From assembly GCF_016433145.1 (NCBI RefSeq), contig NC_058131.1, positions 180,846,964-180,910,963 of the forward strand: 64,000 nt of DNA, read 5' to 3'. Positions 1-64,000 of this stretch are shown here, one piece after another; the stretch's first letter is position 1, and every line of letters begins with the position of its first letter. A program made the translations under genes and the position numbers. The stretch comes from Gracilinanus agilis. Taxonomy: Eukaryota. The notes beneath the pieces are model-generated. The model had not been told where the DNA came from. It worked only from the letters and a program-made list of their open reading frames with translations, and did not search any database.

Positions 1-529
1 ATCCAAGGAATCTATGCTTTCATCACCTTTGCCTCTCAGAATCCCTTGTTTTTTAGAAGCTTACCACAAATGCCACCTTTTGCATCAAATCTTTTCTAAT
101 CCCTGCCAGCTCATAGTGCCTCTCCCACCCTGCAAATTCCATGTATTTATTTTGCACATGTTTATATCTATTCATATATGTATATATGTATATATTTTTT
201 TCCTTGATAGAATGTAAGCTCTTTTAAGATAGGATCTGTTTCATTTTTTGTTTTGTTTGTCTAGTACTTATCAAAGAGCCTGGCACACAATAGGCACCTA
301 ACGAATGCTAGTTGATTAAAGATTGACTTGTTTATTGGTATATATTTTATATGCTTATATGTTCACATATTTTCCCCAATGTAATAATGTAAGTTCCTGA
401 GGGCAAGGTTTGCTTAATTTTCATCCTTATTTTCTTGTCTCTTTTTGGTACTTATGGTTCAGAAAATATATCATTGAAAATGATGAGGAATTGGGTCATT
501 AATATAATATCAGTTGGTGATATTATAAA

Positions 530-1140
530 CAGGTTCAGCCATTCTGGAAAACAATTTTGAACTATGCCCCAAAAGACTATAAAACTTCATATCCTTTGGA
601 ACATTAATACCACTACTAGGATCTGTATACCAAAGAAATTAAAGAAAAAGGCAAAGGAGATATAAGTACAAAAATATTAATAGTAGCTCTTATTGTGGTA
701 GCAAAGAACTAGAAATTGAGGAGATGACCATCAATCTCAAGGCGTAGCATGTAATTATGGTGCAACACTATTATGCTGTAAGAAAAGACAAGGGAGTTGG
801 TTTCAGAAAAGCCTGGGAAGACATATAGTAACAGCAATAAAATAACAATGATCATCTCTGAAGGACTTAGCTACTCTGGTCTAAGACAGTTCCCAAGGAC
901 TCATGATGAAAAATGCTATCCAACTTCCAAGAAAGAACTGCCAAACTATGAGGGCAGATTAAAGTAAAAAAAATTCACTTTATTTTCTTGCTTTTTTTTT
1001 TTTGATAGAATGGCTAATATGGAAAAATGTTTTGCAAGATTTTATATGTTCATTGATATCAGATTGCTTGTCTTAATGGGGAGGGGTGAGAGTGAGGGAG
1101 AGGACTCAAAATTTTAGAAAAATGTTAAAAATAAATTATA
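530..1140 (+). mobile_element. L1 3' fragment (ORF2 C-terminus plus 3' UTR), decayed
   Basis: cagccattctggaaaacaatttt...ccactactaggatctgtataccaaaga resembles the L1 ORF2 end. Confidence 0.75.
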
Positions 1141-2323
1141 CACTTATTCTTTAAAATGATGAGAAGTGGAAATGAAAAATTAAGTATAGATTTTAGAAAT
1201 GAAACTTGGAAATTAAGATTAGTATAGTTATTTTAAAGACATAAGTGATTTAAAAGACCCATTTATCTGAACTTCCCTGAGGAGTCTGATTAGATGTAAA
1301 TGTTTTGCATTTTATGAGATCAGATTGTTTAGTATGATAATTTTCTCCAAGCTTTCTAACCTCTACTTATTTTACCTACATGTCCAATTCAAATAGAAAG
1401 CCTAAGGCCTCTCCCCTCATAGCATAGCCTTTCCTTCTCACCAGAAAGCCACCTAACAGGAAAGAGTCAGCCCAAGAGAAGGACAGGTTCTGGTTAACTA
1501 GGGCTTTTTCAATGTACCCCACTCTGAGCTATGAAGCCACAGCTAATTAAAAAGAACCCTTTTATGGTAAGTGGACTAGAACCAGTACAGAATTTCTTCT
1601 CCAGAGCCCCTGTGAGGATTGTATCAGAGGCACCCTGCACATGCCCATAAGGATTGACTCACCAGCCAGGTTCCCAATACAACCAATAAAAAAATAAAGG
1701 CCCTGAATGATCTACAGGATTTCTTGCAGCTCCAACAGCCTACCTAGTACAATTAGTGAACAATACAAAATCATGTTTCCCAACAGTAGGATGTAAGCTC
1801 CTTTGATTCAGGGACTATATTTTCATTTTGTCTATATATCTCCCATTCCTAGCACATACAAGTGAGTATATTTGAAAGGCCACAGACTCTGAAGGCAATG
1901 AATGAGTGGAGGGGTGTTCTCTCTCTTGGTAACCTCATTAGCTCTCATAGGTTTAATTACTGTCTTTATGCAAATTACTGACAGAAAAGAATATCTGGGT
2001 TCCCATTCTCTCCCAGAGCTTCAGTGTCTTTCATCAACAGTTGCTAATGGAACATTTCAAACTGGATATCCCCAAAATATATTAATCTCAACATGTTTGA
2101 AATGGAACTCATTCTTTTTCCCCAAACCCTTCCCTTTCCCAAACCTCACTATTTTCATCTAAGGCATCAGTCTCATAGGTTTGTAAACTTGACATTATCT
2201 TTAACTCCCCATTCTCCATGACAGCCAATCAGTCCCTCAAATCTTGTCATTTCTACCTTCTTTGGAAATTTAACACTAGCCTGCACATGTTTCTTGGGTA
2301 CCCCAAGATAACCAAGATAAAAG

Positions 2324-2531
2324 CAGTGGTTCCCAAACTTTTTTGGCCTACAACCTGCTTTCCAGAAAAAATATTACTTAGTGCCCCCTGTCACATACTA
2401 TTACCGCCCTCTTACAGTTATTCACCACCCCCAAGTGCACCTGTGGCCATCACTGCTTCCCTGGATTGCTGCAGCACCCATGGGGAGGGGGGAGGGAGGG
2501 GTGGTGGTGGCACCCACTTTGGGAATCACTG
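2324..2531 (+). mobile_element. hAT/Charlie-type MITE, 208 bp
   Basis: TIRs CAGTGGTTCCCAAA / TTTGGGAATCACTG (13/14). Degraded 8-bp TSD gataaaag/ctttaaag. Homologous to the inverted copy at 4883-5074. Confidence 0.85.
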
Positions 2532-2566
2532 CTTTAAAGGGATAAAAATTTAATCTTAAAATTGAA

Positions 2567-2751
2567 GGGCAGCTGGGTAGCTCAGTGGAGTGAGAGTCAG
2601 GCCTAGAGACAGGAGGTCCTAGGTTCAAACTGGGCCTCAGCCACTTCCCAGCTGTGTGACCCTGGGCAAGTCACTTGACCCCCATTGCCCACCCTTACCA
2701 ATCTTCCACCTATGAGACAATACACCGGAAGTACAAGGGTTTAAAAAAAAA
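2567..2751 (+). mobile_element. Young SINE1_Mdo-type SINE, full length
   Basis: A box (tagctcagtgg), B box (ggttcaaac), CORE-like body and an A tail. Near-identical to copies at 27461, 31380 and 41284. Confidence 0.93.
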
Positions 2752-3272
2752 TGAAGTTATAATTGTTTCCCCACCCCTTGAGTTAGAATGAAGACAAAGC
2801 CTGTTGTTTATCTGTAAACAATAGTCAGGAAGGGAAAGTGGAGATGCCACTGCAGCCATTCTAAAGGTCTCTACCCTTCAGTCCGGAAGACCTTTGTATC
2901 TTGTGCTTCTGACTCTCTGATGTCTAGAAGACCTTCCTCTTGCCCAGAGTGAGATTGGAGTCCTCCAATCAGAGGGGCTTTGGAAAAGGACATAAGGAAA
3001 AGCATACATTAGAGCACCAAGAAGAAGTAGAGACCTTTTTCCTGGAAATTTAGGATTTTTTGGCCTCCCTCTTGTAGGAGGCTTGCTAAGGGAATGGTCA
3101 GCCACATATGTCCAGAGGCTTTTTCTTTCTCTGGCCTGTTTTTTATTATTTAATAATTACAAATTAAGATACAGTCTCCAGAGAATTTTAATCTTAACTC
3201 TTCACAACATTCTCTGAGACTACTTTCCATTCACATAGCTATCACTTAACTTCAGACTTTTATCAACTTAAG

Positions 3273-3525
3273 AGGTATCTAGTTGGTGGTGCAATAGAGA
3301 GTGCTGGGCCTGGAATCAGGAAGATCTGAGTTCCATTCTGGCCTTTGACACTTATTAGCTATGTGACTCTGGAGACTGTCTGCCCTAGTTTCCTTATCTG
3401 TAAAATGGAGAGATAATTTAAAGCACTTACCTCCTGGGTTGTTGTGAGGATCAAATAGTATAATGCTTGTAAAGTGTCTGGCACAAAGTAAACTCTATAT
3501 AGTTAACTATTGTTGTTATTACTAA
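3273..3525 (+). mobile_element. MIR-type CORE-SINE; others at ~10650-10900 (+), ~12380-12620 (-), ~17740-18100 (-), ~21655-21855 (+) and many fragments
   Basis: CORE motif tttccttatctgtaaaatggagataat...gttgttgtgaggatcaaat. Confidence 0.8.
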
Positions 3526-4669
3526 TTTAATGATGGGCAAGTCACTTAAATGCTATTTGGATTAGTTTCCATATTTGTAGAATGGAGCTAATAATAGCAT
3601 CTACCTAGAAAGACTGCTTAGTACAGTGTCTAGCACATAGTAGGAGCTACAAACATGCTTATTCTCTCCTCCTACTTAGATTATTGTATCAGTTTTTTGA
3701 TGGGTGTTCCTGCCTCAGGTGTCCCCACTTTAGTTCATCCTTGGAAAGATCATCCAGTACTTTTTGAATACTCTCCACTTCTGGCAATGAAACCACAGTT
3801 GATCAAAAAATCTCCTTTATGGCAGCAGACCAGAACTGAAACCGCTACTGCTGAAAAAAAATTTCAGAAAGTTTAGTGACCATGTGATTCCTTTAATTAA
3901 CTACTATGGCTTCCTATTGCTCCTTTGTTTAGCTTTTAAAGCCCTTTACAAACTGGTCCTAAAGTGTCTTTCCGGCCTCATTAGAATTTACTTCCCCTCA
4001 CACTCTGCCAAATTGGCCTTCTTTCTATTTCTTAGGCAGGATAGTCCATCTCTCATTTCCATACCTCTGCACTGGCCATCTCCCATACCTGGAATGCATT
4101 TCCTCCTTACTTTTTCCTCCGGTTCCTTCTCTTCCTTTAAGTACTTCCTTTAACCTCTAGCTTTGTGTTCTACATAAAGGCCTTTCTTATCTCCTCCTAT
4201 CTCTAGTGCCCCTCTCATCTCCAACCCCAGTGCCATCCCAGACTGATGATCCCTGAATGATCCCATTCATAACTATGTCTGAGATGTATTCACTTCATAT
4301 TTTATAAATCTTTTCTTTCTTTTAAATCCCAGTTCAGTAATCTCTGTGAAAGTGAATTCTTTCTGATCCTTCAATCTGACAAGTCTCTTTTGCCTTCATC
4401 GCTTCCTACCATTCTTAAATACTTTCATATTGTGGTTATTTGGTATCGTCTCCCCTCTAATATAAATGAACTCTTTTAAGGACAGGGACTTTGACGTTTA
4501 CCAGCTAGTTCATTCAGTGATTTTTAAAAAGGAAATCGAGGTGGAAGGGATTCTTTTTCAGGTATGGTTTGGATTTAAGTGAGGTCCCTTCCAACTTGGA
4601 GATTCTGTCACTCATTTATCTTTGTAACCCCAGCACAGCACAGTCAATGAGTCTTTATTATATTAACAA

Positions 4670-4860
4670 TTATGTACATTTATAAAATTAAGTTATAACA
4701 TAATCACAATAAGTATAAATATATTAGAATATTATTAGTTATATTATAAAATAATGATATACAACTATCAAAACATAATATATAATTATTATATACTGAT
4801 AGAATATATTATATATAACACATTCATAATATATTTTATTAATCCCTTACTTTATATATC
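4670..4860. repeat. AT-rich low-complexity tract; similar TA-rich or purine-pyrimidine tracts at ~10271-10292, 35620-35655, 44160-44220, 62330-62375 and 63650-63750
   Basis: Base composition. Confidence 0.8.
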
Positions 4861-4882
4861 AGGCACTAGTTTAACTCTAGAG

Positions 4883-5074
4883 CAGTGATTCCCAAAGTGG
4901 TTGCTATGCCCCCTGGTGGGTGCTGCAGCAATCCAGGGAGAGCAGTGATGGCCACAGGTGCATTTATCTTTCCTATTAATTGCTATTAAAATAAAAAAAA
5001 TAATTTCCAGGGGGCTAAGTAATATTTTTTCTGGAAAGGGGGGGCGGTAGACCAAAAAAGTTTGGAAACCACTG
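4883..5074 (-). mobile_element. hAT/Charlie-type MITE, 192 bp, same family as 2324-2531, opposite orientation
   Basis: TIRs CAGTGATTCCCAAA / TTTGGAAACCACTG. 8-bp TSD ctctagag/ctttagag (7/8), matching the Charlie NTCTAGAN preference. Confidence 0.9.
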
Positions 5075-5184
5075 CTTTAGAGGATACAATGAAAAGAAAA
5101 AAAAATAGGCAAAGTCCAAAACTAAAAAACTCAAGAGTTACTGCTCCCAAGATCACAGCCTCATGAAAAAAAAAATGTGTTAGG

Positions 5185-5680
5185 GGTATGCTGGAATCTG
5201 CTTTTACCTGCTTGTTAAATTTTTAACATTAGCAATTATACCTCAGAAATTGACAAACCAATGGTTGCTGAAAACCAAAACTAAACCATGATATCACTAA
5301 TAAGGGGTAGCTAGATGGCACTGTGGATAGACTTGCTTGGCCTGTAATCAGGAAGAGGAAGTCTTCTTGAATTCAAATCCAACCTCATTTACTTAGGTTT
5401 AAGTCACTTAACCTTGATTGGCTTCAGATTTCTTCTCTGTAAAAGGAGCTAAGAAATGGCAGACCACTGCAGTATCTTTGTCAAGAAAACCTCAAAATAG
5501 GGTCGTTGTACTTGACTGAATAACCACCAAATCCATTAATGCTACAAGTCAGGGCTTGATTTATTGCTTTATTGTATAGGTTTAAGAAACTGATGGAGAA
5601 ATTTTTAATAATTAAATTCAGAAGTGTGTTCTGCTCTTTTTTTAAAGGTTCCAGTTGTTAAGTATTCAGCTGCATATGTA
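5185..5680. mobile_element. Ancient hAT-Tip100-like DNA transposon remnant (ORSL-like) split by a MAR1-type SINE
   Basis: Segments such as gttaaattttt...cctcagaaattgacaaac and gctacaagtcagggcttgatttattg...gatggagaaa resemble this family from memory. Needs RepeatMasker. Confidence 0.45.
5304..5525 (+). mobile_element. MAR1-type marsupial CORE-SINE with RTE-like tail; similar copies at ~11700-11945 and ~17103-17350
   Basis: tRNA-like head plus tail motif gaaatggca(a/g)accact..agtatctttg(c/t)caagaaaac. Confidence 0.75.
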
Positions 5681-6124
5681 TACAAACAAGGAGCTTAAAG
5701 TGGGGAGAACTGAATTTTCAGAAAATTCAGATTGTTAGCCTGATTTGATCACTTTCTCCTTCACCGAAGGGAGGGGGGAGGTTGCCTTACAAAGGGAATA
5801 AGTCTTACTCCCCTATCCTCCCTTCCCCCTTTTCAAATTCCAGTCTTTGCCATCTGTCACTCGGAGAATCCCAGAAAGGGGCCGGGAAGCCAAAGCTGGG
5901 AACATGAAGGGGAATGAGAGCTTATCATTCCCGGCAGTGACCTAGATTTAGCTAGGTAATGAATGTCACAATCGGGGCGCACATCGCCCTAGCACCCTTG
6001 ATTTTTGCAAACAATCCCAAGGCTGTTCGGGGCCCTCGGGCTTGTAGTGGGGAGGAGACGAGGCAAAGGGCTGGGTGGGGGATGGGCAGCTGCATTCCTG
6101 TCAAAACCCGCTGCTGGAACCCGC

Positions 6125-6153
6125 GCGGGAAAATCTGCTTGACAATCACGTCA
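6125..6153 (-). promoter_or_regulatory. E2F site TTTTCCCGC (minus strand, 6125-6133) and CRE/ATF-type TGACGTGA (minus strand, 6146-6153)
   Basis: Exact motif matches in the left CpG lobe. Confidence 0.55.
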
Positions 6154-6624
6154 CGCGGCCTCCAGCTAGGAACCGAGCCCATCAGTCCACCCGCCCTCCT
6201 TCCCTCCCCAGGGAGAGCGCTGACAGCCTTCCAGCCGTCGGGATCCAGCATGGCTCACTCTCCCCGAATTCAGTCCCGAGGGGTAGAGAGTCCTCTACTC
6301 CGCGGTTCTCAGTCCAGCAGCCCTGCTGCGCCTGTCTCCTCGTCCCGCCCACCCGGAGAGGCTCGCCCGGCCGTTGGTGAACGGTCCTCTTACGTAAGGG
6401 TCGCGGATCCTCCCTCCCTAATTTCCGTCTCTCCTCCTACCCAGTCTTTCTTCCTTCCCCCTCCCTCTCTATTCCTCTTCCTTCAGTTCCTGTCGCCCCA
6501 ATTCGAGATTACATTTATTTATTAAACGATGCTCGAAGCACTATGCTAGAAATACAACGACCAAAATGAAATAATGCCTGCCCTCCACGAGTTTATATTC
6601 CACTGTTCTTTCTAAGATTTAGGA

Positions 6625-6785
6625 ATTTTTAAACCAGGGATCTGTGAAGTCAACTTTTTCTTCAATATTTCGCTAACCGTTTCAATAGAACTGGTTTCTT
6701 TTGTAATCTTACGCACTTGAAAACATGATTCTGTTAAAGGAAAAGGGCCAATGACGCAAGGTTAAGGTTAAGAAGCCGTTTTTAG
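6625..6785. mobile_element. Old hAT-Charlie (MER5-like) remnant inside the CpG island; a related copy lies at ~33780-33930
   Basis: Diagnostic segments ggtttcttttgtaatc, aaaacatgattctg and aggttaagaa. Confidence 0.5.
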
Positions 6786-6878
6786 TCTTCTGAGAGGTGG
6801 CCCTCTGAAGAGAGAGCAAGGCTTCAGGTTCAACCCTCAGAAGAGACGTTACAGGGGTAATTAGCTGTCAGTGGGTCC

Positions 6879-7038
6879 GCGCTTGCGCGCTCCCGCGCCC
6901 TGCCCTGCTGGCTCCCTCTAGAGGGGAGGAGAGGAAGAGGCAAACTCACTCTTGGTCCTGGTTAAAGGAGGGGGTACGGCCCGGGGCGGGGCGGGGCTGA
7001 GGAGGCGGGTGTCTAGCGTCTCCGCTTTGGGCGGAGTC
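6879..7038. promoter_or_regulatory. TATA-less core promoter motifs: NRF1-like GCGCTTGCGC (6879-6888), tandem GC boxes GGGGCGGGGCGGGGC (6983-6997), GGGCGG (~7030)
   Basis: Direct motif matches in the island upstream of exon 1. Binding is not shown. Confidence 0.65.
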
Positions 7039-7166
7039 GGGACAAAAGCAGCTCCTGTAAGACCCCAGTAGAGCAGCCGGCTGTGTGAGGCGGGAGGTCG
7101 GGTGGCGTAGCTATCCGTTTGTTTTCATCCCTTCGCTTCGCTTCACTGTTCTTTTGCACCTGGGAG

Positions 7167-7170
<4 letters not shown>

Positions 7171-7205
<35 letters not shown>

Positions 7206-7224
7206 TGTGTGTGTGTGTGTGTGT
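7171..7224 (+). repeat. Compound microsatellite (GA)16(GT)11 between the promoter and the CDS2 ATG
   Basis: Read directly from the sequence. Confidence 0.97.
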
Positions 7225-7480
7225 TACCGAGCGGATCCGAGCTCCGTCGGAGGAAGCAGCGCTCCTACTGAGCTGGGGGCGGCAGTGGGGGCTGAGCCTG
7301 GGCCCGGACGGGCCGTGGGGAAGGTCCGGTTTGCTTTGCTTTTCCACTGGGTTTGAGCCCTGTCGGAGAGGGAGAGGGCTTCTAGAAGGCAGAGGCCCTG
7401 AGGCTCCTGCTTCCCTGCAGGAAAAGAGCGTCCTTGGGGAGAAAGAAGGCGGGGGGCCGGAGCAGGAGTGCTTTCCCAGA

Positions 7481-7543
7481 ATGACGGAACTGAGGCAGAG
7501 GCTGCCCCATGAGCCCAACGGGCGGCAGGAGGCGGAGGACAAG
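7481..7543 (+). CDS. CDS2: CDS2 coding exon 1 (MTELRQRLPHEPNGRQEAEDK), 63 nt, phase-0 donor
   Basis: First ATG downstream of the GC boxes (cccagaATGa, A at -3). Translation matches the mammalian CDS2 N-terminus (human MTELRQRVAHEPVAPPEDK). Ends at donor AAG|GTAACT at 7543/7544. Confidence 0.95.
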
Positions 7544-8689
7544 GTAACTGGAGCGAGGGGCGGGCGAGAGCTCTCATGCCCTTTCCGCCCTCTGCGGAAG
7601 GGGTGGGGGGAGCGAAGGGCCGGGGTCGGAGAGGGGGATGGATGCTTCAACCCATCCCCCAGCAGCTACTCTTTGGGGTGCCGGGGATAGAGGCAGAGGC
7701 TGCCTCGGGGCGCATTTGCTTTGGAAGGTGAGGATGTAGACTACTGGAGAGGAAGCCTCGCTGTCCATGTTTTGCTGAACGAAGGGGGCAGCGTGCTGTG
7801 CTGGAGACTGCTGGCCAGGGAGATCAGGGGGCCTGGATTCCAGCTTTGCTCTGTTGTGGGAGAGACCACGGCTAAGCCCTTTCTCCGGGTCCTCAGTTTC
7901 CTTATCTACTAAACAGCGGAGCTGGATTTGGATGAAACCCAAGGGCTTCTCCCGCTCCACATTAAAGGGGGCCTGTTATGCGTTGTGAGCTCCCAGATGC
8001 AGGAGTCATCCAAATGGCAGCTTGCAAGGAAGATATGGATAGACTAGAGATAGTTAGAAAGTGATCTCCTTGTAACAATAACAAGGAAAAGGATTTGTGG
8101 TCGCCTCCCTAAAACATCAGATGTCCGTTCCAAAACATCCTGGCAAATATCCTGGATAATTTAATACTTGCCCGTGATAGAGGAATGATTTACATTTCAT
8201 TTTCTCCACCACCTCTTTTACAAACCGTGAAACCAATCATGTAGAGATAAATTTGGAGTTCTCTGAGCATCCTAATGAAGGCAGGTATGTCAACAAGCCT
8301 TTCAGTGTAGAAACTGTGGACTGATGAAATTGAGAGAGATCTAGTTGTATTTTTTGGATAAGTTGAGACTTATGGCAACTTCAGTGCAAGCTATTCAATC
8401 TGAAGGAAATGAAATGCCCTATATAGTGTCTTCAGCACAAGTTCCTTTTTTGTTGTCACTGTTAAACATTGATCTCTTTTGAGTATAAGACACCAATCTG
8501 GGTGCTTGGGATACAAATTTACTAACTAAAATAAATTCCAGTAAGGGAATTACAAAGAGAAAACATTCCAGTCTCCCTAAAGAGATAAATTGAGAGGTAT
8601 GGCAGCCTAGGTTGTATTTGATAGTAGTGTATGTAAATAAGTGCCATAGGATTTCATTGGTGAGAAATAAGAGTGTGGGTTGCTGTGGT

Positions 8690-9520
8690 CAGGGAAATAT
8701 TTATATGTAATGTATGGGTCTTAAAGGAAGTAGAAGACTTAGATGGAAGGGCATGGAGAAAGGAATTTCAGGTAAGGGACCGCAAACCATGTGTGAGTTG
8801 GAACGATCCATTTTTTGAGGGATAACAAATAGACCAATTTGAGTTGAGTGGAAGATTTGTAATGTGAGATAAACTTGGAGGAGTAGATAGGGTCCAGATA
8901 GTGGAGGGTCTTTGTAGGCATTATGGTAGTGCTTCTGAAAGTTTTGAGCTGGTAATATATAAAGCTGTGTTTTAAGAAGATTATTTGGCAGTGGGATGTA
9001 GGATGGTTTGGAGAGACAAACTGCATAGACATCTTGACTAGGCTGAGAGCATCAGGAGTGGAAGGAAAGAGAAAAGGTTTAGTATTCATTAAAGAGAAGT
9101 CGGCTCAACCAGATTGAGGATGGACTGGATATAGAAAGAGAAAATGATGCCTACAATTTGAACTTCTGTGATTCTGGGGTATGAAAATGATAGAAATAGA
9201 ATGGTTTAGAGAGTGTTGCTTTGGAGGAAATGTAATGGATAACAACCTTGGTGTTAAGCCCAATGGCATATTGTTGAAAATGGGACATCCAAGTGGAGAT
9301 AGGTATGACTAGGTCTTTTGGAGAGAAACTAGGTCTTGACCCAGAGATTTGGGAGTCATCTGTGTAATTGAAGCCACAATGATGAGAGTGAGAGAATGAA
9401 AGAGAGAATGAACATGGAGGCAGAGGGAGAAGTAGAAATAAAGAAGGAATAGAGAGAAACTGTATTATGTAGAAACAGAGAAAAGAGTTTCAAGAAGGGA
9501 AGGAGGCAGACAGATTCTTA
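8690..9520 (-). mobile_element. L2 remnant; others at ~40-320 (+), 3930-4200 (+), 21350-21650 (-), 23320-23860 (-), 24020-24470 (-), 29690-29940 (+), 30330-31150 (-) and 62240-62970 (-)
   Basis: L2 3'-end motifs (agaatgtaagctc...gggcaggga...cctggcacatagtagg) and purine-rich antisense L2 body. Confidence 0.65.
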
Positions 9521-12500
9521 AAGGTGGAAGAGAGACCTCAGACATCATATAAGCTCAAACAATCTTGCAATATTTGCCTGTTTTTTTTTTTAAGTCTGTT
9601 TAAACACTCTTTTGGTATTTTGTGAGGCAGCCTTTTTCCTTGTTAAATACCTATGATTGTTGGTAAGCTGCATTTGTGGCCTAGGCCTGTGGGGGAACAT
9701 AGAACAAGTCATTCCCTGTTACAGATGATAGCCCTCCAAATATTTGATGACTGTTTCCTTTCTCTCCTTAAATATCTTTATTTGTCCCAGGCTAAACATT
9801 CCCAGTTCAATCAACCACTTAAATGTATGATGTGATTTCATGTGTTGGTTTTTAATTTCTTTGAAATGTTTTGTGTTTTTCAGTATCTTTTAAAAAATAT
9901 GATCCTTAGAACTACAAAATACTACTAAACTCCAGAAATAGTCTGATCAGGACAAGATTTTATATTCAGTAAACACAAGTGGAATCTTCTCCATACCTTT
10001 TAGGCAGTTATGTTACTGTATATATGTGATTTGTAGTAAAAGACAGTTTACTAAAATCTGCCTGAAGTTCTCATATATTTTTTAAATTAAGGTGTAGTCT
10101 CATTGCGTGTGTGAGATCATTTTCATAAAAATTTTTGACATTTAGGTCAATAGTTAATGATTGATCTCTTGATCACCTTTTTTAAATTTAAATTTTCTAT
10201 TAAATTTTTTAAGTTTTTCCCATAATTCATGTTTTCTCTTTCCCTTCATCTCTCCTGGGGTTGACAAGCAATATATATATATATATATATATTATCACTT
10301 GAATCCATTTCCATATTATTCATTTTTGTAAAAGAGTAATCCTTTAAAACCAAAATCCCAAATCACATGCCTATATAAACAAGTGATGAATTATATGTTT
10401 TCTTCTGGATTTCTACTCCTGCAGTTTTTTCTCTAGATGTGGATAGCATTCTTTCTTTATAAGTCCCATAGAATTGTCCTAGATCATTGCATTGCTATTA
10501 GTAGCAAAGTCAATTACCTTTGATCATCCCATAATGTTACAGTTACTGTGTAAAATGATCTCCTGGTTCTGCTTATTTCACTCCGCATCAGTTCATGTAA
10601 GTCTTTCCAGTTCTTATAGAAATCCATCAATTCTTGGATCACCTTTTTAGGCAGCTATGTAGTACTGTGGACAGAGTGCTGGACCTGGAGTCAGGAAGAT
10701 TTGAGTACCACTCTGCTCTCAGATCCTTATTAGCTGTGTGACTCTGGGCAAGTCACTTAACCTTTATTTGCCTCTGTCTTTTCCTCTGTAAAATGAGAAG
10801 AACAATTATGTCTACCTGTAAACTTGTAATGAAGATCAAATGAGATATTTTAAAAGACTTAGCACAGTGAATGGCAACATAGTAACCCCAATAATAATTA
10901 AATTGTATGTGTATGTTTTTGCCCTCTATTCTTTTTGTATTTTCACTTAACATATATATATATATCGTGCCTCCATGTTTTTAAAATACATTCACTCTAG
11001 CACAGATTTCCTTGTATATTTGGGCAGACTCATCCATTCTTTTCAGACCTTTGGTCCATTCTTCCCAATGTTGTCTTCTAAACACCATTTCAGATTCTTT
11101 ATACATAGTATATTGGTAACTGAGATATTAAGATCCAGATGTGGTATTTCTAATCCTAAAATATGTAAAATTTCTGAAATATGTTTCATTTTATGTCTGT
11201 GTATTGTCACTTTGCAAGTTTAATTCATGAGAATATGGATGGTATGGTTCGTTTGGTTCTCATACCAACCATTTTCTGTAGAAATTTTCATTCCATTGCT
11301 TTTTTTCCCCTGTTTTTATGTTGTGCTACTGTTTTTAGGTTTTAACTCTTATTTATTATATCAATCATATAGTGTTTTACAAAAGAGTTTTTAATCTAAA
11401 CCATTGTTGCTCTTGGTTGCCATGGTTTTCTGCCTTAGCAAGCAGATCAAGTTATTTGCTGGCTAATTAGTTTCTATACTCTTTTCAAGGTGTCCCATTG
11501 TGGCTACTGTTATTTATGTCAGGGAAGCTTTTGTAAGAAATGGGAATAATCAAGATCAAATATCCTTGGTTTTTAAAGTTCTTTTTTCAGCAGAAGCAGC
11601 TTGTAAGTTAGGTTGAGTATTTTAACTATTTTTAGTATTATTTCATCATTATTTGTCTAATTTAGTAATGATTTTTACTCTTGTTATACCTCTTGAAAGC
11701 TTGGTGGCACAGTGGATTGTGCAGTGGACTGCTCAGTGGACAGGCTAGGAGTCAGGACTCATCTTCCTGAGTTCAAATTTAGTATCAGACACTTATGAGC
11801 TATGTGACTATAGGCATGTCACTTAACCCCATTTGCCTCAGTTCCTCATCTATAAAATGAGCTGGAGAAGGAAATGGCAAACTACTATCTTTGCAAACAA
11901 AATTTCAAATGGGTTTACAAAGAATTGGACACAACTGAACAACAGCAGATATAGTCTCTGGTCTGAGTGCACATAGGCAGCAATTTTGAGAAAATGGCAA
12001 TATGTTGGTAACCATTTTGTTTACTATCTTTTAAGATACTTATTTTTTGGTTATGATATTTGCAATTTACCTCCTAACTCTTCTGGGGAAAAAGTATTCA
12101 TGTATCTATTTCTTCTGGAATAGGTTATATGCTTTTGTGGTCTCTTTGGTTTCTTATACCTAAGCCTTTTCCTATACTTCCCTGACTCCCTTTTGAAATC
12201 ACTGCACATCAAAGTATATGTTGCCATAGTTTGCTAGAGTTTGTTGATTTCTTTGTAGTTCTTGTATCTCTTCATTCTCTGCAACAGATACTGAACCATA
12301 AGCTGTAATTACTTTCATGATAATCCATTTTACTTAGATTCATTATCTCCTGGAAAGGATGTTTCCTGTTGCTGTGGGGAACAAACATTTATTGTGTCTA
12401 CTATGTGCTAGGTACTGTTGTGCTGAGGGTTTTACAAATATTATCTCATTTGATCTTCAGAACAACCCTAGGAGATAGGTGCTGTTATACCCATTTTTTA

Positions 12501-13799
12501 GTTGAGGAAACTGAGGCAGGTAGGTTAAATGATTTGTCCAGGATCATTTAGCTATTAAGTGTCTGAGGCCATATTTGAACTCAGGTTTTCCTAACTCCAG
12601 GCCCAGGGCACTGCCTAACTCTGTTGTAGATAATTAAAAAAAAAAAAACCACAAAAAACAGTTCTACCCTATCTTTGGCTTCTCTAGAACTTGAATGCCA
12701 TTCTTCATGTAACTGCAACTTTCTTTTGTCTTCTAGTTTCACTTATGGCATTTAGAGTATCTATAGTTAATCTAATGCTTATAGTCTGAACATGTTGTGG
12801 TTCTTAACACTCAGTCTCTTTTTCCACATCTGCAATACTGTCACTCATAGGGTTGGGGAGGATGGTATAGAGGTCATTTTGAGTTTTCCTTTGTTTAATG
12901 TACCACTGTCAAACAATTCAACACCTAATAGCTAGCCCACTGATTGGCTTCTCTGTATCTGTGCTTGCTTGTTCCTCAGGTAGCAGATTCACTTAAAATC
13001 CAAACATACTCAAGACCTTTCCAGCATTAAACGTAAGCTTATGGCTTAAGGATCACTTCCATACCTGGCGGAGGTATCTTTATCAGAATATCCGTTTTCC
13101 CTTTTTGTTTAGACAGTTAGTTGTAAGTAACAAACACATACAAAACTGCATTTTTATTACAGTACAAATAGGTTTATGGTATAGATCATTATTATACAAA
13201 TATGCCACTAGTCATAATAACTGTATCTAAGAAAAGCTTGATCTAACACAGATTATACCATATGTATTAATTTATATGCCCAGAAATTATTCCTAGTTTC
13301 TAAGTGATTGGGTCAGAGTGGAGAGTAGGGAAAGGTAGGGAGGGATTAAGCAGAAGGTAGGATTTTAAGTAGTAAAAATTGGGTTCATTTTTGTTGTAAG
13401 CCTAGAGTAGAAATCTTCTCCTTCCTCACCTTTATCTATTTCATAATTTATTCAAATTTCCACCCAGAATATTGACTCTTCCCAATATTATAGGGAAGTC
13501 CAAAGAAATACATTTTCTTATAAAACAAGGAGAAGGTTTTGAAGAGAGAATTTTAAAAAGATACAGTATTTAAGATTTACCAAATACTTTACTCACAACC
13601 ACCATGTGAGGTTGGTATGCCTATAAATCAATGGATTTATAATCTCAATGTTCATACTGTTGCAATGATTCAGATCATAGTCAATTTAAGCTTTACCCAG
13701 CTTTGCCCAATCTGTGAGACATTTGTCCATATTTTGTTGTAAATCTGCCAGAGTGGAGGCCAGTTCTGCCAGCATCCTGGGTGCGACGGCATTGTGGGG

Positions 13800-14570
13800 A
13801 GGGAAAAAATAGAAAATAAAAACCCTTGTAAACAAAGATGGATGATAATCAAACAAAACAAATTCCCACATTTTCTGTGTTTAAAAACATGTCTCATACT
13901 ACATCTTGAGTCCATCACTTCTCTGTCAGGAGATGGATAACCTGTTTCATCATCTTAACCCCCAAATCATTGCTGATCATTGCTTTGATCAGAGTTTGTA
14001 AGTCTTTTTAAGCTGTTTGTCTTGCAGTATTGTTGTTATTATTCTTCTGGGTATACTGTCCTTATTCTACATCAATTTAAATATTGTCTTCCTAAATTTC
14101 TCTTAACTATTGCTTTTATTATTTGTTATTTATCATTTTGTCATCATAATATTCCATTACATTCATATACCATAATTTGTTCAGTCATTCTCAAATTGAT
14201 GGACACTCCATTTTTAGTTCTTTGCTACAATAAAACTTCCTAAAATATTTTTGTACATACGGGATCTTTTCCTTTTAATTTGATCTCTTTTTGGAATGTA
14301 GGCTTAACAATGTTATCTCCAGGCCAAAAGTTATGCATGGTTTAATGACTTTGGGGGCATAGTACCTTCTAAGACTTTTGGGACCAATTCATGGGGCCAC
14401 CAGTAGTGTGTTAATGAATCTGTTTTTCCTCATCTCCCTCCAACATTTGCCATTTTCAGTTTCTGTCATCTTAGTCAATTTGAGGGATGTAAGGTAGATA
14501 GAACTACTTAGAGTTGCTTTAATTTTCATTTTTCTAATTATAAGGGATTTGAAGTGTTTTTTCATGTGAC
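13800..14570 (-). mobile_element. Older marsupial L1 3' fragment; related antisense fragments at ~10180-10630, 21150-21370, 27780-28480, 37200-38020, 44040-44635 and 45717-45968; a sense 3' end lies at ~36055-36285
   Basis: Recurring motifs aaacaaattcccac, gatcagagtt..taagtc, cacaataatattccatt and ggtcaaagggtatgc. Confidence 0.75.
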
Positions 14571-16039
14571 TGTTGCCTCAAGTTCTCTTGATGTTTTGTG
14601 GATACAAGGGGAACCTATGGGTTATCATTTGGTTATCTCTCACTTTTGCTAATTGACTGGCAGATTTGTTTTTTGGGTCATGCTTTCTTGATAACATACT
14701 TCATATTGCATCACTTGTCTTCTTCCTTGTTTGTAATTAAAGCCTGCTCATGCCTACCATGCAGCCCTTGATTGCGCTTTGAGTGATCATCAACTTTCGA
14801 TCTTCAGAGATTATACTATTCTGTGATTCACAGTGTAAAATTACTGAATGATCATTGCTGTTAAAAAGAGGAGCCTTTCTTTCATGGAGAAGCTTGATGA
14901 GATTATAGAAACTGAGGCCCAGAAGTGGAGTAACTTGCCTTTGGTGGCATAGCTATCAAGTGTTGGAAATGGTTTTTGAACCCCAATCTGTCTTGATTCC
15001 CCTATCATTGATGCCAAAATTATTTTTTGAGTAGTTGCTAGTTAAAAGAAAATTTAACAGGAATTTGGAGAACCTCTTCACATCAGCTCTGTGTAAGAAA
15101 TGGAAAATTTTTGAAAGATTCCTCTAGACATAGCTGTTTAACTTCTGCCAAACATTTCTTCCAAATGAGCCAGTCATTATTTATTTGAAAATAATCTGGA
15201 ATATGTGTTGTGCTTATGAAAGTCAGAGACATTTATAGTATTTAGAATCTTAGGGCTAAACTTTTAAGGTCAATTTTTTTAAAAGCCAGTTTCTAATAAA
15301 GGAATTGTACTCCTAGGGATAAGTTATGATTTCAGCATCCCAGGGTTCAGAATACTTGCCAAACCAAATGAAAACACAACTGTTTCATCTGTAAAAATAA
15401 GGAAATAGAGAGATTTACTTTAAAAATCTGGGTGATCACTAGCCATTTTTATCAGACTTGTCTACTTTATTGGTTTGTTTTGTCTTTTTGCTGAAATTAT
15501 CAGTATGGGTACCAGAGTTAGTCCTCAACTTTATTTTTTATTTTTTTTTAATTTGTTTTAGTCCTCAACTTTTGTAGATGGTGGAGTAATAGCTTCTCCA
15601 GCACCCCGTCTTCAATATTATCATATCAGTGACAGTAAATTTTAGACAAAAGCATTTAAGAAATAGTTTTGCTATGGCCTTAGAAGGCAAATTAGAGGAG
15701 TTGTCTTAAGCATCTATATTCATTAGCCAGTATTGAAAAGTTTCATCCAGCTATTAGAAGTAGCAAGCATGTTTTATTCATTTTAAATTGAGTGGGAATG
15801 TGAAAATATACCTCAAAAGCCCTCTTTTCTTTCTCTGTTTGAAAGGAGGAGGGACAGAGAAGGCAGGAAGGAGGGAAGGATGGAGGGATAGCTATTTTGT
15901 CCACCACCCCCTCAGTGAGCCTGTGCGCTCAGCAATGAGCAGGACTTGCAATCTGCTGTACTCTTGCTTGGCCTCCATTCTTCAGCACTTTCATCATTAG
16001 TGTAAGTATCTTGCCAGGCTGTGTGATTCTTTTTAAATT

Positions 16040-17020
16040 TAATTAATTTATATTAATTTATTTTTTAAGAGAAATTTTCCATGGTTACATAATTCATGTT
16101 TTCACTTTCCCCTTAACCCCCCCCACCCCTTTGCCACCCCATAGCCAATGCATATTTCCACTGGTTTTAACATGTGTCATCAATCAAGACTTATTTCCAT
16201 ATTTTTTTTTTAGACCCTTACCTTCCATCTTGGAGTCAATACTGTGTATTGGCTCCAAGGCAGAAGAGTGGTAAGGGTAGGCAATGGGGGTCAAGTGACT
16301 TGCCCAGGGTCACACAGCTGGGAAGTGTGTTAGGCCAGATTTGAACCTAAGACCTCCCATCTGCAGGCCTGGCTCTCAGTCCACTGAGCTACCCAGCTAC
16401 CCCTATTTCCATATTATTGATAGTTGCATTGGTGTGGTCGTTTTGAGTCTACAGCCCCAATCATGTCCGCATCGACCCATGTCTTCAAGTGGTTGTTTTT
16501 CTTCGTTTCCACTCCTGTAGTTCTTCCTCTGAATGTGGGTAGCGTTCTTTACCATAAATCCCTCAGAATTGTCCTGGATCATTGCATTGCTGCCAGTACA
16601 AACGTCCATTACATTCAATTTTACCACAGTGTATCAGTCTCTGTGTACAATATTCTTCTGGCTCTGCTCCTTTTGCTCTGCATCAGTTCCTGGAGGTCTT
16701 TCCAGTTCACCTGGAATTCCTCCAGTTTATTATTCCTTTTAGCACAATAGTATTCCATCACCAGCATAAACTACAACTTGTTCAGCCATTCCTCAATTGA
16801 AGGGCATACCCTTGTTTTCCAGTTTTTTGCTACCACAAAAAGCGCAGCTATAAATATTTTTGTATAAGTCTTTTTATCTATGATCTCTTTGGGGTACAAA
16901 CCCAACAATGGTGGCTGGATCAAAGGGCAGGCTTTCTTTTATAGCCCTTTGAGCATAGTTCCAAACTACTATCCAGAGTGGTTGGATCAATTCACAACTC
17001 CACCAGTAATGCATTAATGT
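16040..17020 (-). mobile_element. L1 3' fragment interrupted by a SINE
   Basis: Antisense L1 ORF2 end and 3' UTR. The source of supplied ORFs 16403, 16424, 16533 and 16582. Confidence 0.85.
16204..16403 (-). mobile_element. SINE1_Mdo-type SINE (older subfamily) nested in L1
   Basis: TSD tatttccatatt (16192-16203 / 16404-16415). Confidence 0.92.
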
Positions 17021-17511
17021 CCATAGTGGATCATTTAAAAAAAATTCATAGTGTCTTTTATTTTCAAAATGAAAGAATTTTGGAGAATGTGTACAAGACC
17101 TAAGGGCAGCTAGGTGGCTCAGTGGATAGATAGAGTATTAGGCTTGGAATCAAGAAAATCCATCTTCTTGAGTTAAAATGTTATTAGCTTAGTTAGACAG
17201 TTATAAGCTGTGTGACTTGGAGAAGGTCACTTAACCCTTCAGTTCCTCATCTGTAAAATGGCCTCAAGAAGGAAATAGCACTGGAGCAGCTTTGCCAAGA
17301 AAACCCCCAAATAGGGTCAAGAAGAATTGGACATGACTGAACAACAACAAGGAGGGAAGTATAAGAGCTATATTAGTAAGAATTAATTTTTTAAAAGGTT
17401 GACTAAATTAAATAATTAAATTTATTATATAACTATATAAACAAACTTATATAAACATAAATTATATATGTTAAAGAAAAATCTTTATTAGTGAGTTAAG
17501 TTCTATTTCTT

Positions 17512-17635
17512 TTTCTTCTTCTTCTTTTTTTTTTTTTAATTTTAAACCCTTGACTTCTGTGTATTGACTTATAGGTGGAAGATTGGTAAGGGTAGGCAAT
17601 GGGGGTCAAGTGACTTGCCCAGGGTCACACAGCTG
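17512..17635 (-). mobile_element. 5'-truncated SINE1_Mdo-type SINE
   Basis: TSD agttctatttctt (17499-17511 / 17636-17648). Confidence 0.9.
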
Positions 17636-19404
17636 AGTTCTATTTCTTCTTAATAATTTAATGCCTTTTAATTTATATCAAAGATACAACAAGTAAAGCA
17701 TTTTTATCTAACTTAGGCTATCCTGAAATGGTGGTTATTTTTTATTATTATAGAATTAGAACAGGAAGGACCTTGGAATCTTGTCTAGCTCAACTTTCCC
17801 CTTTTACAGATCATCAAACTGAGGCCCAGAGAGGTCAAAGTTCACATTCCCATTCTAGTGTTCCTCTTTCTAGGAAGTGAAGTATGAGAGAGGTATGGAC
17901 AGCCTTTGACATAGGAATTGGAAGGGACATAAGAAGTCATTGAGCTCAACTTTTTCATTTCTTAGATGAAGAAGTTGAGGCCTAAAAAGGTTAGTAGACT
18001 TGCTCAGAGTAACTTCTAATAAGTAGCTGAGGCTGGATTTGAACCCATATCTTCCTTTTTTGAAGTCCAGTGCCCTAACCATTTTTCCATGCCATTCCTC
18101 ACATATCTCTTAGTTATTTAGGGGCTTTTTTGTTTGCTTCTTGGTTCTTGGCCATGTTTTAAAAATTGCAGGGTACTAATGGTTAGCTAACACAAATGGG
18201 CAAGTAGGTATATTAAAGTTAGGTGATGTTCAAATTAATTGCATTAATCTTTCATATTCATGTACACCTTGTTTTACATAATATACTTGGTCCTGAAAAA
18301 TAGTTGTGTTGATCAAAATTTTCTCAAGTCACATAATTTTAAATGTTCTTCGCTAGAGGAGAATTCTGTGGGTGTTAATTCAGCAATATAAGTTTTGACC
18401 ACTAATGTTTCTATTTAAACTTTCTGTGAGTAGGTTGCCTCATAATAGTGGAAAAAGTAATGGATTTGGGATCCTAGGAGCAAGGAGTGAAAATCTGCTC
18501 TGCCATTAACTACCCATTTACTTCTCATAAAGTTATTGGACTAGATATCTTCTGAAGTTCCATCTAGCTTTGAACCATTCTTTCTTGGGCTTTGATTTCT
18601 TCATCTGTAAAATGAGAGAATTATATATACTAAATGATATCCAAAGTCCCTTCTGGAGATAAAATTTTATCCTATTCTGTGATACGGCTTATCCTAAATT
18701 AGGGCCTGCCCACTTATATGTAGATAGTATTTGTATAACAAAACCATTCTTCTTTTCTATTTGAACAACTAATAGATGAAATCTTATATGTACATTTAGC
18801 ATATGTTTTAAGTCTGTGAGGCAGAAGGTAGCTAAATGAAGAGGGTATCAGTAGATTTATTGTTTACATTTTCTGTATGCAGCTAACCAGGAGATCCTTA
18901 TGATTCATTGGTAATGCCTGGTGCTGTTTATGACTCCCAAGACCCTTTAGAAATGACACAGCAAAATTCAGAATGCTGGCTCCTAGAAACAATTGGAGGG
19001 GAAGGGGGAATTAATTTAATTGTAGCAATGCATAAGCTTTCGGAATGGTGTTCAACTGAAATATTTGCCAATTTTTTCTTGGGTAGTTAATATTTTATAT
19101 TTGTGATTGGGCCAAGCACACCCACTAAGATTATATTTTCAATTTTCTTTTTTTGTGCATTCTTTAGCTGTGACAACAGGAGGAACAGTGCATCTTTTCT
19201 AGTCAGCAGCTTTGGGAAGAAACCACTGGGAGACCTTGGTCCTGTGCTAGGCCTTGCCATGTGACTGGCTTGTTGTTATACATCTACTCAGTGTCAGATC
19301 TTGACTTCTGCCTGAGATAGTCTGGCCTGGGAGTTGTGGCTTTCTTTTGTGCCAAATGGTAACTCAACATAGGGGGATCCATAGGCCTGCAGGATTGAGG
19401 ACTA

Positions 19405-19510
19405 GCACAAAGAAGTATCTACATGCAAAGCCCTGTCTTGATTTATAGTGAGAATATAAATAGGAAAGGAAGAGTCCTTGCTCTCAGGGAGCTTCTTATT
19501 CTAATAAGGA
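19405..19510 (-). mobile_element. L2-type 3' tail directly downstream of the YBX-like fragment
   Basis: Minus strand tagaataagaagctccctgagagcaaggac...cagggctttgcatgtag resembles the L2 3' terminus. Confidence 0.65.
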
Positions 19511-19605
19511 GGCGAGAGATAGGGGACATATATAACAGGTTTCAGCTGAAAGTCAAGTACAAAGGCCTGTTGGCCCTATGAGGTGCAGTAGCAGTACAGA
19601 TGGTG

Positions 19606-19790
19606 ATACATTTTCTTTTGTGTCATTTCCATTAATAAAACCAAATCTATCTAGCACATGTGACTGCAGAGGACTTTGGTGGTGAGAAGTTTTTTTGAAG
19701 GGTTTTCAGTGGCCCTGGCTGATAAGGAAGTAGCAGGCAGCAGCTGTAGCACCTACAGGGGCTGTTGCTAGGTGGCATCTCCATAAAGGT
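19606..19790 (-). pseudogene. Decayed, spliced YBX3-like (Y-box / cold-shock domain) mRNA fragment
   Basis: Minus strand reads ...SLSARATENPSKKLLTTKVL then, after a small deletion, RFGFINGNDTKENV. This compares with YBX3 [46 protein letters not shown] (recalled, not database-checked). Stops and frameshifts are present. Confidence 0.75.
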
Positions 19791-22700
19791 TGTACCCATC
19801 TGTGATGGCAATGGGGGCTGGACCAGTGGTCTAGGGGCTATTGTTATTCCCATAGCTCTGGCATTTGTGTACTTTGCCTGTAGTTGGTAAGTTGGTCATT
19901 GGTTGGTGTTTGTGGGGGTGGAGTATTGAGCCCCTTCTCCACAGGGGTTATTTTCTTCGATAAAAAGGTCAGGCAGGAAGTGAGGCCAGTGGTCTGGGAG
20001 GCTATTAAAGCTAATAGGGACAAGTGTGTGAGCTATGTCCACCCTGACTGTCTTAGGGTGACCATTTCAGGTTTTGATTGTTAGGTGTTGGTTTTATATT
20101 GAGCCAGAATCTTCTTCCCTGCAGCTTCTACCCTTTATTCCTGCTTTTTCCTTTTGGGCCTTGTAGAGTAACTGAATCCTTATGGTAATGATTATCTTGA
20201 GGTATTTGAAGGTTCATCATTTTATCTCCCTCACTAAATTTTCTTTTTTCTAGGTCACATATTTCCAGGTCCTTCAACCTGACCTTATTTTGAATAAGGC
20301 CTCTCTTTCCTTTATCATTGCCATTATCCAATACACATACTCAACTTGTCAGTGTCCCTCCTAACGTCTTAATTTCTACCAAAGAGCATTATATTCCACA
20401 TGACAAGACTAGCCCAAAGAATAGTAGAACGATCACTTTCCTTGTTTTGGTTATAGTTATTTGGACAATGTTTGGTCAATAGTTTTTTTTTTTTGTTTGT
20501 TTGTTTTTTTGCCATGTTGAAGTTATGGAGTCAGTCTTGGCAGTCTTAGGCCTGAGTGGATTTTTGTTTAATTGACATTATTCATTTACTTTTAAATTCA
20601 AATGTCACTTCTCCTAGGCAGTAGGAGCAGGGATAATAATAACCATGTGCAGTGAGTTGAATGCCTCTTTGAACTGCTACACTTCTGAGGCTGATTGGTT
20701 CTGGCTAAAACTTTGGGTTAGGATCAGTATATGGGTACCAGCCCCTCCCGGGCCTGTGAGGCTATCTCTGTGCTATTGGGAGAACTTCTTAGAAATGCTA
20801 GCTGCTCACTACTCTGATATTGATGGATCTGGGAGCTCTGGGGTATAGATATTCTGCTTACCCATGCTAGTTGCACCTTCTTTTCTTCTTTATTCTTCTT
20901 ACTGAGTGATTTCTTATTGAGGCATATTATGATAATGAAATGACTGAATTAAATGGATTTAATAAAAGCATTTCAAAATGTTAGAAACACTATGCAAATA
21001 TAAGATAATATTTTGAAACTGGCCAACTTACAAGAGAAACTTATTTAAATATTGATGTTTTGAAAAAAAAATTGTTGTAATGTCCTCGTGACTGTCTTTC
21101 CCTAGCCCTTACCCCCATCCTCCCTTGTCAAGTCAACAAACATTTATTTTTTTTCAAAGATATCTTATCTTCCCAGTTACATGTAATAACAATTTTCAAC
21201 ATATTTTCTGAAATTATAAGATCCAAATTGTCTCTCTCCTATCCCCCCCCCCCCCCCAGAGATGGTTGGCAGTTTGATCTGGGTTATACATGTATCATCA
21301 TGTAAAACATACATATTGGTCATTGTTGTAAGAGAATACTCATATAAAACCAAAACCCCAAAATAAAACCATGAATCACTAATTCAATAAACATTTATTA
21401 AGTACCAGCTACTATGTGTCCTGTGCTTTTAAGCACCAGGGAAAGAAAAAGCTAAAAATCAGTTCCTGCTCTTAAGAAATTTGTAATGTAAGGAGGGAGA
21501 CAACATGCAAATAACTACTTAAATCAGATGTATACAATATAAATTAGAAATAATCTCAGGGAGAATTCACTAAGATTAAGGAGGATTGGGGCAGAAGCTG
21601 AGATTTGAAGCTGAGGAGACAAGAATGAGGAGGACATCCAGTAATTTCTGGCTAGAGGCAGCTAGGTGGTTCAGTGGATATGGCACTGGGTTTGGAATCA
21701 GGAAGAACTGAGTTCTATTTCTGCTTCAGATACTTTTCTTGCTCTCTGGCCTTGGAAGAGCTTAACACTTAACAGTTATTTGTCTCAGTTTCTTCAACTG
21801 TAAAATGGGGGATAATAATGGCACCTACTTCTAGGGTTGTTGTGAACATTAAATACTGAAAATAACTGGAATTGGGAAATGTGTTTTGAAAGGAACAGCA
21901 AAGAGACTGAATACATGAAAGAGGAGGGAGTAAGTTGTTAGAAGATGGAAAGAAGAGGGGAATGTCAGGCTATGAAAGCCTTGAAAAGCCAAAGAGAGGA
22001 TTTCCCATTTGTTCTTTGTGGTAATAGGGAGCCTTGAAGTTTACTGAGTAGGGAGATGAAGAGCCAGGTCTGCCCTTTAGGAGGAGCACCTTGAGGTGGA
22101 GGGGAGTCCTGGGAGACTCATAGGTTATTGCAGTAATCCAGGACCTGCACCCCGTTGGTATCAGCGATAGCCATAGCACATCTTGGCTGATAAGGTTCCT
22201 CTCATTTTGCGGCTGTCATTTTCTGCCTCTGTTGACAGAAGGGCTGCCACCTGGAGCAAAGAAAAACCAGGCTCTTCTGATTCAAGAACCTGCCTTTCAT
22301 CCTCTTCCTGGGAGCCCACCATCTACTGAGAAGAGTCAGCGAGACCCTCTTCACAAACCAAAGGACTGATAGGACTTGAGAGATTTTAGAGCAAACCAAA
22401 AACTCTTCTCAAAACAAAACCAAAACTCTTCTAAAAAAAACAAACAACCTTAAGACATTTGAGCTTTGAGAGTCTGGCCCCAATGACTTCCCAGAGCACA
22501 GAGAGGAACCACTGAGCAGCTTCCCCTCAGAGGCTTATTTGTCAGGTAGGATGAAGTTGGATCTTCAGGTCTAAACGATTGTGAGTGGATTTGGTGATCA
22601 GTGTAGTAGGGGTGGGATTCCCAGGTCTGTCTTTGAATAGGCAGTAAATACCTACTTAATGGCTTGGTATGCCCTTTTTGGATTGGGAAATGGATACCAT

Positions 22701-25700
22701 TAACCTTATTCCCTATAGTCATCACCATTTTTTGGACTTCAGTATTCTGCATACAGGTTGTTGTGAGACTCAAATGATGTTATATACATAAAAGCAGAAA
22801 CAGAGGCAAAGGATTGTTGCTATTAAGGTATTAAATGGATTCCACAGTTCTTTTGACCCATTAGGTTTAACTCAAGTACGTCCTGAGGGATTTCTTCCTG
22901 TGTGCCCACCCCTAGCTGTCTTAGGTTCTCTGGGATATAAAAGAAGTAGGATACATCTTCTAGATAATGGCATAGTCATTTATTAAAAGTTTTTTTGAGT
23001 ACTTGATCTGTGCGGAGTGTTGTGCTAAGGGATGAGCGAGACTTAAAATATAAATAAAATATAGTTATAGTCTTTGCCCTCCTGGTAGGGGGAATGTGGG
23101 GAGTCTGACATATTGAGAGAAAGATATAAAGCATAATATTATAAACTCCTCAGCCTGGCATTTAAAGCCTTTCCCACACACTGTGCCTCTCACCTGCCTC
23201 TCCAGACATTTAACACCAGGTTTCATCATCTCTTTCCAAACTTATGTACAAGAATATATATCCCATGTTCTTCCTTTCCTCATCCTCCTAGTATTCCTAG
23301 CTTTCAGGCTCAGCTCAGGAACCACATTCCGCATTCAGCAATAAACACTTATTAAGTCTCTAAACCTTGTCCCATGCATTGAGCTAAGCACTAAGGATAC
23401 AAAATGGGGCAAAAGACAGTCCTGCCCTCAAGGTAACAATCCAGTGAGAGAGAACAGCAAACACATAGATATAAATTAGCTATATTCAAGGTGAATAGTA
23501 GATTAAAAAAGGAAAAGCGCTAGCATGAGGAGTTGAGAAAGGCTTCTTGTAGATGATGTGCTTTTAGTTGGCACTGGAAGGAACCTAAGGAAGCCAGTAT
23601 GAGGAGGGAGAGCATTCCAGGCTTGGGGAACAGCCAGAATAAATTAGAGATGGAGAGTTTTGTTTGTGGAATAGCAGGGTTAATGTCATGGGATTGAGTG
23701 ACATGGCCAAGACTAAGGTATAAGAAGAATGAGATTATGAGGGCTTTGAATGCCTGAGGATGTTATATTTGACTATGGAGGGCACAGGGAACAATTGGAG
23801 TTTATTGAATAGAAAGTGCTTTTGGAAAATCACTTTGGTGTTTGAATCGAGGATGGATTGGAATGAAGAAATCCCAGCTTTAACCTAGTTATATGGCAAG
23901 ATTGCATGACCTCCTTGAGCCTCTCTTTTGTAATGATGGCCTTACCTCTTAGGGTTATTATGAGGAACAAATTAGATAATGGAAGCAATTAGTGCCTGTG
24001 AGGGCCTATGCAAATGCCATTTATTAGGCACTTATTAGGTGCCTACTTAGAGTTGGTTGTTTTGCTAAAGGGGAAAGATACCAAGAAAAACTAAAGACAA
24101 TTTCTGGTCTCAAGGAGCTCATAGTCTGATGTGGAAGACAGCATGAAAACAACTACAAACAAGCCATATATACAGGACAAATTGGAAATCACCTGAAGGA
24201 AGGCATTAACTTTAAGGGGAATTGAGAAAGAATTCTTAAAAAAGATGAGATTTTATCTGGGACTTAAAAAAATCAGGGAAGCCAGGAGACTGAGATAGGG
24301 AGAAAGAGAATTCCAGGCATGGGAGAAATCCTGTGAAAATGCCTGGTTATTGGGAGATGGAGTATCTTGTGTGCGAAACAGTAAGGAATCCAATCCAGTA
24401 TCACTGGGTTGCTGAGTACATAGGAGTACAGAACGTGATCTTTGTACCATACCATGCAAGAGAGAAGTAGCCCTACATGCCTCAGTAGCCCTTTAGAGAA
24501 ATCCCAGTGATGGATGTGTGACTAGTGGTGACCCTGAGCATTCAAGTAAAGGTTATATATGGTTAATAGTTCTGGTTTAAGGAATTGGAAAAGTAGTGTG
24601 ATAACAGTTCAGAAAAATTCCAATCCTAAATGGGGAAAGTAAATGAAATTTAGATTCAAAAGGATGAAACTAATCTACTCCTGAAATAACCAATAGCTGC
24701 ATATAATAACTATCCAGCAGTGCTAAATAAATGAGAGATATACCTGGAAAATATATTTATAAACAAACATTTTGAGATTATAACATAGGACTGGACTTGG
24801 ACAGCTAATTAATGTAGGGAAAACAATCAAGGTGTTGTTAAGCCATTTGTTTGAAGTCAGTTTTAAGTCTTTTTGGACATGTCTGTTTTTCCCTGTGCCA
24901 ACACCCTGGATATCAATATTTTGCATGGGATTCTGCTTGAAGACAAGCATGACAACCTGGAAGCCCAAGTTTCACAAAGAGAGCATTTCTTTTTAATAGC
25001 CTGATGGAAAGCTAGGAGGAGAAGAGAGGAACCTCAGTCACTTGATGTTAATTTCTCTTTCTTTAAAAGTATTTTGTGCCACTGCAAATTCTGTGAAACA
25101 AAGTATTTTCCTAAGTACTTGCTGTGTGCACCTTAGCAGTACTCTAAGGATTTGTGTAATGTGGTTGGCTCATTAGGAGAGCTTATCCACCTTTCTCCCC
25201 AGGAAAAGGTATACTTGTGTGCATAGGTACACATACTTATGTACTTTAATTTGCTTCTCTCTTCAGAGAAAAGGTATAATATTCAGCGTATAATCTATAT
25301 TCTTGGTCCACAAACTGCTTGTGAAGATTTTTGTGTCAAGGTATTAAATGAGATCTAGATCTTTCAAGCAAAGTGGCTATCTGATGTTGAGACACATTAT
25401 AGGATCATGGGATTTAGAGCTGGAACAGACCTTAGAGATCAATTAGTCTAGCCTATTCATTTTAGAGATGAGAAAATTGAGGACCTCCAAAGGTGATCTG
25501 ACAACCAAACTTTTTCAGCTAGTAAGCAGAGCTTGGTGATGGTTGTGATGGAATCATTAAATAATAACACCTCCATAAAGCCCTTCTCTGATGCTTCATT
25601 ATAAATTCTTAAAGGCTATATGCCAGTAAGGTGCAAGCTTTGGCAGGTTCTACCATGATGGAAAGTTTGAGAATAACCCTGAGAAAGTAAAGTTAGGAAT

Positions 25701-26390
25701 GAGGCTGGAAGAGAAATGAAGGAGGAGAGAGGAATGATCTAATTAATTACTTAGAGGCATATTACCAATAGACTGACCATCTGGTGGTGAAATATTTTTT
25801 GACTGTGGCAGCCCATGAAACGAAACAAAATAGTTGGGCATTTTATTTTGTAGATTCCTTCCAATTTAGCATTGATAGTGATAAATTAACAGGAAAAGAG
25901 GCAGTAAATTCTAAGAGTTTCACAGTTTTGAAACTGTTGATATTCTAAATATGAAATTCTTGTCAGTGACCAAGGAGTTGATATGTTGCTGAAGGATTTG
26001 AATCATAACAGTCTTTACATTCTTGCCATAAATGAAACCAGAAGAAAGAATTGGTAGCTAAATGGAAGGATGATAAATGTTCTTGCCAGGCATTCCTTGG
26101 AGAGTCAGTGAAAAGAACTGGCATAATAGGTTTTCATGTAACTCAAATCAATGATTATGTCAAAAGATATTTGGCTACCAAGCCATGCAGTTCTTATGCT
26201 ATATATTTGCAAAAAGACAGTCATGAAAATCATTATAGTTTATGTACCAATATTGGTTACTGAGAAAGAACTGAGAGAAAAAATTTGTAAAGAACTTAAC
26301 TTGTTTAGACCCTCCAAATCCAGTCATCATACTCTCTGGTACTTTAGTGCAAAGGTGGTAAAAGGTGAGGATTGTGACAAATATATGGGA

Positions 26391-27076
26391 CTGCCTTTTG
26401 ATCCAGCAATACCACTACTACGTTTGTACCCCAAAGAGATAAAAAAAAGTTTGTACAAAAATTTTTATAGCCACGCTATTTGTGGTGGCAAAAAATTGGA
26501 AAATGGTGGATTGTCCCTTGATTGGGGAGTGGCTGAACAAATTGTAGTATGTGATGGTGATGGAATACTATTATGCTATCAGGAATGATGAGCTGCTTGA
26601 TTTCTATATAAACTGGAAAGACCTTCATGAACTTATGTGGAGTGAAATGAGCAGAACCAGGAGAACATTGTACATAGTAACTAAAAAATTATGGGGTGAT
26701 CAAATGTAATAGACTTTGCTACTAGTAGCAATGCAATGATCCAGGACAATCTTGAGAGACATATGAGAAGGAATGCTTCCACATCTAGAGAAAGAGCTGT
26801 GGGAGTAGAAATGCAGAAGAAAAAATATGATTTATCACTTGTTTATATGGGTATATGATTTGGGGTTTTGGTTTTCAAAGATTACCCTATTATAAAAATG
26901 AATAATATGGAAATAAGTTTTGCTTGATAATACATATATAACCTAGTGGAATTGCTTGTCAGCACCAGGAGGAGGGAGGTAAAAGGGGAGGGAGAGAACA
27001 TGAAACATGTTACCATGGAAAAGTACTTTTTAAAAAAATAAGTTAATTAAAAAATAAAAAGCACTTTATATGAAAA
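26391..27076 (+). mobile_element. 5'-truncated L1 inserted into an RTE element
   Basis: Encodes LPFDPAIPLLRLYPKE (L1 ORF2 C-terminal motif). A-rich tail. TSD aaatatatggga / aaatttatggga (26379-26390 / 27077-27088). Confidence 0.88.
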
Positions 27077-27460
27077 AAATTTATGGGAAACTATGGAAGG
27101 AGAGAGAGAGACATGAAAGGCCAAAGACTTATAGATTATACAAAAGCTTTATGTGTCTTCTCTCACAAATACTTAAAAATGAAAGTATTGATAGGTGCTG
27201 GACATAGCAAGCACCAAATCATATCACAGAAAATTAAATTGACTATTTTAACACATAGGAAGAGTTGTTTTAGACATAGATGGTATTATCCCTGAGTCAA
27301 AGACTGTGTATTGTGAGACCATTGACTTCTCTAGCCCTAAGATAAGAATTTACAATAAATTAGGAAGCAAGAATAGTAAACAGGAAAAGGCATCACATAT
27401 AATTAAGAAGACTTAACCCTGGACTATTTAAATAAGCTATTGAAAATAAAAAATGAGTGG

Positions 27461-27643
27461 GGGCAGCTGGGTAGCTCAGTGGAGTGAGAGTCAGGCCTAG
27501 AGACAGGAGGTCCTAGGTTCAAACCCGGCCTCAGCCACTTCCCAGCTGTGTGACCCTGGACAAGTCACTTGACCCTCATTGCCCACCCTTACCACTCTTC
27601 CACCTATGAGACAATACACCGAAGTACAAGGGTTTAAAAAAAA
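27461..27643 (+). mobile_element. Young SINE1_Mdo-type SINE inserted into an RTE remnant
   Basis: Full length with retained CpGs. TSD aaaaaatgagtgg (27448-27460 / 27638-27650). Confidence 0.95.
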
Positions 27644-28484
27644 TGAGTGGATAGCAGAAGCAATATCAGCAATTATTGTAATTTCATCTAGAACTTAAAC
27701 CAATATAAATTAATTAATGCAATAAGGAAACCAAATTTTCTTCCAAGACTTTGTTTAAAATGAAGAAAAAATAAATGAAATCTATGTTTTATCCCACCCC
27801 TTGCCCCCAGTGAAAAGGAGGGAAAAACAAACCCCTTGTAACAAATAGTTGTAGTTTAGCAAAACAAATTCCCATCTTGTACAGTCTTAAAAACAAGATG
27901 CCTTAGGCTGCACTCTTGAGCCCATTTCCTAACCAGGAGGGTGGTTATCATGTCACAGTCCTCCAGAATTGTGGTTGCTTATTGCTTTGATCAGAATTCC
28001 TAAGTTTTTCAATTTGTCTTTTACAGTATTGTTGTTATATGGTATGAATTGTTCCCCTGGTTCTACTTACTTTTGTCTGATCATTTCACATAGGCCTTCT
28101 TAGGTTTCTCTGAAATGACCAACTTCATAACTTCTTAGATCACAATAGTATTCTTTCACATTTATATCCCATAATTTGTTGGCCATTCCCCAGATGATGG
28201 GCATCCCCTTAGTTTCTAGTTCTTTGCCACCACAAAAAGAACTATTGTAAATATTTTTGTATATGTAGGCTCTTTTCTTCTTAATTTGATTTCTTTGGGT
28301 TTGTAGACCTAGAATTAGTATTTGGGGTCAAATAGTATGCACAGTTTAATAACTTTTTGGATATAGTTGCAAATTACTTCTTAGAATGTCTGGATCAGAT
28401 GACAACTTTACTAATAGTGCATTCATGTACCTATTAACTAACATCCCCTCCAGCATTTGTCATTTTCCTTTTTGTTACTGTTAT

Positions 28485-28869
28485 TGACAAAACAAGATAG
28501 AAAAAGCAGTAGGACCAGATGAAATTGAAGTGCCCGGAGACTTATCCCAATAAATGAGTCTGAACCAACAATGCAAAATGCAAAGGGACTTTATTATCTT
28601 AGCTTAAGCTAAGGGTCTTCACACCGACAAGTCGATGTGGAACCACGAGCTGTGTGGAGCTGGGTTTTTATAGAGTAGTAGGCAGCAGGGGGCGGGATAG
28701 GGGGATGTCTGTACGCAGCAGGGGACAGGATAGTGGGATGTCTTCAAGGTAGGTGTTCCTTCAGATAAGGGGGAGAGGTCTGAAAAGTAGACATACCTTC
28801 AGAAAAGGGGGAGAGGTCTGGAAACCAAAGGTCTATAGGCTAGGAATTCCTACAGACAAGCCTGTTTCA
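28485..28869 (-). mobile_element. Solo LTR (ERV1-like), 385 bp
   Basis: TG...CA ends with 4-bp TSD ttat (28481-28484 / 28870-28873). Minus-strand TATA (28666-28672) and AATAAA (28590-28595). Internal 25-bp direct repeat (28758-28782 / 28796-28820). Confidence 0.85.
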
Positions 28870-28996
28870 TTATAATGTCATACAGAGATCTGGATTTTTA
28901 ATTATGACTCTAGGTTCCACAAAAATATATAGAGAATGGATCATGCTTGAGGCAATGTAATTATGAAGGCAGTGAGAGACTGAAATAAAAGCTATT

Positions 28997-29289
28997 TTTT
29001 AAAATAATTTTTTATTTTTAGAAAAATTTTCCATGGTTACATAAGTCATGTTTTTACTTTCCCCTTCACCCTCTCAACCCCCCGGCCCCCTCTGCTGTAG
29101 CCAATTCGTCTTTCCACTGGTTTTATTATGTGTGGTCAGTCAAGACTTATTTACACGTATTATTGATAGTTATATGGGTGTGGTCTTTTCAGGTCTACAT
29201 CCCCAATCATGTCCTCATCAACCCAAGTGTTCAAGCAGTTGTTTTTCTTCTGTGTTTCTACTCCTGTAGTTCTTCCTCTGAATGTGGGT
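28997..29289 (-). mobile_element. 5'-truncated L1 3' end
   Basis: TSD tgaaataaaagctatt / tgaaataaaagatatt (28981-28996 / 29290-29305). Same 3' UTR type as 16040-16550. Confidence 0.85.
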
Positions 29290-31163
29290 TGAAATAAAAG
29301 ATATTGAAGTGAACAAAACAAACTTTATTACCCCAAAAAAGTAACTGAGAGCTACTTATCTATATGTCTACTAAGTTTTATGAGAGTCATCTATACCCAA
29401 AGCAAGATCATCCCCTAATACAATTCCTAATTCACAAGTTATGTTATTGCTTTTGAAAGCATTAATCAATAATAGACCATGACTTTATCATCTCACTTTT
29501 GACTGAAAGTGAAGGATAAGTGAAGGGCCAGGGGGCTCCATTGGCACCCTTGTGTTATCAGAAAACCTTGAGGAAGGTCACTAGCATCATCAGTAGATCT
29601 CTGGTGTCAGTCTTTTAGAAGATCTTGGACAAGAGTCTTACAGGATGGGGAGGCATGAATATATTTTGATTTGCATTTGGCATCTCTGGCTTCTTTCAAG
29701 AATCAATTTCACCTCTCCCTTACCCTCCTGCCCCCAGACCTTTTCCTTTGTGATTACCTTTAATTTATTCTATATATGTACATGTTATTTCCCCAGTTAG
29801 AAGATGAGCTCCTTGAGGGCAGGGAGAGTTTTTGCCTTTGTATCTTCAGTGCTTTGTGTTGTATTTGGGCACAGAAAAAATTTAAATGCTTTTTAACTGA
29901 TTGAAAGGAGTAAAATCTTGTTGCCTGATTGGCACTTGCTTGGTTGCCACAGACATTCAATTTGTTAACAACAACAAAACCCAATATTTGTGAAGCACAA
30001 TAAGGGAAACAATTAAATGAAACATGCCTATGTTTATATTGCTTTATTTTATTGTTGTCATTATAGTAAAATGGAACCCAAGAATCCATTCTTCCATTTC
30101 GTTTTCTACTCCCCCCCCCACTTTTTTTAAAACTCTTACCTTCCATTTTAGAATTTGTGTTGTGCTTTGCTTCTACAGTAGAAGAGTAATTATTAGCCCA
30201 GGGTTACATAGCTAGGAAGAAGCTGAGGCTAGCTTTGAACCTAGGACCTCCCATCTCTAGGCCTGGCTTTCAATCCACTGAACCACATAGCCACCTCTCC
30301 CTCCTCATTTCTTCTTTAAAAAGTTTTTTTTATTGATTGTCAACATGCATTGTTAAATACCTACTATGTGCCAGGGAGCATGCTAACCACTGGAGTTTCA
30401 GAAGCCAAAACAGGAGCTCATAATCTAATGATAGAGGCAGTATCCATGTACAAACAAGATAAATTGGACATAATCTCAGAGGGAATACACTGAGATTAAG
30501 GAGATCTGGGAAAGGCTTCTTGCTGAATATGGGCCAGTAACTGAGGCTTGAAGGAGGAAACCAGGAGACAGATGAGGAAGGAGAGAGCTCAGGCCTGAGG
30601 ATAGCCAGTGAAAAATGCCTGAAATCTGGAACTGGAGCATCTTGCATGGAAGATCAATGTCACAGAAAGAGGAATAAACTATAAGAAATACTTGACAGAG
30701 GATCTAGGTTATGAAAGGCATTAAAAGCCAAGTAGAATATTTTAAGTTTGATCCTAGAAGTAACAGGGAACCCCTGGAGTTGATTGAATATGGGTATAAC
30801 ATGATTAGGACATGCTTTAGGAAGAACAGTTTGGCAGCTGAGTGGAGGATGAACAGGAGTCAAGAGAATTGAGGCAGGGAGGCACACCAGCAGGCTGTTG
30901 CACTACAGTAGTGTGTGAGATCATGAGGACCTGCATCAGGGTGGTGGCAGGATCAGAGACTTCTATACAAGAGACATGAAGATTAAGGACAGGACTGCCA
31001 ACAGATTGGTTGTGGGGGTCAGGCGGGAGGATAAGTGAGGCAACACCTAGGTTGGGATCCTGGGTGACTGAGATAGTGGTTCCCTGGGCAGTAATAGAGA
31101 AGTTAGGAAGGTAGAATGTGGTTGAAAATGAATTCAGTTTTGAACATATTGGGTTTAAGCTGT

Positions 31164-31292
31164 CTTTTTTTTTTTTTAAACCCTTAACTTCTGTGTATTG
31201 GCTCTTAAGTGGAAGAGTAGTAAGAGGTGGGCAATGGGGGGGTCAAGTGACTTGCCCAGGGTCACACAGCTGGGAAGTGTCTGAGGCCGGAT
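31164..31292 (-). mobile_element. 5'-truncated SINE1_Mdo-type SINE
   Basis: TSD tttaagctgt (31154-31163 / 31293-31302). Confidence 0.88.
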
Positions 31293-31379
31293 TTTAAGCT
31301 GTTTTAAGGTGCCTAGGTTGACATGTTCAATTGAAGTTGGGAGATATGATACCTTTTGGTTTTATATTACTTGTTTTTT

Positions 31380-31588
31380 TTTCTTCTTCTTCTTTTTTTT
31401 TTTTTTTTTTAAAACCCTTGTACTTCGGTGTATTGTCTCATAGGTGGAAGATTGGTAAGGGTGGGCAATGAGGGCCAAGTGACTTGCCCAGGGTCACACA
31501 GCTGGGAAGTGGCTGAGGCCGGGTTTGAACCTAGGACCTCCTGTCTCTAGGCCTGACTCTCACTCCACTGAGCTACCCAGCTGCCCCC
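31380..31588 (-). mobile_element. Young SINE1_Mdo-type SINE
   Basis: Perfect 17-bp TSD tatattacttgtttttt (31363-31379 / 31589-31605). Tail is (ttc)n plus poly-T on the + strand. Confidence 0.95.
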
Positions 31589-34170
31589 TATATTACTTGT
31601 TTTTTAATGAATCTTTCTCCATTTCATCATTCAGTGAGCCATTTATTCCTTGGAGCAAAGATTTTGAAAGAAAATGAAGGTCTGGGGAAGCAGGAAAAGG
31701 TTGTGAGAAGGGGGAGCAATTCAGCAAAGCCAACCAGCATACCATTAATTTCTTATCCTTACTCTTCTACTTTTATTCATGCAAAAGCTTTTCAGTTTCA
31801 AAGAATCACAATGATCTCTTTTCCCTTTTATATTTCCTCTCTATCTCTTATTTACTTAAAGGATCCACTCCAGCCCAAATGGTATAATCCTTAATCTTCA
31901 GGTCACATAGCTATTTTGAATTTTTTTGCAGAATATGCTGTAAGATCCTTGTTTGTCTGGTTTTTGTCAGATTACTTTCTAGTTTTTCCAGCAATTAGCA
32001 AATGGGAAATTGTTTGCTCTATAATTTGTTTTCAAATTATCAGATATTGGATAAATAAGTTCAGTTATTTCTAATTTTTCCATCTCTAGACTGGTCCATT
32101 TATCTTTCCATCTCCCTCATTTTATGAAGAAACAGAGCTTATTACTTTCTCAGTGTCACAGAGTAGCAGATTTGGAATTTGAACTCAGAACCATTATATA
32201 TCCTTTCTACTATTACAAATAGCTTCTGTCTGTTCCTGACATTCTTAATTCTGAGAACCTTTTCATTTTTATAAGTAAACAGGAAATGTTAAAACTTCAC
32301 CCTTCCACCGGAGATTTGCTCTTGCTCCAAACAACCAAGGATAGAGGTCTGACTAAGAAGATGCTGCTAAGATGACTAATTAGCAATTATCTCTTGGGCG
32401 AGTGTCTTGGTTTTTATTCTGAGTTCTTGCCCTTGGAGGGCTAGGGCTATGGTAGTGCTGCTATCAGATTTCAAGTTAAGTGGGCAGAATGGTTCCCAAG
32501 CTTTGAATGGACTGAGATAATTGAACTCTGAACTTCCTCTCTCCACCTGGAATTTAATTGTGCCATCTTGATTATTTTTGATGCTAACAAATGAAAGGCA
32601 TTATCAAGATCTCAGTGATCTGAAAAGGAGGAAGAGAACTGACTGTGTAGTAAGATTGAGGAAACTACTGGATGAGAGAATATGGATGACATTATACCCT
32701 AGAGACTTTTTTAAAAGCAGAGGAAGGACTCTATTGCTTTTGTTAATTTTTTTAGTGAAGGATTTACAGTTATAGAGAGCTTAGAAGAGAAGAAATGGAA
32801 TATCAGAGCTGATGAGATCAGTGTTTCCTTAAAAGTATCCCCCCTCCCAAAGCTAATTGTAATTGCTTTTAGTTTACTGAAAGTGCTCTGTACCACTCAA
32901 CACATTAGGAAGCATTTATCTCAGAGGGAAGATTTGAATAGGGACTGAGGATGAGGGGGTAGTGGGGTGAGTCCATATATTTGTATCCAGGTTAGGTCTT
33001 TGGTAATTCTAGTTCTATATGGGAGAACAGCTAGATGTACACTGGATGGGAAACATAGCAATGGGAACTCTTAACAAGGACATACTTTAATACCTTGGTA
33101 TTTTTGAAAGAGCCTCCCTGTTTATGTACTAGGGCTTTTCAATGTAATCAGCTTTACATATGCAGTTGTCAAGTGTTGGCTTTATCACAGACAAGTCAGT
33201 AAATATTTAAATACTTATTTACTGTATGCAACTCATGTTCTTAGGAAAATACTAAGACAGATGTGACACTGACTTTCAAGGAATTAATAATTTAAAGGGA
33301 CAACCAACTGCAACTAAGTGAACATGCCAAATGTTAAAAGAGATGAAGAAGAATGGAACTTTGGGGCAAAGATGAACAATGGGCTCATAGTTTTAGAGTT
33401 GGAACGACCTTGTCAGTCATTTCGTCCCAGAGTTCTACAGGCTGGAACAAAACTTGACCATTTCACACAGGTCAAAAGTGACCTTGCTGGGATTCGAATA
33501 CAGGTTCTAAGAATCTAATTAAAATTTATCCAGTTCTTTCTTATATCATAGTCTACCTCCCTAGTATGTCATGCCTCTAGTGTTGCTCTCTGCTGTGGTG
33601 GCAACCCTGACTTCTCAGTGGTTCTGTAACATGAGCTTTGGAAAGCTTCTGCCAGCCCAGCTTTGAGTGGGGTCCTAGTGGTGGAGTGTATATCTGAATT
33701 CAGAGAAGTTTATCATTTGAGGGTTAGCCACTAGGTAATGAGTTTAGTTGGGCCAGAGCTATTCATCAAACCATCTATTAAAGCAGGGAGGATTTATTAT
33801 ACATTTTTTTGTGTCATGGAACCTCTGAACTCCTCAGAATGTTTTTAAAACCATAAGATAATAAAATTACAAAGGAACATAATTATCAAAATATAAAAAT
33901 GTTTGTAGATCCTATGTTAAGAATCCCTATGCTGAGGTATGAAATACCTTGTGATCCACCTATAACATTGGAAGAAGGAGCCAAGCAGTTAAGTCACACA
34001 TTTTTCTAAGAACTGAATAACACTTACCATAAAACTTATAATCTCTTTCACTTTGTATACCCTGTAAATCTTTGGTTGTGGGGGAAGTTAACACTATAAG
34101 ACTACCAGTAGAACTGTGCATTTTTTTAATTGAGTAGTAGGTGGGAGAGTGAGACTAAAATTGAGAATGG

Positions 34171-34891
34171 TGTTAAAAAGGAAATTGGGAGATCCTGTAT
34201 GATGAATGTAACGATTATCCAGGATATCTCCCTTTGAGACTGAGAACAAAGATGGAGGCTTCTCAATCTTTAGCCAGTATAAACAGGTGGAAGGAACCGA
34301 AGCTATCTGTAACAGATGCAGAGAAACCCCTTAGGAGACGGAATAGACTTGGCTAGGATTTGGCTCAACTTAGCCCTCTAAGGGTTCCCTCTTCTGCCAT
34401 AGACAGCTAACCTAGGAAAGAGATCAAAATGGATGACTGGGAATTTTGCTATACCCAGTTGGGAACAATCTCAATCCAGGTTAACCTCCACTTAACAAAT
34501 CTTTTTCCTTTAATCAACAAATCTGACTGCTATTGATGATTTATTAAAATGTATGATGATTAAATTGGATCAGGAAAGAGGGTAGTAGGACTCTCTTACT
34601 AGCACCCAAATGAATGACAAGGTCTTCTGCCCTTGGCCATAGTTGAGGCAAGCTTGGAAATCCTCTCTATCTAGATGTTCTTCTTATATTAGCTAACCCT
34701 AGGCTAAATAAATGAAGCAAAGTCTCTAGGTTGTTAGCTGATCTGGTTGAGAAATACACTGAAACTTCAGTCCAGTCACCCTCAGGGCTAACCCTCAAGG
34801 TAAACTGCTAATTCGATTGAGACCACATAGATATTGATTTCAGGGATCAGGAACAGATGCAGGATCACAGTAGATCTCAAATCAGTAAACA
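34171..34891 (-). mobile_element. Probable solo LTR, boundaries uncertain
   Basis: TGTT...AACA ends. Minus-strand TATA-like (~34685) and AATAAA (~34543) are in LTR order. No TSD found. Confidence 0.4.
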
Positions 34892-35421
34892 CTTTCTCAG
34901 GATTTGAATGATTTCAGTCCAGGAGAAGGTCTCAGAGCTGTGTCTCCTCACAGAGTTCAAGAGCAACCCCTAAAAGTTCCCAGGCACCGTTGACCCCCAG
35001 AACCCTTCTGCCACCAATATTCCATCCTCTTCTCCCTGCTTTCTCTGTTCCTGCACATTTCTTTGCATCATTTTGCAAAATCCTTCTCTTCAATGGTATC
35101 TGGATCCCTAAGTTGGCCACCTTGTCTTTTTCTCTTTGTTTTTTGGGGGCAACATTGGCAAGAGAGAGAGACACATTTCATGGAATCATTATTTAGATTG
35201 GAAGGTACCTTTGAGGTCAGAGAATTGCCAGGATCACATGGGCAAGCATTATTTGAAGCATGATTTAAGATGTTCTGACTTTAATCCAAAGCACTACTAC
35301 AGTGCCCTGATTCGGGCTTCTTTATTTTCTCCAGATACCTGGATGTAATTTAGTATTTCACTTGAAGTACAGAATGCATTGGAGGTCTTTAAATTAAGTA
35401 CTCATTAAATATAAATTTATT

Positions 35422-35620
35422 GGTGGCAGGTGGGTGGCTCAGTGGATTGAGAGCCAGGCCCAGAGATGGGAGGTCCTGCGTTCAAATCTGGTCTCAGACA
35501 TGTCCTAGCTATGTGACCCTGGGCAAGTCATTTAACCTCCATTGCCCAGCCCTTACTACTCTTCTGCCTTCTAACCAATACACAGTATTGATTCTAAGAC
35601 TGAAGGTAAGAGTTTAAAAA
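35422..35620 (+). mobile_element. SINE1_Mdo-type SINE (older); a further internally deleted + copy lies at ~37025-37170
   Basis: A/B boxes, CORE-like body and characteristic 3' end (gtattgattctaagac...ggtaag). Confidence 0.88.
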
Positions 35621-37706
35621 TATATATATATATATGTGCACATATATGTATATATAATTCATCTTGGGTTATTTTCTATGGAAAAGTTGTTGAAATGCAT
35701 GCAGTTTTTTCATCATGGTGTTCAGTCTTTCTGCTGAATTAACAATAGCTAGCTAACATAAGTGGATGATAGGTACATTATTTGGCAAAGGCCCAGACTC
35801 CTACCCCCCATTTTCATTCCCCCACTAGAAGCTTTGTAGTTCGCCTATAAAATGACAAGAAATAGTCATCGGTCATGCATGAAATTAAATTATGTCTTGT
35901 AATTTTATCTTAACTTTTTTAGCACAATAATGCTTCAGAAATAGTTAAATGCTTAATGAATGTTTTTTATTCTTGAAATGAAAAAGATATGGCTTTTAGA
36001 GGCCCTATCTAACTGAAGCTTAGTCCCTCCTCCTTATAAAAAAAATTGAATCCAGAGAAAGAACTGTGGGAACAGAAACACAGAAGAAAAACTGCTTGAC
36101 CACGTGGTTCGGTGGGGATAGATTAGGGAATGCAGACTCTAAATGATCACCCTAGCGCAAATATCAATACTATGAACACATGTAAAACCCAGGGGAATTG
36201 TGCATTGGCTATGAGAGGGGGGTGGGAAAGAATATGAATCATGTAACTGTGGAAAATTTTTCTTAATCAATAAAATAAAAAAAATTGAGAATCAAATAGT
36301 AACTCCCTTCCCCCAAGTAAATAAAGGATTGGTGAACCTTATGGGAAAATACACTATAGTCCAATTTTTCCTTCTTTGTAACTTTAACATAGAGATGTTC
36401 TGTATTGTTTTTATTTTTTAATCTAAAAATGAAAGTGAACTATTTTTTGTATAGGGACAAATTCCTTCATTTCAGATCTAGCTATAATGAAAAGACAACT
36501 GATCTCAGCCCTGATACTAACCAACCTCTTTGGAACTCTTTTTCCTCATCTGTAAATTGAAGGAGGTAGATTAGATCTCCAAGGTCCCTTCCAAGGTCCC
36601 TTTAGATGACCTCAAATCTATGATATATGAACAATTTTATGTTGATTTTATCAAAATGATAAAAATACGGGTACTTGGAAAGTTTTTCATAGCTTTTGAA
36701 TTAACGAGTTTGTTAGAGAACTAAGATTATTTAGTATATTTCACCTAAGGACTGTCTTCAGAATTGAGCACCAGGGTAGCTTGGTTTGTTTTGGGACCAA
36801 ATCCTGGTTAGAGTTAAAATTCCTCATTTGAGTTTTATCCAGCTTGTCTGAGATTCTGACCTTTTTTGTGATCTTTCCCTTTCTCTTCCTCTCAATATAG
36901 AGCAGTGGGTCTGAGCAATGAAACACATACCACACCAAAGTCCAAAGTAAAGGAATTTTCTTACTATGTGGAAAAAAAGAATTTGCTTAGCTCTTATCTC
37001 ACATCTGTATTAGAACCAATAATGGGGACCAGCTAGGTGGCTCAATGGATTGAGAGCCAGGCTTACAGATGGGAGGGCCTGGGTTCAAATCTGGCCTCAG
37101 ACATTTCTTAGATGTGGGAACAGTATTGATTCCAAGACAGAAAGTAGGGGTGTAAGGGTTTTCTAAAGGTTCCTCCCTCCCTTCTTTTCTTTTCTTTCTT
37201 TTATTGCTATCTCTTTATTCCTTTCACCCTCTTCCATTGAAAAGAAAAAAAAAAGAAAAGCAAAATCCTTATAGCCAATACACAAAGTCAACAAAACAAA
37301 TTTCTACATTGTATCTGAAAATACTATTCTTGTTCTTTACCTTGAGTCCATTGCCTCTTTGTCAGGAAGTGGGAAGCATGTTTCATTATTGGTACTTTGC
37401 CATCTTGATTGGTTATTTGCATTAACTAAAGTTCTTAAGTATTTTAAAGTTGGTTTTTCTAACAGTGCTTTTGGTATGGTGTAAATTGTTCTCCTGGGTC
37501 TGTATTTACTTCACTTTGCATCAGTTCATACAAGTCTTCACAGGTTTTTCTGAACTTGCCTCTTTTGTCAGGACTTATGGTACAATAATATTCCATGTCA
37601 CTTATATAGCATAATTTGCTCAGCCATTCCTCAGTTGATGGATTTGGTTTATAATTCTTTGCCTTGATGAAAAGAACTGCTATGAATTTTTTTTTGTATA
37701 ATTGGG

Positions 37707-37870
37707 GCTTTTTTTTTTTAAAACCCTTACCTTCTGTATTGGTTCTAAGGCAGAAGAGTGGTAAGGGTAGGCAATGGGGGTCAAGTGACTTACCCAGGGT
37801 CACACAACTAGGAAGTGTCTGAGGTCAGATTTGAACCCAGGACCTCCTGTCTTTGGACCTGGTTCTCAAT
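37707..37870 (-). mobile_element. SINE1_Mdo-type SINE (older) within an L1 remnant; similar minus copies at 41761-41961, 45521-45701 and 62385-62582
   Basis: Reverse-complement match to the SINE body and tail. Confidence 0.85.
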
Positions 37871-40559
37871 GCACTGAGTCATCCAGCTGTAACTGGGACT
37901 TTTTCTTCCTTTGATCACTTTGAAGTGATCTAATTATCATATTGATGAATATGGAGTTTATTGACTTTTTGGGTATAGTTCCTAATTGCTTTCCAGAATG
38001 GTTGGACCAATTCAGAGCTACCAATTACAGTCTTCTGGAACAGTATTAGGTTTTATTCCTTTTCAAAACTAGTGAAAGGAATGTTGTTTTGTGGGGGCAT
38101 TGCTATTGTTCTAGCCTGTGGAGTACATCTTCTGGGCTAGGACACTGGGGAATGATCTGGACTTGTGAATTTAATGCCAGGAGAAATGGTCTGGACACAA
38201 AACTGAAGAAAAAGATCCTGCAGATGTGGAAGGGATGTTAGAGGTTATTCACTACAGCATCCTGTTGAAGGAAGCTGAGGCCCAGAGAATTGAGAAGTGC
38301 TAAGGAAGGATTGGAACCTAAGTACCAATTTAGTGTTCTATCCAAATGTTCTGATGGATATTTCATGTTCCTAGGCCTCCAATGGAGAATGGCAATGGGA
38401 ATGCTTTCTACCCACAAAGTCCTTATAAATGAATGGCCAACCAGGAACAGCAATTCTGTTCTGCAGACATTGTCTCCACTGTCTAGAAATTACTATACTG
38501 CTATGCCAGGTGCTAATGATGCAAAGATAAAGACAAAAGTCATCCCTGTCTTCAGGAACCAGAGCAGCTGCCAGAACATATACCTTCCTGTCCCGTTCTT
38601 GCCATAGACCACCCCGGCTCCCAGCTGCTCTCAAATGGCCGTCAAGGAAATACTATTTCTTGTTTTCTGGAGCCTTTATTTTGACTATTTCATTATCTTC
38701 TCATTGAACTTGCTAGTTTATTGAAAATGTACATGAACCTTACTCAAAGACTCAGTGTTAGTAGCTGTGTAACTTCAGTTTAGTTATGTCTCTGAGCCTC
38801 AGTTTCCATAAAATAGGGACAATAGTACTTGCCCCATCTACTTCATTGTATTGTGGGAGAATTACTTCGTAAACTTTTAAGTTGCTATAGAGATATGAGC
38901 TAACTATACTGCTGCAATAATTGTGTAGGGTTTATATTTGGAAACTTGCTTCTTGTAAGCTGGACTTAGATACAGCTCTCAGGGCACAAGGCTCCCTAAG
39001 ACATTAGAGGTCTAGTATGGGAAAAAGGGAAAAAAAGACATGATCTTAGAAAAACTTTGCCTTTCAAATATATTTCATATCTCTTCTGTATCGGTAAAAA
39101 GAAAAACCAAACCCTTAGGTTATTTCTTAGTAGGGTTACAAATGTTAGGAATATGAGGATAGCTAGATAATGGAGACTGCTCTCTGTTCTATAGAACCTG
39201 AAGGTGAGAAACCATAGTCGGAAATAGTAGATATTGAAAGGGGAAAAGGGGAAGCGAAGAGATCAGTCTCTTGTGATTTTTCTTGGATGTTGGCTCTAGA
39301 TTCCCACTGCTCTCTGTTGCCCTGGCTCTCCTCTTTCCTTCTATCTCCATATCCTCAGCACAGACCCTCCCAGGGAACCACCATCAGTGTCTTGGAGTTG
39401 GGGGGAGGCCCTCTTCCTTAGGCTGGCTAGTATGAAATGGGGGTGTCTGCTGTTAGGGCTGTGTTTTGGAATGCTGAATGTGTTTTCCCATCTTAACATT
39501 GGTGTCTTTGATTGTAGAGGAGTTTGGTTGCCCCCTCTCCAGTATTAGAATCCATGAAAACTTGACTTTGGGTGACTTGATTTCATTTAATATCAGTTAA
39601 TTTCAGTGGAAGGTTATAAATGGGCAGTGGCATCATGTCATTTATAGTGGAGTTTCACAATTTTCAGTGGCTGAGCTTTGCTGCTGGCACATCTGTAGGG
39701 TGTCAATAGAGGCACAGATGGGCAGGAGGAGTGACTGAGCAGTAGGACATCCATAAGGCATAAATTGTAGAATTCCCATCTGTAACTGGAAATGACCATC
39801 TGTATGATTGTTCAGTACTTGGCCTTAGTGTAAATTGGTCTTGCCATATCTGGCTCCAGTTGTTTAGGGATATTTCACAGTTCTATAAAATGAGGAGTTT
39901 GGCCTACATGATTGAAGTTCTTTTCAGCTTTTAATTTATGATCCTGTGATCTCTTGTTGGAAGATTTTGTGCTTTCCCTTTCCTCACAGCATTCTTCCTT
40001 TCTTCTATCCAGATTCCCTGCCCTCCCGGCCCCCTCTCCCCCCCCCCCCCCCCCATTGTATGGTTCTTGGTTTGACAGACCATTTGTAAGGCCTGCCAGG
40101 GTGGAAGGTTAGTGTTGTCCAACATTCCCTGATTAGTCTCAGTCCCACACTTGGTGGCCTTTGATTATAATATATTAATGATAATGTTTTAAAATGACAT
40201 TGGTCAGAGCATTATTATATGGGATATAACTAATCTTTCATGGATTATTTGGGTACTCTATCACTATGAGAAAATGTGTTCCAGATTCCAAACAACTGAA
40301 ATAAAAACTTCTAAAGCACAATCGTTTCATAAATTAGAAGGAATGAGAATGGAAAGAGGTACAGAGAGCAGATACAGGTCACTAGTTAACATTTCAAATA
40401 ATTGATCTCTCTTGTATTTTCATAGTCTTTCATTATCAAATATTCATTTCCTCCAGTTTCCTTACCAAGCAAACCATTCCTTGCAATAAAGAATAAAAGT
40501 AAAACAAGAACAAAAAGAAATTCAGCAAAACCAGCCAATACATCAACCTTGTTGACAGC

Positions 40560-41544
40560 TGTAAAAAGGAATTCTTTATTCCTTTTTTAATTTGACGGGA
40601 CCTGGAGGTCCTCTTACCATAGAGATGTGTAGGGATTAACCAGTGACAGGAAGTAGGGACTGGGGAGCTCCCTGCTGGGCCAGCATGAGTTGGGTGGTCT
40701 GTTAGTTGCTGTGAGTTTAGGGCTGGCAGTTGTAGGGAAGTTGGCTGCTGGGTGTCAGTTGGTTGTTGTGGGTTGGTTGCTGGTGGTGTGGGTTGGTGAT
40801 TAGTTGATGGTTGGTGTTTAGTTGCTAGAATATAAAGGTGGGCCTGAGCTTACTGAAAGGGCTTTTGGGCTTTAGCCTTTAGAGGGCTTTTTGCCTTTTG
40901 AGTTTTGGGCTTTTGGTTTGGGTTGTTAGTTTTTTCCCTCCCTTCCTTGAACTTTTTGAAAGGTGGCTGGTCTTTGTTGACAAACCTAATTGTAGTTGGA
41001 TTAAACACTGATTGGGTTGGAACTTTATGGGGTGATTGTTATTAGTTGTAGTTATAGGTAAATATAGGCAGTTTTAGAATGTAATTATAGGCAGTTATAG
41101 TTATAGGATGGCTACTTAGGTATTAGGAAATTTATTTCTCTACCTCTTTACTATATTTCCCTCCTTTACTATATTCTTTTACTATCTCTATTTTAATTAA
41201 ACTAAATTGTTAATTGTTAAAAGCTGCTAGAAGTTTTCTCTGGCTTAAAGGGATAATATTAATTTACAATCTACTATATTCTTTTTTTTTTTTTAAACCC
41301 TTGTACTTCGGTGTATTGTCTCATAGGTGGAAGATTGATAAGGGTGGGCAATGGGGGTCAAGTGACTTGCCCAGGGTCACACAGCTGGGAAGTGGCTGAG
41401 GCCGGGTTTGAACCTAGGACCTCCTGTCTCTAGGCCTGACTCTCTCCACTGAGCTACCCAGCTGCCCTACTATATTCTTATTAAAACTTAAATTATTAAA
41501 AGCTGCTCTCTTATTTTGTCAAAACCCCTATTTTAACCCTTACA
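40560..41544 (+). mobile_element. Solo LTR (~790 bp excluding the nested SINE)
   Basis: Ends TGTAA...TTACA. TATAAA at 40831-40836 and ATTAAA at 41196-41201. 3' end shared with the LTR at 44684. No clean TSD. Confidence 0.75.
41284..41466 (-). mobile_element. Young SINE1_Mdo-type SINE nested in a solo LTR
   Basis: TSD ctactatattctt (41271-41283 / 41467-41479). Confidence 0.95.
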
Positions 41545-42099
41545 GCATATACAATATTCCTTGCCTTTTGGTCAAGGCAACTCAGATTTTATTCATTGAA
41601 TAGTGTGCTCAATGTAACTATAAAGTAGGAAGACTTATCATACTTTGCTTAGAATTAGACTTTTATTTTGTGGTCTCTCCTTGCATAACTCCTGTTTCTG
41701 ATGATGACAGCATGATATAGTGAAGAAATACTAGCCTGAGAGGGAAGAGGTAGATATTAATTTTTTTAAACCCTTATCCTCTGTCTTAGAATCAGTACTA
41801 AGTATTGATTCTAAGGCAGAAGAGTAGTAAGGGCTAAGTCATGGAGGTTAAGTGACTTGCCCAGGGTCACCCAGCTAGGAAGTGTCTGAGGCCAGGTTTG
41901 AAGCTAGGGCCTCCTGTTTCTAGGCCTGGTACTCTTATCTGTTGAGCCACCTGGCTGCCCCTGGATTTTAGTCTTTGCTGTGCCATTAGTTGTGTGATCT
42001 CAGGCATATTACTTTCTTTCTTTGTTCTTCAGTTTCTTCATCTGTATAATAAGAGGAAGACAGGTGTCATAATTGTTAAACCCATAGAATCTCAATGTT

Positions 42100-42620
42100 A
42101 GAAGGGATTTCAGAGAGCATCTAGCCCTATCCATCTAGCATCTAGGAGCAAGCTGGAAATCTAGTTACAGAGCCGCTAGGAAGTGGTCATCTGACTTCTG
42201 CCTATCTCCTGAGACAGCCCATTCCATTTGAATAGTTCTTGTTGTTTGGCAGGTTTCCTTTGTATGGAGCTATAGTTTGCCTTTTTGTAACTTTCCATTT
42301 TTACCCAGTTTAGTCCATTAGCTGCTAAGCAAAATAAATATATTGCCTTTTCCATCCTTCAGATATTTGAAAATGTTTCTGATCCTTTCCCTGCCTCCCC
42401 ATTTTTTCAAAGGTAAGTATCCTTTATTCCTTTAACTGATCCTTATATGGCATGGTTTCAAGTCCCCTCATTATTCTATTCTTATCCTTGCCAGGATGTG
42501 CTCCAAATTGAGTTGCCCAGTCATGGACAAAGTATTCCAGATATGGTCTTAACAAGAATGAAGAGCAACATTCTTGTTTTGGAGACTGCTTCTCTTCAGT
42601 ATGGAATAAGGACACACCTT
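42100..42620 (-). mobile_element. CR1/L3 remnant; others at ~9720-9960, 20110-20410, 46630-47170, 50560-51110 and 57280-57700 (-), and ~47190-47380 and 47640-47830 (+)
   Basis: Motifs cccttcagatatttgaa...ggctaaacattcccagttc and acaagtattccagatatggtct. Confidence 0.65.
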
Positions 42621-44683
42621 TTCCCATCAGAAATCATCCCCCATGCTATTAGCCCCTTCTTTTTAGGAAGAACAAGGAAGGGAAGTGGCATTTGGTTACA
42701 ATTGAGGCAGGAAAATATTGGTAGAGGCATGGTAGCAAGGGTCACACTGACTAATCTGAATTTGTGAGGTTTAGAAGGAAGCAGCTAGAACATCCAAAGG
42801 CATAAAGAAAGAATCCTGAATAAATACTGAATCATCTGGCAGCTCTCCAGAAGTATGATAGTGTGACCTTCAATCCTGCATTGTTATTCCCTGGCCCTTC
42901 ATCCCCTCTGGGACACAGCATGAGTGAGTTTCTCTGACAACAGGATGAGGAAGTTAAAAATAACTCTGTTAGTTCATCAAGCTCTCTGTACAGCTCCCAC
43001 AGTTTCTGCTGGGGACACAGGGATGCCACAGTGAGGAAGCCTCCCTTTCAGAGGCACATTGGCCTGCTGGAAAAAAGGAGTGGAGTTGGGACTAGAAGGC
43101 CTGGGCTCAAGTCTCAGTTCCAATCCTTACTCCTTTCTGGGCCACTATTTCTTCATCTGTAAAATGGGAATCCTATATTTATACTTTGACACATAGGGTA
43201 TTGAGAATCAAATGCTGTTTTGTAAACTATAAAAGTGCTATGTAAACTACTCGACAGCAGGGATTATTCATTATGTCTTTGCATCCCCACCGCCTACCAT
43301 AGGTGCTTAATAATGCTAGCCTATTAAGTGATATAAATGTCAACTGGTTTTATTTTTGCTTCAGGGAGAAGGAACAGTTGAAGGAGCTTACCCAGCTTAG
43401 CAGTATTTTGACACAATCTCTGTGCTAGAATATTGAGAAGTTTTGCTATAATGACCTCCAACTCATGCCAGACTGATAAGGGACAATTTTTCTTTGCCTT
43501 AAGAAGCTCCCTGGGTTTTAGATATCTGTTCTGAGTGTGTAATCATTTGGCATCATTACAGTATTTCACTGACAGTTGCTAAATGTGTAGGGCTAAAAAA
43601 AACCATTATTTCCTGTGCCCCCCCCCATTAGTTCAGCTTTTTTCAAAAACATTGAGTTTTAAACTCATCATATTTCAACATGTAGAAGTTTGCTCTTCCT
43701 GCTGTATATAAATTGTGCAGCCCTGAGTTGTACTTTTGAGAATAATAAGAATTCAATACTTAGTCATTCTTAATATGCTAGAAATTATAGGACCTTCCAA
43801 GCTTTGTTAGTATGCTGTGTTCTAATGAACAAATGATAATATTTCTGACTGCCTGGGTTTTTTCATTCCCTTGGTGACATTTGACCTGATGTTCTTCCAT
43901 ACTCACCCTCTTGACAACCATTCGTTCTCTGACCATAGCTATCATCTCGATGCAGATCTGCATAGACTCATAGATTTGGAGCTGGAAAGGATCTTAGAAA
44001 TAATTAGTTTCAATTTCCATTTTTTAGAAAAAACTTACTATAGAAGTTGTTCTGGTTCTATTCACTTTACCGTGCATCAGTTCATATGAGTCTTCCCAAC
44101 TTTCTCTATCTCATTGTTCATTTCTTAGGACATAATAATATTCTATTATATTCCTATACTTTTATAGGATATAAATATGCATTATAGAATATAAATATAA
44201 TTTATAGAATATAATATACTATTCCACACTTTGTTTAACCCTGATGGGCACTATACTCCCTTAGTTTCTAGCTCTTTGCTTAACAAATGGAACTACTATA
44301 AATATATTTGTACATATGGATATTTTTCCTTTTTCTTTGATTTCTTGGGAGTATATGCTTGGTGTTGTTATCAGTGGGTCAAAGATAGTTTAACAACTTT
44401 TTGGGCATAGTTGCAAATTACTTTTTGGAGTGGTTTAACCAATTTACAATTCCACTAACATTTAGTGTACCTATTTTTTCCCTAACCCCTACAACAATTG
44501 TCATTTTTCTTTTTAATTATCTGATGAGCATGATGTGATGTGGAACATTAGAATTATTGTTATTTGCAGTTTTATTTTATTTTTTAAAATTTAATTTCCT
44601 CCCAATTACATGTAAAAACAGTTTCCAACATTCTTACAAAGCACTGAGGTGAGGTCTTGAAGAAGGCATAAAGACAAATGAGG

Positions 44684-45217
44684 TGTTAAAGGGATTTTCT
44701 TAATCTCTCTCCTCTGTCTCTTTACGAGGCAGGAAAGAGAGCAGAAGGATTTCTAAGTAGAAGGGAACTGACAGGATCTGTCTGTAAGAGAGAGCTAAAG
44801 ATTCTATTACCTAGGAGAGGAGGAAGATATATAAGGAAGAAATCAGTTGACAGGGGCTTTTGCCTCCGGATCCCTAGATGACAGTTGAAGGATAAAACCT
44901 TATTTAAGGAGGTCATGAGTGGTAGCTGTTTATTTATTAGTACAGGTAGGTAGTTAGTGAATCAAATTTAGGTAGAGTAGGTAGTTTAGGCCTGGTTTTC
45001 ACAGTCAGAAAAACCTGTCCTTGAAGACAGTTAGTGTAGGGTTTTTTAGAAATTTTAGTTAGGATTAGGAATTTAGGTATACTCATAACATATTAGAGTA
45101 TTAATCTTTCTTTCCTCCTTTCTATTTTCTATCTGTACTTCTTCTCAAATTAAACTAAGTGTTTTATGAAACTGCTCTCCTCACTTTTGTCAAACTCCTA
45201 CCAGATTAACCCTTACA
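44684..45217 (+). mobile_element. Solo LTR, 534 bp
   Basis: TG...CA ends with 4-bp TSD gagg (44680-44683 / 45218-45221). TATATAA at 44828-44834 and ATTAAA at 45149-45154. Confidence 0.85.
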
Positions 45218-45303
45218 GAGGCATTGTCATCTTTGCTGTTAAGGAATTTACTATCTAGTAGTCCAGATTCCTTAGTTGCTTTCTATTCCTATTGGTCCAT
45301 ATA

Positions 45304-45990
45304 CATGGTGTCCCAAAAGTCTTAAGTTTAAATCTTTTTTTTTTTTTTTTAAACCCTTGTACTTCGGTGTATTGTCTCATAGGTGGAAGATTGGTAAGGG
45401 TGGGCAATGGGGGTCAAGTGACTTGCCCAGGGTCACACAGCTGGGAAGTGGCTGAGGCCGGGTTTGAACCCAGGACCTCCTGTCTCTTTAAGTTTAAATC
45501 TTAAAACCATACTAGGACTTAAAAAACAAAACTTCCCTTCTGTCTTATTATCAATTCTAAGTCAGAAGAGTGGCAAGGCAATTGGGGTTAAATGACTTGC
45601 CCAGGTTCACACAGCTAGGAAGTATCTAAATCCAGATTTGAACCCAGATCCTCTAGATTCCACACCTGGTGCTTTGACCACTGTGCTATTTAGCTATCCC
45701 TCACACTAAGACTTTTTTTTTTTTCATTAAAAAATTTTTTTTTAATTCAGATACTTTATTTTCCCAATTAGATATAGTAATAATTTTCAACATAAGTTTT
45801 CTAAAATTATAAGCTCCAAACCATCTCCCTTCCCTCCCTCTACTCAGAGATGGTAGGCAATTTGAACAGGACCATACATGTATTATCTTATAAAACACAC
45901 TTCCATATTGGTCATTGCTATAAGAGCATGCTCATATAAAACCCAACCCCCTCCTCCCCCCAAACACCCTAAGACTTTTGAGACATTCAA
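45304..45990. mobile_element. Tc1/mariner-type mini-MITE (about 70 bp of its own sequence) interrupted by two SINEs and one L1 3' end
   Basis: Ends catggtgtcccaaaagtctta ... ctaagacttttgagacattca are imperfect inverted repeats, flanked by TA (45302-45303 and 45991-45992). Confidence 0.7.
45337..45487 (-). mobile_element. Young 5'-truncated SINE1_Mdo-type SINE
   Basis: TSD ttaagtttaaatctt (45322-45336 / 45488-45502). Confidence 0.93.
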
Positions 45991-48900
45991 TATATCTACT
46001 CAGCTCAATCACTCATGGCAGCACAGGTCATGCTGTCTTGCCCTGTGACTTTGTTCCTCCAACTCTCCACCTTCCCAGTCCAGTCCCACTTACTCTTCAC
46101 TGTCCAGACCTTGGATATCGGTGATCCTTCCCTTCTCTGCTTTGCTGTGGTATTTTATAGTCTGCTCTGTATATATACATTTTGCATTGGAATAACAATC
46201 TAGTCTACTTATTGTTTCAATTTGTTAGTTTTCTTTTTCTGATTAGTTTAGTGAGCCTGTTGAGGAAAGGAACAAGACCATGTCCCGCTTTCAGATTCTG
46301 CACAGAGTCTATTGTGTGGTAGGGTATGTAGTGTATGTAATTTATTTGAACCGTTTTCTGTCCTGGTCAGACCTCATCAGGAGTCCTGGAAATCTTGGCA
46401 TTATGGACTCCTGGGATGGTGCGTCCAGACCTGAGGCCCTGGGCAGTGACACGACTTGTTTCCTAACCTCAGAGGTGGTATTTGAATGCAGGCCTGATTT
46501 CATAGCCATTGCTTCTGGCATTTTGCCACTCAACCTTATAAAATATCAGATGTGGAAAGTCTCTCAGAAAGTCCCTCCCTACGAGGGACAAAAATTCCTT
46601 CTGCATTATGCCATGCGCTTCAACTGCTAGCTTTGGCCAGATAGGAGATCTTCAATGAGGGAACACATTTCCTTGGGCAACCTGTTCCACAGTTAGACAA
46701 CTCTTATCCTTAGGAAGTTTATTACTTACAGAAAGACCAAATGTGCCTTTTTGCAATGTTCTGTGACTACGTCTAATACTTTTTCAAATGATAGCCCTTT
46801 GAATACTTGAAAACCTATTATGCCCCTTCCCTTCCTATCTGCTTTTTTTTTTTTTAGGCCAAACACCCTCAATTTCTTCAACCAACTCTCATCTGGCATG
46901 AACTTAAGACCCCTTCTCTATACTATCCCAGTTATCTCTCCAGATGTTCTTCCTAAAAATGGGATACTTAGAATTGAACATAATATTCTAGATGCTGTCT
47001 GAAAGGTCAGAGTACAGTGGAACTAATATTACTCTAGTCCTGGACACCATGGCTCTCAGGATGGCCTTTAAAAAAATATTCACATTTTTGAATGACATAT
47101 CACTATTGTCTCGTTGAGCTTTCAATATAGCTAACTCCCCAGATTCTTTTCAGATGTACTAAACTTCTTCCATAGCATAGGACACACCTACAAACTATCT
47201 GGAGCCTGTTCAGAGGAGCCTGGGATGAGGACACTAAAAGCTCAGCTAAAGGAACTAAGATTATTTAGCCTGGAAAGGAGAAGACTTAAGGGGCATAGCA
47301 TAGAAGGACTGTCGTGTGATGGAAGAATTAAACTTGTTTTTCTTGCCTGAAGAGAGGTGACCTTAGGAGCAAGAGGTGGAAATTCTTGTTTTCCCACTTA
47401 TTAGTTGTGTGATGCAGGGCAAGTGACTACGTTCCTTGAGCTAGTCGTCTTATCCTGTAAAGTTTGTTTAAAATCTCTCCTGCCTACTTCCCAGGGTTTT
47501 GAAGATCAATTGCAATAATCTGAAAGTAACTAGATTATAGACTACTAATGCTAATTATTATAATTTTCTTCATTTTATAGGGTGAAGACATCAGATCAGA
47601 GACATTGTCCGATTTGCCCAGGGTCACACAGCTAGTAAGTTTTGAAGAGATGCTGTTGACAATTCAATGTAAAGAAAAACTTCCCATTAATTAAAAGTCT
47701 TCAAAAGTGGAATGGTCTGCTTTGGTGGTGGAAGATCCCTTACCACTTGAGATTTTCAAGAAGAGGCTGGATGATTACTTTGGGGGGGTTGTTGCAGAGG
47801 GGGATTCCTGTTCAGGTATGAGTTGGACTTAGCTGAATTCTAAAATCCCTCCCAGGTTTGTGCTTTGTTTAACCCTTCAAGGTACTGTCACATGTTGTCT
47901 AACCTACCTTAATGATAAGGAAGCATTACATCCCCATTTCCAATATGCAGGCTGAGAGGGGTCTAGTGACATTCAGCTGACTCTGCAAGAAGTGAAGGCA
48001 AAGAGCAGTTGGAGTTGGGGGCAGGGTCAGCAAGAGGAGTCCTGGCTAAAGCTAATCTCATTATGCTATAAAAGTGTCAGCCCTGACAATGGTGAAAGGC
48101 AAGTCTGTGAAGGAATTATTCTCTCTTTTGCAGGAGTGACTTAGGCACTTTCGTTCTCTTTTCTACTACCAGGGGGTGGATAAAGTCATTTTGCAGAATG
48201 AAAAGTTTCTGTGGTAGTGCTCATTTTTACAAATTGAGTTTCCAAGCACAAGTTTGCAGAGGAGCCCTTCTCTAGCCTACTATCTCTCAAAATACCTTCC
48301 CCAACTCCCTCCTGCTTTTGCAAGGCTGCCTAGACAGGAGCCATATCTCATTCTTACTCAGAATCTTACAAAGCAAACCATACTAGGTGCAATGAGCTCT
48401 TTAACATCTAGACTTGACTCTAAATTTAATAGTGGTTTCTCCTTTTAATTTTTTGTATGGTGCTGATAGAATATTTTGGGAGTAGGGGATTGGGAATCAT
48501 CGTGCATCTGTTTACTTCCCAGGGTCATGATATATTTGTATCTGCTGGTTATCTGGCATGCTAGGGAAAAAGGCAAACATCAGGCAGCAGGACTCTGGAA
48601 CTGAGGCAATGTTTTCAGTGACGAAGGGTTCACTTGCAGCCTGGTTAGTGCAGCAAACAATAGATTTTCCTGTTACAGACTTTGCTGTGTAATCTAGCAT
48701 AAGGAATTTGACCTACTATTATCTGTGCCTATTCAGTTCATCAAGTATTTATTGAGTTCCTGCTGTTGTAAGCACTATGGTGGGTAGGGAAGAATTCTAG
48801 CATATGGGTCGATTCTGGAACTTGAAGTTTGATTGGAGACATGAAATGATTGCTAAACAATATGAGTGCACATAGAATGAAATGGAGGCAGCTGGATTTG

Positions 48901-51900
48901 GAGTCAGGGGAGAGAGACCTGGGTTCAAATTCTGATCTTCATCTGCTAGTCATATGACCAACCCCAATTATTGACTTCTCTGACCCTCAGTTCCATCAGC
49001 TGCAAAATAGGTATCATAGTCTCATAGCTTTACTTTTGGAAGGGACCTTAAGATAGTCCAAGTCAGTTGTGCTTTCTTTCCCTCCTCTTAAAGGTGAGGA
49101 AAAAGGCTTAGAGACATTAACGTCCTTGCCTAAGGTCACCCACAGAAACATAATGTGATGCAACCTTAGAGATCAGTTAGTACAGCTCCCCTGTTTTACA
49201 CATGAAGAAACAAACCCATAGAGAAGATGTGATCTGCCCAAGGCCCTTCTGCTGAGGGACATAAACTTAGCTTTTTCCACTTAAATCTGGTGCCTTCCCC
49301 ATTATACCAAGATCTCATGCTATGGAAATGTGGATTATTGTGATACTCTGCATGACTAGAAGCTTTATTCTCAGTCTCAAATGAAGTAGTGTATATAAGT
49401 CACTCTATAACAATTCACTATTATTTAGAGGCAGCACTGGAGAGAGGAAAATGTGCTGGATCAGAGTCTGGAAGATCCAGGTTTGAATCGTGCTTTATAC
49501 ATGAAATAGCTGTTTGATGCTGAGTAAGCCACTTAATCTATTTCAGCCTCAGTTTCTTCATTTGCAAAATGTTGACAATAATGGCATCTACATTACAGCT
49601 CTTCTTAAGGGGTAAGATAGAGACTAGATTTGTGATTTCATTGACATAGGAACCATCTGCTATTCAACTACTCTAGAGTTGCCTCGAACATTGAGGGGAA
49701 AAAGTCAGCATATGTCAGCACTGGAGTTTGGATTTTCCTGATTTTGAGGCCAGCTCTCTATTCACTACTCCCTGATGCCTCTATTAGTGTTAATTAATGC
49801 CAAACTTTGTGGTTCTTATCCTCTTCTGCAAATAACTAGTTTCTTTTACCTCATTGTCTAGAGCCCTGTTCTGTTATAAACAGATTTTTCTTGAGTCTCC
49901 AGTTTCTCTTAGACAATGTTTACCTCATTGAGTTAAGTGAAATTTGGCTCGACTCTCAGGTTCACATTTCTTGCAGCCTAGTTCTGGATTGGTGCCCCTT
50001 TCCCTCTGGTACCTCCCCATCTCCTATTCCTAACACATTAATTACTCCATCATCATCATTCAGGAGGCTCTGCTCTCTTAAGGTTGCCACTCCCCTTTGT
50101 TTATTCACTGTTGTCTAGGATTCTTACCCTTCTTTAGGGACTTCAGCACCTAGTTTATAATCTTCCTTTCCCAGCCCCTTACTCTGCTCTTTATTGACAT
50201 TGATTATAACCTCACACTTATCTCTATTTTCATCTCTCACCAGAATGGCTTCATCTTGAAATATGAAGATCCATTCTCCAACTATAATGTTCTTTTTTTT
50301 TTTTTTTTTAAATACCTTTCTTCCTCTTACACTACTCCACAAACTGTTCATCTCCCATTTTGTGGCCTCTCAGTCCATTACTCCTTTCTGGCTTGACTGA
50401 TACTGGTTCAAAGTTTTGATCTTAGGGTCATTTATTTCAAAATTGAATTTTTTCCCCCATTTTTTTCCTGGTATAGCTCCAGTTTAGGGGTTACCCCTAC
50501 CAATTGTTTTCTTCATTTTTGTTTTCTTGATATACCAGATTAATAATCCCTTTCAGAAAGTGAAATACAGTTCTAGTATGCTACTTTTTGTGATAGTAAT
50601 GCTCTTTTTAAAATGTCCAGCCATCTTTTGTTAAATAAATTATTCTAGAATTTGGCCAGGAATTGAGGGCTAGATCACTGGCCCTATTTCATACTCTATT
50701 CATTTTCCTTTTTTTAAAAATTGGGACATTTCCTGCTATAATCCTTTAGTACTTCTCTCATTGTCCATGGCTTTTCAGAGTTCACAGACAAATCATCCAT
50801 CATACCTGCTGGTTCTTCAGTTTACTAAATTGCCAGGATCAGGTAAACTCATCAAGCACATTGAATTTCTTTCTTCTTAAAAGATAACATCAACTTCCCT
50901 AGAGTTTATATTTTCTTTTTCAGTGCAAAGATTTTTCTCCTTGGCTGTGAAAACAGAAACAAATGAAATTGAATAGTTCTGTCTGTATTCTGTTGTCAAT
51001 TATAGTTCTTTTTACCTTGAACAATATTCTTCCGTAATCCTTCTTTGAGCTTTCTCTTCCTCAGTATAGCAACATAAATTTTTTTCTCCTCCTTAGATTT
51101 CCTTACTGTCTTTTAGCTCATTTTGATATTTAGTGTCCTTAACATTGTTTTTAAAAAAGTATTATTGATGCCTTTTGTTTTCTACACCACAGTGATTTTT
51201 GATACACCTTCTCGTAATAGTAAAAGAAAAATAATAAAGCAAAATTGACTCACGAAATGGCTACATTTACTTCTAGTTACCCTGCTCCTTCACCAAGGAG
51301 AGGGCAAGTACATTTTATCATCTGTTCACTGATCTGGCTACCTTTTAATGTTATTTTTATTTACATTGTTCAGTTTCTTGTATATGCTAATCTGATTCTG
51401 GATTCTTTACTCTGCCACAGTTCTTATAAGTTCCCATGTTTCTCTGAATTTTTTTTTTATTAATAATTGCTTGTCTTTTCAGTTTTTCAATAAAATTTTT
51501 TCAATTGATAAAATGATTTTTCTTTCCCCATTCCCTTCCTCCCATTGGAAAAACAATACAGAAAAACTCAACCCTCCCTTGTAACAAATGTATATAGTCA
51601 AACAAAATGCATTTCTACATTGGCTGATTCCAAAAAAAGCATATATCTCATTCATCACCCTGAGTTCATCGTCTCTCCATTTGTCTTCTGTCATGGAAAG
51701 ACATTGTTTTGATCACAGTTCTCAGAGCTTTCAGTAATTTTTTTCAGTGTTGTTGTTTTATAAATTGTTCTGCTTACTCGCTTTGCATCAATTCATGTAA
51801 GTCTTTTTAAGTTTCTCTGAAACCTTCCCTTTCACCATTTCTTTGGGCACAATAGTATCCCATTATATTAATTAACCATTTGTTTAGTCATTCCCCAAAT

Positions 51901-51913
51901 GATGGACACCCTC

Positions 51914-51974
51914 TTTTTTTTGCTATTATAGAAATTTTTTTTTGCTATTGTAGAATTTTTTGCTATTATAGAAA
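51914..51974 (+). repeat. Tandem triplication of a ~21-bp unit (tttttgctattatagaa) inside an old L1
   Basis: Three adjacent copies with variable T runs. Confidence 0.85.
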
Positions 51975-52008
51975 CTGCTATGAATGTTTTTGTACATATG
52001 GCATTTTC

Positions 52009-53074
52009 CACAAACTGGGAGAACATTTAATAACAAAACTCTCTGCCAAAGGTTTAATTTCCCAAACATATAAAGAACTAAGTCAAATTTACAAAAAATC
52101 AAGCCATTTCCCAGTCAACAAATGGTCAAGGTACATAAATAGGCAGTTTTCACAAATGAAATCAAAACCCTCAATAATCACATGAAAAAGTGTTCTAAAG
52201 TCCTCCTGATTAGAGAAATGCAAATTAAAAACAAACCTGAGGTACCACCTCACAGCTATCATACTGGCCAATATATGAGCAAAGGAAAGTGATAAATGTT
52301 GGAGGGAATGTGGCAAAATTGGAACACTAATACACTGCTGGTGGAGTTGTGAATTGGTCCAACCATTTTGGAGGGCAATTTAGAACTATGCATAAAGGGC
52401 TTTAAAAGACCCTTTGATCCAGCCATACCACTGCTAGGTTTATACCCTGAAGAGTTAATAAGGAAAAAGACTTGTACAAAAATATTCATAGCCACGCTCT
52501 TCGTGGTTGCAAAAAATTGGAAAATGAGGGGATGCCCATCGATTGGGGAATGGCTCAATAAATTCTGGTATCTGTTGGTGATGGAATATTATTGTGCTGA
52601 AATAATGAACTGGAGAAATTCCATTTGAAATGTAAAGATTCCAGGAACTGATGTAGAGCGAAAGGAGCAGAGCCAGAAGAACTCTATATACAGAGACTGA
52701 TATACTGTGGTAAAATTGAATGTAATGGACTTCTTTATTGGCAGCAATGCAATGATCCAGGACAACTCTGAGGAACTTATGAGAAAGAAAACTAGCCATA
52801 TTCAGAGGAAGAACTGTGGGAGTAGAAACTCAAAAGAAAAACATATGATTGATCACGTAGTATGATAGGGATATGATTAAGGTTTTAGCATTAAAAGATC
52901 ACTCTACTGCAAATATGAATAACATGGAAATAAATATGTTTTGAACAATGACACATGTATAACCCAGTGGAACTGCTTGTCAGCTTCAGGCAGGGTTAGG
53001 AAAGAGTGGGGGTGTGGGGCTCATGAATCATGTGACCATGGAAAAATATGCAAATAAAAAAAAGGGAAAAAAAC
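52009..53074 (+). mobile_element. 5'-truncated L1 (~1.07 kb) nested in an older antisense L1 (~51470-51997 and ~53086-53170)
   Basis: ORF2 C-terminal motifs (RPFDPAIPLLGLYPEE), 3' UTR and A tail. TSD atggcattttc / atgacattttc (51998-52008 / 53075-53085). Confidence 0.85.
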
Positions 53075-53251
53075 ATGACATTTTCTGATGTTACCTTTTA
53101 GGAGGTAAGAGGTCAAAGTAGATGAATATTTTAGTAACTTTTCTTATATAATTCCACATTGTTTTTTTTAGGGGTTTCCACACTATCCCTTTTTAAAACA
53201 AACAAATAAAAACATTATCTTGTTTCTTTTTAATAAAGTATATGTCTAAAG

Positions 53252-53455
53252 CAGTGATGGGCAAATTATGGCCCGCGAGCCAGATGTGGCCCCCTGAAAT
53301 GTTCTGTCCAGCTGCAGGACATTATTCCTAATCTGACGGATACAATGAGTAGGATACAATACAATGAAACTTCAAAAGAGTTGCCTTAGAAACAGACTGA
53401 CAGATGAGCATTTGCTTTCCTTTGGCCCCCTCTTTAAAACGTTTGCCCATCACTG
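53252..53455 (+). mobile_element. hAT MITE, 204 bp (different family from the two above)
   Basis: TIRs CAGTGATGGGCAAAT / GTTTGCCCATCACTG (14/15). 8-bp TSD gtctaaag/gtctagag (7/8). Confidence 0.9.
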
Positions 53456-53595
53456 GTCTAGAGTCATAGTTGAATCATGCTGAGGATGAAGTCAAATTTG
53501 CTTCCTTGTGTTAGGCCTTCCATTTATATTATCTGTAATTTTTCTGAGGCCATGGGCTTTATCACTGGCTCCTTTCTGTAATAGTGCCTTTTATT

Positions 53596-53791
53596 GGGGG
53601 CAGCTGGGTGGCTCAGTGGATTGAGAGCCAGGCCTAGAAACAGGAGGCCCTAGGGTCAAATCTGGCCTCTGATACTTCCTAGTTGTGGGACCTTGGGCAA
53701 GTCACTTAGCCCCTATTGCCTAGCCCTTACTGTTCTTCTGCCTTAGAACCAATACACAGTAGTGATTCTAAGACAAAAGGCAAAGATTTTA
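53596..53791 (+). mobile_element. SINE1_Mdo-type SINE (older)
   Basis: TSD aatagtgccttttat / aataatgccttttat (53580-53594 / 53798-53812). Confidence 0.9.
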
Positions 53792-55611
53792 AAACAAAAT
53801 AATGCCTTTTATGAATTTCTAGGTGTCTCTTGCTATTCTTTCCATACCTTAGCTGTATTTTATATTTCTCTTATTTTGGAGGAGCTCCATAGACTATTTA
53901 TTTCCTCCCTATCTCTTACTCATATTAAATAGCCTTTTGGATTACATTTTTAGGAGTCTTGTTCTTAGTATCCCTTGTTCTTTTCTACTCCATAAGTTTG
54001 TCTAATGTTAACATACTTCTCTATCACTAACTTTTTAATTTGTCATCACCAAATTATAGAGCAAAAAAATTTCAGTTCTTCTGCTTTGGGAGGTCAGTGC
54101 AGCTTCCTCATAACTTTCCTCACTGAGTAGTACTTAAGAATTATTTGGTTTCTTGGCTTCCCCACTATGGGATGATGCTGGTGATAGAAGGAAGAAAAGG
54201 TAAAGGCAGTCCTAGCTGGAACATTGAATGTAGCATATTCTTAAGTCATGGGTTCCTGAAGATATTCATAACTCTTTGAGGGTTTAACTCCTTTTGTGCC
54301 CAAAATAAATATACTGAGTTTTCTGAATTGTTTCCATTAAACATTTTAGTGATGCAATAACTCCAATTTCATCCATGTTTTAAGGTTTACAAAGCACCTT
54401 TCTCAAAATAACCCTGTAAGGTAGGTAATACAAGTACTAGTATTATCCCAGTTCTCAGATGAGGAAACTGAAGCTGAGACTGGTTCAAGGAATTGTTCAA
54501 AGTTACACTACTAAAGTGTCAGAATGAGGATTCATACCAGTCTCTTGATTATAAACCTAATGCTTTGGAGCACTGAAGTCCTTTTTTTTTCACAACTGTA
54601 AGAACTTTACTGTCCCTTGCTCTTGCTTTCAAACACTAGTATCATCTGCATTTCAATGAGAGACCTAAGCTATGCTGAGCTTCAAAAATTTTTTATAAAA
54701 AGAACATTGAATTTCTTTCAAAGTCAGGAGGTGACTTAGCCCTTGAATTAAGCAACTGCTAGACTTCATTTCGAGTTTGTGATACCCCTTTCCCTCCCTT
54801 CTTTGCAACTGTCTACCAGCTTCATTTTGTGCCCGTCTTGCTGCCTGAACAGAGAAGACTGCTCTGTTCCACTGGATTTCCCTGTGGCTTTAGTTTCCCC
54901 TATTTTTTTCTGGATTATGTGGATTTTAAAATTAATATTCAATATCTCCAAAATATATTTATATTTATTAATATTTAACTAGAGAGCTAGAACATTGGGA
55001 ATGTTCCCCACTCAATTCACGTGGAAGAGAGAGCTAGGGCAACAAAGACTGGTCACCACTTAATTCTTGTGGAAGACAGAGCATGAGGGGCGTTATCCAA
55101 AATTTACATACAATTACGCAAAAGACACATGTAAACAGAAAGGAAAAGGAATTGTGGGCAATGCAGAAAGGAAGTTTGGTTAATGTAGTTTTAGAGATTC
55201 AAGATTTTCCAACTATACAATTATAAGTATGGTAGTAAGAGGGGATAAGATCATAAGGTGGTTTGCTCTACCTTTCCAGCCCTCACTTTGCTTTATCATA
55301 TAACAGAGACCGTCCATGTCTTTAGTCCTGCCAAATTGTGTGGCACAGTAGAGATGTGATCAGAATCTAGTGATGGACGGGGGAAGCTTGCGACAAAGCA
55401 TTCACCTGCCCCTTTTCATTCATTTCCCTTAGCATTCATGTTATTTAACTGTGCTTAGACTTATGTAAACATATATCAAATTGGAAAAGATCTCATTGTG
55501 CTGGAGAGATGTTCTTTCATTTTTCTTTGTGAAATCTGAAGGAGGCCCAGCATGGCTGAAGTGACTTGTTCAAAGTCCGTGGCTAATGGCTGGGCCTTGG
55601 ACCCTAGACTC

Positions 55612-55679
55612 CTACTCTATCTGTATATCTGTCTGTCTATTTGTATATCTGTGTCTTTCTGTCTGCCTGTCTGTCTGCC

Positions 55680-55739
<60 letters not shown>

Positions 55740-55755
55740 CTCTTCTATCTATCTG
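55612..55755 (+). repeat. (TCTA/TATC)n tetranucleotide repeat with degenerate (TCTG)n flank, ~100 bp upstream of exon 2
   Basis: Read directly from the sequence. Confidence 0.95.
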
Positions 55756-55858
55756 TCTGCCTCCTGTCATCTCTAGCTAGGTTATATGTACTTAGATCAG
55801 CAATCTTTCTTTAACATTCTTTAGGACATTGTTTTAGGACATTCTTTAAATTTTTTAG

Positions 55859-55992
55859 GAGCCTGAGGGGGAAACAAAGACAGATGGAGAAACTGCATCA
55901 GACAATGAGAGCCGAACGGAACCTGCACCAGTACCCACTTCTGATGATACTCCTGAGGTCTTCAATCGGGCATTGTCAAAGCTGTCCTCAAG
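55859..55992 (+). CDS. CDS2: CDS2 coding exon 2 (EPEGETKTDGETASDNESRTEPAPVPTSDDTPEVFNRALSKLSS+AG), 134 nt
   Basis: Acceptor ttttttag|GAG and donor AAG|GTAATT. Homologous to human ESESEAKVDGETASDSESRAESAPLPVSADDTPEVLNRALSNLSSR. In frame with exon 1. Confidence 0.96.
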
Positions 55993-56368
55993 GTAATTCA
56001 AGGCATCAAGTATTTGAGAAACATTTAATATTTATCTAATTTATTGGCAGCTGTGGGAGAAACAGATATGAAATGGTCTCTGTTTAAGTTAATTATATTT
56101 TTGGAGCAATCATGATTATTATACAGAAAATAATTAAAGAATAATCCTGGGCAGTTTGTGGTGAAGGGCTAAGTTTGCATGCATTCAGTTGCCAAAGTAT
56201 GTGGGACAGATGATAAATGTAATAGTTGGATTGAAAAATAATGGAAGAAATTATCATGTTGGTTGGTATTAGTTTTGGGAAGAAAATGACTAAAACAGAT
56301 AGGTGGAGAAAGGTATGGGTTGTAGGAGATGAACAGCATGAGAAAAGGCACAAAAACAGGAGAGTGGG

Positions 56369-56370
<2 letters not shown>

Positions 56371-56461
<91 letters not shown>

Positions 56462-56861
56462 NNNNNNNNNNNNNNNNNNNNNNNNNNNNNNNNNNNNNNN
56501 NNNNNNNNNNNNNNNNNNNNNNNNNNNNNNNNNNNNNNNNNNNNNNNNNNNNNNNNNNNNNNNNNNNNNNNNNNNNNNNNNNNNNNNNNNNNNNNNNNNN
56601 NNNNNNNNNNNNNNNNNNNNNNNNNNNNNNNNNNNNNNNNNNNNNNNNNNNNNNNNNNNNNNNNNNNNNNNNNNNNNNNNNNNNNNNNNNNNNNNNNNNN
56701 NNNNNNNNNNNNNNNNNNNNNNNNNNNNNNNNNNNNNNNNNNNNNNNNNNNNNNNNNNNNNNNNNNNNNNNNNNNNNNNNNNNNNNNNNNNNNNNNNNNN
56801 NNNNNNNNNNNNNNNNNNNNNNNNNNNNNNNNNNNNNNNNNNNNNNNNNNNNNNNNNNNNN

Positions 56862-56900
<39 letters not shown>
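56371..56900 (+). repeat. Compound microsatellite (GT)22(GA)n spanning the assembly gap
   Basis: GT at 56371-56414, GA at 56415-56461, and GA resumes after the gap to ~56900. Confidence 0.93.
56462..56861. other. Assembly gap (400 N) in CDS2 intron 2
   Basis: Run of N. Confidence 0.99.
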
Positions 56901-56904
<4 letters not shown>

Positions 56905-58677
56905 GACAAGAGACAGAGAGTGAGGGAGAGAGCGCCAGTCTGTGTCTGGAATTTGTTTGTTTGCTGTTGATGTTGGTAAACCATAAGGAGAAAGAGCTGG
57001 TAATGCAAACTGCTCTGCTTGTTCTTAGTTAAGTGGATATTCTTACACCTCTATGTCCTGATCATGTTTCAAAGTTGACTATTCCTTGTCCATAGCCCCA
57101 TACTTATGGATAATTTTTCTCCTTTTCAGTTGGAGAAATTTTGACACAAATCAAGTTGACTCAAGTAAAGATTGTAAATTATTGTAGTTAAATTTACAAG
57201 CTCTGGGTTCAGTCAAGTTGTGAATAGAATTTATGGTCCTACGATGCTCTGGTAGAGAGATTTTTGGGGGGGGTCAATAAATTCCAAATTTGCCTAATTG
57301 TATTATCCTTTGGTACACATTTCTCCAATTTTCAGGTTATTGTAAAAGACTGTAAAATGTCTTGTTGAAATTCAGGTATATTTTGTCTGATATTTCCCTT
57401 ATCCACCAACCTAATGACCCTGTTATCAAAAAGAAAGGAGCTTAGTCTGATTTGATTTATTCTAGATGAACCTATGTTGGCCCTTGTTGATAATTTATTT
57501 CCTTTTCTCAGTGCTACCTACCAAGCCATTTACTAAGCTGTTTTAGAATTTTGCCAGGCATTAGTGTCAAGTTCTCTACTGTATAGTTTGACTATATCTT
57601 CTCATTTTTGAAAAATAAGACATTTGTCTCTTATCTTAATCTCCTTTCCCTTAATCACTAGTACTAGCTCAGTTGTCATATCCTCTTATTCTCTTAGTAA
57701 CTGGAGAGGTAGGTAACATTCTTAGATCTGGCTACTTGTATTCATTTAGAATTACTAGAGGGTTTTTTTGTTTGTTTGTTTTTGACCACCTCCACACTCA
57801 TCTTGTTCAATACTTCCTAGTTTTAAAAAATCACTTTCAAGTCTGAGATATCTATAGGGGAACAAAAATAGTATATTTCTTACTTCTTAGTTAAGCCCCT
57901 CAGAATTTACTTCACTTGGGGTCTTTCAGGCTGAGGCATATTAATTCTTCTGGAGACCTTGTGTTTCAGTAGATTATAGTTCTTAATGTCTCTTTCTTTC
58001 CTCTAGAAAGACTGAAGTAGCAGTGGCCAGTGTTGGAATTTTCACTCCATTATCAAAGGGACAGGGAAAATCTGAGAGTACCAGTCTTATCATTAAAAGA
58101 GAAGTTTTGGCCAACACTGACCCTGGGAAACAAAAACTAAGCAGGGGATCAGTTGAAGAAACCCTAGAAGATCAGTTCTGTTTCAGTTTATGTTTTACAA
58201 AAATTAACATGTCATTAATAGGTTTTTAAGAATGATTATAATTCTTAACTTTGCCCTTTTGTTATTTTAAACTTTGATTTTTACAACTTTGTAACCTATA
58301 AAACTCCTCCATAATCTTAAGATTTAAAGAATATTTGTTCAAAGACTATAAGGCGTGGGGAGAACCATAAAACTAAATTACTTTTCCTAAGGAAGATCTA
58401 AAAGAAATACAAAAAAATCCCAAGAACGAAAAACCCAAATCAAAACAAAAAGATAGTGGAAAGAATACCAAGAATCCTGGGGCATCTCTGAAGATGTGCC
58501 AGAATTCTTGGCCTGGGGGAAAGCAATTTTCTTATAAAGAAAGTGTTCTAATTTCCCCATATCATGGATGTCCATCAAAGGCGAGTGATGTAAGAAGGGT
58601 TTGGTGATTCTAGGTTCCCCATGTATGCATGTTTAGGTCTCTTTCCATGTCTTTATCTTAATTTTTTTTTTAACTAG

Positions 58678-58774
58678 ATGGAAAAACTGGTGGGTGAGAG
58701 GTATCCTGACTTTGGCTATGATTGCCTTTTTCTTCATCATCATTTATTTGGGACCCATGGTTTTAATGATGATC
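58678..58774 (+). CDS. CDS2: CDS2 coding exon 3 ((R)WKNWWVRGILTLAMIAFFFIIIYLGPMVLMMI), 97 nt
   Basis: Acceptor tttttttaactag|A and donor ATC|GTAAGT. Near-identical to the human CDS2 first hydrophobic segment. Phase-consistent (AG+A = Arg). Confidence 0.97.
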
Positions 58775-60358
58775 GTAAGTAGCTTTTGCATATTAATGTA
58801 GTCTGACCTTGAATTCTATAGACCTGTCATTTTCTTAGTTGTGGGGATAATTTGATCTGGAGGTGAACATGGTGTCAGAATTCAATAAACCTTTATTTAG
58901 TACTTCCTATGTACAGAGCAGTAAGGATAAGACCAGCACTTCTAGAACCCCTTTTCACCTCCCATGCCCATTGTTTCAACTCTAAATGAGGGCTCCAGTG
59001 CTCCTGAGAAAAGGTTTGAATTCATCCTATCTCTGACACCCACTAGCTCTGTGGTTATAAACAAGTCTCTTAGCCTCTCTAAAATTCTATTTCCTTCCTT
59101 ACAAAATGATTTAGTGCTTTAATAAGTATCACCAATTAAATACTAAGAATAAGGATCTAAATGATATATGTCCCTGTGCAACACAGTAGGTTCTAAATAC
59201 ATACTTCTTGAATGTATGATTGGATAGATGCCCACTCCAGTGGAGTTTGGTTACAAGTCAGTCAATAGGACCTTATAATTCTGAGCTTCTGAAAGCTCCT
59301 TCATTTCTATGGTGCATTAGGCAAACAAGCATTTCCTCAGTGTTCCTGTGGACTGGAGGAACAACAATAAACCTGAAACAGCCCCTTTTCTTAAGGAGCT
59401 GACATTGTATCAAGGGAAATGATAGGCACATAAGTATTCTCCAAATAATTACAAGGTAATTTTTTTAGAGTGGGCACTAATAGCTAGGAGGATAGAAGGT
59501 GGTGCTTGAGCTGAATTTGGAAGGAAGGAAAAGAATCTAAGAAGCTGGAAGTGAGAAAGGGAATGGATTCTAGTCTTGGAGAGCAGCCAGAGCAGACATG
59601 TAGCTGAGTAATGAATTGTGTGTGAGTAGATATTCGTGGCCAATGGATAATCAGGAGTCCACTGGAGAAACATTGATGTGGGCCATTTGTATGGTCAAAT
59701 GGTCACCTCAGATTGATTTTTTAAACATTCCTTTTGAGATTGGCAAAAAAGCCATTTCATTTGACTTTTAAAATGACAACCCCAAGCTTAAATCATTTAA
59801 AGCTGGATTTAGTAACAATATGACATCTGTATTTATTTTGCTTTTTTTTTATTATGACAAGAAAGGAGAAGTGGGAGGGGGAAGTGGCAGATCTTGATTC
59901 AAAAAAAATTTTTTTTTTTCAGAGAAAGATTTGTAGTATGGACCAGGTGTGTCTGTTATTTGAAGAATTGCCTAATTAAGTTAGGGCACCAGGTTGATTT
60001 TTTTTTTTTGTCCATAGTCTTATGTCCTAAGGTGTGTAGAGTTGTCTTTTTTCTGGTGAAAAGAGCACCTACATCAAGGAAATCTCAGGTCTTTTAAACA
60101 AATTAAATATTAATGGAAGGAGACAAATAAGGTGTTAATGGGAATAGGGATAATGAGGATAGCAGTTTTGAGGGTATAAACAGGTTAGATCTTTGTTGTA
60201 CCTTGCTGTTTGGCCAATGATTTGACAAGACTGCTGATTTCAAGTCTTTTCACACACACACAATCTTATACCCTCAAATCAAAATGTTGGGTGAAGGGAG
60301 AAGTGGCTCTGAATGTAAACAACTACAGTAAATGATTCAATTCTTCTGTGTCTTATAG

Positions 60359-60456
60359 GTGATGTGTGTTCAGATTAAGTGTTTCCATGAGATCATCACT
60401 ATTGGCTATAATGTCTACCATTCATATGACCTACCTTGGTTTAGGACCCTCAGTTG
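60359..60456 (+). CDS. CDS2: CDS2 coding exon 4 ([32 protein letters not shown]+TG), 98 nt
   Basis: Acceptor ttctgtgtcttatag|GTG and donor TTG|GTAAGT. Translation matches human CDS2. Confidence 0.97.
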
Positions 60457-62014
60457 GTAAGTACCCTGGCCTCCTCTGGGTGTGGAAGAGGCCTGAATAA
60501 TAAATTATGGACTGTGTGGCTCCCCAAGCATTTCACTGCCAGGTTCAAAGGTGTACAGTGCCCACCTCATAGTAGGGAAGTGTGCTTCTGTCCTGTTGGA
60601 GTCAAAGAATCATTAAGTAACTACTAAAATTTCCATTTTAACTCAGAAGAGACCTAAAACTTTGCTCATATCTATGACACAGAGTATGTTTGGGCTTTAT
60701 AACTTCTGCATAAGAAACTTATATTTTCTGATCCGCCATAGCTAATCCACTAAAATTTACAAGGCTGCTATTGAACTATGAGTCGCGAAACATGGGTTCT
60801 AGGTCCAGCCCAGCTACTAACCAGATTAGTAAATAGAAGAAAATTATATCCTTTTAGGTACCTTTCCCACCACTCTCCTCATCCCCCTGGCCAGGCTCAA
60901 TTTTTGTAAAATGAGGGCATAGTTATATCAATTTCAGTATCGATTTCAAGACTCTGAGATTTCTGGATAAGTCATTTTAGGTGCTAATCTAGTTTCTCAT
61001 CCCTTTTAATAAATGTATTCAGTTTACTATCAATTAGACACTGATCTGGCTTTAGAGATTCAGTATTTTATCTTTTCACAAAGTTACTTAACTGAACTGA
61101 CCTGAACTGAATAAGACAATGGGCCCATCTGCACAAAGCATGTTGGGTAGTGGCAGGCCATGGGGCAGATTCCAAATTTCTTCCTTAAGAGAACTAGAAT
61201 CTCTGCTCTGACTGACTAGAGGAATAAGCTCGGGGGCCTGTGACATTTGGAAGAGTGACCAGCAGGAGATGGGGTAGTGCCAGTGAAGGAACAGGTTTTG
61301 CATAGACAGAATATTTAATTTCTCTGGGTCTCAGTTTTTTCATTTGTTAAATAGGTGAATAAGATAATTCCTTCTATCCATATAGAGATATTTATTCATA
61401 CATGGGATTATGGTGTAGTACAGTGAGTCAAAGTATAGAGAGGCAGCAGGGAAGTTTGGATAGTTTGGAGGCTGTGGGAGAGAAGGTTTGCAGGATAGTT
61501 TTGAGCCAGAATGTGGAGGGAATGCTAGCCTAAGGAGTTTACATTATTATTCTGATTTTTGCATTTTTGGTTAGGATGGCAATCTTCATAAAAAGATCAA
61601 GAGCTAAAAAATTAATTTGTAGGATCTGACTTGAGTTGAGTCCAGTGAATATCTCTTAAGCTCAGTATATGCCAAGTCCTCTGTGAGGTAGCACAGGATA
61701 AACAAAGTTTTGCTAGGATAAGATCCTTGCATTCTTGGATCTTCTAGTCTAGTAAGGGGACCATCACACATATATGTCAGGATTTAGGGAGGATTTCATA
61801 TAGTGAATAGCATTTGATTTGGGTTTTAAAAAGCTGAGAAGGAATTTATTGAGCCAAGAATAAGAATAAGAGAAGGTGGAATCTCATTCCAGTCACAGGA
61901 ATAGCCAAGATGTGGGTGTTCAGGAGCCAAGACAATGTCTATTTTGCTTGGACCACAAAGTATATGAAGTGAATTAGTATTATAGAAGGCTGAAAAAGTA
62001 AGGAGATGCCAGAT

Positions 62015-62231
62015 CTTTATTTATTTAATTATTTTTTTAAGCCCTTGCCTTCCGTCTTGGAGTCAATACTATGTATTGGCTCCAAGGCAGAAGAGTGGTA
62101 AGCATAGGCAATGGGGGTCAAGTGACTTGCCCAGGGTCACACAGCTGGGAAGTGTGTGAGGCCAGATTTGAACCTAGGCCCTCTCATCTCTAGGCCTGGC
62201 TTTCAATCCACTGAGCTACCCAGCTGCCCCC
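62015..62231 (-). mobile_element. SINE1_Mdo-type SINE in CDS2 intron 4
   Basis: TSD agatgccagat (62004-62014 / 62232-62242). Confidence 0.92.
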
Positions 62232-63073
62232 AGATGCCAGATTTTTAAAGGCATTGAATGGTAGTCAGGAATTTAAATACTGCTCAGCTGGAGGGAATGC
62301 ATACTAAAGAATTTTGGGCAGAGTAAGAGGATTATATATATATATATATGTATGTATATACATACATATATATACACGCATTTGTTTATTAAAACTCTTA
62401 CCATCCATCTTAGAGTCAATTATTTTTAATGGCTCCAAGGCAGAAGAACAGCAAGGGCTGGGCAATTGGGGTTAAGTGACTTTTCCAGGGTCACTTTTTC
62501 AGTGTCTGAAGCCATATTTGAACCCAGGACTTCCCATCTCTAGGCTTGGCTCTCTATTCACTGAGCCACCTAACTGCCCCCTAGATATATTCTTGAGGAA
62601 GATTAGTCAGATAGTAGCATGAAGAAGGATGGATTAGAGGAAAGAATAGGGACATGAAGACTTGTAAGGAGGTTTATTGCAATTGTCTAGAATAGATGAA
62701 TGGTAATGAGGGCCCATACCACAGTGAAAGTAGTAAAAGCAGAGAAAAGGAAATACAGGGATTTGGGAAGAATTGACAGGATTTTTAGTAACTAGTGGAT
62801 AAGAAGGATGAAGGAAGAGACAAAGATAGCCCAGTGGTTCTGAATATGTTAAGCAGATGAATGGTGTTGTCACAAATTAGGATAGGAAGAGAAGTTTTTG
62901 GAGGAAAAGTGATTAAAATTTGGGACCTGTTTGAAGTGTCAGTGTAGATGTCTTGAAGGCAAATGGAGCTGTAGTTCTGGGAGGCCAGGCAGCATTGTCC
63001 GATTACTTCAGTGCAAGGAACGTGCTGTGGGATCCTTCTTTTTCCCTGGAAAACATCCTTTCTTTGTTTGCAG

Positions 63074-63213
63074 GTACTTTCTACTGTGCGTGAATTATTT
63101 TTTCTATGGTGAAACAGTGACTGATTATTTCTTCACTCTGGTCCAGAGAGAGGAGCCTTTGAGGATTCTCAGTAAATATCATCGCTTCATTTCCTTTGCT
63201 CTTTACCTAACAG
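63074..63213 (+). CDS. CDS2: CDS2 coding exon 5 ((W)YFLLCVNYFFYGETVTDYFFTLVQREEPLRILSKYHRFISFALYLT+G), 140 nt; gene continues beyond the window
   Basis: Acceptor ttctttgtttgcag|G and donor CAG|GTAATT. Corresponds to the tail of supplied ORF 62931..63221. Matches the CDS2 cytidylyltransferase region. Confidence 0.97.
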
Positions 63214-64000
63214 GTAATTAAGTATTACTCACTTCACTAGTCATTGTATTTGTGTCATTTGTAGAACCTGCTGAGTGTAAATAAGGCATTCCACAGAGGT
63301 AGCATGATTTGGTGAAAAGAGTTTGGTGCTAGGATTCAGGAAAACTAGGTTTCTATTTGACTTTTGAACTCAGCTGTATGAACACAGTTCATAGTCCTGC
63401 AACCTCCCTGCATCTCAGTTTCCTTATCTCTAAAATACAATTCTATTTATACTGCTTTTCTAAAGGAGTCATTGTGAGGAAGTGCTTTGTAAACCTTATT
63501 AGTACTCTACAAATGAGTTGTCATTTTTAATTTATGAACAGGAATTAATTATTTTATATAATATTAATTTTTTGAAAGTTTGGACCTCAGTTTCTTCATG
63601 CATAAAATAAAGGAGTTGGACTCAAAACTTCCTTGAAATGCTAGAGGCACATATGTATAAGTATGCAATATGTGAAAATATATATATACACACATATATA
63701 CATTTCTTCATGTATAAAGACACATATACATACATGTGTGTATGTACATAGAGGATCAAACTTGACCATGGAGTTCTACCTCAGCTGTTTGTTCAGAAGA
63801 GAAGATAAAGTCAGTTTCTATAACAATAGAACTAGTAATGCAGTCTTATGTTGTAGCATAAACAAGATCTTTCTAATGGGAAAGCTGTTGAAAAGAGCAG
63901 TGACTGAGCCTGGTAGAAACATTAGTGGTAATGCTATTTTTTGTTTCTCTTGGTCTTTGTAACTAAGCCCTGAAATGTTGCCAGGAATTTAGCCAAATTG

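What the first reader, a model, noticed from the sequence alone, without database searches (positions are those of the whole stretch)
19405..20090. Chimeric retroposon: spliced YBX3-like cold-shock-domain fragment fused to an L2 3' tail, antisense in CDS2 intron 1
Seen: the minus strand of 19606-19696 reads AAAAAACTTCTCACCACCAAAGTCCTC...GATAGATTTGGTTTTATTAATGGAAATGACACAAAAGAAAATGTAT. It translates as KKLLTTKVL...FGFINGNDTKENV, preceded by an Ala/Thr-rich stretch (GDA..ATAPVGATAAA..SLSARA, with frameshifts). Established: Y-box proteins have an Ala/Pro-rich N-terminus followed by KK(V/I)(L/I)[29 protein letters not shown], with introns inside this stretch as I recall the structure, so the contiguous match implies an mRNA origin. 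The codons look closest to YBX3. The similarity stops abruptly at the start of the cold-shock domain, and ~100 bp further 3' (19405-19510) lies an L2 3' terminus in the same orientation. Inference: this is not a simple poly-A pseudogene but a host-mRNA fragment captured upstream of the L2 recognition tail, which could have amplified as an L2-dependent SINE-like family. I have an unverified recollection of similar sequence recurring in marsupial genomes. A mobile element carrying part of an RNA-chaperone gene would be unusual.
Basis: partly seen in the sequence, partly recalled or inferred. Interest (0 to 1): 0.75.

Follow-up and report, generated by a model that had tools for sequence, protein, structure and literature searches.

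The report
Dead Y-box mRNA fragment joined to L2 tail

Summary
Minus strand 19593-19699 is homologous to the Y-box protein coding sequence. Against a fish YBX1 CDS it scores 52.5, versus 17±3 for the null (0/1000). It is the best YBX hit in the whole window.

It runs uninterrupted across exon junctions that a YB-1 paper documents, so it comes from spliced mRNA. It carries a stop, a frameshift and a ~10-nt net deletion, so it is dead.

An L2-type 3' end follows on the same strand. Its similarity to a second L2-like copy in the window starts at 19574.

The YBX match ends within a few bases of my recalled exon-3 donor. There is no poly(A) there and no significant target-site duplication.

It looks like a CR1/L3 LINE 3' end, from recollection only.

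A weak cold-shock-domain-like match downstream of the L2 tail is probably spurious.

This scan has flagged the same YBX-L2 junction before on other DNA of this genome (s1-153783, s1-153872, s1-176204). I did not check those notes.

Verdict: a real chimeric retroposed relic, with moderate interest.

The parts
19700..19870 (-). Decayed Ala/Pro/Thr-rich stretch read as the 3' part of Y-box exon 1 (A/P domain). The 5' limit is uncertain, somewhere in 19830-19875.
   Evidence: Frame pieces. GC is 0.49-0.54, against about 0.37 for the window. tblastn gives a linked HSP at 19669-19728 to the fish YBX1 N-terminus. The likeness to YBX3 is from memory only.
19593..19699 (-). Y-box coding sequence from KK(V/L)(I/L)ATKVL through NDTKEDV(..H), corresponding to the end of exon 1, exon 2 and exon 3 joined without introns. 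It is disabled by a stop, a frameshift and a ~10-nt net deletion.
   Evidence: score 52.5 vs 17±3, 0/1000. Transitions and transversions among mismatches are 11:10 and 13:8, as expected for true homology. Exon assignment comes from the primers in PMC4130533.
19575..19592 (-). Short linker between the last YBX-like base and the first base with demonstrable L2-like similarity. It could be the start of an intron, or more L2.
   Evidence: The limits come from the alignments. Its origin was not determined.
19385..19574 (-). L2-type LINE 3' end. The firm part is 19451-19574, which includes the core motif at 19474-19494. The 3' limit is uncertain, between 19355 and 19400.
   Evidence: The motif has 3 of 21 mismatches with 0 expected by chance. 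Similarity to a second L2-like copy at about 29730-29850 (+) scores 45 against 22.9±3.2 (0/1000; alignment A1). The identification as L2 rests on a recalled consensus motif.

Best explanation
Shown:
- This is a dead retroposed relic.
- Its 5' part (about 240-280 nt) was copied from a spliced Y-box mRNA, YBX3-type by my recollection. It covers the end of exon 1, exon 2 and exon 3.
- Its 3' part (about 190-220 nt) is the 3' end of an L2 LINE on the same strand, starting ~20-25 nt after the YBX sequence.

Inferred:
- Both parts entered the genome together as one RNA.
- That RNA was a YBX3 transcript with introns 1 and 2 already removed. It ran, or was spliced, from the exon-3 donor into an L2 fragment lying in sense orientation in the next intron.
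- The L2 reverse transcriptase recognised the L2 tail, as 'stringent' LINEs do. It primed at the tail and copied back into the host exons, stopping early within exon 1 (5' truncation).
- The highly expressed host gene could serve as a promoter-bearing source again and again. That would explain the similar copies that earlier notes report elsewhere in this genome.

The copy has no promoter of its own and no open frame, and shows no sign of present function.
For: - Y-box homology.
- No introns where YB-1 has them: together with the sequence.
- Strong YBX similarity ends at about 19593-19598. That is within a few bases of the end of the short exon 3. PMC4130533 puts DTKEDVFVH in exon 3. PMC13441540 says deleting exon 3 shifts the frame, which fits my recollection of a 34-nt exon ending CAC CAG.
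- L2-type tail on the same strand, from 19574.
- No poly(A) at the break and no tRNA-like head.
- The downstream CSD-like match has a random-like transition fraction (0.19-0.26, against 0.52-0.62 in the true part), so the YBX sequence really ends before the L2 tail.
- Earlier notes of this scan describe the same junction at other loci. These are leads only.
Against: - No other copy was seen here, so co-mobilisation and family status are unproven.
- No significant target-site duplication brackets the unit.
- The end of the L2 tail is not sharply defined.
- The exact exon-3 end and the YBX3 assignment are recollections.
- The L2 identity rests on a recalled motif plus one other diverged copy.
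- A CR1/L3-like 3' end abuts the 5' side, so the 5' limit could reflect a later insertion or a repair event rather than 5' truncation.
- Several weak tests (p 0.001-0.06) leave some room for YBX sequence continuing beyond the L2 piece.
Confidence: 0.5

Rival explanations
1. The L2-like piece lies inside a longer YBX retrocopy. Either an L2 inserted later into a processed pseudogene, or an L2-derived cassette exon sat between exons 3 and 4 of the source mRNA. The rest of the cold-shock domain would then follow at 19352-19202, with a poly(A) remnant at about 19128-19155.
For: - A collinear, frameshift-tolerant protein alignment runs from HQTAIKK to YAAD, starting right after the L2 piece. Score 39: p 0.007 against genomic windows and 0.05-0.06 against shuffles. 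With positional criteria, 1/1500 and 11/1000.
- Glocal DNA alignment to the fish CDS gives p 0.007-0.056.
- The codon-position pattern gives p 0.06-0.11.
- There is a GC 0.46-0.50 block at 19150-19400 and an A-rich tract just below it.
Against: - Identity is 57% with about 20 gap events, against 70% and 6 in the proven part.
- Local DNA alignment is at null level.
- PDB phmmer and tblastn find nothing there.
- The transition fraction of mismatches is 0.19-0.26, at or below random (0.31) and far below the proven part (0.52-0.62).
- The positional criteria were chosen after seeing the alignment.
Confidence: 0.12
2. This is a one-off chimera. During a single L2 (or L1) retroposition the reverse transcriptase switched template from an L2 RNA to a YBX3 RNA, as in U6-L1 type chimeric retrogenes. 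No family was ever formed.
For: The two parts share orientation. The 3' part is a LINE 3' end and the 5' part is a cellular RNA. No second copy lies in the window.
Against: A random switch point would fall at an exon border only rarely. There is no poly(A) and no target-site duplication. Earlier notes report other copies with the same junction (unchecked).
Confidence: 0.15
3. The adjacency is a coincidence. An ordinary YBX processed-pseudogene fragment lost its 3' part by deletion or break repair and simply lies next to an unrelated old L2 fragment.
For: L2 fragments are very common in such genomes, and another lies 10 kb away. A CR1/L3-like fragment abuts the other side, which suggests a repeat-rich patch. 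No target-site duplications were found.
Against: The gap is only ~20-25 nt, the orientation is shared, the break lies at the recalled exon border, and the same pairing is reported at other loci (unchecked).
Confidence: 0.15

Closest known systems
Platypus snoRTEs: snoRNA head plus RTE LINE tail (Schmitz et al. 2008, as cited in PMC3747384)
   Same: A cellular RNA without its own pol III promoter is joined to the 3' tail of a stringent-type LINE and retroposed through that tail. The copies are dead on arrival.
   Different: There the head is a snoRNA and the partner LINE is RTE. Here the head is a spliced protein-coding mRNA (exons 1-3) and the tail is L2.
MIR/Ther-1 CORE-SINEs, the classical L2-tailed SINEs (table in PMC3747384)
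   Same: The 3' end is shared with L2, so mobilisation would depend on L2.
   Different: MIR has a tRNA-derived pol III head and a CORE domain. No tRNA-like head is present here, and the head is pol II mRNA.
L1 template-switch chimeric retrogenes (U6-L1 and similar) and L1 5' transduction
   Same: A cellular or upstream sequence sits 5' of a LINE 3' part in the same orientation, made in a single retroposition.
   Different: Those end in poly(A) and have target-site duplications. Here the tail is L2, there is no poly(A) and no detectable duplication, and the junction lies at a recalled exon border.
Ordinary L1-made YBX processed pseudogenes
   Same: Spliced, intronless, decayed copy of a Y-box mRNA.
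   Different: The mRNA 3' part and poly(A) are missing. Only the 5' coding part is kept, the opposite of the usual 5' truncation.

Membership tests
Processed pseudogene of a Y-box gene | Significant similarity to the parent coding sequence | tested here: met
   (52.5 vs 17±3, 0/1000). PDB top hits are all Y-box proteins.
Processed pseudogene of a Y-box gene | Introns of the parent gene absent | tested here: met
   GFINGNDTKENV is contiguous at 19607-19642. PMC4130533 puts NVRNGYGFI in exon 2 and DTKEDVFVH in exon 3 of human YB-1. Transfer to YBX3 is by paralogy, which is an inference.
Processed pseudogene of a Y-box gene | mRNA 3' end with a poly(A) tail | tested here: not met
   YBX similarity ends at about 19593-19598 with no A-run there. 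The only A-rich tract is at 19128-19155.
Processed pseudogene of a Y-box gene | Flanking target-site duplications | tested here: not met
   The best flank pairs are at shuffle level.
LINE-tail-dependent (stringent-type) non-autonomous retroposon of L2 | 3' end homologous to the L2 3' end | tested here: met
   Recalled L2 core motif at 19474-19494. Significant similarity to a second L2-like copy over 19451-19574. No curated L2 consensus was available.
LINE-tail-dependent (stringent-type) non-autonomous retroposon of L2 | Element terminates at the LINE 3' terminus | tested here: inconclusive
   The tail end could lie anywhere in 19355-19400.
LINE-tail-dependent (stringent-type) non-autonomous retroposon of L2 | Many dispersed copies sharing the same head-tail junction | not testable with these tools
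Word searches were blank. Only unchecked earlier notes exist.
LINE-tail-dependent (stringent-type) non-autonomous retroposon of L2 | Head with an internal pol III promoter (true SINE) | tested here: not met
   No tRNA-like sequence and no Rfam family. The head is protein-coding mRNA.
L1-type template-switch chimeric retrogene | Poly(A) at the 3' end and duplications around the whole chimera | tested here: not met

The most novel reading that the evidence does not exclude
An L2 fragment lying just inside intron 3 of the marsupial YBX3 gene has used the host gene's promoter and splicing as its engine. Transcripts made of exons 1-3 plus the L2 tail were repeatedly retroposed by L2, giving a dispersed family of exon-carrying, L2-tailed retroposons whose master copy is the host gene itself. 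This would be 5' transduction of host exons by a stringent-type LINE.
Probability: 0.25. Interest if true: 0.6.

Novelty: new variant of a known kind. Interest (0 to 1): 0.35.

Why it matters
Stringent LINEs such as L2 are thought to make almost no copies of host mRNAs, because they need their own 3' tail on the template. A host transcript that acquired an L2 tail would show one route by which coding exons can still be spread by such LINEs. If the family is real, it would also give a datable marker of late L2 activity in marsupials. The copy in this window has no function. It matters only as one more dated specimen and for the clue that the junction lies at an exon border.

Tried and rejected
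**Searches that gave nothing**
- Pfam on four stop-free pieces.
- PDB search of the KKLLTTKVL piece and of the downstream piece.
- Protein word search with the 50-aa in-frame piece and with the 82-aa out-of-frame ORF: no candidates.
- Rfam: only two sub-threshold chance hits.
- Self-search of the window with blastn and nhmmer: no second copy.
- Literature searches for a YBX/L2 or marsupial Y-box retroposon. The list of SINE/LINE pairs in PMC3747384 holds no such element. PMC9004415 and PMC6547761 say nothing relevant.

- I sent those places to no search tool afterwards and masked them in my scripts.
- One exception was not of my doing: the 'relatives' look-up of the search of earlier findings padded my range to 17850-21400 by itself, and that span contains them.

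**Reference sequence used**
- A metagenome pattern scan gave 116 Y-box mRNA contigs.
- I used only L023 and L109. They are teleost-like, and their termini differ from human YB-1 as I recall it.
- I left aside four genomic contigs of unknown host (L016, L022, L050, L077). I took no contig for human.
- No YBX3 or marsupial reference had a tool reference, so alignment to YBX3 was left out.

**Ideas considered and put aside**
- YBX continuing after the L2 piece: see the first rival. The decisive point against it is the random-like transition fraction.
- A second L2 tail at 19190-19385: not above the genomic null.
- The 14-nt direct repeat 19612-19625 / 19341-19354 (2/2000 shuffles) as a target-site duplication. 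Rejected because YBX sequence continues past the first copy.
- The CR1/L3 reading of 19880-20300 could not be tested. The only other L3-type 3' end in the window is a MIR3-like SINE that shares just the last bases.

Full report
**What is there**

This is not chance:
- A back-translated GFINxNDTKE pattern matches once in 64 kb with no mismatch. None of 100 shuffles matched.
- PDB phmmer with the 50-aa piece lists seven Y-box entries first. Each is individually weak (E 0.6-0.8).
- To get a reference I scanned JGI metagenome contigs for the Y-box signature. Among 116 mostly crustacean-type mRNAs I found two teleost-like YBX1 mRNAs, L023 and L109.
- With these, tblastn gives its best hit of the whole window at 19607-19660, with a linked HSP at 19669-19728 (E about 0.04).
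- A DNA local alignment of the fish CDS (K32 to V64) to 19603-19695 scores 52.5, against 17±3 for both genomic and shuffled nulls (0/1000).
- Mismatches there are transition-rich (11:10 and 13:8), as expected for real, diverged homology.
- The copy has a net ~10-nt deletion, a stop and a frameshift, so it is dead.
- Pfam sees nothing in the short pieces.

**mRNA origin**

PMC4130533 gives primers stated to lie in YB-1 exon 2 and exon 3. They translate to NVRNGYGFI (exon 2) and DTKEDVFVH (exon 3). The paper also states that exon 1 encodes the A/P domain and that exon 2 onward encodes the cold-shock domain.

In the window GFINGNDTKENV is contiguous, and the Ala/Pro/Thr-rich stretch runs straight into KKLLTTKVL. 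At least intron 2, and most likely intron 1, is therefore absent. Transfer from human YBX1 to the parent gene here is by paralogy, which is an inference.

The assignment to YBX3 rather than YBX1 rests on my memory of the YBX3 N-terminus and of KKVLATKVL. No YBX3 reference could be fetched, so that step was left out.

**Where the YBX part ends**

Strong similarity ends at about 19593-19598 (…GTAT..CACCA). I recall YB-1 exon 3 as a 34-nt exon ending CAC CAG. Two papers fit this: the exon-3 primer covers GAC…CACC, and deleting exon 3 shifts the reading frame (PMC13441540). Neither gives the exact end. The break therefore lies within a few bases of a splice donor, on partly recalled evidence.

**The L2 part**

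- A recalled L2 3'-end core motif is found at 19474-19494 (minus, 3 of 21 mismatches) and once more at 29806-29826 (+). None is expected by chance.
- The two loci align significantly over 19451-19574 (45 vs 22.9±3.2, 0/1000).
- L2-like sequence therefore begins only ~20-25 nt after the YBX part, on the same strand.
- Its 3' limit is vague (19355-19400).
- No poly(A) follows. There is no tRNA-like head and no Rfam family.
- No significant target-site duplication brackets any version of the unit.

**Does YBX continue beyond the L2 piece?**

By eye, and with a frameshift-tolerant alignment, 19202-19361 can be read as HQTAIKK…YAAD.

In favour, all borderline:
- Alignment score p 0.007 against genomic windows and 0.05-0.06 against shuffles.
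- With positional criteria, 1/1500 and 11/1000.
- Glocal DNA alignment p 0.007-0.056.
- Codon-position pattern p 0.06-0.11.
- The block 19150-19400 is GC-richer than its surroundings.

Against:
- Local DNA alignment is at null level.
- PDB and tblastn find nothing.
- Identity is 57% with about 20 gap events, against 70% and 6 in the proven part.
- Most tellingly, only 19-26% of mismatches are transitions. That is random-like (null 0.31), against 52-62% in the proven part.

I take the downstream match as probably spurious (about 12% that it is real).

**The 5' side**

From about 19880 to 20300 the minus strand reads like the C-terminal end of a CR1/L3-type LINE ORF2 (…LEKRK…KLQGRRFWLNIK…KWSP), followed by an L3-type 3' end. 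This is recollection only, and I could not test it.

**Family status**

I could not test it:
- The window has no second copy.
- The look-up of sequencing runs found a near-complete holder, X13.
- Protein word searches were blank.

Earlier notes of this scan on the same genome report the same Y-box/L2 junction at other loci (s1-153783, s1-153872, s1-176204). Their follow-up agents called it a dispersed, decayed marsupial repeat. I treat these as leads that raise the prior, not as evidence.

The literature I could search holds no such element, and the list of mammalian SINE/LINE pairs in PMC3747384 does not include one. A Repbase/Dfam entry cannot be excluded.

**Explanation**

The best reading (about 0.5) is one retroposed RNA made of YBX3 exons 1-3 plus an L2 tail. 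The junction at the exon-3 donor argues for a YBX3 transcript that ran or spliced into an intronic L2 fragment, rather than a random template switch. The L2 tail without poly(A) argues for L2, a stringent-type LINE (background in PMC3747384), as the copying enzyme. The start inside exon 1 fits 5' truncation.

Rivals:
- A one-off template-switch chimera (0.15).
- Chance adjacency after deletion or repair (0.15).
- An L2 piece inside a longer YBX retrocopy (0.12).

**Context**

Translations resembling the CDS2 start (MTELRQR…) at about 7440-7510 and the next exon at about 55865-55975, both on the + strand, turned up incidentally. I recognised them from memory.

**Housekeeping**

- padded my range by itself to 17850-21400, which includes them.
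- I took no contig for human. Four genomic metagenome contigs of unknown host were left unused.

Noticed in passing
window 19880-20300 (minus strand): Reads like the C-terminal end of a CR1/L3-type LINE ORF2 (…LEKRK…KLQGRRFWLNIK…KWSP) followed by an L3-type 3' end. It abuts the 5' side of the YBX part in the same orientation. Recognised from memory only.
   Followed up: partly
window 29660-29900 (+ strand): A second L2-type 3' end, with the core motif at 29806-29826 (2 mismatches). It served as the only in-window comparison for the tail.
   Followed up: partly
window 17890-18150 (minus strand): MIR3/Ther-2-like SINE with an L3-type 3' end motif at 17919-17941.
   Followed up: partly
window 19150-19400: A GC 0.46-0.50 block downstream of the L2 tail, in an intron of about 0.36 GC. 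It holds a weak collinear cold-shock-domain-like reading and an 11-mer typical of L2/MIR tails at about 19242-19252. Its origin is unresolved.
   Followed up: partly
window 19612-19625 and 19341-19354: A 14-nt direct repeat with 13 of 14 bases identical flanks the L2-like piece (2/2000 shuffles reach it). It does not fit a simple target-site duplication, because YBX sequence continues past the first copy.
   Followed up: partly
window 19128-19155 (minus strand): An A-rich tract that could be a decayed poly(A) tail of some element ending here.
   Followed up: no
window about 7440-7510 and 55865-55975 (+ strand): Translations resembling the CDS2 start (MTELRQR…) and its next exon appeared as incidental tblastn output. 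A GC-rich island lies at 6001-8000.
   Followed up: no
window, whole: 400 N letters are present somewhere in the window. I did not locate or examine them.
   Followed up: no
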